Of a stretch of 64,000 nucleotides of DNA, positions 1 through 64,000 are shown one piece after another; within the stretch, counting starts at the first letter, position 1, and each line of letters opens with the position of its first letter. The DNA is from Acidobacteriota bacterium (GTDB taxonomy: Bacteria > Acidobacteriota > UBA6911 > RPQK01 > JAJDTT01), in contig CBDCJH010000002.1 of NCBI GenBank assembly GCA_965217775.1, positions 1,696,001 to 1,760,000 of the forward strand, written 5' to 3'. Both the position numbers and the translations under genes were made by a program. The notes below the pieces were generated by a model. It was not told where the DNA came from. It worked only from the letters and a program-made list of their open reading frames with translations, and made no database searches.

Positions 1-174
<174 letters not shown>

Positions 175-253
175 AGAATTTTTTGTTGCCGCGAAGCTCA
201 GGTGTTGCCTATAACAGGCAAGGGTTGCCGCTTTTTCCAGATGAAGAAGGTTT

Positions 254-370
254 TCCGGTGACTGTGGCGGAGGGGAAACACCTGTTCCCATCCCGAACAC
301 AGAAGTTAAGCCCTCCAGCGCCGATGATACTGCATGGGTAACTGTGTGGGAAAGTAGGTCGTTGCCGGGA
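254..370 (+). rRNA. rrf: 5S rRNA
   Basis: Motifs CACCTGTTCCCATCCCGAACACAGAAGTTAAG, GCCGATGATACT and GGAAAGTAGG; terminal stem TCCGGTGAC / GTTGCCGGGA. Confidence 0.97.
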
Positions 371-374
371 TTTT

Positions 375-411
375 AATGGAAAAGGGCCTCCTCGTGAGGC
401 CCTTTTCCATT
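375..411. terminator. Bidirectional intrinsic terminator between the rRNA operon and convergent mutL
   Basis: Perfect 16-bp inverted repeat AATGGAAAAGGGCCTC-ctcgt-GAGGCCCTTTTCCATT with T-runs on both strands. Confidence 0.85.
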
Positions 412-469
412 TGTGTCTGCTCGCCGGGATTCTGATCCGCTCGGCCCGGCGTTTTCCCATTCAATGCGT

Positions 470-2305
470 TCAAATCCGCTTGAAGCCACGAAGGATCTCT
501 TCGATACCAACCCTGAGAACGATGGGACGCCCGTGGGGACAGGTATATGGGGCCTCACAGACCATGAGTCGATCCAAGAGCCACTGGATTTTCTCTCGAG
601 ACAGCGGAGTGTTTATCTTGATGGCACTACGACAGGCCAGACTGATTGCGATCTTCTCCCGTCGGCGCCGAAGTGAAGAGCCCTCCGCGACCGTTAGCGT
701 CTCCTCACCCTGAAAGCTGCTCAAAATCTCCTCAAAGAGTTCCATCGCGTCGCATGATCGGGCCAGCGCAGGCAGACCGCGCACCAGGATCGTCCGGTCC
801 CCGAACCATTCCACGGCGAAGCCATTGTGGTTGAGATCACCCAGAATCTCCTCCAGGGTAGCCTTCTGCTCCGGCGTCAACTCCAGCTTCAACGGATCCA
901 ACAGATACTGCGTCGGCGTATCGCCTGCCTCGTCCAACTCCTTAAGGGCTCGATCGTAGAGAATCCTTTCGTGGGCAACATGTTGGTCGATCAGCAAAAC
1001 ACCATCTCTGTCCGCCGCGACGATGAAGCTCTCGACGAACTGCCCCAGAACGACGGGGACCGTGCTGATGGCGCTGGTCTCCGGGATGTTGTCCATATGG
1101 GGGTCGGCCGCGCCTTCCCGAACAACCGGCGTCGGCGTCGGAGCAACGGAGTCCCGGCTGAGATCGGCCCCACCTCCATAAGAGGGCGGGGAAAAGAGGG
1201 ACGCCGCAGGATGGCCAGTATGGAATCGGGCTTGAACCGCGGGGTGGGGTGCATTTCGGGAGAATGACGGCGGCAGGTCTCTCGCCAAGCTCGACAGGTC
1301 GACCCTGCGTTGCTGCAAGGCTTCCTCGACAGCGTGCAGTACGGCGGAATGGACGGCCCCGCTGTGACGAAAACGAACCTCTGTCTTTGCCGGGTGGACG
1401 TTGACGTCCACAGCCTCGGGATCGACCTCGAGAAAGAGCAGAACTCGGGGATGAGACCGGGCCGGCATGGTATCCCGGTAGGCTTCTCGAACGGCATGGG
1501 CCATGACCCGGTCGCGGACCATTCGCCGATTTACGAACAGGAATTGCGACGCCGTACTGCTTCTATGGTCGTGGGGGAGAGACACGAATCCCCTCACCCG
1601 AAGGTTGTTCTTCCGGTAGTCGACGGGAACCAGGTTCTCCAGAAAGGACTCACCCAATACCTGGAAAACACGATCCTCGATCCCCACGGAAACATCTGCC
1701 TCCAATAGCAATCGGTTATGGTGGCTGAAATGGAACCGGACCGACGGGTAAGCGAGACAATAGTGGGTGAGCTGTCGCGTGAGGTGCCCAAGGTCGGTAG
1801 AATAAGATTTAAGAAATTTCTTTCTTGCCGGAACGTTATAGAATAACTCCTCTACCAGAACCTCAGTCCCCTTGGGGCAGGAAATTTCTCGGATTTCGAC
1901 GAGTTGCCCTCCCTGAATCTGCACTTCGGTTCCCGGTTCCTGAGAACCGGACTCGGAATAGGCACAGGTCCTGAGTCTCAGACGGGAGACTGATGCGATG
2001 GAAGGAAGCGCTTCTCCCCGAAAACCCAGTGTCCGAATTCGTGTCAGGTCTTCCAAGGTCCTGATTTTGCTGGTGGCATGGCGCTCGAAGGCAAGTTGGG
2101 CGTCTTCGGGACTCATTCCCACGCCATTGTCGCGGACGCAGAGCAGACGCTGGCCACCAGCCTCGGCCCGAACCGTGATGGACGTCGCTCCCGCATCCAG
2201 TGAGTTTTCCAATAACTCCTTGAGAACGGAAGCGGGACGTTCGACAATCTCGCCCGCAGCGATCTGATGGGTCAGGACTTCGGGTAAGAGCTGAACCTTG
2301 CCCAT
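470..2305 (-). CDS. mutL: DNA mismatch repair endonuclease MutL
   Basis: IAAGEIVERPASVLKELLENSLDAGA, GFRGEAL, VDVNVHPAKTEVRF, endonuclease motif DQHVAHERILY, CPHGRP. Confidence 0.97.
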   Translation of the reverse strand: MGKVQLLPEVLTHQIAAGEIVERPASVLKELLENSLDAGATSITVRAEAGGQRLLCVRDNGVGMSPEDAQLAFERHATSKIRTLEDLTRIRTLGFRGEALPSIASVSRLRLRTCAYSESGSQEPGTEVQIQGGQLVEIREISCPKGTEVLVEELFYNVPARKKFLKSYSTDLGHLTRQLTHYCLAYPSVRFHFSHHNRLLLEADVSVGIEDRVFQVLGESFLENLVPVDYRKNNLRVRGFVSLPHDHRSSTASQFLFVNRRMVRDRVMAHAVREAYRDTMPARSHPRVLLFLEVDPEAVDVNVHPAKTEVRFRHSGAVHSAVLHAVEEALQQRRVDLSSLARDLPPSFSRNAPHPAVQARFHTGHPAASLFSPPSYGGGADLSRDSVAPTPTPVVREGAADPHMDNIPETSAISTVPVVLGQFVESFIVAADRDGVLLIDQHVAHERILYDRALKELDEAGDTPTQYLLDPLKLELTPEQKATLEEILGDLNHNGFAVEWFGDRTILVRGLPALARSCDAMELFEEILSSFQGEETLTVAEGSSLRRRREKIAISLACRSAIKINTPLSREKIQWLLDRLMVCEAPYTCPHGRPIVLRVGIEEILRGFKRI

Positions 2306-2314
2306 TCGTGTATC

Positions 2315-4126
2315 TCAGGTCAGCCGCAAATGGAGTTCCCGTTGCTGCCGCAGACTGACCCCAGACGGCGAGCCCGACATGAGATCCATTGCTCTGGCGG
2401 TCTTGGGAAAGCAGATAACGTCACGAATGGATGGTTCGCCTGCCAGGATCATGACGATTCTGTCCAGACCCAGAGCAATGCCACCATGGGGAGGCACACC
2501 GAAACGGAGCGCATCGAGGAAGAAGCCGAACTTGGCTTGCATTTCCTCCGGACCGATCCGCAACGCCTCGAAGACCCGTGCCTGCAGCTCCTGACTGTGG
2601 ATACGAATCGATCCTCCGCCGATCTCCGTGCCATTCAGAACCACGTCGTACGCCTTGGCACGGACTCGTTCCGGCGCGCTATCCAGCAGGTGCAAATCCT
2701 CCTCTTTCGGAGAGGTGAACGGATGATGACAAGCCAGAAAGCGGGAGTCCTCTTCGCTCCACTCCAGGAGCGGGAAATCGTAGACCCAGAGGCAGTCCCG
2801 CCGATCGTCCGAGATCAGATCCTGCTGTTTTGCCAGATGGAGCCTCAGTAGGGACAGGGTATTGTTGACCTGAGATTCGGCTCCAGCCACCATCAGCAGG
2901 ATGTCGCCGACTTCAAGTTCACCCAATGCCGCCGCGTTCTGGAGCACCGAGGAACCGACGCTCTTGGGCAACGAACTCTTGAAGCCACCTGTCGTGGACT
3001 TGATCCAGGCCAAACCGCCGGTTCCGAGCTCCGTGACAAACCGGGTCAATTCGTCGGTCTCCCGGCGAGTGTAAGCTGCCTTTCCCGGAACCCGAATTCC
3101 CCGGATACATCCTCCTTCCTCCAGCACCCGGCGGAAGATCTGGAATCCGCTCTCCTCAAAGGCGTTCCCCACGTCCCGCAATTCCAATCCGAACCGGGTA
3201 TCGGGCCGATCCGTCCCGTACCGGGACATGGCTGCGGCGTAACTGAGTCTGGGGAAGGGCACCGCCAGATCGTATCCCGCAACCTTGAAGATTCGTTGGA
3301 GCAGGGACTCCACGAGCTGGAAGACATCTTCAGGTTGAACAAAGGACATCTCGATGTCTATCTGGGTGAACTCGGGTTGTCGATCGGCTCGGAGGTCCTC
3401 GTCACGAAAGCAGCGAACGATCTGGAAGTATCGATCGAAGCCGGAAACCATCAGGAGCTGCTTGAACAACTGCGGCGACTGGGGAAGGGCATAGAACTGT
3501 CCCCGGTGGACGCGGCTGGGAACCAGGTAGTCCCGCGCTCCCTCCGGCGTGGACTTGGTCAGGAAGGGAGTTTCGATTTCCAGGAAACCGTGGCGGTCCA
3601 TCAGTTTGCGGGTTTCCAGGCAAATTTCGTGACGCAGCCGTACGTTAGCTTGCATCCGTGGCCGGCGCAAATCCAGATAGCGGTAACGAAGCCGCGTCTC
3701 CTCCGAAATCCCCTGTTCCTCGGAGATGGGAAAAGGCGGGGTCTGGGAGGCACTCAGGAGCCGAATTTCCTCTGCCCGGACTTCTAACGTGCCTGTCGGA
3801 ATCTGCACATTGACAGTCTCCTCGCCGCGTTCGATCACGTTACCCACGACGGCGACGACATCCTCGGACCGGAGCTCCTTTGCCTTGTCGAGGATCGCCT
3901 TGTCTTCCGCACTGGCGACGACTTGCACCGTCCCTTCGCGGTCCCTGAGATCTATGAAAATCAGGTTGCCCAGATCCCGGGTCCTGTCCACCCAACCCAT
4001 GACGGTCACACGGTTGCCCACATCTCTTGGCCGTATCGCCCCACAGCGGTGGCTGCGGTGGAGACTGTCCATGCTGTCGATGCTGTAGGCAGGTCGATTC
4101 AGCGCTTGCTTGCCGGCGGTTGCCAC
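2315..4126 (-). CDS. aspS: Aspartate--tRNA ligase
   Basis: [68 protein letters not shown]; GGAGG before the GTG start. Confidence 0.97.
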
Positions 4127-4144
4127 TTCTCTGATCCTCCTCCC

Positions 4145-5407
4145 TCACGCCGATTTTACGTGTTGGGAGATGCGTCCCTGCTGCAATCGAGTCTGGGTTC
4201 CATCGGCCATTCTCTTGATGGAGTAAAGCCCGGTGCGAATCTCGTCGTCTCCGATGACGCATACGAACCGAGCTCCGAGCCGATTGGCCAAGCGCATCTG
4301 GCCCCGGAGCTTGCGTCTGCCAAAGTCCACGTAGGCAAAAATCCCCTCTCGCCGAAGGTCTCGAGCCAGAATGAACGCTTTTTCCAGTGACTCCTCATCC
4401 AGATAGGCGAGAAAGATCTCAGGCCGTGGGGAACGATAGCTTGCAGCCAACTTGTGGTTTTGGGACAGGAGCAGAACGAGACGCTCCAGACCCAGGCCAA
4501 AACCGAACCCTTTTGCCGGTGGACCCTCCAAGAGCTCAGACAGTCCGTCGTAACGCCCGCCTCCCAGCAACGCGTTCTGGGTCGGGCCCAAGCGATCGGT
4601 CACCATCTCGAACGTGGTCCGCACGTAGTAGTCCAGACCTCGAACCAATCGAGGCGTCACCGCGTAGGGAATCCCAATCAGATCCAGGAACTCCCGAAAG
4701 CGGCCGAAGTGATCCCGGCATTCGTGGCACAGGTGGTCCAGGATCGAGGGGAGACTGTCAATGACCGGAGAACAGGACGGTTTCTTGCAGTCCAGGACGC
4801 GAAGGGGATTCCGCCGGGACCGCCTCTGACACTCTGCGCAAAGATCCGGCTCGGCCAGCAACCTTGCCTGGAGGAGGCGAACGTAGGCCGGCCGACAGGA
4901 CAGGCAGCCCACGGAATTCACCAGCAGCCGGACCCCCCGAACTCCCAGTTCGTCCAGCAAGACATGAAGCATCTCCATCACTTCCGCCTCGATGCCCGGA
5001 TGATCCGAGCCCAGAACTTCGGCTCCGATCTGATGGAACTGGCGATAGCGGCCTTTCTGAGGTCTCTCCCTGCGAAACATGGGTCCGACGTAATAAAGCT
5101 TTGCAAGACCGCTCTTCCGATTCAGATGATGCTCCAGATAAGATCGAACTACGGGTGCCGTGCCCTCGGGCCGGAGGCTGATGTCACGGCCACGCCGAGC
5201 CGGTATCGTGTACATTTCCTTCTGAACGATGTCCGTCTCCTGTCCGAGACTACGGCAGAATAGATTGGTTTCCTCCAGTACCGGGGTCCGGATCTCGCCG
5301 TAGCCATAGCGCCGGAAGAGTAGACGAACCTTCTCTTCGATCTCCTGCCACAGTTCCACGCTACCGGGGAGAATGTCGTGGGTTCCCCGAACTGAGCGAA
5401 CGTTCAT
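4145..5407 (-). CDS. hisS: Histidine--tRNA ligase
   Basis: LRPEGTA, FRRERPQKGRYRQFHQ, RGLDYY, GGGRYDGL. Confidence 0.97.
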   Translation of the reverse strand: MNVRSVRGTHDILPGSVELWQEIEEKVRLLFRRYGYGEIRTPVLEETNLFCRSLGQETDIVQKEMYTIPARRGRDISLRPEGTAPVVRSYLEHHLNRKSGLAKLYYVGPMFRRERPQKGRYRQFHQIGAEVLGSDHPGIEAEVMEMLHVLLDELGVRGVRLLVNSVGCLSCRPAYVRLLQARLLAEPDLCAECQRRSRRNPLRVLDCKKPSCSPVIDSLPSILDHLCHECRDHFGRFREFLDLIGIPYAVTPRLVRGLDYYVRTTFEMVTDRLGPTQNALLGGGRYDGLSELLEGPPAKGFGFGLGLERLVLLLSQNHKLAASYRSPRPEIFLAYLDEESLEKAFILARDLRREGIFAYVDFGRRKLRGQMRLANRLGARFVCVIGDDEIRTGLYSIKRMADGTQTRLQQGRISQHVKSA

Positions 5408-5418
5408 GATGGGGCCCG

Positions 5419-5424
5419 ATTATA
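5419..5424 (-). promoter_or_regulatory. Putative -10 box (TATAAT) for hisS-aspS-mutL
   Basis: Perfect TATAAT 11 nt upstream of the hisS ATG; no SD sequence. Confidence 0.5.
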
Positions 5425-5445
5425 CCCTACCCCCTAGAATCGAAA

Positions 5446-5585
5446 GCCGGGCATGAACCGTGTCAGGGAAGGGATCCCCTCCGGGAGGCGGAAAGACGGC
5501 CATTCCACCTGGGCTGCGGTGCCGCATTCGGAATAGCCTGAAATATGAACGTCTCGTGGATCTTGAGCCGGGGGTCAAGGCCGGC
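5446..5585 (+). ncRNA. ssrS: Putative 6S RNA
   Basis: Nested stems GCCGG/CCGGC, TGAACC/GGGTCA, GATCC/GGATC, GAGGCG/CGTCTC, GGCCATTCC/GGAATAGCC and TGCGG/CCGCA around a central bubble. CTTGAGCCGGGGGTCAAG resembles E. coli 6S CTTGAACCAAGGGTTCAAG. TAGAAT at 5435-5440. Ends and strand uncertain. Confidence 0.6.
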
Positions 5586-5635
5586 CGAACACCGTGGCGA
5601 CTATTGCCGAAGACTTCTGAAAAGTCCGGGTCGAC

Positions 5636-6514
5636 TCATTCTTGATTCGCGTACTCTCCAATTTTCCGGAACTTTTCATGGCGAGAATCGATTCGATCTT
5701 CGGGGTCCAGAGCGGAAACCTCCTCCAAGTGGCGCGAAAGCGCCCGGGACAGTTCGGCCGTCGTCTGATCCCAATCCTTATGGGCACCTCCCGGAGGCTC
5801 CGCAACAATCTCATCGACGATTTCGAACCGCATCAGATCCTGAGCGGTGAGCTTCAGGCTCTGGGCGGCCTCGCGAACATGATTCTGATCTTTCCACAAG
5901 ATGGCGGAGCAGCTTTCCGGAGAAATGACGGAGTAGATGGAATTCTCCAGCATGAGGATCCTATCCGCCAAACCCACGGCGAGGGCGCCTCCGCTGCCAC
6001 CCTCTCCCAGAACGGTCGCAATGATGGGAACCCGAAGTCCGGCCATGGAACGAAGGTTGTAGGCTATAGCTTCAGCCTGACCCCGCTTTTCGGCTCCCAG
6101 TCCAGGATAGGCGCCGGGGGTGTCGATAAAGGTCAGGACGGGGCGTCCAAACTTTTCAGCCAACTTCATCAACCGCAACGCCTTACGATATCCCTCAGGC
6201 TTCGGCATTCCGTAATTGCGCTCCAAGCGATCTTTCGTATTGCGCCCCTTCTGGTGACCCAAAACCATGACGGCCGCACCCTTGAAACTGGCCATCCCGC
6301 CCACGATCGCCCGGTCGTCCGCATACTTGCGGTCGCCGTGGATCTCCCGAAACGAATCAAAGAGACGCTCGAAGCAATCCAGCGTGTAGGGTCGATCCTG
6401 GTGCCGTGAGATCTGCACTCTGTCCCACGCTTCGCCAGGGGACGATGGACCGGTTCGCTGCCCATCCGGCTGACGAGCCTGTTCCTGAACCCGGAATCGC
6501 GAGTGCTCTTCCAT
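5636..6514 (-). CDS. accA: Acetyl-CoA carboxylase carboxyltransferase subunit alpha
   Basis: HGDR, GHQKGR, PEGYRKALRLM, DTPGAYPG, GEGGSGGALA, YSVISPE. Confidence 0.96.
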   Translation of the reverse strand: MEEHSRFRVQEQARQPDGQRTGPSSPGEAWDRVQISRHQDRPYTLDCFERLFDSFREIHGDRKYADDRAIVGGMASFKGAAVMVLGHQKGRNTKDRLERNYGMPKPEGYRKALRLMKLAEKFGRPVLTFIDTPGAYPGLGAEKRGQAEAIAYNLRSMAGLRVPIIATVLGEGGSGGALAVGLADRILMLENSIYSVISPESCSAILWKDQNHVREAAQSLKLTAQDLMRFEIVDEIVAEPPGGAHKDWDQTTAELSRALSRHLEEVSALDPEDRIDSRHEKFRKIGEYANQE

Positions 6515-6664
6515 CTGTTATTTGAGTGTAACGATTCTTCGTGCCTTCTCGATGGTCATAGGGTCACGTCGAAGGTCACTTAGGAAATTGGTTGCGAGCC
6601 GATCAGGCGGCACGAGTCGTGTGGCTGCGGGAATTCGACTCCTGTTCTGGATCGGACGTCAGCC

Positions 6665-9600
6665 CTAAGTATACAGGGTGACGGAGCTTTTCCCAAAAAG
6701 ATCTTCCACCGCAGTGACGAAGGAAGGAATCGGGTTGACGGCAAGCTCCTGGACGGGGATCAGTCGAATTCGATACGACTCCTGCTCGACCAGCTCGAAT
6801 TGCAGGGGGCACTTACCCGGGTGGCGGCTCACCAGATCATGGAGACCAGTGACCTTGTCGGTGTCTAGGGAGGGCAATGGGATGGTGATCCGCGCAGACT
6901 GGACGGCGCCGTTCCAGAGACTGTCCAGGGGGACCAGGTCGGAACAGAGGATGCGCATCTTGCCGCGGACGTCCGACTCGCACCGGCCGCGCAGCAACAC
7001 CGGCGGAGCCGACTCCAACAGGGATTGGCACCTGCGGTAGGCCTTGGGCCAGACCAGGACATCCACGCTCCCCGAGAGGTCCTCCAGGACGAAGGTCGCC
7101 ATGGCGTCCCCCTTGCGGGTCGTGAGCTGCTTGACCTCTGTGATCAACCCGCCAATCGAGAGCTCCCGCCCCCCCGTTTCCTCCGAAACCTCCCGCGCCT
7201 TGACGTCCGAGAAGCGCGCCAGCTCCGCTTGGTAGCCCTTGAGAGGGTGTCCCGTGACATAGTGGCCGAGTGCTTCCTTCTCATAGCGCCATTTCAGGTC
7301 GTCTGGCCATTCTGCTTCCGATTCCCTCGCCGGCGGTGCAGCCGCCACCGGTCCCATCCCCCGCTGAAAGAGATTCAACTGCCCGCTGATCCGGTCCTTT
7401 TGCGCCTTTTGCGCCCTTTCGATGGCTCGTTCCAGGTTCTCCAACAAGCCTCTTCGAGACCGCTTCAAGGAATCGAATGCTCCGGACTTGATCAACGCCT
7501 CCAGGACCCGTTTGTTGAGGGTCCGCAAGTCCACATGTTCCAGAAAATGGGAAAAGCTGGTGAAGGTCTTCACTTCGTCTCGACATGAGAGTATCGAACG
7601 AATGGCGGCCTCTCCCACGTTCCGTATGGCGGCGAGACCGAACTGGATACTCTCCCCGCGGGCCGAGAAGTGGAGAGTTCCACTATTGATGGTCGGTGGC
7701 AGAACCCGTATGCGCACGTCGCGGCACTCGTTCAGGTACTGGACCATCTTGTCGGTGTTGGAGATCTCGCTGGTCAGCAGGGCCGCCATGAACTGCACCG
7801 GATAGTGGCTCTTCAGATAGGCGGTCTGATAGGCCAGGATCGCATACGCGGTGGAGTGGCTCTTGTTGAAACCGTACCCCGCGAACTGCTCGATGAGATC
7901 GTAGATCTTTTGAGCTTTTTTGGAATCGATGTCCCGTTCCCGACAGCCCTCCAGGAACTTCTTCTTCTGGCCCTGCATGACCTTCTTCTTCTTCTTTCCC
8001 ATGGCCCGGCGGAGCAGATCGGCTTCACCCAGAGAGAAACCAGCCAATTTGCTGGCAATCTGCATGACCTGTTCCTGGTACACGATGACGCCATAGGTCT
8101 CTCGCAGGATTTCCTCCAACTCGGGCACTTCGTACCGGATTTTGACCTTGCCGTGCCGGCGCCCCACAAAGTCGTCGATCATCCCTCCCTGGATGGGACC
8201 GGGACGGTAGAGGGCATTCATGGCGATGAGGTCTTCGAAACGGCTGGGCTGCAGCTGTTTCAAGATTTCCCTCATCCCCCGGGACTCGAACTGGAAGATG
8301 CCGGTGGTTCGGCCCTCGCAAAACAGCCGGAAAGTATCCTCATCCTGGAGATTGATCTCATCCAGATTGATTTCCAGCTTCGACTGCTCTCGAATCTGCT
8401 CCAGGGTCTGTTCGATGACCGTCAGCGTGGTCAGCGCCAGGAAATCCATCTTGAGCAGCCCCAGCCGCTCCAGGTCGTTCATCGTGTATTGGGTAGTGAT
8501 TTCACCCTTGCTCGACTTGTACAAGGGGATGAGCTCAGTCAGCGGTCTTGGGGCAATGACGATACCGGCGGCGTGGGTGGACGCGTGCCGGGCCAGTCCT
8601 TCCAGGCGCTGAGCCACGGTCAGAAGCTGCTCGTAACGCTCATCGCCGGCTGTGAGGTCCCGGAGTTCCTTGACCGTCTCCAGAGACTTTTTCAAGGTGA
8701 CGTCAGGACCCGAGGGGACCAGGCGGGCGATGCGGTCAACCTCGCCGTAGGGAATGTTGAGGCCGCGCCCCACGTCCCGAATGGCTCCCCGGGCGGCCAT
8801 GGTTCCAAAGGTGATGATCTGACTGACGTTGTCGCGTCCGTACTTTTGGGTCACATAGTCGATGACCTGGCTCCGGCGATGCATGCAGAAGTCGATATCG
8901 ATGTCGGGTGGAGTGACCCGCTCCGGATTCAAGAATCGTTCGAAGAGTAGACCATACTGAAGCGGGTCCACATCGGTGATCTGCATGGCATAGGAGACCA
9001 GACTGCCGGCTGCCGATCCCCGCCCGGGACCTACGGCGATCCCCTGTTCCCGTGCGTATCTCATGAAATCCCAGACGATCAGGAAATATCCGGAAAATTT
9101 CATTTTCTGAATCATGGCGATTTCCTGATCCAGACGCTGGGAATACTGCTCGATTGAAGGGGCCGGCCCGTCCGAGCCCTGCTGCTGCTTCAAGGTCTCC
9201 ATCCGCCGGGAGAACCCCTCTCGAACCACGGACTCGAAGTAGGAATCCAACGTATTTTCAGCGGGAACTTCAAACTCCGGAAACACCGATCCGGAGTCTT
9301 GCAACCGGAACTCACACTGCTCGGCAACGGCCAGGGTGTTGGAAAGCGCTCCCGGGACGTGGCCGAAGAGTTGAGCCATCTGCTCCGGGGTCTTCAAGAA
9401 AAACTGATCGGTCCGGTAGCTCAGCCGGTTGGTGTCCTGGACCGTCTTTCCGGTCTGGATGCAAAGCAGGACATCGTGGGGAAAGGAGTCCTCCTGGGAG
9501 AGATAATGGCAGTCGTTGGTCGCGACCAACGGAAGATCCAGTTCCTTGGCCAGACTTACGATCCCGGTATTCACCGACTTCTGCGCTTCTATGCCGTGGT

Positions 9601-10132
9601 CCTGCAGCTCCAGGTAGAAATGATCTTTGCCGAAGATCTCCGAGAGTTCCCCCGCCTCTTTGCGCGCTTTCTGGTAGCGATCCTGGTGTAGATTCCAGGC
9701 CACGATCCCCTTGAGACAGGCCGAGAGTCCGATCAATCCTTCGCTGTGCTGCTCCAGCAACTCACGGTCGATGCGCGGCCGATAGTAGAATCCCTCCAGA
9801 TAACCCAGCGAGACGAGTTTGACCAGGTTCTGATAGCCCTTTTGATTCCGAGCCAGGAGCACCAGATGGTTGCTTCCATCCGACCGGCCCGACTTGACCG
9901 TTCGTCCGTCCCGGGCAACGTAAACCTCGCAACCGATAATGGGGTTGACCCCGGTTTTGACTCCCGCATCGTGGAACTGGATGGCTCCAAACAGATTGCC
10001 GTGATCCGTCAAGGCGATCGCCGGCATCTTCAGTTCAGACGCTCTCTTGAAGAGGGCGTCGATCTTGTTGGCTCCATCCAACAGGCTGAAATGGCTATGA
10101 ACGTGCAGATGGACAAATTCAGCTTGGCCCAT
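6665..10132 (-). CDS. dnaE: DNA polymerase III subunit alpha
   Basis: PHP domain (HLHVHSHFSLLDG), GPGRGSAAGS, PDIDIDF, KMDFL, YGFNKSHS, C-terminal OB fold; no intein. Confidence 0.97.
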   Translation of the reverse strand: MGQAEFVHLHVHSHFSLLDGANKIDALFKRASELKMPAIALTDHGNLFGAIQFHDAGVKTGVNPIIGCEVYVARDGRTVKSGRSDGSNHLVLLARNQKGYQNLVKLVSLGYLEGFYYRPRIDRELLEQHSEGLIGLSACLKGIVAWNLHQDRYQKARKEAGELSEIFGKDHFYLELQDHGIEAQKSVNTGIVSLAKELDLPLVATNDCHYLSQEDSFPHDVLLCIQTGKTVQDTNRLSYRTDQFFLKTPEQMAQLFGHVPGALSNTLAVAEQCEFRLQDSGSVFPEFEVPAENTLDSYFESVVREGFSRRMETLKQQQGSDGPAPSIEQYSQRLDQEIAMIQKMKFSGYFLIVWDFMRYAREQGIAVGPGRGSAAGSLVSYAMQITDVDPLQYGLLFERFLNPERVTPPDIDIDFCMHRRSQVIDYVTQKYGRDNVSQIITFGTMAARGAIRDVGRGLNIPYGEVDRIARLVPSGPDVTLKKSLETVKELRDLTAGDERYEQLLTVAQRLEGLARHASTHAAGIVIAPRPLTELIPLYKSSKGEITTQYTMNDLERLGLLKMDFLALTTLTVIEQTLEQIREQSKLEINLDEINLQDEDTFRLFCEGRTTGIFQFESRGMREILKQLQPSRFEDLIAMNALYRPGPIQGGMIDDFVGRRHGKVKIRYEVPELEEILRETYGVIVYQEQVMQIASKLAGFSLGEADLLRRAMGKKKKKVMQGQKKKFLEGCRERDIDSKKAQKIYDLIEQFAGYGFNKSHSTAYAILAYQTAYLKSHYPVQFMAALLTSEISNTDKMVQYLNECRDVRIRVLPPTINSGTLHFSARGESIQFGLAAIRNVGEAAIRSILSCRDEVKTFTSFSHFLEHVDLRTLNKRVLEALIKSGAFDSLKRSRRGLLENLERAIERAQKAQKDRISGQLNLFQRGMGPVAAAPPARESEAEWPDDLKWRYEKEALGHYVTGHPLKGYQAELARFSDVKAREVSEETGGRELSIGGLITEVKQLTTRKGDAMATFVLEDLSGSVDVLVWPKAYRRCQSLLESAPPVLLRGRCESDVRGKMRILCSDLVPLDSLWNGAVQSARITIPLPSLDTDKVTGLHDLVSRHPGKCPLQFELVEQESYRIRLIPVQELAVNPIPSFVTAVEDLFGKSSVTLYT

Positions 10133-10214
10133 ATCGCTTAATTCCTGTGCGTTGGCAGCAAACCCGATATCTGGAGGGGTCCGGGTCCCGCTCCGTATCC
10201 AAGGCAGGGTCTGA

Positions 10215-11747
<1,533 letters not shown>

Positions 11748-11894
11748 CGGAACCTCTTTGTTCGGAACGGAATCGGCCCCTTGCCGAGTGACGGGAGCGG
11801 AGTATAGCACGCCATTCTGACCCCCAAGTGCCCTTGGCCGCCCGCGCTGCGCCCCCGCTTGACTCGGGTTCGGCCAGGCGGGACCATCTCCGGA

Positions 11895-12716
11895 ATGATC
11901 AGCGAGGAGACGCTTCAGGGATTCCTCCTTGGGATCTTGCAGGGACTCACCGAATTCCTGCCGGTGAGCAGTTCGGGTCACCTGATTCTGGTGCCCTGGC
12001 TCCTGGGCTGGCAGCCTCTCGGTCTGATTTTCGACATCGTGGTCCACATCGGGACTCTCCTGGCCGTACTGGTCTATTTCCGGCGCGAGTGGAAGCAGTT
12101 CCTGGTGACGGCGTTCGAGCGGGTGTTGGGCCGGTCCCGGAGCCGGAACTCTTTTCTGATGGACGCCATCCTTCTGGGGACGATTCCGGCGGTCGTGGCG
12201 GGAGGATTGCTGAAGCATGTGATCGAGGACTATCTCCGGACCCCCATGGTAACCGCATCCTGCCTCGGCCTTTTCGGCCTTCTCCTCTGGTGGACGGACC
12301 GTCACGGATCCAAGAATCGTTCGCTCCGGAGCCTGACCCGGAAAGACGGAGTTCTGATCGGATTGGCCCAGGTCCTGGCTCTCATGCCGGGGGTGAGCCG
12401 GGCGGGCATCACTCTGAGCGCGGGCCTGGCTCTGGGCCTCAATCGATCGGATGCCGCCCGGTTTGCCTTCCTCCTTTCAGCGCCCATCATGGCGCTGGCA
12501 GGGGCGTCTGCCGTCTACGACCTGCTCTCTGCCCGAACCGCGGAGGCGGCCGCCGGCGTGGCTGACTCCACGCTGCTCCTTGGTGTATCATCGTCTTTCG
12601 TTAGCGGCATCCTATGTATCCGGTTTTTTCTTCGCTTTCTGGAGCAGCGTACGCTGCTGCCGTTTGTCGTCTATCGATTCTTGCTGGCTGTTGTCATTTT
12701 CTGCTCGTCCCTCTGA
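11895..12716 (+). CDS. uppP: Undecaprenyl-diphosphate phosphatase (BacA)
   Basis: [14 protein letters not shown] and PGVSRAG motifs; multi-pass membrane protein. Confidence 0.94.
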
Positions 12717-13324
12717 CCGGGGCTACGGAAGACGTCATCAAGAACACCGAGACCATTCCCGCCTACCAGAACCAGATTCTGAGGTCGCATTTCCGATCTC
12801 AGTATTACAAGAGTGTCACCTCCGTCGGTCCCAGAACCAACGATCCTTTCGTCATGCAATACGTGGATCGCCAGATCGGCTACTACCTGGGCCGAATCCG
12901 CTCCGCTCTCGTCATGATCAAGGTGCACTGCGAAGAGGTCCAGGAGATCCGGGCGAATTCAATGGTCGACAAGCGCCTGCAGATGACGCCCGAATTCCGG
13001 AAGAAGTGGAGGAAGGCGCTGGGAGATCTGTCCCGCGATGCGAGAGGCCTCAAGAACCTCATCGGGAGCATCCTGCTCGGACTGGCTCGGAAGGACTCCA
13101 AACGGCCCCGGGTCCGCTCTTTGGGCGGAAGGGACGGCTACGGCCCAGAGGTGGCGTACCTGAGGAGGGAACTGATACTGGCCGAACGGCGAATCGAAGA
13201 TTTCTTCTACCAGCCCACGAATACCGTGAGTTTCGAAGACCTTCGGGACAGGAAGACCATGCTGGTGCATCTTTACCACGTCCAGGAGATGGCCAAGAGA
13301 CTCCGGAAAGCGGTGGACCGTTAA
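12614..13324 (+). CDS. Hypothetical protein, possibly exported or a lipoprotein
   Basis: 236-aa ORF with GC-rich codon usage filling the gap after uppP; hydrophobic N-terminus containing LAGC; start uncertain (next ATG 12853). Confidence 0.6.
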   Translation: MYPVFSSLSGAAYAAAVCRLSILAGCCHFLLVPLTGATEDVIKNTETIPAYQNQILRSHFRSQYYKSVTSVGPRTNDPFVMQYVDRQIGYYLGRIRSALVMIKVHCEEVQEIRANSMVDKRLQMTPEFRKKWRKALGDLSRDARGLKNLIGSILLGLARKDSKRPRVRSLGGRDGYGPEVAYLRRELILAERRIEDFFYQPTNTVSFEDLRDRKTMLVHLYHVQEMAKRLRKAVDR

Positions 13325-13482
13325 CAGTCCGTGGTGAAAGTCGCGCGAGCACCGAGACCGTTCCTGCGCCCGCCGGACAAGGCGCTCTGAGGGAGCATAC
13401 CGGGAGTATGTAACCGAGGAGCAACGTAGTCCGCCGGGATGCAGACCCGGTCGAATGCCGTGACGACTTATGCCACGGGCTG
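13325..13482 (+). mobile_element. MITE family A, copy 1 (158 bp)
   Basis: TIRs CAGTCCGTGG / CCACGGGCTG; TTAA on both sides; near-identical copies at 26283 and 58651. Confidence 0.85.
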
Positions 13483-13571
13483 TTAACGTCTGGGCATGGA
13501 TCAGGAGTCGTGACCATCACGCCATGCCGGAACCTGGTGGGACCGGGAATCGGCGAGACCGGAAGGAGCGA

Positions 13572-14261
13572 ATGATGCGAAACCTCACTCAGTGGTTGTT
13601 GTTCGGTGTTTTCAATCTGACCGGGCTGGCCGGTGGCGTGGAGGTGATCCCGATTCACCATGGATCCCTCATTCTCAAATGGCAGGAGAAAGTCGTCTAC
13701 GTCGATCCCTGGAGCCGGGGAGACTACACGGGACAACCGCCGGCGGACCTCATCCTGATCACCGATATCCACGGGGACCACATGGATCCGGAGCAGATCT
13801 CCCGAGTCCGGAAGGAGGGGACGATCATCGTCGCTCCCGCGGCGGTGCAGAAGACGGTCTCGGAAGCCAGGGTCCTGAGCAACGGTGAAACCATTCGCCC
13901 CCTCGGAATCCAGGTGGAAGGCGTCGCCATGTACAACCTGAAACGGGGTCCCGAGGCGGGGCAGCTCTACCACACCCGAGGCCGGGGAAACGGGTACATT
14001 CTCACGTTCGGGAAAGAGCGTGTCTATATTTCCGGAGACACCGAGTGCATTCCGGAGATGAAGGCGCTGAAGGACATCGATCTGGCGTTCGTGTGCATGA
14101 ATCTCCCTTATACCATGACTCCCGAAGAAGCCGCCGAGTGTGTCAACAGCTTCCGTCCCAAGGCCGTGTACCCCTACCACTTCAGGGGATCCGACGTGAA
14201 AATCTTCAAGCGGATTGTGACCGCCGAGGGCGTCGAGGTCAGGGTTCTGGACTGGTACTGA
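13572..14261 (+). CDS. MBL-fold metallo-hydrolase with predicted signal peptide
   Basis: LITDIHGDH, YISGDT and YPYH motifs; AAGGAG RBS before ATG 13572. Confidence 0.85.
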   Translation: MMRNLTQWLLFGVFNLTGLAGGVEVIPIHHGSLILKWQEKVVYVDPWSRGDYTGQPPADLILITDIHGDHMDPEQISRVRKEGTIIVAPAAVQKTVSEARVLSNGETIRPLGIQVEGVAMYNLKRGPEAGQLYHTRGRGNGYILTFGKERVYISGDTECIPEMKALKDIDLAFVCMNLPYTMTPEEAAECVNSFRPKAVYPYHFRGSDVKIFKRIVTAEGVEVRVLDWY

Positions 14262-14283
14262 ACGCGGCCGTTCCCACTGGAGA

Positions 14284-14330
14284 CTCGATTCCCCACTTTC
14301 TCGCTACGATCATTCCTACGGCGCAGACTC
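14284..14330 (+). repeat. 47-bp right-end remnant of MITE family B
   Basis: Identical to 14446-14492. Confidence 0.85.
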
Positions 14331-14334
14331 ATAG

Positions 14335-14492
14335 GAGCCTGCGCCGCAGAAATTGATCTACTGCGAAAGCGGTGAATCGGTCCATATTTCCTCGATTTCT
14401 CGGCGAATAGAACGACTATGCACCTCCAAATCGAGAAGATCTGGCCTCGATTCCCCACTTTCTCGCTACGATCATTCCTACGGCGCAGACTC
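14335..14492 (+). mobile_element. MITE family B, copy 1 (158 bp foldback)
   Basis: TIRs GAGCCTGCGCCGCAG / CTACGGCGCAGACTC; flanks ATAG and CTAG; inverted copy at 54436-54594. Confidence 0.85.
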
Positions 14493-14987
14493 CTAGCCTT
14501 TTCTTTTTACGGCGCTGCCGCGACTGAGTGAGAGGCATCCGGTACGGTGCACGTCTCGCACCCCGTACACGCGCATGTTCTGGAGAAAACCGTTGATCTT
14601 ATCCGGATTTCCCGTGACCTCGAAAACACAGCTCTGAGGACTGGCGTCGACCACGCGCGCCCGAAAGACCTTGGACAACTCCAAGATCTCCCTCCGACTG
14701 GATTCCGTGACGCGCACCCGGATCAGGGCCATCTCGCGGGCCATGTGGACTCGCGGATTGTATGGAATCACCTTGATGACATCGATCAGCTTGTTCAACT
14801 GCTTGATGACCTGCTCGGTGCCCGGCACGTCCGTTTTTGTGGAAAGGGTAACGAGCGACATGGTGGGGTCGGAGGTCGGAGCGACGTTCAGCGTCTCGAT
14901 ATTGTAGCCTCGCTGACTGAACAGCCCCACGACCCGGGCCAGGACACCCGATCTGTTTTCGACCAGTAAGGAAAGCAACTGAACCAT
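14493..14987 (-). CDS. ilvN: Acetolactate synthase small (regulatory) subunit
   Basis: VENRSGVLARVVGLFSQRGYNIETL, EQVIKQLNKLIDVIKV, REMALIRV. Confidence 0.9.
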   Translation of the reverse strand: MVQLLSLLVENRSGVLARVVGLFSQRGYNIETLNVAPTSDPTMSLVTLSTKTDVPGTEQVIKQLNKLIDVIKVIPYNPRVHMAREMALIRVRVTESSRREILELSKVFRARVVDASPQSCVFEVTGNPDKINGFLQNMRVYGVRDVHRTGCLSLSRGSAVKRKG

Positions 14988-15151
14988 GGCGTGTCCCCGT
15001 ATAAGCACTTTGGGCTCCGGAGTCAAGGCAGGAACGCTTACCGACTGATCCGCCAGTGTCCCATCCGACAACCTGCCACGGGATCCGCAAAGGCGTCACC
15101 CCGGACCGGCCCGGCGAACGCTCGACGTTCGGCGCGTCTCCGGGAACGAAT

Positions 15152-17638
15152 ATGGCAGAATGGCCCGAAATGGCCACGACGATCAGTGCGGAGCCCTGGG
15201 AAACCTACTCGGCTCAGCGTCGCCTCGTCGAGCAGTCGTTTCGGTCAGACCTCTGTCCCGAGTCGGCTCTGGCGGACCTGACCCGGGCCATGGACACCCT
15301 GGTCTCTCAAGTCGCTCGGCGACACCTTCGATCAGGTGCGTTTTGCATCCTCGCCTTGGGCGGATACGGACGCCGCGAGATGTTTCCCCACTCGGATGTG
15401 GATCTCCTGCTGTTGTATCGGGAGGGGGACAGGGAAGACGCCGAGGACGCCATCAAACGTCTTCTCCACGACTTGTGGGATCTCCGTTTGGACCTGGGAC
15501 ACCAGGTCTGGTCCCTGGAAGACCTGAACACCCAGGGCCCGGACCTGGAGTTGGCCCTGTCCCTGTCGGATGCTCGGATCGTAACCGGGGACATGGCCTT
15601 GGGCAATCTCCTTCTCCGCAACTTTCTCCCCAGTTGGCACCAAGCCCAAACTGCGGAACTCCGCCTTGGGATCGACCGTCTGACACGGAAACGCCACCAG
15701 AGTTTCCAGAACACCATCTTCCATCTGGAGCCGGATCTGAAGGAGGGCCCCGGCGGACTCAGAGATGGCCTGACGGCCGGATGGCTGTTGAGGCTCCGGG
15801 GGGAGGCCCCCTTCATCCCGTACAGCCAAGAGCACATCGACGGCGCTTCCAGCTTCATGAAGCGGATGCGCATGTTGGTCCACCTCGTGCGTGGGCGCAA
15901 TCTGAATCGCCTCACGTATCGGCTTCAGGAAAAAATTGCACCCCTGGCGGGCTATGCATCCGAAGACGATCGGACGGGCGTCGAGTCCATGATGCAGGAG
16001 TACTATCTCAATGCCCGGGTTCTCCACGGGTATTGCCGCTACGGCCTGGTCCCGAAAAGACCGGTGGACCCGTCTACTCAGATCCACCTGGAGAAAGTCT
16101 CTTCGGAGCGAGCCGGCCCCATCATTCTCAAAGCTTTTCGAGATTCCTTGACTCAATCGAAACCTTTGAGTGACAGAGCCCGCAGGTTGATAGCCCGCAG
16201 GAGTTCCCAGTTGGCCGCAAGCTTGAGCCACCATCCCCAACCGGGATCGATAATGGAACTCTTTTCTCCGCGGCCCGGTCTCTACCGGACCCTGACGGAA
16301 ATGTACGAACTGGGGGTCTTGGAGGCTCTTTTTCCGGAATTTGGAAGCATCAAGGCCAAGGTCACGCGCGATTTCTACCATCAATATACGGTCGATGAGC
16401 ACAGCCTCATGGCCATCCGCAATATTGAGGAGTTGCGGGAAGGGGAGCCCGATGTGGACGCCCGGTTCGCGGCCCTGCTGGAAGAGGCGACCCATCCGGA
16501 GTTGTTGACCCTGGCCCTCCTTCTCCACGACGTGGGAAAGAGCCGGGAAGGGCGTCATGCCGACCGCAGCACGCGAATGGGGGCCGCGGCGCTGAGGCGC
16601 CTGTGCTTTCCCGCGGAATGCATCGAGGCCATCTCGTTTCTGATCCAACAACACTTGTCCATGACCAGAGTCATTTTCCGGAGGGACCTGGGGGACCCCA
16701 GGGTGATCGACCGCTTTGCCGACCGCGTCGGTGATCCCGATCGGCTCCGGCTGCTGTGTCTCTTGACCTACGCTGACATCAAAGCCGTCGGACCCGAAGT
16801 ACTCAAGGATTGGACCAGGGATCTCCTGTGGCAACTGTATGTCTCTGCTTACCGAAAACTCACCCTGGGTTTTGGCGTGGACTCAGTTGAAGAAGAGACC
16901 CCGAACCTCCTTTTCAAAGACCTGCCCGGCGACCTCGATGCCCGAGATTTCGGAAGGTTCCTCGAAGGACTCCCTCTCAGATACGTCAAGATCACACCTC
17001 ATTCCGAAATCTATGAGCACTATCGTCTGGCCCGAGGTCTGGGAACCGATCGGCCGGTGCGGTTGCGGCTGACCCGGGATCTCGACGGCTACAAGCTCTG
17101 TGTGGTCACTCCCGATCGCTTCTACCTCTTTGCCCGGATCGCGGGTGTCCTCGCCTCGTTCGGCATGAACATATTTCGTGGCTATGCCATGTCCAACCGG
17201 GCGGGAACGACTCTGGACCTGTTCCATTTCACCGACGCCCGCCGATGCTTTGCCCTGAATCCCAGCGAGAAACAGCGGTTTCGGGATTCGATCAGCCGGG
17301 TGATTCGGGATGACCGGTCCGTGGAGACGTATCTCAAGGGGAAGGGCAGACTCGTGAACCCGCGCTTTTCGTCCGCACGTTTTCGTCCCTCCGTCTACTT
17401 CGAGAATGAGCCCACCCGACGCTACACCATCATGGAACTCGTGGCTCCGGACGCCGTCGGGCTCCTGTACACCATCGCCGACCGGATCTCCTCCCTACGC
17501 TGCAACATCGATCTGGTCTTGATCAATACGGAGGGTGAGAGAGCCGTGGATATCTTTTACTTGTCGCGTGATGGGTGTAGAATTGGGCCCGGTTTACAGC
17601 AAGAACTGGAAGCTCAGATTCTTCAAGCGATAGGGTGA
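15152..17638 (+). CDS. glnD: Bifunctional PII uridylyltransferase / uridylyl-removing enzyme
   Basis: ALGGYGRREMFPHSDVDL, EPDLKEGPGGLRD, HQYTVDEH, LLHDVGK (HD), two C-terminal ACT domains; start approximate. Confidence 0.92.
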   Translation: MAEWPEMATTISAEPWETYSAQRRLVEQSFRSDLCPESALADLTRAMDTLVSQVARRHLRSGAFCILALGGYGRREMFPHSDVDLLLLYREGDREDAEDAIKRLLHDLWDLRLDLGHQVWSLEDLNTQGPDLELALSLSDARIVTGDMALGNLLLRNFLPSWHQAQTAELRLGIDRLTRKRHQSFQNTIFHLEPDLKEGPGGLRDGLTAGWLLRLRGEAPFIPYSQEHIDGASSFMKRMRMLVHLVRGRNLNRLTYRLQEKIAPLAGYASEDDRTGVESMMQEYYLNARVLHGYCRYGLVPKRPVDPSTQIHLEKVSSERAGPIILKAFRDSLTQSKPLSDRARRLIARRSSQLAASLSHHPQPGSIMELFSPRPGLYRTLTEMYELGVLEALFPEFGSIKAKVTRDFYHQYTVDEHSLMAIRNIEELREGEPDVDARFAALLEEATHPELLTLALLLHDVGKSREGRHADRSTRMGAAALRRLCFPAECIEAISFLIQQHLSMTRVIFRRDLGDPRVIDRFADRVGDPDRLRLLCLLTYADIKAVGPEVLKDWTRDLLWQLYVSAYRKLTLGFGVDSVEEETPNLLFKDLPGDLDARDFGRFLEGLPLRYVKITPHSEIYEHYRLARGLGTDRPVRLRLTRDLDGYKLCVVTPDRFYLFARIAGVLASFGMNIFRGYAMSNRAGTTLDLFHFTDARRCFALNPSEKQRFRDSISRVIRDDRSVETYLKGKGRLVNPRFSSARFRPSVYFENEPTRRYTIMELVAPDAVGLLYTIADRISSLRCNIDLVLINTEGERAVDIFYLSRDGCRIGPGLQQELEAQILQAIG

Positions 17639-17642
17639 ACCA

Positions 17643-17969
17643 ATGAAATTGATCATGGCGATCGTACGGCCCAGCAAGGTGGAAGAGGTCAAGGATGCGC
17701 TGGGCAAGCTGAACATTTCAGGCATGACCATCTCGGAAGTGCGCGGTCACGGCCGGCAAAAAGGACACACGGCCATCTACCGGGGCAAAGAATACAGTGT
17801 CACCCTCCTGCCCAAAATGAAGATGGAAATCGTTCTGCAAGACGATCTGGTGGAAGAGACCATCGAAACCATCATGGAGACGGCTCGCACGGGCGAAATC
17901 GGCGACGGCCGCGTTTTCGTGCTTCCCGTGGAGAGCCAGTACAACATCCGCACCGGAGAGAACGACTGA
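17643..17969 (+). CDS. glnB: PII nitrogen regulatory protein
   Basis: GRQKGHTAIYRGKEY T-loop with Tyr51; TGEIGDGRVF. Confidence 0.93.
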   Translation: MKLIMAIVRPSKVEEVKDALGKLNISGMTISEVRGHGRQKGHTAIYRGKEYSVTLLPKMKMEIVLQDDLVEETIETIMETARTGEIGDGRVFVLPVESQYNIRTGEND

Positions 17970-18075
17970 CCCGGCTCCCCGCCGCTCCGCTACGGAAGCT
18001 TCACCCAACGGCGCCATGAGGCGTTCCGTCGACTGACCGGGAAGGGCGCGCAAGCGTCTGCTTCTTTTCCAACCG

Positions 18076-21000
18076 TCAACCGGTTTCGATCGTCTCACGG
18101 CGATAGGTCAGCAGCAGATCCTTGGTATTCACTCGGTCTCCCGGCTCCACCAGCAGTTCCTCGATCTCGGCTTCCCGGTCGGCGTAAAGCGTGAGTTCCA
18201 TCTTCATGGCCTGAAGCGTCAGGAGCTTCTCTCCCTGGGCGACTTTCGCCCCGCTACTCACCGAGACCGAGATGACCATGCCGGGCATGGGCGCGCCGAC
18301 GTGAAGCGGGTCGCCCGGGTCCGCCTTGGCCCGTTTTGATACCTGGGGAATAACGGACCGATTGGGAATCTGGACCTCCCTGGGAACGCCGTTGAGCTCG
18401 AAAAAGACGGTGCAGTTTCCCCGGGTGTCCGGTTCTCCCACGGCCATCAGCTTGATGATGAGCGTCTTACCGGGCTCCAGCTCCACCAGGACTTCGGCTT
18501 CCCGTTCCATTCCATAGAAGAAAACGGGCGTGGGAAGTACGGAGACGTCGCCGAACCGGGTCTGGTGCCCTATGAACTCTTGAAACACCTGCGGGTACAG
18601 GAGGTACGAAATCGTATCCCGCTCATCGAACTTGCGGCGAAGCCGCCCCTCGAGGTCATTTCCTACGCCTTGCAGGTCGGCGGGAGGCAGGGACTCGCCG
18701 GGCCGGCCCTGAATCGGACGCAGGTCTCCCAGAATCCGTTCTCTCAACCGGGCGGGGAACCCACCTTTCGGCGTCCCCAGGCGGCCCTGGAAGAAATCGA
18801 TCACCGACTCTGGAAAATCGATTTTCTTGGAAGATTCGGTGAGGTCCTGCGGAGCGAGATCGTTGGTCAACATGAAGAGCGCCAGATCGCCGACGACCTT
18901 GGAAGAGGGAGTGACCTTGACGATGTCTCCAAAAAGGTCGTTCACTCGGGCGTAGGTTTGCCACACCTCCGGCCAATTTTCCTCCAGGCCCAAAGCCGCC
19001 GCCTGCTGATACAGGTTGGTGTATTGCCCGCCGGGCATCTCATGCTTGTAGACATCCGCAGTTCCCGTCCGCAACGTCGACTCGAAGGCGCAGTAGTATT
19101 GCCGCACGACCTCCCAGTAATGAGCCGTTTCCTCCAGCCTTTCGGTGTCGAGACCAGGATCCCGGGGAGAAAACCGCAACATTTCCACGAACGTGTTGAG
19201 GCTGGGCTGAGAGGTCAGACCGGCCAACGGAGCCATGGCGGCGTCCACGATATCGGCTCCGGCTTCCACCGCTTTCAACAACGCCGCCATCTGCCCGCCG
19301 CTCGTGTCGTGGGTATGAAAATGAATGGGTATGCCCAGTTCGTTCTTCAGAGCCCGAATCAACTGGTAGGCGGCGTAGGGCTTGCACAGGCCCGCCATAT
19401 CCTTGATGGCCAGCATATGGGCGCCCATTCGCTCCAACTCCCGCGCCAGTTCCAGGTAGTAGTCCAGGGAATACTTGCTCCGATCCGGATCCAGAATGTC
19501 GCCGGTGAAGCAAATGGCGGCCTCGGCCACGCCCCCACTCCGGTCCACGGCTTCGATGGCGACCTGCATGTTGCGGGAATCGTTGAGTGAATCGAAGATG
19601 CGAAAGATATCGATTCCGGACTCGGCGGCGAGCCGCACGAACTCCTGGACCACGTTGTCGGGATAACTCGTGTAGCCGACGGCGGCTGAAGCTCGTAGCA
19701 ACATCTGAAAGGGAATGTTGGGGATGGCTTGGCGCATGCGGTCCAGGCGGTCCCAGGGGGACTCCCGCAAGAAACGCATTGCCGTGTCGAACGTGGCTCC
19801 GCCCCAGAGCTCGAGTGAAAAAAGATCGTTGTGACAATGGGCGTAGACGTCGGCGATCCGGCTCATGTCGTAGGTGCGCATGCGGGTGGCCAGAAGGGAC
19901 TGGTGCGCATCCCGGAGCGTCGTGTCCGTAATCAGCACCTCGGACTGATCTCGAACCCAATCGGCGAACTTCCGAGGCCCGTCCCTGAGGAGCCGAAAAC
20001 GATGGCCCTCGGGAATGGCACCAGCGGCCGGGCGCCAGGGAACCGGCGCCGGCCTGCGGTTGACCTTGGCATGAAACTCCTTGACCACCGGGGTTTCGTT
20101 GACCACTTGATTTCCCAGAAAGCGAAGCAGCCGGGTGGCTCGATCCCGGCGAGCCGGAAAACGGAAGAGGTCCGGAGTCTCGTCGATGAAACCAGTCGTG
20201 CACCGGCCGTTCCGAAACTCGGGATGGTCCACCAGATTGATCAGAAAAGGGATGTTCGTTTTCACCCCGCGGATTCGGAACTCTTGCAGACAGCGCTCCA
20301 TCCGGCGGACCGTTTCGGGAAACCGAAGGCCCCAGGCCGTGACCTTCACCAGGAGAGAGTCGTAGAAGGGGGTCACCGTGGCCCCGGAGAAGGCGGTCCC
20401 GGCATCCAGCCGGATTCCCGCCCCGGACGCCGACCGATAGTGGAGAATGCGTCCGTAGTCGGGGATGAACGAGTTCTCCGGATCCTCCGTCGTCACCCGG
20501 CACTGGCAGGCGTAACCGCGGACCTGCACATCGGACTGTCTGGCCAGTCCGATCTCAGGATGATCCAGAGCAAGTCCCTCGGCGATCAGAATCTGATGGT
20601 GAACCAGATCGACCCCGGTCACCTGTTCCGTCACCGTGTGTTCGACCTGGATCCTGGGGTTGATCTCGATGAAGTAGAACTGGTCCGTGTCCTGATCCAA
20701 CAGGAATTCCACCGTTCCCGCGTTGTCATACCCGATAGCCCGGCCCAGCGTCACCGCAGCATCGCAGATCCTGCTTCTCAACTCCGGCGCCAGATTGAGG
20801 GCTGGAGCCATCTCCACCAACTTCTGATGACGCCGCTGCAGGGAACAGTCACGCTCGAAGAGATGAACCAGGTTGCCATGGCGGTCCCCCAGGATCTGCA
20901 CCTCCAGGTGCCGAGCCCGGGACACGAATCGCTCCAGAAAGATCTCTTCTCTTCCGAATGCGGACACGGACTCACGCCGCGCTTCTTCAAACTGCGCTTC

Positions 21001-21552
21001 CAACTCCGCCTCTCGGGACACGACGCGCATCCCGCGGCCACCGCCGCCGTGAGCCGCCTTGAGCATGACCGGGTAACCCATGGCGGAAGCCAGACTCCTG
21101 GCCTCGTCCAGGTCCGACAGGGACGCCTCGCTGCCCTGCAATATTGGAACCCCCAACTGGGCCGCCATCGCGCGGGCCGCCGTCTTGTCGCCCAACTGCT
21201 CCAAAATCTCAGGCCGGGGACCGATGAACAGAATTCCGGCATCCGCACAGCCCCGGGCCAGCTCCGGGTTTTCCGAGAGGAAACCGTAGCCGGGATGAAT
21301 GGCGTCGACTCGCTTCTCCACGGCCAGCGCGATCACGTTGTCGACATTGAGGTAGGCCTGGATGGGATCCATGCCGGAGCCGATCAGATAAGCTTCATCC
21401 GCCTTGTACCGATGGAGGGAGAATCGATCTTCCTCCGAATAGAGGGCGATCGTCCGGATACCCAATTCATGGGCCGATCGAAAAACTCGAATCGCGATTT
21501 CACTTCGATTGGCGGCCAGCAGACGTTTGATTCGTGACTGAGGTGAGGCCAT
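18076..21552 (-). CDS. pyc: Pyruvate carboxylase
   Basis: BC domain (ANRSEIAIR, HPGYGFLSEN), CT domain (DTTLRDAHQSL, IKDMAG, HEMPGGQY), biotinyl AMKM; start ATG 21552. Confidence 0.96.
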   Translation of the reverse strand: MASPQSRIKRLLAANRSEIAIRVFRSAHELGIRTIALYSEEDRFSLHRYKADEAYLIGSGMDPIQAYLNVDNVIALAVEKRVDAIHPGYGFLSENPELARGCADAGILFIGPRPEILEQLGDKTAARAMAAQLGVPILQGSEASLSDLDEARSLASAMGYPVMLKAAHGGGGRGMRVVSREAELEAQFEEARRESVSAFGREEIFLERFVSRARHLEVQILGDRHGNLVHLFERDCSLQRRHQKLVEMAPALNLAPELRSRICDAAVTLGRAIGYDNAGTVEFLLDQDTDQFYFIEINPRIQVEHTVTEQVTGVDLVHHQILIAEGLALDHPEIGLARQSDVQVRGYACQCRVTTEDPENSFIPDYGRILHYRSASGAGIRLDAGTAFSGATVTPFYDSLLVKVTAWGLRFPETVRRMERCLQEFRIRGVKTNIPFLINLVDHPEFRNGRCTTGFIDETPDLFRFPARRDRATRLLRFLGNQVVNETPVVKEFHAKVNRRPAPVPWRPAAGAIPEGHRFRLLRDGPRKFADWVRDQSEVLITDTTLRDAHQSLLATRMRTYDMSRIADVYAHCHNDLFSLELWGGATFDTAMRFLRESPWDRLDRMRQAIPNIPFQMLLRASAAVGYTSYPDNVVQEFVRLAAESGIDIFRIFDSLNDSRNMQVAIEAVDRSGGVAEAAICFTGDILDPDRSKYSLDYYLELARELERMGAHMLAIKDMAGLCKPYAAYQLIRALKNELGIPIHFHTHDTSGGQMAALLKAVEAGADIVDAAMAPLAGLTSQPSLNTFVEMLRFSPRDPGLDTERLEETAHYWEVVRQYYCAFESTLRTGTADVYKHEMPGGQYTNLYQQAAALGLEENWPEVWQTYARVNDLFGDIVKVTPSSKVVGDLALFMLTNDLAPQDLTESSKKIDFPESVIDFFQGRLGTPKGGFPARLRERILGDLRPIQGRPGESLPPADLQGVGNDLEGRLRRKFDERDTISYLLYPQVFQEFIGHQTRFGDVSVLPTPVFFYGMEREAEVLVELEPGKTLIIKLMAVGEPDTRGNCTVFFELNGVPREVQIPNRSVIPQVSKRAKADPGDPLHVGAPMPGMVISVSVSSGAKVAQGEKLLTLQAMKMELTLYADREAEIEELLVEPGDRVNTKDLLLTYRRETIETG

Positions 21553-24512
21553 TAGCAAGAGAAGATGTGCCGGTAGATTTGTCGAATGGCGGTGGATTCG
21601 ATCCGATAGCGCTCCAGAAGCGAGTCCCCCGAGTCCAAATCCATGAGGCGAGCCGTGATTGCACACCGGGACGGATCGCGGGGTAGTCTGGTCACCGGAC
21701 TTTCAGCCAGTAGTCGCTGCAGAGCCTCGAGGTGGAAGAGAAATCCCGCGCCCCGGCTCAGGACCTTCCCCTCATCAGGATCGAGATGACCCGACTCGAC
21801 AAGTCTGGAGATGCCGAACCGAGTCCCTCTTCCCTCGATCCCGTGTTGCAACTGCAGATACTTTACCACGAACTGGATATCCATCAGCCCACCGCGGCCG
21901 ACCTTGAAATCGTAGTTGACTCCAGCTTTTTCCTTTCCCACCTCCCGCTCCTGGCGCCGGCGGACGTGGTCCAGCTCCCGAACCTGGTCCTGGGTGAAGG
22001 GCTGGACGTTCCAGATCAGATGCCTCAGGTCCAGGGGTTTTCCCTGGCTGTAGACAGGACGAAGACTGGCGTAGGCCATTCGTTCCCAGGGGTCGGCTCG
22101 GGTCGCGAAGTAGCGCTCAAGCGCCGGGAAGGGAATTGCCAATGCCCCGTGCCGTCCATCGGGACGCAACCGGAAATCCATCAGGTACGCCCGCCCCTGA
22201 TCGGTATAGGTCTCCAGCTCCTGAATCAGTCTCCGAACCAGGCGCACGAAGAGTATGGACAGATCCTGGTCCGGACGGAGTCCGTAAACCAGCAGCAGAT
22301 CCAGATCGGAGTGATAGGTCATCTGCCGCTCTCCCAGCTTTCCCAGAGCCAGGAGGCAGAAGGTCTCTTCCCGAAGAGCAGGGAAGTCCCGGAGAATCTC
22401 TCGCATGACGTGACGGAGACAGTTGTCGGCCAGGTGACTGAGGCGGAGCCTGGTCCCGGCGGTCCCCGGTTCCAACAGATCGTGGAGCGCCACCTTGAAC
22501 TCCTCCCGGCGCTTGAAGACCCGCAAGGCGATCCTCCGATCCTTGGCCCCCTTAGCCAACTGCTCCAGCGGTTTCCGCATACCGGGCGCATCGTCCTCCA
22601 AAGGCGGAAGCCGGGAGACCGAATCCAGCAACTCGGGATTGTGGATCAGGGTCTCGGACAAGAACTCGCTGGTCGCCAACACGGTCAAGAGGGTCTTCCG
22701 GAAAAGACGGTTCTCTATGAGTTCGGAATAGAGATCGGCGCGGGCCTGGAGCGACTCGCTGAAGCGGTCCAGGCGGGTGAACAGATGGGAGGCTTTCGAT
22801 GCCAAGTCGATGTAGTCGATCAGGTGAGGCACCAGGTTGGCCAGGAGATTCCGCATCCGGCTGGGCGAATTGGGGAAAGACGGGGCCTTCTCCAGAACCG
22901 CGATGCCCTCCAGGACACCCGGGTCCCGGATACCGTTGGCTCGGAGAATCTCCAATGCCTCCTCCCGGCTCATATCCGAGTTGAGCACCAGCCGTTCCAG
23001 ACCGCGCTGGGTCGGATCCTTCCCGAACAACGACTCGAATATTCGCCGGACCTGGCCTTTCCTTTGCTCCAGTTCTTCCAGGAACGAGTCGGTCTCCGGC
23101 TCGGCCCCCGGAGCGTTCGCCCCCGCACCGAAGCCCAAACGCCGGGCCAGGCGCAGCAGCTTTCCCGGATCCCGGGGAAGACGATGGGTCTGCAAGTCAT
23201 GGACGAGCTGCAACTTGTGCTCGACGTCCCGGAGAAACAGGTAATTTTTGCGAAGCGTCCGATGGTCGTCGGCGGAGATGAGTCCGCCGTCCAGCAAGCG
23301 GTCCAGGGCATCCAGGGTGTTGGGAGTTCTGAGCCCTGGCTGGGACCCGCCGTAAAGGAGCTGGAAGACTTGGGCGAAGAACTCGATTTCCCGAATCCCG
23401 CCCCGGCCCAACTTGACGTCCCAGGTTTCGCTCCCCCCCTGTTCCGATTGGCGCTCCGCCCGCCGCTTGAGCCACCGAACCTCCTCGATGGCGGCAAAAT
23501 CCAGATATCGCTTGTAAACGAATTCCTCCTGAACGATTGCCACCAATTTCCCGCCCAACGCGGCGCTTCCCGCCACCTGCCGGCACTTGATCAGCGCCAA
23601 GCGGTCGGGTGTGTCCCCCCAGGTCTGGTAATAGGAGCGGTAGGCATCCAACGAATACACGATCTCCCCGGACCTGCCCATGGGCCGCAACCGGAGATCG
23701 ACTCGGTAAAGCCTTCCCTCGGCCGTAATGGTGGACAGCGCCCGCGTCAGATCGCGGGCAAAGCGGGCCGTGCGTCCGAAATCGGTCCCATCGGCACGGA
23801 CGTACAGGAGATCGACGTCGGAGCTGAAATTCAGCTCTTCTCCTCCCAGCTTCCCCAGTGCCAATACCGAAAAATCGGATTTCGATTCCAGCCCCGACGG
23901 CGCCAGCAGGTCGAAGGTCCGCTCCAGCACGGCGTCGGCGAGGTGGGACACTTGGCGAGCCGTCTGGTCCGGCGTGCAGAAATCCAGGATGTCCTGCGCG
24001 GCGATCCGGAGAGTCTCTTGCCGGCGAAGCCGGCGAAGCGACTCGAGAGCCGCCTCCGAACCTTCGGACGGACCCGCCGCCCGGGCCCGCGCCAGGAAGT
24101 AATCCCTGTCTGGAATCGATTCCAGCCGATTCCCCTCCAGGAGCCAATCGACGTAGTCGGGGCTCCGCAGCAGGAGCTGGGCCAAGTAGGTCGAGGCGCC
24201 CAGAATCCGGGACAGGATCCTCAGCGCACGTGGCTTTTGACTCAGCAGGTCGAGAAAAGCATCAGCACTGGACGCCGATTCGATCAGCGTTGCCAGATGG
24301 AGGATCACGGCGTCCGGATCGGCGGCTCCAAGGGCCTCCCGAAACAGATTCTCGGCAAATTCGGGTAATTCGGGGCGGTCGCCGCTCACCCGGCGAATTG
24401 CCCGAAGACTCTGAGCGACTCGGGAGGGGTTGCGGAAACCGGACCGGGCGAGAACCCGGCTGACCTCCTGGTTGGAAAAGCGGGAGGACAGGAAGAATTC
24501 CCGGGCGCGCAT
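21552..24512 (-). CDS. glnE: Glutamine synthetase adenylyltransferase / adenylyl-removing enzyme
   Basis: Two NT domains (LGKLGGEELNFSSDVDL and LGKLGERQMTYHSDLDL), VDLRLRP, KLGRGGIREIEF. Confidence 0.92.
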   Translation of the reverse strand: MRAREFFLSSRFSNQEVSRVLARSGFRNPSRVAQSLRAIRRVSGDRPELPEFAENLFREALGAADPDAVILHLATLIESASSADAFLDLLSQKPRALRILSRILGASTYLAQLLLRSPDYVDWLLEGNRLESIPDRDYFLARARAAGPSEGSEAALESLRRLRRQETLRIAAQDILDFCTPDQTARQVSHLADAVLERTFDLLAPSGLESKSDFSVLALGKLGGEELNFSSDVDLLYVRADGTDFGRTARFARDLTRALSTITAEGRLYRVDLRLRPMGRSGEIVYSLDAYRSYYQTWGDTPDRLALIKCRQVAGSAALGGKLVAIVQEEFVYKRYLDFAAIEEVRWLKRRAERQSEQGGSETWDVKLGRGGIREIEFFAQVFQLLYGGSQPGLRTPNTLDALDRLLDGGLISADDHRTLRKNYLFLRDVEHKLQLVHDLQTHRLPRDPGKLLRLARRLGFGAGANAPGAEPETDSFLEELEQRKGQVRRIFESLFGKDPTQRGLERLVLNSDMSREEALEILRANGIRDPGVLEGIAVLEKAPSFPNSPSRMRNLLANLVPHLIDYIDLASKASHLFTRLDRFSESLQARADLYSELIENRLFRKTLLTVLATSEFLSETLIHNPELLDSVSRLPPLEDDAPGMRKPLEQLAKGAKDRRIALRVFKRREEFKVALHDLLEPGTAGTRLRLSHLADNCLRHVMREILRDFPALREETFCLLALGKLGERQMTYHSDLDLLLVYGLRPDQDLSILFVRLVRRLIQELETYTDQGRAYLMDFRLRPDGRHGALAIPFPALERYFATRADPWERMAYASLRPVYSQGKPLDLRHLIWNVQPFTQDQVRELDHVRRRQEREVGKEKAGVNYDFKVGRGGLMDIQFVVKYLQLQHGIEGRGTRFGISRLVESGHLDPDEGKVLSRGAGFLFHLEALQRLLAESPVTRLPRDPSRCAITARLMDLDSGDSLLERYRIESTAIRQIYRHIFSC

Positions 24513-24520
24513 TCCAGGCG

Positions 24521-24529
24521 ATTCTAGCA
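24521..24529 (-). promoter_or_regulatory. Putative extended -10 (TGcTAGAAT) for leaderless glnE
   Basis: TAGAAT 8 nt before ATG 24512; the TG comes from the MITE terminus. Confidence 0.4.
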
Positions 24530-24597
24530 ATCCGTGGCAAAAGTCGTTACGGCGTTCGACGGGTCCCGGCGGTACTCGAGACTGTCACCACGGACTG
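24528..24597 (-). mobile_element. Internally deleted MITE family A copy (70 bp)
   Basis: Both termini present (CAATCCGTGGCAAAAGTCGT ... CACCACGGACTG); central ~90 bp missing; flanks CTAG / CCGG. Confidence 0.7.
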
Positions 24598-24627
24598 CCG
24601 GCACGCATCCGCAAGCAATCATCGAGA

Positions 24628-24665
24628 GTGGACGGGTCGTTCGGTAACTGGAACCACCCGTCCAC
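24628..24665. terminator. Stem-loop downstream of glnA
   Basis: GTGGACGGGT ... ACCCGTCCAC 10-bp stem; weak U-tract. Confidence 0.45.
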
Positions 24666-24701
24666 GGGCACGGCGGCTGTGGAGCCGCAGGGCAGGGAAG
24701 A

Positions 24702-26117
24702 TCAGATGTCGAAGTAAAGAGCGAACTCGTACGGATGCGGTCTCAGGCGCATGGCATCCACTTCACGCTCCCGCTTGTACGCCAACCAGTTCTCGATCAC
24801 ATCCGGAGTGAAAACGTCTCCCTTGAGCAGGAAGTCATGGTCGGCCTCCAAGGCGTCGAGGGCCTCCTCCAGAGTCCCCGGAACCGACTCCACCTGAGCC
24901 ATCTGTTCGGGTGGCAGATCGTAAAGGTCCTTGTCCATGGGATCGGGCGGCATGATCTTGTTCTGAATCCCATCCAGACCGGCCATGAGCATGGCCGCAA
25001 ATGCCAAGTAGCCGTTACAGGACGGATCGGGAGGCCGGAACTCGATCCGCTTGGCCTTTTCGCTGCTGGAGTAGGTGGGGATTCGGACGCAGGCGCTTCG
25101 GTTGCGCATCGAATAGATGAGATTGACGGGCGCCTCGTAACCGGGCACCAGCCGCCGGTAGGAATTCGTGGTCGGAGCACCGAAAGCCAGGACGGCGGCA
25201 GCGTGCTTGAGGAGTCCGCCGATGTAGTAGACCGCGTCCTGACTCAGATCGGCATAGGTGCCGGGGCCGTAGAAGACGTTCCTGCCCTGCTTCCAGAGGC
25301 TCTGATGGCAGTGCATCCCGGAGCCGTTGTCCATGAATATGGGCTTGGGCATCAGGGTGACCGTCTTGTCGTAACGGCGCGCCACGTTCTTGATGATGTA
25401 CTTGAACTTCAGCAGCTTATCTCCCATGTTGACCAGGGAATCGAAGCGCATGTCGATCTCGCATTGGCCGGCCGTGGCCACTTCGTGGTGATGGACTTCC
25501 ACCTCGATGTCGGCGTCTTGGAGAACCAGCATCATCTCCGTCCTCATATCCTGAAGCGTGTCCATGGGAGGAACGGGGAAGTAGCCTTCCTTGTATCGAG
25601 GCTTGTAGCCCAGGTTGGGGTTTTCTTCGCGCCCGCTGTTCCAGAAACCCTCCACCGAATCGATGTAGTAGTAGCCGTGATTGTAGGACTGGTCGAACCG
25701 GACGTCGTCCAGGACGAAAAACTCCGGCTCGGGTCCGAAATAGGCGGTATCGGCGATACCGGTCGACACCAGGTATTTCTCAGCTTTCTGAGTGATGTAG
25801 CGGGGGTCCCGGCTGTATGGTTCCTGGGTGATGGGATCGGCGATGTTGCAGATCAGAATCAGGGTTCTGACCTTGGAAAACGGATCCTCGAAGCAGGTGC
25901 TGGGATCGGGGATCAGGATCATGTCGCTTTCCTGAATCTGCTGAAAGCCCCGAATGCTGGACCCGTCAAAACCAAACCCATCGGTGAAGCTGTCCTCGTC
26001 CAGATCGCCGGCGGCGATGGTAAAGTGCTGCCACAGTCCCGGCAGGTCGCAGAACCGCAGATCCACGACCTTGAGCTGCTGATCTCGAATCAGATTAACT
26101 ACTTCTCTGGCATCCAT
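24702..26117 (-). CDS. glnA: Glutamine synthetase type I
   Basis: [43 protein letters not shown], adenylylation site DLYDL; AGGAGG RBS. Confidence 0.97.
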
Positions 26118-26282
26118 AAGCGAGGGCCCTCCTTATGCCGGTTCTTGGACTGTTCGTGTAAAGGCAACGAGCGTTGCCAAGCTTCCGCCTGCAGAAATGG
26201 TAAAATGACTCGCTCCGCCTCGAAAGACCCCTCTTGTTTTTTAATTTCGGAAAACCGTCTTGTCGCCGGGGAAGGGCCATAT

Positions 26283-26441
26283 CAGTCCGTGGTGAAAGTC
26301 CCGCGAGCACCGAAACCGATCCTGCGCCCGCCGGACCAGGCACAACGGAGGGAGCATACCGGGAGTATGTGACCGAGTCGCAACGCAGTCCGCGCCAATC
26401 CAGGGACGGCCGAATGCCGTGACGACTTTTGCCACGGGCTG
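26283..26441 (+). mobile_element. MITE family A, copy 2 (159 bp)
   Basis: Same TIRs and internal GGGAGCATACCGGGAGTATG; flanks ATAT / ATAA. Confidence 0.85.
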
Positions 26442-26466
26442 ATAACCGTCGGCGCGCAACGACTGA

Positions 26467-27045
26467 CTATTGATCTTCGACCGCCTGAGTCTCCATGAAG
26501 TAGTAGGAGACCAGGTGGAGGATCAGGAAGTGGGCTTCCTCGATGTGGCCCATGTGGGACGAATCGACGTGAATGACACTCCGGGCGCAATTAGAGAGCT
26601 CCCCTCCGGATCTCCCCGTAATCCCGACAGTGTCGATTCCGTTCCGGTTGGCCCAGCGGACGGCGTTGATCACGTTCGGAGAATTTCCGCTGCCACTGAA
26701 GGCCAAGAGCAGGTCTCCGCCGCGGCCGAGGTTCCTCAGCTGCTCCACAAAGATCCGGTCGTAGTCGTAGTCGTTGGCGACGGCCGATATCCAGGGAATA
26801 TTGTCGGTGAGGGAAAGGACCCGGAACCGGGGACTGCGGCCGTGGGAAGCCCCCTTTCCCAGATCGTTGGCCAAATGGGATGCGGAGGCCGCGCTGCCGC
26901 CGTTCCCACAGACGAATATCTGCCGCTCGTTCTTCCGGGCGGTTTCCAATCGACTCGCCAGGTCGGCCACCAGATTCTCCGAAACCGTGTTCAGCACCTC
27001 CAGCGAAGTCCTCTTGTAGGCCGCGACGTAACTCTTGATGTCCAT
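26467..27045 (-). CDS. SIS-domain sugar isomerase (GmhA / phosphoheptose isomerase-like)
   Basis: CGNGGSAASASH, ANDYDY, SGSGNSPNV, EEAH; start ATG 27045. Confidence 0.85.
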   Translation of the reverse strand: MDIKSYVAAYKRTSLEVLNTVSENLVADLASRLETARKNERQIFVCGNGGSAASASHLANDLGKGASHGRSPRFRVLSLTDNIPWISAVANDYDYDRIFVEQLRNLGRGGDLLLAFSGSGNSPNVINAVRWANRNGIDTVGITGRSGGELSNCARSVIHVDSSHMGHIEEAHFLILHLVSYYFMETQAVEDQ

Positions 27046-27246
27046 GCCGGAGAATCTCCTCGATCCTGGCGCCGACGATTCGGCTGTGCTCGGAAGCGTA
27101 ACTTCCGGATCGACTCTCCCGCAAGCTCGACCCGGGCTTCGACGACCTGAGCCGACCGCTCTCTGCCGGACGGGGAAGGAAGCGGGACCAGCCCGACCTG
27201 ACCCCGCGAGATCCTGGCGCGAACCTCGTCCGTTCCCATTTCCAGA

Positions 27247-27274
27247 ACGTCGCATAATGAATATTATGTAAACT
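27247..27274 (+). other. dif site (XerC/XerD recombination site)
   Basis: ACGTCGCATAA-TGAATA-TTATGTAAACT has the 11-6-11 layout of E. coli dif GGTGCGCATAA-TGTATA-TTATGTTAAAT; intergenic, AT-rich. Confidence 0.88.
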
Positions 27275-27395
27275 AATGGAACTTGGGGACCGCTCGGTCC
27301 GGCAGTATTAGGAATGCGGAAATATCGTTATTTGAAAGGGATTTAAAGGGAATCAGATGAGAAGTAACCGGAGTATTGGGGTCAAGCCAAGGAGG

Positions 27396-27881
27396 CTACA
27401 TCTTGTATTTGCCCATTTCTTCCGGGTTGAGATTCTCCAGCCACTTGCGCACCTCTTCCGGATCCAGGTTTTCCTTGTCCAGAGTGATGTTGCGGCTGTT
27501 GTTGATGACGTCTTCCGTGACGTAGATGGGGGAGTCGGTTCGGAGGGCCAAGGCGATGGCGTCGCTGGGACGGCTGTCGATGGCGATGGGTTCCCCGTTG
27601 AGCTTGAGATGAATCGACGCGTAGAAGGTGTTGTCCTTGAGTTCCGTGACGACGACCTTGTAGATCTCCGCGTCAAGCTGCATGAGGATGTTCTTGATCA
27701 GGTCGTGGGTCATGGGACGGGGCGTGTCGATCCGCTCCACCTGGAGCGCAATGGCGTTGGCCTCGAAGATCCCGACCCAGATCGGCAGGAGCGTGTTCTT
27801 CTTCACGTCCTGGAGGATGATGATCGGAGAATTGGTGATGGGATCCATCATCAGCCCGCGAATTTTGAACTCTCGCTCCAT
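27396..27881 (-). CDS. Bifunctional nuclease family protein (DUF151)
   Basis: LPIWVGIFEANAIA, RPMTHDL, IDSRPSDAIALALR. Confidence 0.9.
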   Translation of the reverse strand: MEREFKIRGLMMDPITNSPIIILQDVKKNTLLPIWVGIFEANAIALQVERIDTPRPMTHDLIKNILMQLDAEIYKVVVTELKDNTFYASIHLKLNGEPIAIDSRPSDAIALALRTDSPIYVTEDVINNSRNITLDKENLDPEEVRKWLENLNPEEMGKYKM

Positions 27882-27889
27882 GTGGACTC

Positions 27890-29239
27890 CTAACGGTTTG
27901 TCCCGGGACCAATTCTGGCGCCCAGAAGACTGTTGGCTCCGATTCCGGTGATGTGGACCTCGGCGAAGGAACCGGGAGGATCCTGGCCGGGGAAATTGAC
28001 CACCTTGTTGGTCGCCGTTCTTCCGAAGATCTTCTCGCCGTCTCGCGAGGTCCCTTCCACCAGGACCTCGAATTCCCTTCCCAGATACCGGTCCCGGTGG
28101 ATTTCGAGCTGGATCTCTTTCTGGCGGCGTTGCAACTGCATGAGACGGCGGGTCCGGTCCAGGCTGGTTTGATCGTCCGTCCAGTGCTCGGCGTCCGTGT
28201 AGGGCCGGGGGGAGTATTTGAAGGAGAACATGGACTCGTAGCGGACCCTTTCCAAGAGGCTCATGGTCTGCTGAAAATCGGCTTCCGTCTCCCCCGGAAA
28301 TCCGACGATCACGTCGGTGGAAATCGCGAAATCAGGATTCCAACGGCGAAACTTCTCGACGATCTCCAGGTACCGCTCCCGGGTGTACTGCCGCCGCATT
28401 CGCTTGAGAATCGGATTGGACCCGCTCTGGACCGGCAGGTGGACCTGGGAGCAGATTCGCGGTTCCTGCGCCATCAGTGCGATGGCGTCGTCATTGAACT
28501 CGCGCGGATGCGGAGACGTGAACCGGATTCGCCGGATTCCATCGACCCGGGCCACCTGGGCCAGGAGCTGGGCGAAGCGGAACCGGGGCCGCTGCGGGTC
28601 TCGATAACTGTTGACCGTCTGTCCCAGCAGGACGATCTCCACGAATCCCAGATCGGCCGCGCGCCGGACTTCTTCCAAAATGGCTTCGGCGGGCCGATTC
28701 CGTTCCTTGCCCCGGGTAAAAGGCACGATGCAGAAGGTACAGCGCTTGTTACAGCCCTCCATGATGGTGATCTGGGCTCTGAACCGGCTGGAGCGCAGCA
28801 CCGGTTCAATCTCGACCGGTATCGAGTCCGCCAGGAACTCGGTACGGACCCGCCGGGACGGATCCTGGTCCAAATCCTTGGAATCCAACTCGTCCAGGAG
28901 GTCGGGCAACGAGTGGTAGAGGTGGGTTCCCACAACCAGGTCCAGAAACGGAACCTTCTTCAGCATCCGCTCGCCCTCTTGCTGGGCCACGCAGCCCACC
29001 ACTCCGATTCTGAAGTTGTCCTCCCTCCGCTTTCGCGCCTTCATCCGTCCCAGACGGCTGTAGACCTTCTGGACCGCCTTCTCGCGGACGCTGCAGGTGT
29101 TGAGGAGGAAGAGGTCCGCTTCCTCGGGAGTCGAGGCCGGAATCATCCCGCGATGAACCAGGAGCCCGGAGATCTTCTCCGAGTCATGCACGTTCATCTG
29201 GCATCCGAAGGTTTCGATGAAAAAGCGCTCAGACCGCAT
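27890..29239 (-). CDS. miaB: tRNA methylthiotransferase MiaB
   Basis: TFGCQMNVHDSE, NTCSVRE, radical SAM CNKRCTFC, IVGFPGET, TRAM domain. Confidence 0.95.
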   Translation of the reverse strand: MRSERFFIETFGCQMNVHDSEKISGLLVHRGMIPASTPEEADLFLLNTCSVREKAVQKVYSRLGRMKARKRREDNFRIGVVGCVAQQEGERMLKKVPFLDLVVGTHLYHSLPDLLDELDSKDLDQDPSRRVRTEFLADSIPVEIEPVLRSSRFRAQITIMEGCNKRCTFCIVPFTRGKERNRPAEAILEEVRRAADLGFVEIVLLGQTVNSYRDPQRPRFRFAQLLAQVARVDGIRRIRFTSPHPREFNDDAIALMAQEPRICSQVHLPVQSGSNPILKRMRRQYTRERYLEIVEKFRRWNPDFAISTDVIVGFPGETEADFQQTMSLLERVRYESMFSFKYSPRPYTDAEHWTDDQTSLDRTRRLMQLQRRQKEIQLEIHRDRYLGREFEVLVEGTSRDGEKIFGRTATNKVVNFPGQDPPGSFAEVHITGIGANSLLGARIGPGTNR

Positions 29240-29370
29240 TGATCAGATCCCGCATGCCCGGAGGCCACGATTCGCCCGGCCCGACCGGGCTCGAGGCGTT
29301 CGGCCCCCGCGACGGAGTTCATTCTAGCCGAAGCCCGAAAGCCGAAACAATTGAGACCATCAAAACGGGA

Positions 29371-31095
29371 TCAGGTGGGCTGCGGTTTCGGTCGCTGAGA
29401 ATCGGCCCGGGATTCCGGGCGGGTGGCGGCCGCCGCCCGTCGAAGCAGCTCCCGGGCCTGCCGGAGAGTCGTCTCCGTCAACGAATCGCCGGCCGTCATG
29501 CGGGCCAATTCCCTGACCCGCTCGTCTGCATCCAGGATCCGGACCTGAATCACGGTTCTTCCCTCGTGGATTCCTTTGTCCACGTGCAAATGGCGCGTTG
29601 CGTGGCAGGCCAACTGAGGCCAGTGGGAGACGCAGAACACCTGGTCGCGGCGCGCCAACCGGGCCAATTTCAGACCTACGGTCGACGCCACCCGCCCCCC
29701 GATTCCGGCATCCACCTCATCGAAGACCAAGGTCTTGGAATAGGGTGTGAATGCGACCACCGAATTCAGGGCCAACGTGATCCGCGAGAGCTCCCCTCCC
29801 GACGCGGTGCGTCCCAATGGCCGGGGCGATTCCCCGGGATTGGGACTGATGAGGAATTCCGCCGTATCCGTTCCCTGCCCCGACTGGACCGACTCGTCGG
29901 TTTCGATCCGGACCCGAAATACACAGTTGCCCATGGCCAGTTGGGAGAGCTCGCCCTCAACCCGCCGGCAGAATTCCTCGGCATCTGCACGGCGTTTCCG
30001 GGAGAGCTTCCGCGACAGAGCAAGATACTTGGATTCAAGATCTTGCTCCTCCCGGATCCACTCCTCCTCCTGGCCCCGGGAGAAGTCCACCGACTCCAAT
30101 TCTTTCCGGATCTTTGCCTGGTGGTCCAGGACCTCCTCCAATGACGGCCCGTACTTCCTCTTGACACCCTCCAAGGCCGAGAGTCGTTCGCCGACCTGGT
30201 CCAGCCGTGCCGCGTCCCACTGGATCGATGCGGCGTAGTCCCGCAATTCCAGACCCACTTCCTCCACCTGATATCGGAGGTCGAGGCTGCGCTCGGCCAC
30301 GGTCTCCATTTCCGGGTCGAGCCGGCCGAGATCGTAAAGCCGCTTTTGAGCGTGATCCAGGAGAGAGAGAACACTTTCCTCCTGATCGTAAAGCAGCCGA
30401 AAGCTCTCGTATGCGGCCTGGTGCCGGCTTTCCGCCGTCGCCAGGAGATCCCGTTCCCGTTCCAGCTTCCGATCCATTCCCGGTTCCAGGGCGAGCTGTT
30501 CCAGCTCCGACAACCGGTAACGCAGAGTGTTCATTCTCTCGAGGCGCCGGCTCGCGCCATCACGGAGGCGTTCGAGACGCCGGCGAACCGCCATCAGATC
30601 GACGTAGACCTGCCGGACACGGTCCGTGAGTTCCCCGTTCTCGCCAAAACCGTCCAGGTGCCGAAGGTGGGTGCGAGGCTGCAACAGGCTCTGCTGATCA
30701 TGCTGTCCATGGATGTCCGCCATCAGGCTTCCCAACCGGGTCAGGACCCCCAGTGTCGAGAGCTTCCCATTGATGAAAATCCGATTGGCTCCGGTCCGGG
30801 AAATCTCCCTCCGAATCAGGATTTCGTCGCCCTCGGTTTCCAGACCCGTTTTCTCGATAGAGGACCAGGCGGGATGCCCGAGATCCAGGGCAAAAACGCC
30901 TTCGACCCGGGCCTTTTCGAAGCCCTCTCGTATCATCTCCTGCGAGGCCCGTTCCCCCGCCAGGAGGGAGACCGAATCGACCAGGATCGATTTTCCCGAC
31001 CCGGTCTCGCCGGTGATCAGATTGAACCCCGGCGCAAACTCCAGATCGAGCCGGTCAATGAGCGCGAAGTTACTGATACGAAGGTAGTTGAGCAT
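29371..31095 (-). CDS. recN: DNA repair protein RecN
   Basis: TGETGSGKS, IHGQH, ASGGELSR, VFDEVDAGIGG, ELARM. Confidence 0.95.
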   Translation of the reverse strand: MLNYLRISNFALIDRLDLEFAPGFNLITGETGSGKSILVDSVSLLAGERASQEMIREGFEKARVEGVFALDLGHPAWSSIEKTGLETEGDEILIRREISRTGANRIFINGKLSTLGVLTRLGSLMADIHGQHDQQSLLQPRTHLRHLDGFGENGELTDRVRQVYVDLMAVRRRLERLRDGASRRLERMNTLRYRLSELEQLALEPGMDRKLERERDLLATAESRHQAAYESFRLLYDQEESVLSLLDHAQKRLYDLGRLDPEMETVAERSLDLRYQVEEVGLELRDYAASIQWDAARLDQVGERLSALEGVKRKYGPSLEEVLDHQAKIRKELESVDFSRGQEEEWIREEQDLESKYLALSRKLSRKRRADAEEFCRRVEGELSQLAMGNCVFRVRIETDESVQSGQGTDTAEFLISPNPGESPRPLGRTASGGELSRITLALNSVVAFTPYSKTLVFDEVDAGIGGRVASTVGLKLARLARRDQVFCVSHWPQLACHATRHLHVDKGIHEGRTVIQVRILDADERVRELARMTAGDSLTETTLRQARELLRRAAAATRPESRADSQRPKPQPT

Positions 31096-31265
31096 TCCGC
31101 GTCGAGAGGAGACGAGGTCCGGTTCCGCCCCGGGACGAGAACCAGGAATCATTATAGGAAAACCGAGCCGATTCCGGGAGAGGCCGGACGCCCGATATGT
31201 GACATAGGCCTAGTTTACAATTTCCTGGGCTGTATTTGGAGGAACTCGACCGTGGCGCCGGGGGA

Positions 31266-31988
31266 ATGATGCAAGGTTGTTGTCTGATCGCTCAGGGTTC
31301 CTTCGGAAGCTTCTGGTCTCTCATCGCCCAGAGCGGGCCGGTGGCCCTGCTGGTACTTCTGGTCCTGCTCTTCTTCTCCGTTTTATCTTGGACTATCATC
31401 GTCTCCAAGGTAAGGGCCTACAAGAGGGTGGAAGAGCAGTCGTTCGAGTTCACCGAATTCTTCCGGCGCAGTTCCAGCCTCTCCGAGATCCACCGCGCCT
31501 GCGATGACTACCCGCTTTCTCCGCTGGCCGGCGTATTCAAGGCCGGCTATCGGGAGCTGGATCATTGGATTCAGGCCAAGGGAGACAGGAGTCGGACCAA
31601 CCCCATGGACCAGCACGTGGCCATACGCAGCATTGGGGGCCTGGAACGGGCGTTGCGCAAGGCGGCGAGCGCCGAGATGACCACCCTGGAAAGCTCCTTG
31701 AGTTGGCTGGCGACGACCGGATCGGTCACCCCGTTCATCGGACTTTTCGGAACGGTCATCGGGATCATCAACGCGTTTCAGGGATTGGGAGAGGGTTCGG
31801 GCACCACCATCCAGGCCGTTGCCCCCGGAATCAGTGAGGCCTTGGTCGCGACGGCGGCGGGCCTATTCGCCGCAATTCCTGCGGTGATTGCCTACAACCA
31901 TTTTCTGAACCGGCTCAAGATCATCGGCATCGAAATGGACGATTTCACCACTGAGCTCCTGAATCTGATCGAGCGGAGTTTCGCTTGA
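31266..31988 (+). CDS. tolQ: TolQ (MotA/TolQ/ExbB family)
   Basis: PFIGLFGTVIGII and APGISEALVATAAGL; first gene of the tol-pal operon. Confidence 0.9.
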   Translation: MMQGCCLIAQGSFGSFWSLIAQSGPVALLVLLVLLFFSVLSWTIIVSKVRAYKRVEEQSFEFTEFFRRSSSLSEIHRACDDYPLSPLAGVFKAGYRELDHWIQAKGDRSRTNPMDQHVAIRSIGGLERALRKAASAEMTTLESSLSWLATTGSVTPFIGLFGTVIGIINAFQGLGEGSGTTIQAVAPGISEALVATAAGLFAAIPAVIAYNHFLNRLKIIGIEMDDFTTELLNLIERSFA

Positions 31989-32103
31989 TGGAACGGATCC
32001 GGAGCCACGGCGGTTCTGTTGTCCGGCCTTCACGTTTTCGGCCGGATCCGTATCCCGCAGTTTCCGTCCGGCGGCGGAACGGCCATTGCAAAAGGAGGAC
32101 TTC

Positions 32104-32523
<420 letters not shown>

Positions 32524-32540
32524 GCCGCCGTAGGAAATCG

Positions 32541-33374
32541 ATGCCGCAAAGCCGAATCCTGATCACCCACGTCAAGAGCGACCGCCTATCACGCCCGTTC
32601 GTGTTTTCGGCGGTGGGGCACTTGGTCCTGTTTCTGGGCGCCACCTTCGTGACCGACCTCTTTCCACCCGTGGAGATCGTGAGCGGAAGCACCGGCGTGG
32701 GGGGAGGCCAGGGAGGAAATCTGGTCTCTGTCGGCTTGGCGGCCGATTTGGGAGGCGGCGCCGGCATGTACAAGCCGGCTGTGACCCCCAGAGTCCAGGC
32801 CGCGCCCCCTCCCGAAACCAAGAGGAAGAAGGAAGTGGCCCCGGAGGCCGCACCCGATAGGACCGAGTTTCAGCAAAAGTCTTCGCGCAAGCGCCGGCCC
32901 CGCCAGAAGAAAAAAGCTGCCGTCTCTGCTCGCACCGGTTCCAAGGACTCGAAATCCGACGCCAAGGCCCAGATCCCCCGGAAAGCGGATGCCGGCAGCG
33001 GCGGTGCCGGTGGAGCCCCCTCGGGTTCCGGGGGTGGATTCGGCGGCGGACAGGGAGTCCGCGTCGGCGGCGGCACGGGGCAGGAGGGATTGCACTCCTG
33101 GTATGCTCGCCAAGTCGAGCAGCGCGTGGGGCAGAACTGGCTCCGGGCCTCGTTGGGTGCGCTGGCGAGACCCGTGGAGACGGTCGTCAGTTTCGAAGTG
33201 CTGCGAAACGGGCAGATCCATCGGATCAATCTGGAGCAGCCCAGTGGCGTCCGAGCCGTAGACCTGGCCGCACAACGCGCCATCCGCGCCAGCAGCCCGT
33301 TGCCGGCTCTTCCGCCGGAACTGCGAAACCGAAGAGTGCGATTTGTGACCTACTTCCAGTACCCCCCTCGGTGA
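32541..33374 (+). CDS. tolA: TolA / TonB C-terminal domain protein
   Basis: N-terminal TM helix with SxxxH, Lys/Pro/Gly-rich linker, TonB-C-like end; lies between tolR and tolB. Confidence 0.75.
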   Translation: MPQSRILITHVKSDRLSRPFVFSAVGHLVLFLGATFVTDLFPPVEIVSGSTGVGGGQGGNLVSVGLAADLGGGAGMYKPAVTPRVQAAPPPETKRKKEVAPEAAPDRTEFQQKSSRKRRPRQKKKAAVSARTGSKDSKSDAKAQIPRKADAGSGGAGGAPSGSGGGFGGGQGVRVGGGTGQEGLHSWYARQVEQRVGQNWLRASLGALARPVETVVSFEVLRNGQIHRINLEQPSGVRAVDLAAQRAIRASSPLPALPPELRNRRVRFVTYFQYPPR

Positions 33375-33389
33375 AAAAGGGATTGCACC

Positions 33390-34736
33390 ATGCTTCCAGC
33401 CATATCGACGTTGACACTGGCCACGGTCCTCATCCTCACGCTCGTCGCGCCAACGGGGATGGCGCAGCCGTCCGACGTCAAGATCTATCCCAAGTCGCGA
33501 GAGAGCACGCGCTTGGCCGTGGCCGACTTCGTGGCTCGGACGGCGGTCACGCCCCGGACCCGGACAGCCGCGAAAGTCTTCAATGACGTCCTCTGGCAGG
33601 ACCTCAAATTCTCGGCATTCTTCGAGCTGCCGTCCAAGAGTTTCTACCCCTTGAAACCACTGCGGTCGCCGCAGGACGTGGGTTTCGATCACTGGCAGGC
33701 GCCGACGCTGGATGTCGACTTTCTGGCCTTCGGCAACGTGCACGTGGATGCCGCGGGAGCCATGATCGAAGGCTACCTCTATGACGTGAAGACACGCCAG
33801 CAGGTCTTGGGGAAACGCTACTCCGTAGCCGACGCGACGCTGATTCGAAGGGTCGCCCACGAGTTCGCCGACCAGATCGTCTATCAGTTGTCGGCCGGCA
33901 CCAGCCAGGGTGTGGCCAGCACGCAGATCACCTACAGCTCTCTGAAATCCGGGAGCAAGGAAATCTATACCATGGACTATGACGGTTCCAACGTTCGGAC
34001 CGTCACCGCCAACCAGGGCATCAACAAGTTTCCCGACTGGTCCGGCGACAATTCAAGACTGGCTTTCGTCACCATCCTTCCCGGCAGCGCCCGCTGGCAG
34101 TTCTGGATCCAGAACCTTCAGGGCGGCCGGGATGTGATTCCAACGCCCACCTCGTACGTGTCGTCTCCGGCTTTCTCTCCCGATGGCCGGCAGATCGCTT
34201 TCTCCGCCCGGGGCAGGGGCCATTCCAACGCGGACATCTTCGTGGCGAACGCTGACGGATCCGGCAAGATCAACATCTCCCATCATCCTGCCATCGACAC
34301 CTCGCCGACCTGGAGTCCCTCGTCGCGGCAGGTCGCCTTTGTCTCGGACCGGACCGGACGGCCCCAGCTCTGGCTCATGGATGCCGACGGTTCCGACCTC
34401 CGGCAACTGGTGTCGGAAGGAGGACACTGCGACAGTCCCAGTTGGGCGCCGGACGGAAGGCACGTCATCTACTCCTGGCAGGCCCCAAAACGTTGGAAAC
34501 ATGACGTTTACATCGTGGAAGTGGCCAGCGGAAAGATCTTCCAGCTGACTTCGGGAACCGGAAGCAACGAACATCCCGACTGGTCTCCGGACGGCAGGCA
34601 CATTGTCTTCCAAAGTACGCGAACCGGCTCCAAACAACTGTTCATCATGAATGCCGACGGCAAGAGTAGAAGGCAAATTACGGCCTATGGTATAAACGAG
34701 AGTCCAGCTTGGTCAGGCTATCTGACCCGTCCCTGA
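33390..34736 (+). CDS. tolB: Tol-Pal beta-propeller protein TolB
   Basis: Signal peptide, AHEFADQI, repeated P(T/S/D)WSPDG motifs. Confidence 0.93.
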   Translation: MLPAISTLTLATVLILTLVAPTGMAQPSDVKIYPKSRESTRLAVADFVARTAVTPRTRTAAKVFNDVLWQDLKFSAFFELPSKSFYPLKPLRSPQDVGFDHWQAPTLDVDFLAFGNVHVDAAGAMIEGYLYDVKTRQQVLGKRYSVADATLIRRVAHEFADQIVYQLSAGTSQGVASTQITYSSLKSGSKEIYTMDYDGSNVRTVTANQGINKFPDWSGDNSRLAFVTILPGSARWQFWIQNLQGGRDVIPTPTSYVSSPAFSPDGRQIAFSARGRGHSNADIFVANADGSGKINISHHPAIDTSPTWSPSSRQVAFVSDRTGRPQLWLMDADGSDLRQLVSEGGHCDSPSWAPDGRHVIYSWQAPKRWKHDVYIVEVASGKIFQLTSGTGSNEHPDWSPDGRHIVFQSTRTGSKQLFIMNADGKSRRQITAYGINESPAWSGYLTRP

Positions 34737-34764
34737 GTGTAATTTTTCCTTCCAAGGAGGTTCC

Positions 34765-35535
34765 ATGAACAGAGGCTTTCTGGTCACTGTGCGGTTCGTT
34801 CCCTGTGTGTTGTTGATGCTGATGGTGGGAAGCTGTAAGAAAAAGCCCCCCCCGGCGATTGCGGTCCCTGACGCTCCTGCGGTGGCGGCCCCCTCCAAAC
34901 CGGCGGCCGTCATGCCGACCATTGAAATCATGGCGGAGCCCGGCACCATCGAGCGGGGCAGCCAGACGACCTTGAGCTGGAAGAGCACCGACGCCACTTC
35001 CGTCCTCATCGACGGGGGTGTCGGAAACGTCGCCGAGACCGGTTCCCTGGTCCTCTCGCCAACGGAGTCCACCACCTATACGGCCATCGCCCGCGGCAGC
35101 GGCGGCAGCGCGCGCGACAGTACCCGTGTGACCGTGGTGCCCAAGAGGGCCGCGAAACTGTCGGTCACGGATATCGAAGGACTTCAGCGGGCGATCGACG
35201 ATGGGCGGGTCCGGCCGGTCTTCTTCGACTATGACAGGGCTCTGCTGAGCCCCAAGACGAAGCAGATCCTGGAGGAGAACGCCCGCTGGATCAAGAGGTT
35301 CCCGACGGCGACGGTCATCGTCGAGGGACACTGCGACGAACGGGGCAGCGAAGAGTACAACCTGGCTCTGGGCGATCGCCGGGCCCAGGCCACCCGCGAC
35401 TACCTGCTGGACGCCGGTGTCAGTGCGACTCAGTTGGAAGCTCTTTCATTTGGCGAGGAGCGTCCCTTCGAGAGCTGTCACGACGAGACCTGCTGGAGCC
35501 AGAACCGCCGCGGCCATTTCGTCGTCAAACGTTAG
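34765..35535 (+). CDS. pal: Peptidoglycan-associated lipoprotein Pal with an extra beta-rich N-terminal domain
   Basis: Lipobox VGSC; OmpA-like domain EGHCDERGSEEYNLALGDRRA ... NRR. Confidence 0.92.
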   Translation: MNRGFLVTVRFVPCVLLMLMVGSCKKKPPPAIAVPDAPAVAAPSKPAAVMPTIEIMAEPGTIERGSQTTLSWKSTDATSVLIDGGVGNVAETGSLVLSPTESTTYTAIARGSGGSARDSTRVTVVPKRAAKLSVTDIEGLQRAIDDGRVRPVFFDYDRALLSPKTKQILEENARWIKRFPTATVIVEGHCDERGSEEYNLALGDRRAQATRDYLLDAGVSATQLEALSFGEERPFESCHDETCWSQNRRGHFVVKR

Positions 35536-35663
35536 AGGCTCGTGGTGAACTTCCCGTTCGGCTGTGAGACCGGGGCAATTCGCTCCCCGGTTTCACGGAT
35601 ACCGGCGGTCGCTTGTCCGAGATATCCGGTCCTTACCGTTAGAACTCAACCTAGGAGCAGGCC

Positions 35664-36458
35664 ATGAAACTGTCAGCATCTGTTCTCGCGCCGGTATCGC
35701 TGGGATTGTTCGTCTTCTCGATGGGAGGCACCAAAGAGGAGATCGTTCGTCTCCAGAGCGACGTTCTCCAGCTTTCGAACCAGATCCGGTTGCTCCAGAA
35801 GGGCACCGACGAGACCGGTTCCGTGTTCAAGTCCCTCCTGGAACAGTTGAATGATCAGGTGGCCCGGATGAATCTGGCGACGGACGAGTTGCACCGGACC
35901 ATGCAGGAACAGAAGACGGATGTCTTCAACCTGGTCACTTCGATCCGATCCGAAGTCCAGAATCTGAGCGTGAAACTGGATGACACCAACAACCGGCTGG
36001 CGGCCCTGAAGAAACAGCAGGAAGAGCAGCAACTCAGAATGCAGTCCCTGAGAACGGCACCGGCGACCGCCGAGGGCACGATCCAGCCTGATCAGGCCTA
36101 TGCTGCCGCCTACAACGACTTCATTATCGGAAACTACGACTTGGCCATCGCCGGTTTTCAGGACCTGTTGGACAGCCATCCGGACAGCGATTACAGCGAC
36201 AACGCCCTCTACTACAGCGGTATCTGCTCACTGGAGCAGAAACGCTACGAACAGGCCATCCAGGCCTTCGACCAAGTCATCAATCTGTATCCCAAGGGAG
36301 ACAAGACCGCGGAGGCCTACTTCAAAAAGGCCTTGACCTACCAGCACCTGCAGAAGAACACGGATGCCATCGACACCTTCCGGCAACTGATCGAGATCTA
36401 CCCCGAAACTCAGGAAGCGGTCCAAGCGCAACGGGAACTGGAGCGCATGGGGGTGTAG
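35664..36458 (+). CDS. cpoB: Cell division coordinator CpoB (YbgF)
   Basis: Coiled-coil N-terminus plus TPR repeats; directly after pal. Confidence 0.85.
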   Translation: MKLSASVLAPVSLGLFVFSMGGTKEEIVRLQSDVLQLSNQIRLLQKGTDETGSVFKSLLEQLNDQVARMNLATDELHRTMQEQKTDVFNLVTSIRSEVQNLSVKLDDTNNRLAALKKQQEEQQLRMQSLRTAPATAEGTIQPDQAYAAAYNDFIIGNYDLAIAGFQDLLDSHPDSDYSDNALYYSGICSLEQKRYEQAIQAFDQVINLYPKGDKTAEAYFKKALTYQHLQKNTDAIDTFRQLIEIYPETQEAVQAQRELERMGV

Positions 36459-36509
36459 TACGTGCCCGACAACAGATGTCCCAGCCGCCGATGAACCCGG
36501 GACGGGGAA

Positions 36510-36944
36510 TCAGAAAGGAATGTCGTCGTCGGTGATCTCCACTTCCTGCGAGGGTTGAGACACTTGTGAGGGCTTGGAGTCCTGCCGGTCCGAGGGTGGG
36601 CCGCCCCCCATTTCGTCTGTCCGTGAGCCCAACATCTGCATGTTTCGAGCCACTATTTCAGTGGTGCGCCTTCGATTCCCGTCCCGATCCTCCCACTCCC
36701 GGGTCTGGATCTGCCCCTCGATGAAAACGAGACGTCCCTTGCGCAGATACCTCTCGCAGATCTCCGCCAGCCTTCTCCAGACGACGATCTGGTGCCACTC
36801 GGTACGCCGCTGCCGCTCCCCATTCTTATCGGTCCAGGACTCGTCGGTCGCCAGCGAGAAGTTGGCCACCGGAGTACCCGACGTCGTGTATCGAACCTCC
36901 GGGTCCCGACCCAGCCTGCCCACCAGGATTGCCTTATTGACCAT
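36510..36944 (-). CDS. ssb: Single-stranded DNA-binding protein
   Basis: [20 protein letters not shown]-terminal DDDIPF; AAGGAGG RBS. Confidence 0.96.
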
Positions 36945-37077
36945 TTTCAACCTCCTTCCTCATTCCTCCTCTTCACTATAACGTTCGACCCCGAAAAAAA
37001 CGCATCTCGACCTGGAACGGCATTGCCCCGCTTGATGTTCGACCGATTGTTCAGGGCTCGGCGGGCGGTGAGTCCGT

Positions 37078-38229
37078 TCAGATCCGACGCGCACCGAACT
37101 GTTCGTATCCCACCAGTTCGATGATCGTCTCCATCCTGCGGTCCCCTCGATAGAAGCTTGCGCTGACCCGATCTCCGGGCCGCTTGTCTCCCAGCAAACG
37201 GACAATGTCGTCGTGGGTCCGAACCGGCTCGCCCTCCAGGGAGATCAAGACGTCTCCCCCGATGATGAGGAAGAAGTTTCCCAGCAGGACCCTCCGGCGG
37301 CCGCCTCTCAGGCCGGCCAGATCCGAAGAACTTCCCTCCTCTACCCCCTCGATCAGGAATCCTTCCTGGACCGGGAGGTTCAGGGCAGACGCCAGCCGCG
37401 GCGTCAACCTGCGTCCCTGGACTCCGAACCAGGGGCGGCGCACGAACCCGTAGGACACGAGATCGGGAACGATACGCCGCAATATGTTCACCGGGACGGC
37501 GAACCCGATCCCGGCGCTTTCTCCGGTTCGAGAGTAGATGGCGGTATTGATTCCGATGAGCTCCCCTCGCGTGTTCAACAGTGGACCGCCGCTGTTCCCG
37601 GGATTGATGGCGGCGTCACTTTGGATGACATTCTCGATGACTCCGGATTCGGTCCGGAGGCTCCGGCCCAGCGAAGAGATGATGCCCGTCGTCAGCGTGT
37701 GCTCGAAGCCGAAGGGATTGCCGATGGCCAGGACTTTCTGCCCGACTTTCAGGTTGTCGCTGCTGCCCAGCTTGATGGGGTGAAGCTTTTCGGCCGGACA
37801 TTCGATCTCCAGGATCGTCAGATCGTTGAATCGATCGGTCCCCAGAACCTTGGCCTCGTAGCTGCTCTTGTCGTAGAGCGTGACCTCGATCCGGCTGGCC
37901 TCCTGGACGACATGGAAATTGGTCACGATGCGGCCCTTGCGGTCGATGACGACACCGCTGCCGACGCCCCGCCTGGGGATGACGTCGAACCAGAAATTCC
38001 GCTCCAGCGTGGTGCTGGTCACATTCACCACGCCGGGTCCCAGCTCGTCATAAATGCGGATATTGATGTCTTCGTCCTGGGTTCGGGCAGTGTCGAAGGT
38101 CTGGGTCCGGGTTTTCGAGAACTCGGCATGAGTCGGCTCGGGAACCGGCCACCGCGTCAGGAAGACCACCATCGCAGTGGAAAGCAGACTGCTGGCCAGA
38201 ACCAGCTTCCAGAATTCCGTCCGGTTCAT
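37078..38229 (-). CDS. HtrA/DegP-family serine protease with PDZ domain
   Basis: TNFHVV, AIGNPFG, QSDAAINPGNSGGPL. Confidence 0.92.
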   Translation of the reverse strand: MNRTEFWKLVLASSLLSTAMVVFLTRWPVPEPTHAEFSKTRTQTFDTARTQDEDINIRIYDELGPGVVNVTSTTLERNFWFDVIPRRGVGSGVVIDRKGRIVTNFHVVQEASRIEVTLYDKSSYEAKVLGTDRFNDLTILEIECPAEKLHPIKLGSSDNLKVGQKVLAIGNPFGFEHTLTTGIISSLGRSLRTESGVIENVIQSDAAINPGNSGGPLLNTRGELIGINTAIYSRTGESAGIGFAVPVNILRRIVPDLVSYGFVRRPWFGVQGRRLTPRLASALNLPVQEGFLIEGVEEGSSSDLAGLRGGRRRVLLGNFFLIIGGDVLISLEGEPVRTHDDIVRLLGDKRPGDRVSASFYRGDRRMETIIELVGYEQFGARRI

Positions 38230-38241
38230 GGCCCGATTATA

Positions 38242-39417
38242 CTATTCGGCAGATCCTTGAGGTTCCTGAACACTAAGGAAGAAGAGGACGCCGGCAGCGA
38301 CCGAGAGCAGCGCCACCAGGAAAACCACGGCTCCGTAACCGGACCAGGAATAGCACCAGCCCGAAACCATGACCACGACGGCGATTCCCAGTTGCGAAAA
38401 GCAGTTTCGAAGGGCGAGGTACGAACCGCGCTCATCGATCCCCACCAGTTGCGTCTGCAGAGTCTGCAGAGCGATCTGGCGGAAACTCACGCACAGACTC
38501 ACGGCGAAGAAGAGGCCGATGAGCCCTGCCCCCCACGGAATCGACGTCAGACCCGAAATGGTGAGGACGAAGGCCAGGTTGGCCAATAGAAACACCTTTC
38601 GCTTGGTCCAACGATCCACCACCCAACCCGAGATCAGACTGCCCGTGACGGCGGCGATCCCCGCCACCACAAACAACCAGGAGATCTGGATGGGAGCCAC
38701 GCCGAAACGGTCGATGAGATAACCGGAGAGATACACCATCAGCGCCATGGTGCCGCCGGCGACGGCGAAGGAGACCAGCAGGGCGCTTCTCAGGGGACGA
38801 ACCGAGAAGAAACGCCGGTAGGCGAACTGAATTCTTGTACCTGTCGGGGCTCCGGAGCGAAAGTCCGCCAGTGGGCCCCAAAGGGAGGCCAGGACTGCCG
38901 AGGCCAAGAGGCACGAAGCCAGAAACACACTTCTCCACTGCCAGCGATCGGCGATCCAGGTGCCGGCCGGAACTCCCACGATCAAGGCCACGAAGTAGGC
39001 GCTCAGGACGATGCCCATGACCCTGCCCCGGCGACGGTAAGGAAAAGCGTCGCCCACCAGGCCGGCCGTGCAGGTCGAAATGAGTCCGGATGCCGCTCCG
39101 GTTCCGGCCCGCAGCCAGAGCAGTTGCAGATACCCTCCGGAGAAGTGGGTGACCAGAGCCAGCAGAGCGAAAACCGTCAGACCCGCCCGGAGAAAAGGAA
39201 GCCGTCCCCAGCGATCCGTGAAGGGGCCCACCAACAGGTTGAAGCCACCGGCCGTCAGGGCATAGACACTGAAAAGGCGCCCCATCCCCTCCGCCGAAGT
39301 CCCATAGTCCGCTTCCAGGCGCCCCAGAAGGGGGATCAGCATCTGGGCGTCGACGGCGGCCAGCAACAGCGCCCCAAACAGAGCGGCAATGGTCCAGCGG
39401 TCACGAAGCCGGCTCAT
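38242..39417 (-). CDS. MFS transporter
   Basis: About 12 hydrophobic segments; GPFTDRWGR motif A. Confidence 0.85.
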   Translation of the reverse strand: MSRLRDRWTIAALFGALLLAAVDAQMLIPLLGRLEADYGTSAEGMGRLFSVYALTAGGFNLLVGPFTDRWGRLPFLRAGLTVFALLALVTHFSGGYLQLLWLRAGTGAASGLISTCTAGLVGDAFPYRRRGRVMGIVLSAYFVALIVGVPAGTWIADRWQWRSVFLASCLLASAVLASLWGPLADFRSGAPTGTRIQFAYRRFFSVRPLRSALLVSFAVAGGTMALMVYLSGYLIDRFGVAPIQISWLFVVAGIAAVTGSLISGWVVDRWTKRKVFLLANLAFVLTISGLTSIPWGAGLIGLFFAVSLCVSFRQIALQTLQTQLVGIDERGSYLALRNCFSQLGIAVVVMVSGWCYSWSGYGAVVFLVALLSVAAGVLFFLSVQEPQGSAE

Positions 39418-40112
39418 GGATGGCGCAAATGCCGGGTACGAGAAGTGATCCTGGCATCCGAAGGGCGCAGATAGTTCGCCTTCAAGTGCCGTTCGCCACC
39501 GGTCTCACCCGCCATGTGCCTCCGATGGGCCAGAAGGCAGAGCTCCGGCAGGATGCAATTGTTTGAACTGGCGACTCGGGACCGGGGGTGAAGAGCCTGG
39601 ATGGTGGTGCGGTACTGCTGGGCGCCGTCACCGACGAAGAGATGATCTCCAGGAGGGACTTGCCTCAAGAACTCCGCCGGGGGCGCCACCTGTTCTTCAA
39701 CCTCAATGCGGATGCCCGATTCCGAGTCGGTTCGATAGGCGGCTCCATAGATCTGTTGCCTGCGGGCGTCGATCATGGGAACGATCCGGCTCCGGGTCCA
39801 GCGGAACCGGAAAGCGAGAGCTTCGAGGGTGGACAGCCCCACCGCCGGCCGATCCAGACTCTGGGCAAAGGCCTTGACCGTGGCCAGCCCGATTCGCAGT
39901 CCGGTGAATGAGCCCGGACCCGCGGCCACGGCAAAACACCCCAATTGGGTGCGTTTCACCCGGAGGCCGTCAAGCAGAAACTCCGCGCACGAGAGCACTT
40001 CTTCCGAATAGCGCAGTGGCGCCTTCAACATGACCTGACCGATCACTTCGGCGTTTCGGCTCAAGGCAATCCCGCCGCTGTTGGTGGCCGTATCGAGGGC
40101 CAGGATGTACAT
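39414..40112 (-). CDS. tsaB: tRNA t6A biosynthesis protein TsaB
   Basis: ILALDTAT, GPGSFTGLRIG, IDARR. Confidence 0.93.
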   Translation of the reverse strand: MYILALDTATNSGGIALSRNAEVIGQVMLKAPLRYSEEVLSCAEFLLDGLRVKRTQLGCFAVAAGPGSFTGLRIGLATVKAFAQSLDRPAVGLSTLEALAFRFRWTRSRIVPMIDARRQQIYGAAYRTDSESGIRIEVEEQVAPPAEFLRQVPPGDHLFVGDGAQQYRTTIQALHPRSRVASSNNCILPELCLLAHRRHMAGETGGERHLKANYLRPSDARITSRTRHLRHP

Positions 40113-40209
40113 GGCAAACACTCCCGGAACCGGGCCGCCGGCCTGCGTTCCGAAGCCCCGGACCTGGCGAAAATCCCGGAGTTTATTTCACACGTTGCTG
40201 CTAAAGTAA

Positions 40210-42714
40210 ATGGTTGTGGAACGTCTCACCCCGATGATGAAACAGTACCATGAGATCAAGCTCCGGCACCCGGGGATTCTCCTTTTTTTCCGCCTGGGCG
40301 ATTTCTACGAGATGTTCTACGAGGATGCCGTCGTCGCCAGCCGCGACCTGGAGATCACCCTCACCGCCCGGAACCACAACGCCAAGGGTCAACCCATTCC
40401 CATGTGCGGCGTCCCCCACCATGCCATCCAAACCTATCTGGGACGGCTGATCCGAAAAGGGCACAAGGTCGCATTGTGCGAGCAGGTCGAGAATCCTCGC
40501 CGGGCCAAGGGACTCGTGCGGCGCGAGGTTGTCCGTATCGTCACTCCCGGGACCGTGATCGAGGAGGGCGTTCTCGACTCCAAGGAGAACAACTACCTGG
40601 GCAGCCTCCTGCAGCATGATGACCGGGTCGGCCTCTCCTTTCTGGATCTCTCGACGGGGGAATTCTGGATCACCGAGTTCAGCGGCCGGGAGTCGTGGCA
40701 GCGAGCCCGGGAAGAGTTGGCGCTCTTTCGCCCCCGGGAACTGGTGTTGCCGGAGAGGGACGTTTCCCGGATCCGAGAACAGTTGTCCGCTGACGATCAC
40801 CGGCAGATCTCCCGCACCTTTCAGGAAGATTGGACTTTCGATTCCGACTACGCCCGGCGTCTGCTCCTGGAGCATTTTCAGGTGTCCACCTTGGAGGGTT
40901 TCGGCATCAATGGCCAGGGCGCGGCCGTAGCGGCCGGCGGTTCCCTGCTCCATTACGTCCGGCAGACCCAGAAAGCTCCCCTGGACCACATTACCGGGCT
41001 GCGTCTCCTGGAGACGCGAGACCACCTCAAGATCGACGAAACCAGCGTCCGAAATCTGGAACTGGTCCGGGAGCTGAACGGGGGTCGCCGCTGGACCCTC
41101 CTCTCGACTTTGGATTTTACCCGAACCGCCATGGGCGCCCGCCGGTTGCGGCATCGGATCCTGCGGCCTTCCCTGGACCTGGGGCAGATCCGAGCCAGAC
41201 AGGACGCCGTGGCAGAACTCCAATCTTCTCTTCTCCGGATGGAGCGGCTGGGCAAGCTCCTGGATTCGATCCAGGATCTGGAGCGGCTGCTGAGCCGCGT
41301 CACTCTGGGCACCGCCAACCCCAGAGATCTGGCGGCGCTCAAGACGTCAGTCCGGATACTGCCCCGGCTGGCGCCCTTGCTGGAGCAATATGACAGCCGG
41401 TTGCTGGAACCACTCCAGGACACGCTGCCGGACCTGGCCGAGGCATTGGAAACCTCCCTGGCCCAGAATCCCCCCGCCAGCTTGACCGACGGAGGGATCA
41501 TCGCGCCCGGATTCCATGCCGAGTTGGACCAGCTTCGCGAGATTTCCCATTCGGGCAAGTCCTTCCTGGCGAGTCTGGAAGCTCAGGAACGCAAGCGGAC
41601 GGGGATCCCGAGTCTCAAGGTCCGGTACAACAAGGTCTTCGGTTACTTCATCGAGGTCACCAAGACCCATTCCTCTTCCGTTCCCGAGACTTATGTCCGG
41701 CGTCAGACCCTGGTGGGTTCGGAGCGGTTCATCACTCCCGAACTCAAAGTCCACGAGGAAAAGGTTCTCCAAGCCGAAGAGCGGATCTTCGAGCTGGAAC
41801 GGGACCTCTTCCTGCAGATCCGCCGACAGGTCGCCGGCGAAGCCGCGCGGATTCAGACGGCGGCCCGGCGGGTGGCGGAACTCGACGTGTTGCTCTCCTT
41901 GGGACAGGCCTCCAGAAAGCACGGTTACTGCCGGCCAGAGGTCGACGACTCTTGCGAGCTGGACATCCAGGAGGGAAGACATCCCGTGCTGGAGGTTCAG
42001 GACGGAGGTGAGCCATTCGTTCCCAACCCGTTGTTCACGAACGACGAATCCGATCAGATGCTGATCCTGACCGGTCCCAATATGGGGGGCAAGTCCACCT
42101 ATCTGCGCCAGAATGCCCTCATTGTCATCCTGGCGCAGATGGGATCGTTCGTGCCGGCTCAGCAGGCGCGCATTGGCTTGGTGGATCGGATTTTCACTCG
42201 TGTCGGCGCCAGCGACGATCTGTCCCGCGGCCGCTCCACCTTCATGGTGGAAATGATCGAAACGGCCAACATCCTCAACAGCGCAACCCGAAGAAGCTTC
42301 ATTCTGCTGGACGAAGTCGGACGCGGCACGGCCACGTTCGACGGACTCTCCATTGCCTGGGCCGTCGCCGAGTTCCTCCTGACCGAACCGGACCGCCGGG
42401 CCCGAACCCTCTTCGCGACCCATTACCAGGAACTGACCCAACTGGAGAAGATCTACGAGGGCGTCAAGAACTACCGGGTCGCAGTCAAGGAGTCGGGAGA
42501 CAGAATTCTATTGTTCCACCGAGTTCTGCCCGGTGTGGCCAACAAGAGCTATGGAATTGAGGTGGCTCGTCTGGCAGGGCTACCGAGACGCGTGGTGGAA
42601 CGTGCACGGGAGATCCTCTCTCGATTGGAACGCAAGGAACTCAACCTCTCGGGCAACTCCCCGCAGCCTCACGTTTCCAAGTCCTTCGAACAGCCTCAGG
42701 GGAATCTCTTCTGA
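40210..42714 (+). CDS. mutS: DNA mismatch repair protein MutS
   Basis: TPMMKQY, GDFYE, TGPNMGGKSTY, STFMVEM, DEVGRGT, FATHY. Confidence 0.97.
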   Translation: MVVERLTPMMKQYHEIKLRHPGILLFFRLGDFYEMFYEDAVVASRDLEITLTARNHNAKGQPIPMCGVPHHAIQTYLGRLIRKGHKVALCEQVENPRRAKGLVRREVVRIVTPGTVIEEGVLDSKENNYLGSLLQHDDRVGLSFLDLSTGEFWITEFSGRESWQRAREELALFRPRELVLPERDVSRIREQLSADDHRQISRTFQEDWTFDSDYARRLLLEHFQVSTLEGFGINGQGAAVAAGGSLLHYVRQTQKAPLDHITGLRLLETRDHLKIDETSVRNLELVRELNGGRRWTLLSTLDFTRTAMGARRLRHRILRPSLDLGQIRARQDAVAELQSSLLRMERLGKLLDSIQDLERLLSRVTLGTANPRDLAALKTSVRILPRLAPLLEQYDSRLLEPLQDTLPDLAEALETSLAQNPPASLTDGGIIAPGFHAELDQLREISHSGKSFLASLEAQERKRTGIPSLKVRYNKVFGYFIEVTKTHSSSVPETYVRRQTLVGSERFITPELKVHEEKVLQAEERIFELERDLFLQIRRQVAGEAARIQTAARRVAELDVLLSLGQASRKHGYCRPEVDDSCELDIQEGRHPVLEVQDGGEPFVPNPLFTNDESDQMLILTGPNMGGKSTYLRQNALIVILAQMGSFVPAQQARIGLVDRIFTRVGASDDLSRGRSTFMVEMIETANILNSATRRSFILLDEVGRGTATFDGLSIAWAVAEFLLTEPDRRARTLFATHYQELTQLEKIYEGVKNYRVAVKESGDRILLFHRVLPGVANKSYGIEVARLAGLPRRVVERAREILSRLERKELNLSGNSPQPHVSKSFEQPQGNLF

Positions 42715-42787
42715 TTCCGGCCTCGCAACCCCAGGTCTATCGCTATTCGACTGAGTCACCCCCGGCAGATTTGGTGGAGACCGCAAA

Positions 42788-44389
42788 TTGAAGCGATCCA
42801 CGCTCTTCGGAATGGCATTGCTGGCGCTCCCGCTGTTCGTGTCGCTGGGCACCTCCTCCATCTGGGACTCGAACGAAGCCTTTTACGTTCAGACCCCACG
42901 CGAAATGGTGGAGCACGGGGATTGGATCGTTCCCCGCTTCAACGGACAACCCCGGGTGAACAAACCCCCGCTCAGCTATTGGCTGGTCGCCGCAGCCTAC
43001 TCGGCATTCGGGGTCTCCGTCTTCTGGGAACGGCTGCTTCTGGCCCTCTTGGCCTACGCCTCCGTGTGGGCCGTCTTTCTCTCGGGACGGATTCTGATCT
43101 CGGAAAGGGCGGCTTTGCTGGCGTCCGTCCTGTTCGCCACCACCTTCCGCTTCCAGATCCTGGCTCGCAGGCTGCTCATCGACATCCTGCTCCTGTTCTG
43201 TATCCTTGCGGCGCTGACCGCTTTCCTCTACTGGTGGAAGCGGCGGCGTGATTCAAGCCTGATCCTGGCGGCTCTTTTTCTGGGTCTGGGAGTGTTGGCC
43301 AAAGGACCGGTCATCCTTTTGCCCGCGCTGATAATCGCCGCCTACGCACTTCTTTCGGTGCCGTCCGGCCAGCTTCGCCAAGCTCCCTGGGCCCGTTCTC
43401 TCCTGGTGTTCTGCCTGGTCTCGAGTTCCTGGTATCTGCTGCTGGGGTTCACCCAAGGCTGGGAGTCGGTGTTCGACTTCCTCTGGAAAGAGAATCTGGG
43501 CCGGTTCACCCACGTGGACTTCGGCCCCCAGCGGGGGCTTCAATACTATCCCCTGGTTTTCCTGGCTGATTATCTTCCCTGGTCGATCCTCCTTCTCGGC
43601 GCTCTGGCCGGCAGGTGGTCCGCTCGTCACTACCCCGACCGCAGTCTCTCCATCCTCCTCGCGCTCTGGCTGGGGATCTTTCTCGTCTTCTTCTCCCTTT
43701 CTCACAACAAGCAGGAGTACTATATCCTCCCCGTCTATCCGGTGGCTTCCCTGTGGCTGGCCGCGTATCTGGACCGGGAGACTTTGCCCGGCTGGAGCCG
43801 GTGGCTGATTTGTGGAGTCCTGATCGCCGCCACCGCGTCCCTGACCCTTCTGGCCTATTCCCTGTTCCGGGACGTGGCTGGGTGGTGGCTTCCCGTTCCT
43901 TTCCTGGCGGCGGTTGCATTGGCCGTGGCGGGATCACGAATTCGCCTGGCGGCCTGGACTTTGACCCTCTTCTACGCGTTGGCTTTCCACGTCTACCTTC
44001 AACCTCTGGAAGAGTACCGTCCGGTCCGTCACCTGGCGGAGATCATCCGCTCCAGAAGCCCGTCCGCAGATCCCGTGACCGCCGGCTACTATCGATTGTC
44101 GACTCCAAGCCTTGCCTACTATCTGAATTCGCCTGTTCTGGAGCTCGGAACGCCGCAACAGGCCCTGGAGGCGCTGCGATCCCCTCGGCCCGTCTACTTG
44201 ATCATGGCCGCGGAGGACTACACCGAGCTGAAGAGGGAAATGGGTCCAACCCTGAAAATTGAGGGAGTCCGACCCAAACTGTATACTACCGTTTCCACGC
44301 TGGTCGAAGGATGGAAACTTGGCCGACTCGACACTCGCCCCGAGGCTTGGACCCGCTCCGTCTACCTGGTCAGCAACCAGGGTGGATGA
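42788..44389 (+). CDS. GT-C glycosyltransferase (ArnT/PMT-like)
   Basis: DSNEAFY, KPPLSYW, KGPV, YILP; many TM helices; TTG start. Confidence 0.85.
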   Translation: MKRSTLFGMALLALPLFVSLGTSSIWDSNEAFYVQTPREMVEHGDWIVPRFNGQPRVNKPPLSYWLVAAAYSAFGVSVFWERLLLALLAYASVWAVFLSGRILISERAALLASVLFATTFRFQILARRLLIDILLLFCILAALTAFLYWWKRRRDSSLILAALFLGLGVLAKGPVILLPALIIAAYALLSVPSGQLRQAPWARSLLVFCLVSSSWYLLLGFTQGWESVFDFLWKENLGRFTHVDFGPQRGLQYYPLVFLADYLPWSILLLGALAGRWSARHYPDRSLSILLALWLGIFLVFFSLSHNKQEYYILPVYPVASLWLAAYLDRETLPGWSRWLICGVLIAATASLTLLAYSLFRDVAGWWLPVPFLAAVALAVAGSRIRLAAWTLTLFYALAFHVYLQPLEEYRPVRHLAEIIRSRSPSADPVTAGYYRLSTPSLAYYLNSPVLELGTPQQALEALRSPRPVYLIMAAEDYTELKREMGPTLKIEGVRPKLYTTVSTLVEGWKLGRLDTRPEAWTRSVYLVSNQGG

Positions 44390-45380
44390 GCCCCCTCCAA
44401 GACTGTCCATCATCGTTCCCGTCTACAACGAGAGACCCAATCTGGAGATCCTGCACCAGGATTTGACGAGGGTTCTCCAAGGACTCGATCCCGAATACGA
44501 GATTCTCTTCATCGACGACGGAAGCAGCGACGGAGGAAGTCGAATCCTGGCCGATCTCGCCGCACGGGACCATCATGTCCTGGTGCTGCAATTCGCTCGC
44601 AACTTCGGACAGACGGCAGCCCTGTCGGCGGGTTTCGACCATGCCCGGGGCGAGATCATCATTCCCATGGATGCCGATCTCCAGAACGATCCCGCCGATA
44701 TTCCGCAGATCCTGGACAAACTCGACGAGGGGTACGATGTGGTCAGTTGCTGGAGAAAGGATCGGCAGGACCCGTGGCTGACCCGGATTCTCCCCTCTCG
44801 GGCCGCCAACCGAATCATCAGCTGGATCAGCGGCGTGCGTCTCCGCGACTACGGATGCACCCTCAAGGGTTACCGGAGCGAAATCCTGCAACATATCCGT
44901 CTCTATGGAGAAATGCACCGGTTCATTCCAGTCTATGCGAGCTGGACGGGAGCCAGAGTGACCGAGATCCCGGTCCGCCATCACCCCCGCCGGCACGGAC
45001 GATCCAAGTACGGCCTGCTGCGGACCCTCAAGGTTCCTCTGGATCTGATGACCGTCAAGTTTCTGGTCAGCTATTCCACCAAGCCCATGTATCTTTTTGG
45101 GGGATTGGGGCTGGTCTCGATCCTCTTCGGATGGCTGCTCAGCGCGCTCGCCCTCTACCAGAAGTTTCTCCAGGATGTGAAGGTCCACCGCAATCCCCTC
45201 CTCCTGCTTGCGGTGTTCCTCTGCATCGTGGGAATTCAATTCATTCTGTTCGGCTTGGTGGCGGAGCTCATCATCCGGACGTACCACGAGTCGCAGGGTA
45301 AGCCGACCTACATTCTCAGTCGGACGATCCGAAAGGAACAGGAGTCCCGATCGCACTCGGGCGGCTCGGTCCCGGAGTAA
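44382..45380 (+). CDS. GT2 polyprenol-phosphate glycosyltransferase (ArnC-like)
   Basis: IDDGSSD, RNFGQTAAL, MDADLQNDP, DYGC; two C-terminal TM helices. Confidence 0.9.
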   Translation: MDEPPPRLSIIVPVYNERPNLEILHQDLTRVLQGLDPEYEILFIDDGSSDGGSRILADLAARDHHVLVLQFARNFGQTAALSAGFDHARGEIIIPMDADLQNDPADIPQILDKLDEGYDVVSCWRKDRQDPWLTRILPSRAANRIISWISGVRLRDYGCTLKGYRSEILQHIRLYGEMHRFIPVYASWTGARVTEIPVRHHPRRHGRSKYGLLRTLKVPLDLMTVKFLVSYSTKPMYLFGGLGLVSILFGWLLSALALYQKFLQDVKVHRNPLLLLAVFLCIVGIQFILFGLVAELIIRTYHESQGKPTYILSRTIRKEQESRSHSGGSVPE

Positions 45381-45384
45381 TCCC

Positions 45385-46842
45385 ATGCAGGTTCTGGATT
45401 GGCTGCTGACGAACACGACGACGGTCTCGGGTTGGATCTGGGGTCCACCCATGATCGTGCTGCTCTTTGGCACCGGGATCCTCCTGACCGGAATGACCCG
45501 TTTCGTTCAGATTCGTCATCTTGTCAGCTCTGTCCGGCAGATCTTGAAGGGACCCAAGGCGGAGACCCGCGACCACCGGCGTTCCCAAGGGGACATCACG
45601 CCGTTTCAGGCCCTGATGACCGCGTTGTCGGCGACCGTAGGCAACGGAAACATCGCCGGCGTCGCGACGGCCATTGCGGCCGGCGGTCCGGGAGCCGCCT
45701 TCTGGATGTGGATCACCGCCGTCTTCGGAATGGCAACCAAGTACTCGGAAGCGGTTCTGGCCATTCTCTTCCGCCGGCGCATGCGGGACGGAACCATGGC
45801 CGGCGGGCCCATGTACTACTGTCGAGACGGCGTCAGGGGGCAACTGGGTTTCGTCCTGGGGGGCATCTTTGCCGTGTGCGGTGCGGCGACCGCCCTTTTT
45901 GGAACGGGAAACATGTTCCAGTCCCAGTCCATGGCCACGGCGGTCCGGGAGCAGTTTGGAACTCCTCAATGGGTGACCGGCCTGATCATGAGCCTGCTGG
46001 TGGGACTGGTGATCATCGGCGGCATACGCCGGATCGGAGCTGTCGCCGAGCGCCTGGTTCCGGTCATGATCATTTTCTATTTTGCCGGCGCCCTGCTGGT
46101 GATCGTCAGCAACATCTCGCTGGTTCCGGACGCCTTCCGACTGATCGTCGTGTCCGCCTTCAGTCCTCAGGCCGTGTTTGGAGGAGGCGTGGGCATCGGA
46201 GTTCAGCAGGCGATGCGATTCGGAGTGGCTCGCGGCGTCCTCTCCAATGAGTCGGGCCTGGGAAGCGCGGCCATCGCCCATGGGGCTGCCCGGACTCGAT
46301 ACCCCGTGGTCCAGGGCGGGATCGCCATGATGGGCACCTTCATCGACACCATCATCGTCTGCACGCTCACGGCTCTGGCCATAACCGTCTCCGGCGCCTA
46401 CCGCAGTGCTGCCTTCCTGGTGGAGGACGGTCTCCTGGGGGCCGATCTCACGGTGCACGCGTTCAGCGTAGGCATGCCGGATTGGACCGGTGGTTGGGGA
46501 GGCCTGGTCGTCGCCTTCGCTTCCCTGGTCTTCGGTTTCACCACGCTGATCGGTTGGAGCTACTACGGTCAGATCTGCTGCGAGTATCTCTTCGGTCTGA
46601 AAGTCGTCAAACCGTACCGGATCCTCTTCGTGGTGCTCCTGTTCGCGGGAGCGCTGCTCACCGGGCGCTATTCCTCGATCATCACCAACGTGGGCGACAT
46701 CTGTAACGCCGCAATGGCGTTCCCCAATCTCATCGCGCTGATCTTCCTGAGCCGCCGGGTCGCGGACGTCACCCGGCAGACCTACGACGCGGGAGATCCA
46801 TACGCGGCTCGCGTGCCCCGGCTGCCCGATCCTATCGGTTAG
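45385..46842 (+). CDS. Sodium:alanine/glycine symporter (AGCS family)
   Basis: VGNGNIAGVATAI, GGPGAAFWMW, GGPMYY, SNESGLGS, DTIIVC. Confidence 0.92.
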   Translation: MQVLDWLLTNTTTVSGWIWGPPMIVLLFGTGILLTGMTRFVQIRHLVSSVRQILKGPKAETRDHRRSQGDITPFQALMTALSATVGNGNIAGVATAIAAGGPGAAFWMWITAVFGMATKYSEAVLAILFRRRMRDGTMAGGPMYYCRDGVRGQLGFVLGGIFAVCGAATALFGTGNMFQSQSMATAVREQFGTPQWVTGLIMSLLVGLVIIGGIRRIGAVAERLVPVMIIFYFAGALLVIVSNISLVPDAFRLIVVSAFSPQAVFGGGVGIGVQQAMRFGVARGVLSNESGLGSAAIAHGAARTRYPVVQGGIAMMGTFIDTIIVCTLTALAITVSGAYRSAAFLVEDGLLGADLTVHAFSVGMPDWTGGWGGLVVAFASLVFGFTTLIGWSYYGQICCEYLFGLKVVKPYRILFVVLLFAGALLTGRYSSIITNVGDICNAAMAFPNLIALIFLSRRVADVTRQTYDAGDPYAARVPRLPDPIG

Positions 46843-46892
46843 TTTTCGGAAGGTGGATACACGGGGAGTATCCGGATTCGAGCGACGTCACG

Positions 46893-47831
46893 TCACGGGG
46901 AAACGGACCGGTCGGACGATCGGGGCGGGAGTCCCGCCGCCTCTACGATTTCGGCCACCAACTCTTCCTGCCGATAGGCCATGATGTGGACTCCGCTGAT
47001 TCCGGGAATCTCCCGCGCCTCGCGGATGATCTCGACGCAGATCTGCATGCCCTCGCGGCGCTGACGGTTGCCGGGAACTCCCCTGAGACGGCGGATCACC
47101 TCATCCGGGATCACCACGCCGGGAATGTTGTTCCGGATCCATTGCGCCGCCTTGGCCGAGCGGAGGGGTCCGACGCCCAGCAGAAAGAAGACCTTCTCGT
47201 GCAAACCCAACTCCCCGACGGACTTCATGAAACGCCGGAGTCTGGGCAGGTCGAAACAGTACTGGCTCTGGATGAAGTCCGCCCCCGCTTCGATCTTCTT
47301 CATCAGCCGGAACGGACGGTAATCGAAGGGAGGAACGAAAGGATTGCTGGCGGCCCCCAGAAAAATCCGGGGGTTGGATTCCAGCTTCCTGCCGCTCAGG
47401 AAGCGGCCACCGTCCCGGAGCAGGCGGGCCGTTCTCAACAGAGTCATGCAATCCAGATCGAAGACCGGCTTGGCGTCCGGATGGTCGCCCACGCCCACGC
47501 CGTCGCCCGTCAGGCACAACACGTTCCGGATCCCCAGGGCCGCAGCTCCCAGCAGGTCTCCCTGAATCGCGATCCGGTTCCGGTCCCGGCAGGCGACCTG
47601 AAGCACCGGCTCGTAGCCTGCCTTCACCAGCAGGGAACAGACGGCCACGCTGGACATGTGGACATGGGCCCCGGAAGCATCGGTGGCGTTGATGGCATCA
47701 CATACCGGAGCCAGGACCAGCGCCCTTTCGCAGACCGTATCGGGATCCGCGGTGTCGGGGGAATTGATCTCGGCGGTGACGGCGAATCCGCCCGCGCGAA
47801 GCACCCGCTCCAGCCTGGAGCCAGACTTCAT
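46893..47831 (-). CDS. metF: Methylenetetrahydrofolate reductase
   Basis: CRDRNRIAIQ, LCLTGD, KKIEAGADFIQSQ, GVHIM; start ATG 47831. Confidence 0.9.
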   Translation of the reverse strand: MKSGSRLERVLRAGGFAVTAEINSPDTADPDTVCERALVLAPVCDAINATDASGAHVHMSSVAVCSLLVKAGYEPVLQVACRDRNRIAIQGDLLGAAALGIRNVLCLTGDGVGVGDHPDAKPVFDLDCMTLLRTARLLRDGGRFLSGRKLESNPRIFLGAASNPFVPPFDYRPFRLMKKIEAGADFIQSQYCFDLPRLRRFMKSVGELGLHEKVFFLLGVGPLRSAKAAQWIRNNIPGVVIPDEVIRRLRGVPGNRQRREGMQICVEIIREAREIPGISGVHIMAYRQEELVAEIVEAAGLPPRSSDRSVSP

Positions 47832-47836
47832 GGGGG

Positions 47837-48289
47837 TCACTGCTTCCAATGGGACTTCGCCTTTCCGGCATCCGAGAAGTGGTTGACCCAGGCGGACGAT
47901 CCCTGGAGGTCGTGACTCAGCGGCGGAAGCACGTGCAGGATCTCGGATCCGAAGTGGGGCATCTTTCCGGATCGTTCCCAAGCCTGCACCCAGACGCACG
48001 GCATTTCGGGAACCACCTCGCAATGTCCGTTCGGCCGCACCCCTCCGCAGGGTCCGTTGCGGAGATTCTTGGGGCAGGTCATGGGACAGGTCATCCCGGT
48101 GCTGTGCAGGACGCACTGTCCGCACATGCGGCAGTCGAACACGGCGCCTTTGGTCAATCGCTCCGCCGGAATCAGGAGCCGTTCGATCCGGCTCCCGGGT
48201 TTGAGCGACGACCGGAACCAACCAAGAATCTTAAGACTGATCAGATAGATCGACTCTAATACTTGAGGATGGTTCTGAAGGAATCTCAC
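47837..48289 (-). CDS. metV: MetV-like Cys-rich MTHFR partner (MTHFR_C domain)
   Basis: CRMCGQC...CPMTCPKNLRNGPCGG...CEV...CVW; GTG start at 48289. Confidence 0.8.
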   Translation of the reverse strand: MRFLQNHPQVLESIYLISLKILGWFRSSLKPGSRIERLLIPAERLTKGAVFDCRMCGQCVLHSTGMTCPMTCPKNLRNGPCGGVRPNGHCEVVPEMPCVWVQAWERSGKMPHFGSEILHVLPPLSHDLQGSSAWVNHFSDAGKAKSHWKQ

Positions 48290-48308
48290 GGTTTTCCCCT
48301 GCGCTCGT

Positions 48309-49946
48309 TCAACCTGTAGGACCCGAATCCAACACCGCCGGCATGGCCTGGAACAGACATCCTTCCACAAAAATATCGAAGAAATCTTCGGTCGTCTCCA
48401 ACTCGACGTGTTCAATACGCCTGACCATCTCTTCCAGGCGGCGCCTGAGGGTCCGGCTGGTCAACATGAGCGTGGCTCCCTCAAGCGCGCTGTTTCCCAC
48501 CTTGGCGACGCGGTCTTGGGGAAGCGGCGGGATAAACCCGATGGACATGGCGTTGTCCACGTTGACGTAGTTGGCGAAGCCTCCCGCCAGATAGAGCCGC
48601 TTGAGCTTGACCGGCGAGATCCCGTACTTCCTGAGAACGATCCACTGACCCGAGTAATTGGCCGCCTTCGCCTGTGCCAGGGCGCTGATGTCGGCTCGGG
48701 ACAAGAAAATCCCGCGTTCGCCCGGAATGCTGAACCGGTCCAGCCCTCCCGCAAGAACGCCGAGATAGTTCATGTCGTCTACCCGGAGCAACTCTGCCAG
48801 GAGGTCGATCAAGCCCGAACCGCAGATCCCCTCCGGCGTGGCTCCACCGATGGTCCTCCAGATCACCTCTCCGTTCCGGAGTTCGACCGACTCGATGGCG
48901 CCGTCGTAACCGGGCATGCCGAAGGTGATCTCACCACCCTCGAATGCGGGTCCTGCCGGGCAGGAGGCGGCCATCATGCCATGGCGGTTGCCGACCACCA
49001 CTTCCGTGTTGGTTCCCACATCGACCAACATGACCGCATCTTCTTCCTCATCCATGCCGACGGCCAAAAGGTCGGCAGCCACGTCGGCGCCGACGTGACA
49101 ACCGATCAAAGGCCCGCCGTAGACATTGGCGTCGGGATGGACTCTCAGTCCCAGATCCCGAGCCGGGAAATTCAGGAGGGTGTCGGCTCTGTCACCCCGT
49201 TCCATTTCCAGTTGGGTGATGGACTGGTACGGTCTTTCGCCGATGGTCTGGATGTCGAGGCCGAAAAACAGATCTCGCATGGCGGCGTTGCCCACGATGA
49301 CGACTTCGTAGATCTGGCGCCGCGGCACCCCTGTCATCCGGCTCAACTCACGGATCTCGTAGTTGAGTCCGGCAATCACCGAGTTCCGGAGCTCCCCCCG
49401 ATAGGGTCCGCCGTCATAGGAAATCCGGCGCATGATGTCGCTGCCGCCGAATCTCTGCGGGTTTTCGAACGAACCGGTGTGCAGGACCGCTCCGCTTCCG
49501 AGATCCACCAGATTCAGGGCGACGGTCGTCGTCCCCAGGTCTACGGCAAGGCCGTAGATCCCGCCCCGATGGGAGTCGATGATATTGCCATCATAGACGA
49601 CGTTGCCTCCCTGAAGCCGTGTCATGGGCTCGATGGGAGCCTGGCGCCGAACGGTTTGGGTCAGGATCTTGGGACGGCGATGCAGCAGGGCAAATTCGAT
49701 GGTTGCGTCGGCATCCAGGACCCGAGCTTGACAGGCAAGCCGATAGTCGTTGCGGAGGAACTCTTCGGCTTTCGAGGCGGAGGTCAGGGCTTCCCCACCC
49801 CGGACGATCCGGACGATGCACTCGTGACACTCTCCGCTACGGCGACAGGAGGTCGGGACCCGCACCTGAAGGTCGTCGGCATAGTCGAAAATGGTCCTGT
49901 CTGGAACCAGGTCCAGCTTGCGATTACCGTAGTGGAGGGGGGACAT
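48309..49946 (-). CDS. Reductive activator of corrinoid proteins (RACE; [2Fe-2S] plus ASKHA/DUF4445)
   Basis: N-terminal SCRRSGECHEC...RLACQ, DLGTTT, DVGTNTE, AGPAFEG, GICGSG, LAGGF. Confidence 0.9.
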   Translation of the reverse strand: MSPLHYGNRKLDLVPDRTIFDYADDLQVRVPTSCRRSGECHECIVRIVRGGEALTSASKAEEFLRNDYRLACQARVLDADATIEFALLHRRPKILTQTVRRQAPIEPMTRLQGGNVVYDGNIIDSHRGGIYGLAVDLGTTTVALNLVDLGSGAVLHTGSFENPQRFGGSDIMRRISYDGGPYRGELRNSVIAGLNYEIRELSRMTGVPRRQIYEVVIVGNAAMRDLFFGLDIQTIGERPYQSITQLEMERGDRADTLLNFPARDLGLRVHPDANVYGGPLIGCHVGADVAADLLAVGMDEEEDAVMLVDVGTNTEVVVGNRHGMMAASCPAGPAFEGGEITFGMPGYDGAIESVELRNGEVIWRTIGGATPEGICGSGLIDLLAELLRVDDMNYLGVLAGGLDRFSIPGERGIFLSRADISALAQAKAANYSGQWIVLRKYGISPVKLKRLYLAGGFANYVNVDNAMSIGFIPPLPQDRVAKVGNSALEGATLMLTSRTLRRRLEEMVRRIEHVELETTEDFFDIFVEGCLFQAMPAVLDSGPTG

Positions 49947-50034
49947 GACAGCGCAACACCCTGTTCCAGCGCTCCGCGGGCGCGATTGCCGGTTCCTCTA
50001 ACGAAAGGGGCCGCAGGATCCGGTCAGCCGACAG

Positions 50035-50054
50035 CCTACGGCGCAGACTCCTAG
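50035..50054 (+). repeat. Terminal remnant of MITE family B
   Basis: CCTACGGCGCAGACTCCTAG, identical to 14477-14496; the CTAG contains the stop codon of the 88-aa ORF. Confidence 0.7.
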
Positions 50055-50317
50055 ACTTCCCAGGCATCCCGATAATTCAGATCGTCACTTCCGGTACAGA
50101 GAGGCAACCCTTCGGAACCGGAACGCCTGGACTGGTTTCGGCACCCGAAACGGGCGGTGCAGCAATCCCGGGCATTCTTGTAGGGACACCGCCACTTGGA
50201 TACGAGATTGGCAGTCTCGCCGATCTGTTGGTAGATCTCCCAGAGGCGATCCATGCTGGCCTTGAGTTTCGCCTTGTCGACAGGTTGGAAATTCCCAGGG
50301 ACGTCTGTTCGTGGCAC
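50051..50317 (-). CDS. Small Cys-rich hypothetical protein (88 aa)
   Basis: Co-oriented within the cluster; Cys at 44, 52, 53, 59 and 74. Confidence 0.7.
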   Translation of the reverse strand: MPRTDVPGNFQPVDKAKLKASMDRLWEIYQQIGETANLVSKWRCPYKNARDCCTARFGCRNQSRRSGSEGLPLCTGSDDLNYRDAWEV

Positions 50318-50340
50318 TGCAAGTCCGTCGAGGATCGGTC

Positions 50341-51108
50341 CTAGGAGGATTCGGAGACAGCCTCCTGAGGTATTTCCTGCCCGATACCCAGGAGTTCCTT
50401 GGCCTTGTCCACACAGTCAATGGCGTCCTTGCCATAGCGGTCGGCCCCCATGTCGTCCGCGAATTCCTGAGTCACCGGAGCTCCGCCCACCATGGTGCTG
50501 ACCACATCTCTCAGACCGGCATCCTCCAAGGCCTGGATGGTTCGTCCCATGTTGGGCATGGTCGTCGTCAGCAGGGCCGACATTCCGATGATCTGGGGTT
50601 CGTATTCGAACACCGAATCGACAAACTCGTCCGGCTTGGTATCGACACCCAGATCGTGCACGACGAAACCGGCTCCCCGGAGCATCATGATGCACAGGTT
50701 TTTCCCGATATCGTGGAGGTCACCCTTGACCGTTCCCATGACCACGGTGCCCATGGGTGGAATATCGGAAGCGGATAGTATGGGTTCGATGTGCGCCATC
50801 CCCGCTTTCATGGCGCGGGCTGAAATCAGAACCTCGGGAACGAAAATGATGTTGTCCCGGAATTTGATCCCCACCAGCGCCATGCCGGCAATCAGTCCGT
50901 CATCCAACACCGTATTGGCGGCGTAATCGGAGTCCAGGGCCTCCCTCGTGAGGCGGTCGACCTCGTGCTGGTTGCCTATGATCAAGGCATAGCTGATGTC
51001 TTGCATCAAAGGATCGGCGTTTCGGAAGAGCGACTTGATGTGCTCTCGCTCGTGCCGCCGCGCCACGTGGCGGAGTTCCCTGGTCAGGCCCTCATTGATA
51101 TTCGACAT
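50341..51108 (-). CDS. Corrinoid (B12-binding) protein, MtbC/MtaC-like
   Basis: Cap domain (GM..VG..F....IFVPEV), GTVKGDLHDIGKN, MSALLTTT, VGGAP; ATG after AGGTGG. Confidence 0.92.
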   Translation of the reverse strand: MSNINEGLTRELRHVARRHEREHIKSLFRNADPLMQDISYALIIGNQHEVDRLTREALDSDYAANTVLDDGLIAGMALVGIKFRDNIIFVPEVLISARAMKAGMAHIEPILSASDIPPMGTVVMGTVKGDLHDIGKNLCIMMLRGAGFVVHDLGVDTKPDEFVDSVFEYEPQIIGMSALLTTTMPNMGRTIQALEDAGLRDVVSTMVGGAPVTQEFADDMGADRYGKDAIDCVDKAKELLGIGQEIPQEAVSESS

Positions 51109-51167
51109 ACTGGAAAGACCACCTGGATCACCGAATTTCAAAGACGCGTAGACGAACTAAGGGAGAA

Positions 51168-51197
51168 ATTAAACCTTTTCGGGTCGAGGTTTGTCAA
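51168..51197 (-). promoter_or_regulatory. Internal sigma70-type promoter
   Basis: TTGACA-N18-TTTAAT in the intergenic gap upstream of the corrinoid gene. Confidence 0.55.
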
Positions 51198-51224
51198 ACC
51201 AGCCGGCGTGCGGTACAGGGCCCT

Positions 51225-52271
51225 TCAGACCCCGGTCAACCGGCCATCCCGCCAAGCCTGAATGTAGTTCATGCAGAAATCGTCCCGGCCCAAAAGCATG
51301 TCCCGGGCCAAGCCGACTCGTTCCGAATCCAGGTCCAGGGCGAATACGTCCCGCACGCGATTCTGGACGGGATCCATGATGGCGGCGTCGATGCCGGATT
51401 CCAGGCTCAGGTGAATGAAGGTCGCGTTGATGAGCTTCCGATTGGGAAGGCCGAAGGAAACGTTGCTCAACCCGCCGGTGACGTGCACGTCATTGCCGAA
51501 GATTCGCCGGACCTCCTCGACGGCATCCAGAAAATGACGCCCGAATTCGGGCGAAACCGATATCGGGAAGACGAGACAGTCGATGTACACGTCGTCCAGA
51601 GGAAATCCCCGTCTCACGACCGCCTCCATGACCTGTTCCACGTTGGAGACGCGGTCGTCCGAGCTCTCCGGCATTCCCTCCTTTCCGGCGGCCGTCACAA
51701 TCATGCGGGCATCGTTTTCCTGGACCAGGTCCAGGGTTTCCAGTCGCTCCAGAGCGACGGAATTGACCAGAGGACGGTCCGATCTGCGGGTGTGGGCAAC
51801 CAACCCCGCGGCGATGATCTCCGCGTTGGAAGAATCGATGCTGAGAGGCAGCACCGTCATTTCCTGGACTCTCTCCACCAGCCAGGTCATGGCTCGCTTC
51901 TGAATCTTGATGTCGTAGGAGATCTCGTCGACGTTCAGATCGAGGAAATGGGCGCCGGCGGCTTCCTGGCGGCGGACCTCGAATTCGATGTAGGCGGTCC
52001 CCTCCGCCTCCTCCACGGGATCTCCGCTGATCCCCTTCCGGACAGCAATCATGAAATGCTTGATCTGACCTTGCTCGTAGGGCTGCGTCTTCTTGAAACT
52101 CTCGGGCACCCGAAGGTACCGGCGCTCACCGGGACTGGGATCGAAGAAGACGGCCTCTGCTCCGTCGGGCGCCGTCTCAGTCCGCTTGCCATTGCGCAAG
52201 ACGATGCGAGTCGTATGAATGTTCTCGCCGATGATGATCAGACCGCTGGGGTCATGGACGAGCTTTGACAT
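51225..52271 (-). CDS. Pterin-binding methyltransferase (AcsE / MetH folate-domain-like)
   Basis: IIIGENI, GAHFLDLNV, LSIDS, VNS, GLSNVSFGLP, AIMDP; start ATG 52271. Confidence 0.88.
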   Translation of the reverse strand: MSKLVHDPSGLIIIGENIHTTRIVLRNGKRTETAPDGAEAVFFDPSPGERRYLRVPESFKKTQPYEQGQIKHFMIAVRKGISGDPVEEAEGTAYIEFEVRRQEAAGAHFLDLNVDEISYDIKIQKRAMTWLVERVQEMTVLPLSIDSSNAEIIAAGLVAHTRRSDRPLVNSVALERLETLDLVQENDARMIVTAAGKEGMPESSDDRVSNVEQVMEAVVRRGFPLDDVYIDCLVFPISVSPEFGRHFLDAVEEVRRIFGNDVHVTGGLSNVSFGLPNRKLINATFIHLSLESGIDAAIMDPVQNRVRDVFALDLDSERVGLARDMLLGRDDFCMNYIQAWRDGRLTGV

Positions 52272-52291
52272 GGAACACCCGGTTGACCGCT

Positions 52292-53329
52292 TCAGGCGTA
52301 ATGATCCCGGCACCAGTCCTTGACCGCCCGCGGAATCTCGATGAGGTTTTCCAGTTTGGTCGCCAGGGGAATGGCACACTCTGGGGAAATCATATCGACG
52401 CCCGCCGCCATGCATTCGTTGACGGCCGCTCGGACCTCCTCCGGCCCTCGGCTATAGAGGAGTTCCGGGTTGTTCAGATTCCCCACCAGGCGGATCCGCC
52501 CGGAAGCGATCTTCATGGCTTCGGCAGGGTTGTTCTTGGAATCGAAGTGGAAGCAGGCCATCCCGGACTGCGCGATGTAGTCGAGGCGGTCCAGCGTCTG
52601 GCCGCAGATATGGAGAATGAGGGGACACGGGATTCGCTCCCGCATCTCCTTGTGGATCTCCAACAGGAACCTGCGGTAGTACTCACCGCTCACCAGATCG
52701 CCGGTGGCATGGTCCGGAAAGGTGAGGGCGTCGGCGCCCGCTTCGATCTGGGCGAGGGAAAACGCAACCGAGATTTCCTTGAGCCGATCCAGGCAGAGCT
52801 TGGTCATCCCCGGATCATCGATGCTCATGAGCAGAAACTTCTCCACGCCGAAGACGTGATAGGCCAGCGTCCAAGGCCCCATGGCTTTGCCGATGACGGC
52901 GACCTCGTCTCCATATTCCTTTTTCAGGATACGCAGCGCGTCCAGGACGCAGACGTTGTCCGGATGGGTCAGAAAATCCTTCGGCATATGGATGTCGTCC
53001 GGCCCCGACCAGATCGGGTTGTTCATCCGTACCGTGGGCCAGTTGTCCTTGATCTCCCACTGCATGTCACATCCCAGGGCGGAAGACTCCTGGATGATGG
53101 TGAAGACCGGCATGATGCAGTCGAAGCCCAACTGGGTGTATCCCGTTGCCGCCAAGCGCGCGTTGAGCTCGGCGTCACGGCACGCGTCCGGAAACGGAGC
53201 GTCCACCATGTCCATGAGTTCCACGGTGGCGATATTGGTCGGATTGCAGACCGGGGGCCGATCCACCGGCTTGCCGGCCAGCGCGTTCATCACTCGCTCT
53301 CTGGGGGTCATGGTCTCCACGAATGGCAT
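52292..53329 (-). CDS. MtaA/CmuA-family (UroD-fold) Zn methyltransferase
   Basis: MTPRERV...VDRPPV, GPWTLA, EAGAD, Zn ligands HICG and PECAI, GNL. Confidence 0.88.
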   Translation of the reverse strand: MPFVETMTPRERVMNALAGKPVDRPPVCNPTNIATVELMDMVDAPFPDACRDAELNARLAATGYTQLGFDCIMPVFTIIQESSALGCDMQWEIKDNWPTVRMNNPIWSGPDDIHMPKDFLTHPDNVCVLDALRILKKEYGDEVAVIGKAMGPWTLAYHVFGVEKFLLMSIDDPGMTKLCLDRLKEISVAFSLAQIEAGADALTFPDHATGDLVSGEYYRRFLLEIHKEMRERIPCPLILHICGQTLDRLDYIAQSGMACFHFDSKNNPAEAMKIASGRIRLVGNLNNPELLYSRGPEEVRAAVNECMAAGVDMISPECAIPLATKLENLIEIPRAVKDWCRDHYA

Positions 53330-53347
53330 TCCATCTGCTCCTTGGGA

Positions 53348-54022
53348 TCAGAGAGGGCTGAAGCCCGCGGTTCCGGTGGTGAGCTGACCTCTTTGGGCCG
53401 AACTCTCCAACATGTTCTCCACGGCGCTGATGTTGCGGGAGAATGGGAACAGGAGCCGGACCAACGGCTCGTGACGGTGTCCACAGTTGAAGGAGACACC
53501 GAGGTTTCCCGCCTGCTCCATCTCGCCGTACTTTCGAAAGCCCATGGTAATGGCACGCAGGCGAAAAGGAGCGTTACGCGCCTCGCCCTGAGCCGAGACC
53601 TGGTAGACCCAACGATTCTCGGAGTGGTGAGGCGTGAGCTTCAAAGTCAATGGACTGCGCGTATCCCGAAGCACCATCTCTCCCGTGGGATGAGAAAAAT
53701 TCGGATCCTTTTCCACCGCCTGCGGCATCAGAAACTTGAGCGGTCTCGAATGAAGTACTCCACAGGGAAATCGAACCTGGTTCCTGCTACCCTCCACCGC
53801 AACCAAGCCACCCAAATTGCAAAGTTGGTCTCGGATTCTCTCGATCCGGTCCTCGACCCCCGCCTTCTTGCTGTAGGTCCAGACGGTCAAAAGGCCGTCT
53901 TTCTCGTAGAGACCGATAGTGATGTCGTGGAAATGCGGGTCCATGGAAACCAGTTCGACGCAGCGCCCGTAGCGCTCGATCATCTCCTCCACCTGGGAAA
54001 GCTGACCTTCCCTACCCTTCAT
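53348..54022 (-). CDS. Hypothetical protein with a duplicated FxCGxxH motif (224 aa)
   Basis: ATGA overlap with the upstream gene; motifs VRFPCGVLH and VSFNCGHRH. Confidence 0.75.
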   Translation of the reverse strand: MKGREGQLSQVEEMIERYGRCVELVSMDPHFHDITIGLYEKDGLLTVWTYSKKAGVEDRIERIRDQLCNLGGLVAVEGSRNQVRFPCGVLHSRPLKFLMPQAVEKDPNFSHPTGEMVLRDTRSPLTLKLTPHHSENRWVYQVSAQGEARNAPFRLRAITMGFRKYGEMEQAGNLGVSFNCGHRHEPLVRLLFPFSRNISAVENMLESSAQRGQLTTGTAGFSPL

Positions 54023-54396
54023 GGCGAATTGCTCCCGGATGTTGAAGGGACCGGATCGTCACCGATCCAGCGCTCAAGCGCGCCGGGCCGCTCATCCCGC
54101 TGACCGGCACGATGGAGCCGGCAAATTCGGGCCGCCAAGTCTTCAGGGAGTCCATGATTGAATCGTCCCGCCCAAGCTTGGGCGAGCTGGCGTGGATCTC
54201 CCGAGTCCCGACCCTGATCCACCCACTCCCAACCCTCCAAATAAGCATCGCTCCCCATGCTCCCTTCGAACATGGCGACGGCGTCCACCGCTTCCTGGAA
54301 CCGGTGGTCCAGCGGTTCCGAAACTCGATCGCCACCGGATTCGACCTGGACCTGGACGGGGATCTCTTTCCAGTAGAGGACTCTGATATTGGCCAC
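54019..54396 (-). CDS. Small protein resembling the so-called virulence factor family (PF13769)
   Basis: VLYWKEIPVQVQV...RFQEAVDAVAM...DAYLEGW; GGGAG before GTG 54396; family recognised from memory. Confidence 0.75.
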   Translation of the reverse strand: MANIRVLYWKEIPVQVQVESGGDRVSEPLDHRFQEAVDAVAMFEGSMGSDAYLEGWEWVDQGRDSGDPRQLAQAWAGRFNHGLPEDLAARICRLHRAGQRDERPGALERWIGDDPVPSTSGSNSP

Positions 54397-54435
54397 GATT
54401 TGGGCTCCCACAAGAGGCAATCCAGCCTGGACTAG

Positions 54436-54594
54436 GAGTCTGCGCGGTAGGAATGATCGTAGCGAGAAAGCGGGGAATCGAGGCCAGATTTTCTCGATTT
54501 TGAGGCGCATAGTCGTTCTATTCGCCGAGAAATCGGGGAAATATGGACCGATTCTACCGCTTTCGCAGTAGATCAATTTCTGCCGCGCAGGCTC
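54436..54594 (-). mobile_element. MITE family B, copy 2 (159 bp)
   Basis: Reverse complement of 14335-14492 with a few changes; CTAG duplicated on both sides. Confidence 0.88.
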
Positions 54595-54836
54595 CTAGCG
54601 TCAGAACCGGATCTACGGGACGTCTCCCCTGCCAAGTCGGTCTCGGCGGCCATTTCTCGGGGGCGGAGGTGACCTTCTCCGTCCCACGGACAAGTCAGGC
54701 TACACCAGCGTGGACACCCTGTAAAGCCCGCCGGCCCCGGGTACTCCCGGCCCTGTGGCTGGCGCCGGCCGGGCTTTTCACCGGCTCCGATACACCTTTC
54801 TTGACTTGGTCCGAGCCACTTCCGCAAAATGTGGTC

Positions 54837-55694
54837 ATGGATGTCTACGAGGAGATTGTCCGGCTCCGGCGCGAAGGACGTTCGGGCGCAGTGGCCACCA
54901 TCGTCCGGCGAATTGGGAGCACTCCCCGGAAAGACCACGCCAAGATGCTGGTCCGCCAGGATGGAAGCTTTGTGGGCACCGTCGGCGGCGGCTGTGTCGA
55001 AGCCGAAGTCTGGCGCCATGCGAACCAGGTCATGGAATCGGGCCGGGCCGCACTGGTCAAATACAAATTGACCCAGGAAGATACGGAAAACGAGGGCCTG
55101 GTCTGCGGCGGTACCGTGGAGATCTTCATCGAGCCCGTGATTCCCGAGCCCACGTTGATTCTGATGGGAGCCGGACACTTGGGACAGGCCATCGCCGCGG
55201 CTGCCGACAAGGTCGATTTTCAGGTCGTCGTCCTGGATGACCGGGAGGCCTTCGCCAATCGCCAGCGATTTCCCCGCGCCCGGGAAGTGATCGTAGACTC
55301 CTTCCGGACGGGTCTCTCCCAGACATCGGTGACGGTCAACACCTTCATCCTGGTCATCACTCGGGGTCACAGCCATGACCACGCCGCACTGGAAAAGGCG
55401 ATTCAGACCGAGGCCCGATACGTGGGACTGGTGGGCAGTCGCCGAAAGATCCAGTTGATCGTCGACAACCTTCTGCAACAGGGATATCCGCCCGACCTGT
55501 TCGAGAACCTCTACGCTCCCATTGGACTGGCCATCGGATCCGAGACTCCGGAAGAGATCGCCATCAGCGTCGTCGGTGAACTGATCGCCATCCGCAAGGG
55601 CGTGCATGAGCGGAACCGCAAACAACTTTTCGTTCGGAAAATCCTGGAGCGGGCAAGAACAAAGCAAGCTCCAGCCCAGGTTGCCGCCGGCTAA
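54837..55694 (+). CDS. xdhC: XdhC/CoxI family molybdoenzyme maturation factor
   Basis: GSTPR, GTVGGGCVE, GLVCGG, TRGHSHD, APIGLAIGSETPEEIAIS. Confidence 0.9.
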   Translation: MDVYEEIVRLRREGRSGAVATIVRRIGSTPRKDHAKMLVRQDGSFVGTVGGGCVEAEVWRHANQVMESGRAALVKYKLTQEDTENEGLVCGGTVEIFIEPVIPEPTLILMGAGHLGQAIAAAADKVDFQVVVLDDREAFANRQRFPRAREVIVDSFRTGLSQTSVTVNTFILVITRGHSHDHAALEKAIQTEARYVGLVGSRRKIQLIVDNLLQQGYPPDLFENLYAPIGLAIGSETPEEIAISVVGELIAIRKGVHERNRKQLFVRKILERARTKQAPAQVAAG

Positions 55695-55743
55695 CCGGAA
55701 AAATCCGACCGATCCCCAATCCGGATTCGGATCGAAGTACCGG

Positions 55744-56412
55744 CTACGCTGAATCGAGTTCCCCTGCCAGTAAGCGGAGGATCTCTTCGTCCATCGCGCC
55801 CTTCCTGACGATCCGGGGCGGCTTCCCGCACAGATCCAAGACGGTGGAAGGCACCGATCCGGGAAGCGGTCCCGCGTCCAAGAAAAGGTCGACTTTCCGG
55901 CCGAAGAGGTCTTCCATCCGTGACCTGGATTCCGGAGCCGGCTGCCCCGCCAGATTGGCGCTGGTGGAGACGATGGGAGCGGCGAAGCGTTCCAGCCAGA
56001 GTCGGAGGAAAGGCAGGCTGGGGTACCGCAACCCGACCTTGCCCTGGTTTCCGGTGATGGCCGCCGGGAGCGAAGGCGCCGCCGGAACCAGGAAGGTGAC
56101 GGGCCCAGGCCAGAGCCGGGCCGCCAGCCGGTGGAACTGCCGAGGTAACCGCTGGGACAGTTTTCCGGCTGATTTCAGATCCGGAATCAGGAGCAACAGA
56201 CCCTTGTCCGCGGCCCGCCGCTTCAGTTGCAGAATCCTCTCGAGGGCGGGCTCGCAAAAGCCATGGCACCCGAATCCGTATACGGTATCCGTGGGATAGA
56301 GGATGACTTCCCCTCGATCGAGCGCCCGGGACGCCGCCTCGAGGACGCCCGGGTCGGGCCGATCCGGATCGACAGCCAGCCTTCGTCTCCAACCTCTCTC
56401 AGCGTTCTCCAT
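55744..56412 (-). CDS. tsaC: L-threonylcarbamoyladenylate synthase (Sua5/YrdC)
   Basis: YPTDTVYG, KRR, WPGPVT, STSANLAG; alternative start 56427. Confidence 0.88.
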   Translation of the reverse strand: MENAERGWRRRLAVDPDRPDPGVLEAASRALDRGEVILYPTDTVYGFGCHGFCEPALERILQLKRRAADKGLLLLIPDLKSAGKLSQRLPRQFHRLAARLWPGPVTFLVPAAPSLPAAITGNQGKVGLRYPSLPFLRLWLERFAAPIVSTSANLAGQPAPESRSRMEDLFGRKVDLFLDAGPLPGSVPSTVLDLCGKPPRIVRKGAMDEEILRLLAGELDSA

Positions 56413-56482
56413 CTGCTCCCGTTCCATTCCGGCTCGTCGGGGCGGGGACGGCCTTCATCGCGGGCTGGTAGAATATCATCAG

Positions 56483-57256
56483 GTGTCCGCTTCTCCGGAG
56501 GTGATCCGAAGCCGGTCGAACAAACGCTTTCAACGGCTGCGTCTGCTGGTGGCCGGTTGCGCCTCTTCCGATTGTCCCTGGGTCATGGTTGAGGGTTGGA
56601 AACAGGTTTCGGATCTTTCCAGGACTCTCGAAATAGAAGTTCTTCTCTACTCTCAGGACGGCGATGCCCGACTCTCCCAGTTGAGGCGACGGAGCCGCCA
56701 ATATCTCCAGCTTTCCAAGCCTTTGTTCAAATCGCTCTCCAGTGTGGAGAATCCCCAGGGAGTTGCCGCATTCTTTCCGAAGCGGAAATGGAATTGGTCC
56801 GATCTGGGTCCTTATATCCTCTACGCCCACGAGATCCAGGACCCGGGCAACCTGGGAACGCTGTTGAGAACGGCAGAGTCGACAGGTCAGTTCACCCTGG
56901 TGACTTCTCCGGGTTGCGCCTCCTGCTACGGTTCCAAGACGGTTCGGGCGTCGGTGGGAGCGGCCTTGCGCCTACCGCTGCTGGAGAGGATACCGTGGAC
57001 GTCTCTCAGATCGAGAGGCTACCAGTTGTGGGCCACAACGCATCTGGGCGGAACCTCCCTGTTCCAGGCCAGATTCCGTCCTCCTCTGGCGGTGCTGGTC
57101 GGGAACGAGGGCAAGGGACTTCCGAGCCGAATCCTGGAAGAAGCGGACCATCAGTTGCACATCCCCATGGGAATCGGTGAGGGGAGCCTCAACGCGGCCG
57201 TCGCCGGCTCGCTCGCCCTCTACGAGGTCTTTCGGAGGGAACCTGGACATGAGTAG
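56483..57256 (+). CDS. TrmH-family (SPOUT) RNA methyltransferase
   Basis: QDPGNLGTLLRTA, GNEGKG, SLNAAVA. Confidence 0.88.
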   Translation: MSASPEVIRSRSNKRFQRLRLLVAGCASSDCPWVMVEGWKQVSDLSRTLEIEVLLYSQDGDARLSQLRRRSRQYLQLSKPLFKSLSSVENPQGVAAFFPKRKWNWSDLGPYILYAHEIQDPGNLGTLLRTAESTGQFTLVTSPGCASCYGSKTVRASVGAALRLPLLERIPWTSLRSRGYQLWATTHLGGTSLFQARFRPPLAVLVGNEGKGLPSRILEEADHQLHIPMGIGEGSLNAAVAGSLALYEVFRREPGHE

Positions 57257-58595
57257 GAGCCTGTTCCCCGGCATGTCCTCCGTAACGGAAGAGCAGGGCC
57301 CGCAGGCACCCCTTGCCGATCGAATGCGTCCCCTTACCCTGGAACAGGTCGTCGGCCAGGAACATCTTCTGGGTCCTGGAAAAATCCTTCAGGAAATAGC
57401 GGCTTCCGGTGAGATTCCTTCCCTGTTGCTCTGGGGCCCCCCGGGAGTGGGCAAAACGACCTTGGCGCACCTGATGGCTCACAAGGGGAGCTGCCATTTC
57501 ATCTCCATCAGCGCGGTGCTGGCGGGGGTCAAGGAAGTCAAACGGATAGTGCAGGAAGCACGCACCGAGTGGCGCCTCCGGCAACGCCGCACCGTTCTGT
57601 TCGTAGACGAGATTCATCGCTTCAACAAGGCTCAACAAGATGCTTTCCTTCCCCATGTCGAGAATGGAACTCTGATTCTGGTGGGCGCCACCACTGAGAA
57701 TCCTTCCTTCGAGGTCATCCCTCCGCTGCTCTCCCGCAGCCGGGTCCTGGTGCTCAAGACTCTGGATGAATCGCATTTGCTGACGTTGCTCCGGCGAGCG
57801 CTCAAGGAGGACAAAGGACTGGGCCGCTGGAAGCTGCGGGTGGAGGAGGGTTGCCTTGAGACGATCGCCGGGTTCGCCGATGGAGATGCGCGGATCGCGC
57901 TCAATTCGCTGGAACTGGCAGCTCAACTGGTACGCCGGTCCCAACCGGGAGATGCGGTCATCACCCGTGAGATTGTGAGGGAAGCACTGCAGACCCGGAC
58001 TCTCCGTTACGACAAGTCAGGCGAGGAGCACTACAACCTGATTTCGGCTCTTCACAAGTCCCTGCGCAACAGCGACCCCGACGCGTCCCTCTACTGGATG
58101 GGAAGGATGTTGGAAGCGGGGGAAGATCCCCTCTATATCGCCCGGCGGATGGTCCGTTTTGCCTCCGAGGACATCGGCTTGGCCGACCCGGACGCGCTCG
58201 GGCGCGCCATCGACGCCATGCAGGCCGTTCATTTCATCGGCCTTCCCGAGGGAAAGCTGGCATTGGCCCAGTTGGCCGTCTATCTGGCGCAGGCTCCCAA
58301 GTCGAACCGGATCTACGAGGCCTACTCGCGGGTCGAGAAGGACGTTACCAGCACCCGCAACCAACCCGTCCCCCTGCACTTGAGGAACGCTCCCACCAGC
58401 CTGATGAAGGAACTCGGTTACGGCCGGAACTATCGTTACGCCCACAACGAACCGGACCGAGTGGCCGATATGGATTGCCTGCCTTCCAATCTGGCCGGGC
58501 GAAGCTACTATGAGCCGAGCGGCGAGGGATTCGAGCGCGAGCTTCAGGCCCGGCTGGATTTCGTCAAGCAGGTGAAGAAACGCAGTCGCAAATAG
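57249..58595 (+). CDS. rarA: Replication-associated recombination protein A
   Basis: PLADRMRP, GPPGVGKTT, DEIHRFNKAQQD, ISALHKS, ASEDIG, VPLHLRNAPT. Confidence 0.95.
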   Translation: MSRSLFPGMSSVTEEQGPQAPLADRMRPLTLEQVVGQEHLLGPGKILQEIAASGEIPSLLLWGPPGVGKTTLAHLMAHKGSCHFISISAVLAGVKEVKRIVQEARTEWRLRQRRTVLFVDEIHRFNKAQQDAFLPHVENGTLILVGATTENPSFEVIPPLLSRSRVLVLKTLDESHLLTLLRRALKEDKGLGRWKLRVEEGCLETIAGFADGDARIALNSLELAAQLVRRSQPGDAVITREIVREALQTRTLRYDKSGEEHYNLISALHKSLRNSDPDASLYWMGRMLEAGEDPLYIARRMVRFASEDIGLADPDALGRAIDAMQAVHFIGLPEGKLALAQLAVYLAQAPKSNRIYEAYSRVEKDVTSTRNQPVPLHLRNAPTSLMKELGYGRNYRYAHNEPDRVADMDCLPSNLAGRSYYEPSGEGFERELQARLDFVKQVKKRSRK

Positions 58596-58650
58596 GGAAC
58601 ACGCTGCTGAGTGTCCGATTTCCCGGCCGCCGATTTCGATCGACCGTTAC

Positions 58651-58808
58651 CAGCCCGTGGCAAAAGTCGTCACGGCATTCGACCGTCCCTGCATCCCGGC
58701 GGACTGCGTTGCTATCGGCTCACATACTCCCGGTATGCTCCCGAATCGCGCCTTGTCCGGCGGGCGCAGGAACGGTCTCGGTGCTCGCGAGACTTTCACC
58801 ACGGACTG
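58651..58808 (-). mobile_element. MITE family A, copy 3 (158 bp)
   Basis: Inverted copy of 13325-13482; TTAC duplicated on both sides; between convergent rarA and dacB. Confidence 0.88.
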
Positions 58809-58829
58809 TTACGGCATCTTTCGGCCGAA

Positions 58830-60485
58830 TCACTGGGGAGACGAAGGAGACGGACCGGTCCTGGGCGCGGCGGCCAACACCTGGAGAAACTCTTCCTGGA
58901 GTGATTCCAGTTCCGCCTCGTCACCCCTGAGATGATTGGCCAACATGACAAAGGCCAGAGTTTCGCCATGAACCGTCTCCAGAAACCCCGATAACCCCCG
59001 GACTCCCTCCATGGACCCGGTCTTGGCCTGGACCCGGCCCTTCAGACCGGGGGCCTTCATACGCCGGCGGAGAGTGCCGTCGACTCCCGCCGCCGGCAGC
59101 CATTGCCGAAAGGCCGGCCCATAGGATTGCCGGTGCACATGTTCCAGGAGTTTCACCAGGGCGGCGGCTGAGATCAAGTTGTGACGAGAGAGGCCGGAAC
59201 CGTCCGCCAGCAGGAAGCTGTCCGCCTCCAGACCGACGCGATGGGTGAGGACCGACTCCATCCGGGTGAGGCCCTCCTGGACTCGCTTTCCTCTCGGGGC
59301 CGGGTCCAACATCCGCAGGAGCGTTTCTCCATAGAGATTTTGGCTGATTTTAAGGAAGACACGCAGAACTTGGGCAAGGGGCGGAGAGTCGTGAGAAAAG
59401 AGCTCCGTCCTGGATTCGCCCGGAACCGCGTGGCCATTCCCGCCCTCCCGGACGCCCATCAGTTCCAGGTCGCTGGAGCTCAGGAACTCGGCGAAGGCGC
59501 TGATGAAGTATGCGGTTGGGTCCCGGACCGCGACGCCGAGCCAGACCGGCTTCTGCGAGGGTTCCACGGCGCCCGCCAAGATGACTTCCGCTTCCAGACT
59601 GGGCCATTTCAACTCCAGTTCTTGATACGGACCGGTCCGGATCTGGTTTCTCCAGCGGATCAGTGGCGTTCTCGGCCGCCACAGGAGGTGGGCAAGAGCC
59701 CCCAGGTGAGTCGGCGAAACCTGGACCAGGGCGACGCCCTCGTTGAACTGCAGGCCGCTGGGGGAGGCTCCGTAGCCGTAGACCAGATCGTCCCAAGCCC
59801 ACCCCCGGCCGGGGCCTTCCGTCTCCAGCAGGCTGTCGTCCGCCAACAGCCTTCCCCGGATTCGTTGAATTTCCAACGTCTGAAGATTCGCTCTCCACTG
59901 CCGGAACACGGCCAGGGGATCCCCCTCCTCCATCTTCTCCGGATCGGGGCTGTTGAAGCGTGCGCCAAGGGTCGGGTCTCCGCCTCCCTGGATGATGAGG
60001 TTTCCCTCCAAGGTCCCGTCCTCGATACGGCCATCGGTCAGGACCCGAGTCGTGAACCGGAAGTCCAGCCCCAGGTCTTCGATGGCCGCGACGGCGGTCA
60101 GCAGCTTCAGATTCGAGGCGGGTACCAGACGCTTGTGGGGATTCTCGGCAAACAGAATCTTCCCGGTGTCCATGGACTGGACCTGGATTCCCCAAGAGGA
60201 CCGAACCAGGACGGGAGCCGCCAGAACCTGTCCAAGTCGATCCTCCAGGCGCGGATTCTCAGGTCCTTCAGTGGCGGGAGAACCGATCTGCGAGGCCGAA
60301 GTCGCGCCGCCATAGGCCTGCGGACAACTGAGGAAGAGCAATCCACAGAGCGTGCGCACCAGGCTGATAAACCGGTCCTTGGGCACAGGGCAGAGAGTAC
60401 GTCCGTCATAGTCTTCGTGGCAACCCGCGGCAGTCTGGCGGCTCCCCGCTCCTGGCCCGCATTTTTCGTCCGAATCGCCGGCCAT
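58830..60485 (-). CDS. dacB: D-Ala-D-Ala carboxypeptidase/endopeptidase (PBP4, family S13)
   Basis: PASNLK (SxxK), SQN, KTG, DGSGLSR; start uncertain. Confidence 0.9.
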   Translation of the reverse strand: MAGDSDEKCGPGAGSRQTAAGCHEDYDGRTLCPVPKDRFISLVRTLCGLLFLSCPQAYGGATSASQIGSPATEGPENPRLEDRLGQVLAAPVLVRSSWGIQVQSMDTGKILFAENPHKRLVPASNLKLLTAVAAIEDLGLDFRFTTRVLTDGRIEDGTLEGNLIIQGGGDPTLGARFNSPDPEKMEEGDPLAVFRQWRANLQTLEIQRIRGRLLADDSLLETEGPGRGWAWDDLVYGYGASPSGLQFNEGVALVQVSPTHLGALAHLLWRPRTPLIRWRNQIRTGPYQELELKWPSLEAEVILAGAVEPSQKPVWLGVAVRDPTAYFISAFAEFLSSSDLELMGVREGGNGHAVPGESRTELFSHDSPPLAQVLRVFLKISQNLYGETLLRMLDPAPRGKRVQEGLTRMESVLTHRVGLEADSFLLADGSGLSRHNLISAAALVKLLEHVHRQSYGPAFRQWLPAAGVDGTLRRRMKAPGLKGRVQAKTGSMEGVRGLSGFLETVHGETLAFVMLANHLRGDEAELESLQEEFLQVLAAAPRTGPSPSSPQ

Positions 60486-60567
60486 ATGGCGAAAAAGAAG
60501 TCATCCTCAGAGGCTTCGGGGTTTATTATGGAAGCCTCTCGGGTCCAGACTCTGACGGAATGAATCG

Positions 60568-62028
60568 ATGCGATATTTGTCGGTGGACGAGACCTCCGAA
60601 ACGCGATTGGAGTTCATCCCCTCTCCCGAGGTTTCCCCCTGGACCTATTCCGGCCTCCAATTGACACGGTGGACCGAGCGCTATGCCGCCACCCTCCACC
60701 GGAGAGGGCTTCGGGCCGGCGATCGGGTCGCCCTGCATCTGCCGAACTCTCCGGAGCTGGTCGTGGCGCTTCTGGGCAACCACCTGCTGGGCGTGGTGAC
60801 GGTCCCGGTGACTTCCGCGGCCACGTTGCAGGAATTGGAGTACGTGGCGGGCCGGGCCGAGATTTCAGGGCTCGTCGGGTCCGATCCCTACCCCGGCCGG
60901 GTGGGAATGCAACTCTTGAAGGAAGAGTTCTGGGACACTCTGCAGGAACAAGATGGCGGCTTCCCGGAAGCGGAAGATCCGGAGGCCCCGGCCCTGCTCT
61001 GCTTCACCTCCGGGACCACCGCGCGCCCCAAGGGAGTCCTCCTGACCCACCGAAACATCCGGAGCAACCTGGAGGATCTGATTCAGGTCTGGCAATGGTC
61101 CCGGGCGGACCGCCTCTTGTTGACCCTGCCGCTGTTCCATGTTCACGGACTGGTCGTGGCCCTTCATGGATGGGCCATGACGGGGTGCCAAGCGATCCTC
61201 ACCCGGAAGTTTAATCCGGCTCAGGTCCTGGATCTGTTGACCCGGAAGGGCTGCACGCTGTTCATGGGTGTGCCCACCATGTACCACCGAATGGTGTCCG
61301 CCTTCGATCCGCGGGTCCACAACTTCGACACTCTACGCCTGGCCATCAGCGGGTCCGCTCCCATGTCGGTGGAACTGCACCGGATGTGCCGCGAAATGAC
61401 CGGTCAGACCATCCTGGAACGATACGGGATGACGGAGACCATCATGAACACGTCCAACCCCTTCCATGGGCGTCTCCCCGGATCGGTCGGATTTCCCCTG
61501 CCCTCGGTTCAACTCCGCCTGATCGACGACCAGATGAGGGAGATCCGGGAAGACAAGCGGATCGGGGAAGTCTGCGTGCGCGGCCCCAACGTGTTTGGCG
61601 GCTACTGGAAAGATCCGGAGGCGACATCCAAGGCCTTTCTGGGGGATTGGCTGCGCACTGGAGACGCCGGGTACCGTGACGAAAACGGTTACTACCACCT
61701 GGTGGGCCGCCTGAGCGTCGACCTGATCAAATCGGGTGGCTATCGCATCGGCTCCCGGGAGGTGGAGGACGTCCTGGAGCGTCACCCGGGAGTCCGCGAA
61801 GTGGCGGTGGTCGGACTGCCCGACCCGGACCTGGGAGAGAAGGTGGCGGCGTTCGTGGTGACCGATGGGACGGCCGGCCAGGAGGACCTGGCGGCTCATT
61901 GCCGATCCGCGCTGGCTCTCTTCAAGTGTCCCCGATTGTTCCTCATCGTCGATTCCCTGCCTCGAAACGCCATGGGAAAGGTCACCAAGTCAGTCCTCAA
62001 GACCACGCCGCACGATGGATCGGCGTAG
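60568..62028 (+). CDS. Acyl-CoA synthetase, malonyl-CoA synthetase (MatB)-like
   Basis: TSGTTARPKG, LPLFHVHG, ERYGMTE, TGD, RNAMGKV. Confidence 0.85.
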   Translation: MRYLSVDETSETRLEFIPSPEVSPWTYSGLQLTRWTERYAATLHRRGLRAGDRVALHLPNSPELVVALLGNHLLGVVTVPVTSAATLQELEYVAGRAEISGLVGSDPYPGRVGMQLLKEEFWDTLQEQDGGFPEAEDPEAPALLCFTSGTTARPKGVLLTHRNIRSNLEDLIQVWQWSRADRLLLTLPLFHVHGLVVALHGWAMTGCQAILTRKFNPAQVLDLLTRKGCTLFMGVPTMYHRMVSAFDPRVHNFDTLRLAISGSAPMSVELHRMCREMTGQTILERYGMTETIMNTSNPFHGRLPGSVGFPLPSVQLRLIDDQMREIREDKRIGEVCVRGPNVFGGYWKDPEATSKAFLGDWLRTGDAGYRDENGYYHLVGRLSVDLIKSGGYRIGSREVEDVLERHPGVREVAVVGLPDPDLGEKVAAFVVTDGTAGQEDLAAHCRSALALFKCPRLFLIVDSLPRNAMGKVTKSVLKTTPHDGSA

Positions 62029-62052
62029 GGGCACCCCTTGTGTGGTCGCCCT
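62025..62052 (+). repeat. Possible GTAG-family REP element
   Basis: GTAG followed by an imperfect GGGC..GCCC palindrome overlapping the stop codon; single copy in the window. Confidence 0.35.
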
Positions 62053-62127
62053 CTTTCCACTCTTCTCCATCCTCGCAACGTAGTAGACTGACGGACGCCG
62101 AACCCGAGACGCAGAAAGGATTACGCC

Positions 62128-62769
62128 ATGTTTAAACGTATTTCCGTTCTCACGGCACTGATCTTGTGTGCTTCCCCGGCCCAGAGCGCTCCACAGTTGG
62201 GAGGCAAGCCGGCAAAGGAATGGATCAAGTCGCTGGAACGGCCCGAACGCCTCGCCAAGCTCAAGGCCGACGAGGTCATGGCCCAACTGAACCTGAAACC
62301 GGGTGACCTGGTGGCGGATATCGGCGCCGGCAGCGGTGTCTACAGTTGGCCCCTGGCTCGGGCCGTGGCCCCCGGAGGTACGTTGTTCGCAGTCGAGGTG
62401 GATCAGGGTTTTGTCGATTTCATCCGAGAGGGCGCGCAGAAGAGAGGCTTGGACAACGTCTTCCCCGTGTTGGGAGAGTTCACCGATCCCAGGTTACCGG
62501 TTCGGAACCTGGACCTGGCCTTCTTTCACAACGTGCTGCACCACATCGAGGGGCGCCAAGCCTATCTTGAAACGCTCTCCGGGTATCTGAAGCCGAGTGC
62601 ACGTATCGTCATCATCGACCTGATCGAGGGACACAAAGAGCCCGAAATGAAGATGACCCTGGATCAGGTCAAGGATTGGATGGCCGCCATCGGCTTCCGA
62701 ATGACCGGAGAATACCCCGTCTTCGAGGATCGCTTCTTCGCCGTCTTTTCCCGGGGACCGGCCTCCTGA
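62128..62769 (+). CDS. Class I SAM-dependent methyltransferase with signal peptide
   Basis: VADIGAGSG, AVEVD, VLHH; N-terminus MFKRISVLTALILCASPAQS. Confidence 0.85.
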   Translation: MFKRISVLTALILCASPAQSAPQLGGKPAKEWIKSLERPERLAKLKADEVMAQLNLKPGDLVADIGAGSGVYSWPLARAVAPGGTLFAVEVDQGFVDFIREGAQKRGLDNVFPVLGEFTDPRLPVRNLDLAFFHNVLHHIEGRQAYLETLSGYLKPSARIVIIDLIEGHKEPEMKMTLDQVKDWMAAIGFRMTGEYPVFEDRFFAVFSRGPAS

Positions 62770-62800
62770 TGCCTGCGGGCAGGTTCAAGCTGCCGGAGTT

Positions 62801-63889
62801 TCAAGCGAAGGTGGACTTGTTGAACACGTAGGGCATCTTGGACGGATCCCCTCCGTAATTCCCTTCCAGGACGTCGATGATTCCCTGGGCGGTTCGACCC
62901 GCCATGCCCAGGTCCGGATCACCCGAGAGCCGAGTTCGCCGTCCGGCGCTGGCAAAGTGGTGAAAAATGCGCAACCGGTCTTCCAGGTCCGCGTCTTGCA
63001 TCGGCGAGTCGATCGGAAGCGGCTCCTGCTCGAAGACATCCAAGGCGGCGCCGGCGATCTGACCCTGGCGGAGGGCCCGGACCAACGCATCGGGGTCCAC
63101 GACAGGACCCCGGGAGGTGTTGATGAGATAAGCCGTCGGTTTCATTATTTCCAACGCCTCGTCATCGATGAGATGGTGGGTTTCGGGCGTGAGAGGGACG
63201 TGCAGGCTGATGTAGTCTGCCTGGCGGAAAGCCTCCTCGAATGAGGTCCAACGGATGGTGGCCCGGCGATTCGACAAGCCCTGCTCGTACTTGAAGTCGA
63301 AGAGTGCCTGCACCGAATTCACGAATGACCGATCCTCCGGCAAGAGGTCACAACAAAGGATGTCGGCGTCCAGCCCGGTGCACTTGAGCAGAAAGGCCCG
63401 CCCGATGCGCCCGGTCCCGATCACGGCGACCGTCTTGCCCGTGACCTCGTCTCCCAGGAAAGGGAGATAGGGATGCCAGGTCTCCCAGCGGCCTTCCCGG
63501 ACCAGCCGCTCACTCGGGTACAGCTTTCGCGAAACGCAACCCATGATGAAGAAAGCGAATTCGGCCGTGGCATCGGTCAGCACCACGGCCGTATGAGTGT
63601 AGGGCACCCGGTACTTGCGGGCCGCCGCTTCGTCGATATTGTCGACACCCACGGCAATCTGGGAAACCACCTTCAAGGTGCCCTCACCCGCCTGGAACAC
63701 CTCCTCATCGATGGGGTCGCGCAGCGTGGTGATGAGCCCGTCGATTCCCGACGCGACCTTTTCCACGATCAGCGCCTTCGGCGGAGGCTCGACTTCGGGA
63801 TAAACTTCGACCTGGTAGCCCCGATCCGTCAGGCGCTTGATCCCTTCTTCTCCAATGTCACAGGTTGCGTAGATGCGATAACTCTTCAT
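62801..63889 (-). CDS. D-2-hydroxyacid dehydrogenase (glycerate dehydrogenase / glyoxylate reductase-like)
   Basis: AVGVDNID, GTGRIG, INTSRGPVVD, ALDVFEQEP; start ATG 63889. Confidence 0.88.
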   Translation of the reverse strand: MKSYRIYATCDIGEEGIKRLTDRGYQVEVYPEVEPPPKALIVEKVASGIDGLITTLRDPIDEEVFQAGEGTLKVVSQIAVGVDNIDEAAARKYRVPYTHTAVVLTDATAEFAFFIMGCVSRKLYPSERLVREGRWETWHPYLPFLGDEVTGKTVAVIGTGRIGRAFLLKCTGLDADILCCDLLPEDRSFVNSVQALFDFKYEQGLSNRRATIRWTSFEEAFRQADYISLHVPLTPETHHLIDDEALEIMKPTAYLINTSRGPVVDPDALVRALRQGQIAGAALDVFEQEPLPIDSPMQDADLEDRLRIFHHFASAGRRTRLSGDPDLGMAGRTAQGIIDVLEGNYGGDPSKMPYVFNKSTFA

Positions 63890-64000
63890 CTGGCATTCGA
63901 CTCCCGTTTCTAGCTTCTCTCCGAATCGAGGCCTGGTGTCAGACCATAGCCGGCCACTTCGCCAATGCCGTCTGCATTCTCCGGACACCCTTTTCCAGCA

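Follow-up and report, generated by a model that had tools for sequence, protein, structure and literature searches.

Genetic studies in Ruegeria, Phaeobacter, and Sinorhizobium have defined the MtgC/MtgD/RamA/MetF2 hub, a split methionine synthase (PMC12478193; PMC5764234). MetF2 is the most induced protein on betaine in Ruegeria (PMC12478193), and DUF1638, which is encoded in proteobacterial Mtg-type clusters, is needed together with RamA in Phaeobacter (PMC5764234). This three-part MtgBCDE system of the Proteobacteria, studied in Ruegeria pomeroyi, Phaeobacter inhibens, and Sinorhizobium meliloti, resembles the locus described here in several respects. Both have a separate corrinoid protein, a pterin-binding methyltransferase (bidirectional in the Mtg system), a RamA/RACE activase, a MetF adjacent to MetV, and a PF13769 protein in the clusters; the gene for the homocysteine-binding subunit often lies at another site, and many of the genomes have no canonical MetH. 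In both, a third, substrate-side methyltransferase would act on the same corrinoid protein, but in the Mtg system this is a betaine methyltransferase of the MttB family (PF06253), whereas here it is a predicted MtaA-like UroD-fold zinc enzyme. The present system occurs in Acidobacteriota, Dehalococcoidia/SAR202, and others, and differs further by two extra conserved proteins of 224 and 88 amino acids (aa) and by the absence of DUF1638 from the genome that contains the window, i.e., the whole stretch of 64,000 nucleotides that was analysed.

The soluble coenzyme M methyltransferases of methanogens (MtaA, PDB 4AY7/4AY8, MtbA, MtsA, and MtpA, reportedly a methylmercaptopropionate:cob(I)alamin methyltransferase, bioRxiv 10.1101/548461) share the UroD fold with the enzyme of the locus and, like it, come with a corrinoid partner protein and an activase. 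The window enzyme is about 37% identical to MtaA (counted from the alignment), with the His-x-Cys ... Cys zinc ligands aligned, but it scores far below the NCBIfam equivalog cut-offs (MtaA 227 of 400, MtbA 199.7 of 600). It differs from the methanogen enzymes in its host, which encodes an aerobic respiratory oxidase, and in its partners, which are enzymes of folate and homocysteine metabolism; coenzyme M, the partner in methanogens, is not expected. The chloromethane system (CmuA/CmuB/MetF2/PurU) and the anaerobic aryl O-demethylases (Odm/Mtv/Mto) comprise an MT1, a corrinoid protein, a pterin-binding MT2, and a dedicated MetF, and the same logic, from MT1 over the corrinoid protein and MT2 to methyl-THF oxidation by a dedicated MetF, is found here. 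In CmuA the methyltransferase and corrinoid domains are fused, whereas separate genes encode them in the present locus. For type 1 mlp clusters, the proposed substrates are methylated sulfur or selenium compounds (Kountz and Balskus, PMC10418091). As here, a corrinoid protein and RACE accompany bacterial enzymes that are MtaA-like and have His-Cys-Cys sites; a folate methyltransferase is often missing, as in the Dehalococcoidia versions of the locus. However, these clusters have two or three distinct UroD paralogues each and are confined to obligate anaerobes, whereas the present system has one UroD enzyme in genomes with an oxidase, together with enzymes for homocysteine and/or folate and the conserved 224-aa and 88-aa proteins.

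The locus is a nine-gene operon on the minus strand of a sponge-associated marine acidobacterium (Table 1). The first-pass annotation had described nine co-oriented genes at 46893..54396; their orientation and coordinates were confirmed, with a small correction to MetV, for which the GTG start at 48289 is preferred, and Pfam and NCBIfam gave the domain assignments. The proposed start of the PF13769 gene at 54396 was also right, as the longer TTG frame enters a 167-nt multi-copy repeat; the corrinoid gene has an alternative TTG start at 51141. In operon order, the intergenic gaps are -4, 18, 17, 116, 23, 104, about 19, and 5 nt, the first being the overlap of the PF13769 stop with the ATG of the 224-aa gene. 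Contigs of sponge RNA libraries, assembled in one study and possibly including DNA, span gene junctions at 95-99% identity. A search for SAM or cobalamin riboswitches found none.

Table 1. Genes of the operon, in operon order, with positions in the window
Feature	Coordinates	Strand	Domain assignment
PF13769 ("virulence factor" domain) protein, 125 aa, GTG start	54019..54396	-	Pfam, 57.8 bits
224-aa protein, two tandem alpha/beta domains	53348..54022	-	No Pfam or NCBIfam family
MtaA/CmuA-family UroD-fold corrinoid methyltransferase, 345 aa	52292..53329	-	PF01208, TIGR01463, NF004889
Pterin-binding (methyl-THF:corrinoid) methyltransferase, 349 aa, MtgD-like	51225..52274	-	PF00809
Corrinoid protein, B12 cap and B12-binding domain, 255 aa	50341..51108	-	PF02607, PF02310
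88-aa four-Cys protein	50051..50317	-	No Pfam or NCBIfam family
RACE/RamA-type ATP-dependent corrinoid reductive activase, 545 aa	48309..49946	-	PF00111, PF17651, PF14574
MetV (MTHFR C-terminal-domain-like Cys-rich protein), about 150 aa	47837..48289	-	PF12225
MetF (methylene-THF reductase), 312 aa	46893..47831	-	PF02219

The operon most likely encodes a shared corrinoid hub that exchanges methyl groups with homocysteine and tetrahydrofolate and is equipped with a port for thiols/thioethers (or selenols). The best explanation, to which somewhat better than even confidence can be attached, is a modular corrinoid hub in which a split, MetH-like methionine synthase is combined with a UroD methyl-sulfur spoke. 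One B12 carrier protein would be held in the Co(I) state by the ATP-dependent RACE and visited by separate methyltransferases. The pterin-binding enzyme would exchange methyl groups with tetrahydrofolate, while MetF and MetV would connect methyl-THF and methylene-THF, and a homocysteine-binding enzyme encoded about 172 kb away would accept the methyl group to form methionine. The UroD enzyme, as the third spoke, may load the corrinoid protein from a small, widespread methyl-sulfur compound, candidates being methylmercaptopropionate, methanethiol, dimethylsulfide, and the like; the donor methyl would then probably end in methionine or the folate pool.

The folate half is the better known part. 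The pterin enzyme matches PF00809 with 75.3 bits and PRK07535 with 202 bits, below the cut-off of 259, whereas MetV and MetF are recognized by Pfam with 92.7 (PF12225) and 104 bits (PF02219). RACE has an N-terminal 2Fe-2S ferredoxin domain (Fer2), followed by the RACo middle and C-terminal domains. Compared with the Sinorhizobium and Azoarcus clusters, identities are 62-63% over 299 residues for MetF, 56-59% for MetV, 44-46% for the corrinoid protein, 34-35% between RACE and the ASKHA proteins, and 32-33% for the pterin enzyme. The window MetF is orthologous to the MetF next to the pterin methyltransferase in proteobacterial Mtg-type clusters. PF13769 is not peculiar to this system and occurs in such clusters too, where its identity is 38-46%; homologues adjoin MetV-MetF in the corrinoid clusters of Azoarcus, Sinorhizobium, and Terrarubrum. 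Judged by sequence similarity, the folate half (PF13769, pterin methyltransferase, corrinoid protein, RACE, MetV, and MetF) is homologous to the MtgC/MtgD/RamA/MetF2 hub, and domains and homology support the methyl-transfer system of methyltransferase, corrinoid protein, pterin enzyme, RACE, and MetVF proposed in the first-pass annotation.

That annotation had also noted the absence of MetH/BHMT domains, which holds for the locus but not for the genome (97.9% complete), where three stand-alone homocysteine-binding (PF02574) genes lie elsewhere. No MttB/MtaB/MtmB-type enzyme is present at the locus, as had been stated, and PF06253 was not found genome-wide either. The PF02574 protein encoded about 172 kb from the operon shares 57.5% identity with the copy that Dehalococcoidia relatives have inside the cluster, and other Acidobacteriota homologues are no more than 48% identical to the protein of the window genome. 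Its partnership with the operon is inferred from homology. The genome contains no full-length MetH, and canonical MetH is absent from all eight sampled genomes of the family, although the MetH activation domain occurs in 251 of 301 sampled Acidobacteriota. The operon encodes the only cap-plus-B12 protein of the genome, the only non-FolP-like one of its two pterin-binding genes, and its single PF13769 copy. The gene content thus largely agrees with a split methionine synthase with its homocysteine subunit encoded elsewhere, the alternative that the first-pass annotation had set against its own reading.

The UroD enzyme scores 228.7 bits against PF01208, 269.5 bits against TIGR01463 mtaA_cmuA (cut-off 235.4), and 262.3 bits, above the cut-off, against NF004889. 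MtaA (4AY7) matches it at E 1.4e-48, with LHICG and PxC aligned. The predicted zinc ligands, His240-Cys242-Cys318, align with those of MtaA and are invariant in 33 of 33 orthologous sequences, whose mean column identity is 84%; a second UroD gene at one locus (L032) has a contrasting H-T-D form. His-Cys-Cys is a mark of S/Se-methyltransferases, and carboxylates replace Cys in the MT1 of O-demethylases (PMC10418091). By this analogy, the ligand set marks the protein as a putative thiol/thioether (or selenol) methyltransferase. It is the only candidate substrate-side enzyme in the system, as originally assigned, and because of its ligands a methylated sulfur compound fits best among the substrates then listed, methyl halides and methylated N or O compounds less so. 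No conserved transporter or catabolic neighbour pointing to a substrate was seen at related loci. No close plasmid-borne relative was detected, all 38 records being below 60% identity (22-29% among the 30 listed).

The same ligands would suit selenium, and the enzyme might instead demethylate methylselenol or dimethylselenide to free selenide, a role also proposed for type 1 mlp clusters; an Mlp2 enzyme preferred selenide to sulfide in vitro (PMC10418091), and SelD is encoded in the window genome (298.5 bits, above the cut-off). Such salvage is nevertheless very improbable, as the cluster has no linked selenium gene and the single UroD enzyme, folate genes, and oxidase depart from the type 1 mlp pattern. 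The direction of methyl flow bears on another alternative, in which the UroD enzyme would methylate a thiol (or sulfide) from methyl-THF, supplied by MetF/MetV and the pterin enzyme, to make a methylthio metabolite. This would be a second B12-dependent S-methylation resembling that of methionine synthase. To judge from the Mtr reaction, passing a methyl group from a thioether to THF costs roughly 30 kJ/mol, so that the donor direction to folate would need pull by MetF, while transfer from methyl-THF to a thiol is favoured. MtaA, the closest solved relative, runs in this acceptor direction, and MetF/MetV always accompany the pterin enzyme in Acidobacteriota loci. Even so, the alternative appears distinctly unlikely: the cluster shows no link to a candidate acceptor pathway, and Dehalococcoidia clusters, without a pterin enzyme, would need the homocysteine enzyme to run backwards from methionine.

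The FxCGxxH motif previously noted in the 224-aa protein is present twice, once in each domain (C87/H91 and C180/H184), and these residues are invariant in 53 sequences; C21 is likewise invariant, and the C-terminal tail RGQ(L/M)TTGT is conserved. The two halves align with each other (E 0.008). The AF2 model is confident (pLDDT 87.2, pTM 0.82), with no match among solved folds. The family has 253 representatives at E<=0.001 among 1.84 billion proteins, and the length is at most 276 aa in all of the best 150 of these. The 88-aa protein has four invariant Cys in the pattern RCPYK..CTA.FGCR.Q..C.G.D.L.YR.AW, and its gene directly follows the corrinoid gene in 63/80 genome and 34/46 metagenome loci. 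Both proteins may be obligate, probably metal-binding accessories of the UroD spoke. Their conserved Cys/His residues, the haem-copper (aerobic respiratory) oxidase of the genome, and the missing DUF1638 would also accord with a device, including the UroD enzyme, for protection, loading, or regulation of the O2-sensitive corrinoid protein in place of DUF1638. This is highly improbable, since the zinc site of the UroD enzyme is complete and of catalytic type, its score exceeds the MtaA/CmuA cut-off, and the 224-aa family has no relationship to DUF1638 (hhalign probability 0.1%). Furthermore, one related genome (G141) lacks the 224-aa, UroD, and 88-aa genes but has MetV, a pterin methyltransferase (58%), and a corrinoid protein (72%) together; it shares the homocysteine enzyme (82%) and has no MetH, and the split synthase half therefore stands alone.

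As far as gene content and homology indicate, the new part is a cassette of the 224-aa protein, MtaA-like UroD enzyme, corrinoid protein, 88-aa protein, and RACE, the folate half resembling the known Mtg hub; no description of the cassette was found in the literature. It occurs in MAGs labelled as six lineages, the UroD proteins of other-lineage MAGs being 64-85% identical to the window protein. Gene content and order are repeated in 80 genome loci and 46 metagenome loci (those of at least 6 kb, from a 30%-identical subfamily), so the arrangement is not due to chance. As the first-pass annotation had expected, its uncharacterised genes co-occur with the module: the 224-aa gene, which lies immediately upstream, accompanies the UroD gene in 79/80 genome loci and is adjacent to it in 46/46 metagenome loci, and among 301 Acidobacteriota genomes the two occur in the same 11. 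PF13769 is present in 59/80 related loci. A PF02574 gene lies inside the cluster in 53/80 genome loci, between the PF13769 and 224-aa genes, and in 18/46 metagenome loci. Dehalococcoidia versions lack the pterin enzyme, MetF, and MetV; the pterin-binding domain occurs solely within canonical MetH in 4/5 of these genomes, and the cluster therefore joins only the UroD and homocysteine enzymes on one corrinoid protein.

These in-cluster homocysteine genes and reduced Dehalococcoidia versions, the uphill transfer to THF from the thioether donor that a His-Cys-Cys thiolate site would imply, the family's lack of MetH, and the presence in the operon of the genome's sole corrinoid protein and sole non-FolP-like pterin methyltransferase all speak against a dedicated demethylase that would carry methyl groups from CH3-X over the UroD enzyme, the corrinoid protein, and methyl-THF to methylene-THF for energy or C1 supply, with no role in methionine synthesis. 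It is accordingly unlikely, and the purely catabolic route once proposed is not the general reading. Its architecture would nonetheless match the Cmu and O-demethylase systems, and the MetF beside MtgD to which the window MetF is orthologous has the betaine-induced MetF2 as its Ruegeria counterpart. A close homocysteine-enzyme orthologue (E<=1e-60) is missing from five of the 11 Acidobacteriota genomes with the cassette, three of which have only a 40-41% relative. The other two of these five (G195 and G245) combine the cassette with MetH, whose own N-terminal domain is their only homocysteine-binding domain, and the cassette there cannot be a split methionine synthase. Among the metagenome loci, a divergent GntR/FCD regulator in 24/46 and PurU, known from the chloromethane system, in 7/46 point to an inducible catabolic role.

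The putative methyl-transfer operon of the acidobacterial window consists of nine closely packed genes with intergenic gaps of -4, 18, 17, 116, 23, 104, about 19 and 5 nt. Their content, order and shared orientation had been described in the first-pass annotation from the sequence alone; this description proved correct, with the genes identified by Pfam and NCBIfam. The same annotation rightly placed the start of the PF13769 gene at the shorter of two possible frames, which is preferred because the longer frame enters a multi-copy repeat. The operon is flanked by housekeeping genes on the opposite strand or in convergent orientation (MutS, glycosyltransferases, a sodium:alanine symporter, XdhC, Sua5, SpoU and MgsA). 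Promoter and terminator scans gave signals at chance level, and Rfam found no riboswitch in the window or in 8 related loci.

Coordinates of the operon genes and of the other features discussed in the text (window positions unless a genome or locus is named; G000, the genome of the window; C2, one of its two contigs; G141, another sampled Acidobacteriota genome; L numbers, fetched genome or metagenome loci)
Feature	Position	Strand	Remark
Operon, nine genes	46893-54396	minus	genes numbered in transcription order
Gene 1, PF13769 protein	start 54396	minus	57.8 bits against a cut-off of 25; Pfam gathering score passed
Gene 2, 224-aa protein	53348-54022	minus	no Pfam or NCBIfam family
Gene 3, MtaA/CmuA-family UroD-fold methyltransferase	52292-53329	minus	PF01208, 228.7 bits; TIGR01463, 269.5 bits (above cut-off, 235.4); NF004889, 262.3 (cut-off 244)
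Gene 4, pterin-binding methyltransferase		minus	Pfam/NCBIfam
Gene 5, corrinoid protein		minus	cap and B12 domains (Pfam/NCBIfam)
Gene 6, 88-aa protein		minus	no Pfam or NCBIfam family
Gene 7, RACE/RamA-type activase		minus	2Fe-2S domain (Pfam/NCBIfam)
Gene 8, MetV	start 48289	minus	probable GTG start
Gene 9, MetF		minus	Pfam/NCBIfam
MITE-like repeat, 167 nt	54432-54599		between operon start and xdhC
Second copy of the repeat	about 14332-14496
Long start of PF13769 gene	54576		within the repeat
Long start of xdhC	54543		within the repeat
23S rRNA 3' end and complete 5S rRNA gene	1-370
SelD	G000:C2:653998-654918 (L187)		298.5 bits
Five PF01717 genes	G000:C2, L007-L011		MetE-C-terminal-like; frames of 352-459 aa
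Split-synthase genes of G141	L202 (G141:C1:2901000-2920900), about 8525-11048
Second UroD-family gene and own corrinoid protein	L032:16056-18055		just after RACE
Second corrinoid match	L048:16975-17733
PF13769 frame running into homocysteine methyltransferase	L050, about 7544-8821		stop-free
DUF4268/DUF433 genes, examples	L043:9770-10729; L057:12895-13356; L075:10423-11082
D-2-hydroxyacid dehydrogenase genes, examples	L085:15123-16871; L122:11135-12151		after RACE

The terminal inverted repeats of the MITE-like element are complementary at 17 of 19 positions, as determined by script; these inverted ends had not been reported by a repeat-finding scan. At least 40 copies with 93-100% identity are present in the genome (82 candidates, 40 scored). 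In RNA-library contigs it reaches a depth of 220-320 with many different flanks, and contig joints that skip it represent the empty site in relatives. The genome itself, an uncultured MAG, comprises 6.43 Mb in two contigs and is 97.9% complete; the closest public loci to the window belong to uncultured Acidobacteriota MAGs. Its SelD gene lies in an open frame of 756 aa, so that a fusion to another domain is possible.

The UroD-fold enzyme aligns with MtaA of Methanosarcina mazei (4AY7) across 326 residues (E 1.4e-48), with its LHICG and PECA motifs in register with LHICG and PGCG of the methanogen enzyme, and the zinc-ligand residues H240, C242 and C318 are retained without exception by the 33 orthologues compared. 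As set out by Kountz and Balskus (PMC10418091), a His-Cys-Cys site is found in the S- and Se-methyltransferases of the superfamily, and O-demethylases carry carboxylates instead of one or both Cys ligands. Because of this site, a thiolate or selenolate is the most likely substrate type of the enzyme. The site does not match an aryl O-demethylase MT1 of the Odm/Mtv/Mto type, since His-Cys-Cys is retained throughout the orthologues with no carboxylate replacement. Nor is the enzyme an equivalog of MtaA or MtbA, which use coenzyme M as the thiol, as the scores against the MtaA/MtbA equivalog models stay far below their cut-offs (NF040654, 227 vs 400; NF041608, 199.7 vs 600). Type 1 mlp clusters, as described in PMC10418091, contain several UroD paralogues (at least Mlp2 and Mlp3), lack folate enzymes and are restricted to obligate anaerobes; the operon has one UroD gene and the genome a haem-copper oxidase (COX1), which does not fit a cluster of this type. 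A tblastn search with the UroD protein for a CmuA relative on plasmids returned 38 records below 60% identity, none annotated as CmuA, with 22-29% identity among the 30 listed. The genome has three PF01208 matches, of which two lie outside the operon, the best-scoring one resembling HemE. In one related locus (L032), the cassette is adjoined by a divergent additional UroD-family gene and a separate corrinoid protein for it; this paralogue has H-T-D in place of H-x-C, as in O-demethylases, and supports the ligand criterion of PMC10418091. Another locus (L048) has a second corrinoid match. In such Acidobacteriota loci the extra genes would be a further methyltransferase spoke on the same island.

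Two proteins of the operon belong to no described family. The model of the 224-aa protein (pLDDT 87.2, pTM 0.82) predicts two alike beta-beta-beta-alpha-beta-alpha domains, and the two halves of the sequence align weakly, with their CGxxH motifs in register (E 0.008). No convincing fold relative was found by Foldseek against the PDB (best E 0.02) or by a wide structural scan with VIA-align, whose best Z of 6.4 covers residues 112-200 only, that is, one domain; the ESM Atlas gave no usable match. Kinship with DUF1638 (PF07796) was rejected by hhalign (probability 0.1%, E 0.53; 53 sequences vs 3 DUF1638 proteins). In the 88-aa protein, four Cys residues are invariant and a C-terminal D.L.YR.AW motif is conserved. 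The conservation of Cys and His residues suggests that both proteins bind metal.

The remaining genes have counterparts in a known system. Homologues of the PF13769 protein were identified by tblastn in plasmid and chromid records of Azoarcus, Sinorhizobium meliloti and Terrarubrum, where the cluster is formed by a corrinoid protein, DUF1638, PF13769, MetV, MetF, a pterin-binding methyltransferase and an ASKHA (RamA-like) protein; the Sinorhizobium cluster also has an MttB-family gene close by. Fitness data from Phaeobacter led Price et al. (2018; PMC5764234) to a methionine synthase split into three parts and served by a RamA-like activator, and knock-outs in Ruegeria led Mausz et al. (2025; PMC12478193) to a dual hub, in which one corrinoid protein is shared by separate methyltransferases. 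The latter report describes MtgC and MtgD as required for methionine synthesis and betaine demethylation alike, MtgB (MttB family) as the donor enzyme, MtgE (PF02574) as the homocysteine enzyme, usually encoded elsewhere, and MetF2 as responsible for methyl-THF oxidation. In these two sources, genetics on the MtgCDE-type hub concern Ruegeria and Phaeobacter only. The operon shares with this hub the stand-alone cap-plus-B12 corrinoid protein, the pterin-binding methyltransferase, the RamA/RACE activator, MetF/MetV and PF13769, and by sequence these parts are a member of the MtgBCDE/split-MetH kind. It differs in its extra SCMT-like enzyme and the two new families; MttB-family MtgB (PF06253) and DUF1638 (PF07796) gave zero matches in the genome.

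Conservation of the operon components: identity of the window proteins to those of the Sinorhizobium/Azoarcus clusters, and presence in loci with the 224-aa family (genome loci by tblastn of window proteins, several of them ending at contig edges)
Component	Identity	Genome loci (of 80)	Metagenome loci (of 46)
UroD enzyme		79	46
Corrinoid protein	44-46%	67	35
88-aa protein		63	34
PF13769	38-46%	59	19
RACE	34-35%	48	34
Pterin enzyme	32-33%	33	14
MetV	56-59%	23	9
MetF	62-63%	23	10
Homocysteine enzyme			18

A full-length MetH is absent from the window genome: PF02965 has no match there, and neither PF02574 nor PF02310 occurs in a long frame. The PF02965 activation domain of MetH was detected in 251 of 301 sampled Acidobacteriota genomes (two flagged as unpublished and used only within tallies), and in 0 of 8 genomes of the family of the window genome, itself included. 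Among its four B12-binding matches, only the operon's corrinoid protein combines cap and B12 domains, and its two pterin-binding matches are the operon gene and a FolP-like gene. Three stand-alone PF02574 matches occur in frames of 336-382 aa. In 53 of the 80 related genome loci, essentially Dehalococcoidia/SAR202, a 297-aa PF02574 gene is located between the PF13769 and 224-aa genes, and the best match to this Dehalococcoidia gene in the window genome is 57.5% identical. The matching gene (G000:C2:1922399-1923250) is a single gene with unrelated neighbours, about 172 kb from the operon, and its homologues reach at most 48% in other Acidobacteriota, except for its own genus and G141. The G141 genome lacks the 224-aa gene, the UroD gene and MetH, and has MetV, the pterin enzyme (58%) and the corrinoid protein (72%) adjoining, together with a homocysteine enzyme match of 82%. 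The split-synthase half therefore also occurs by itself, which makes the UroD part an addition to it. These data speak for a probable role of the operon in methionine synthesis too, with a distant and putative homocysteine partner. No 88-aa or RACE genes were found near the G141 site, and the G141 genome has no MetH activation domain. In one locus (L050) the PF13769 frame continues into a homocysteine methyltransferase, possibly a natural fusion. The five PF01717 genes of the window genome could be cobalamin-independent methionine synthases of the 'core-MetE' type.

The 224-aa protein, the UroD enzyme, the corrinoid protein, the 88-aa protein and RACE form a cassette with a wide distribution. 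The 224-aa family and the UroD orthologue (E<=1e-30) occur in an identical set of 11 of the 301 sampled Acidobacteriota genomes. When 1.84 billion representative proteins were searched with a profile, 253 members of the 224-aa family were recovered; no fusions were seen, since the best 150 of the 253 matches are all at most 276 aa long. A divergent subfamily, about 30% identical, keeps C87, H91, C180 and H184 and lacks C21 and the tail; it is found in MAGs labelled Terriglobia, Rhodospirillales, Gemmatimonadota and Pirellulales. Eighty metagenome loci of this subfamily were fetched, and 46 were analysed after the exclusion of 34 under 6 kb. In all 46 the UroD orthologue directly follows the 224-aa gene and is 64-72% identical to that of the window. 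A typical order is 224-aa, UroD, corrinoid, 88-aa, RACE, MetF, MetV, pterin, homocysteine enzyme and PF13769. Across MAGs labelled as other lineages, the UroD protein stays 64-85% identical vs 224-aa proteins down to about 30%, and it is, as judged from these identities, under striking constraint. No published description of the cassette was found; the supplements of PMC12478193 and PMC10418091, outside the search, may list some of the lineages.

The partners of the cassette vary among lineages. In four of five Dehalococcoidia genomes, the pterin-binding domain occurs only within canonical MetH of 1176-1253 aa, so the cluster joins only the UroD and homocysteine enzymes on one corrinoid protein, which implies methyl exchange between a sulfur compound and homocysteine as the probable reaction. 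In two other Acidobacteriota, G195 and G245, the cassette is accompanied by the pterin enzyme, MetVF and canonical MetH, without a stand-alone homocysteine enzyme; this combination implies a putative exchange between the substrate compound and folate. The genus of the window has both the homocysteine and the folate partner and no MetH. Because the cassette is constant and the partner spokes vary, we read the system as a probable hub with a thiol/thioether port, and not as one linear pathway. Methyl transfer from methyl-THF to a thiol is exergonic by about 30 kJ/mol, transfer between thioethers is near neutral, and transfer from a thioether to THF needs the pull of MetF. The presence of a divergent GntR/FCD regulator (24 of 46 metagenome loci) and of PurU (7 of 46) speaks for an inducible, donor-side use, which would apply to the lineages of these loci. 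Neither neighbour clustering of the genome and metagenome loci nor inspection of the window flanks revealed a conserved transporter or a sulfur enzyme near the cassette that would point to the substrate.

A more specific role can be proposed for this port. Visscher and Taylor reportedly inferred a cobalamin-type dimethylsulfide methyltransferase of aerobes from physiology in 1993. This 'DMS methyltransferase' was, according to PMC6548844, still unidentified in 2019. An MtaA-family enzyme demethylating methylmercaptopropionate is known from Methanosarcina. On account of these two precedents, the cassette might be the cobalamin-dependent methyltransferase for methyl-sulfur compounds that has long been sought in aerobic bacteria, demethylating dimethylsulfide, methanethiol or methylmercaptopropionate with the aid of two accessory proteins, an assignment that we regard as rather unlikely. 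Under such an assignment, the methyl group would go directly to homocysteine or folate, and the 224-aa and 88-aa proteins would pair up as new metal-binding partners and thereby enable a Co(I) enzyme to function in the oxic cells of SAR202, of sponge symbionts, of Gemmatimonadota and of soil bacteria. If the port takes methyl-sulfur compounds, the cassette would supply a marker gene for a hitherto unassigned step in the sulfur cycle of seas and soils, and the B12 demand of these bacteria would be wider than is known so far.

Only in 2025 were B12-dependent methyl-transfer hubs of marine Proteobacteria shown to connect the degradation of osmolytes with the synthesis of methionine, as reported in PMC12478193. 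The same design would now extend to other abundant, mostly uncultured lineages, namely deep-ocean SAR202 and sponge-associated Acidobacteriota, and to MAGs labelled Gemmatimonadota, Rhodospirillales, Pirellulales and Terriglobia. New here are a methanogen-type zinc thiol methyltransferase, which appears to replace the betaine enzyme, and two conserved proteins without known family or fold. The cassette is also a defined five-protein set suited to reconstitution.

A relative of the operon, 95-99% identical, was detected in four sponge metatranscriptome runs of one study. Assembled RNA-library contigs span the RACE/88-aa/corrinoid, UroD/224-aa/PF13769 and pterin/UroD junctions, and some MetF/MetV bins are uncovered, a gap that carries no weight. 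The contigs fit polycistronic expression of the operon without proving it.

Several additional genes are associated with the cassette. In many Dehalococcoidia loci, the 224-aa gene is separated from the UroD gene by small DUF4268 (17 of 80) or DUF433 (20 of 80) genes, which resemble insertions of a mobile or toxin-antitoxin type that interrupt the cassette. RACE is followed by a D-2-hydroxyacid dehydrogenase gene in 25 of the 80 genome loci and in 6 of the 46 metagenome loci. A gene similar to ferredoxin-NADP reductase lies nearby in 9 of the 80 genome loci and could be an electron source for the RACE activase.
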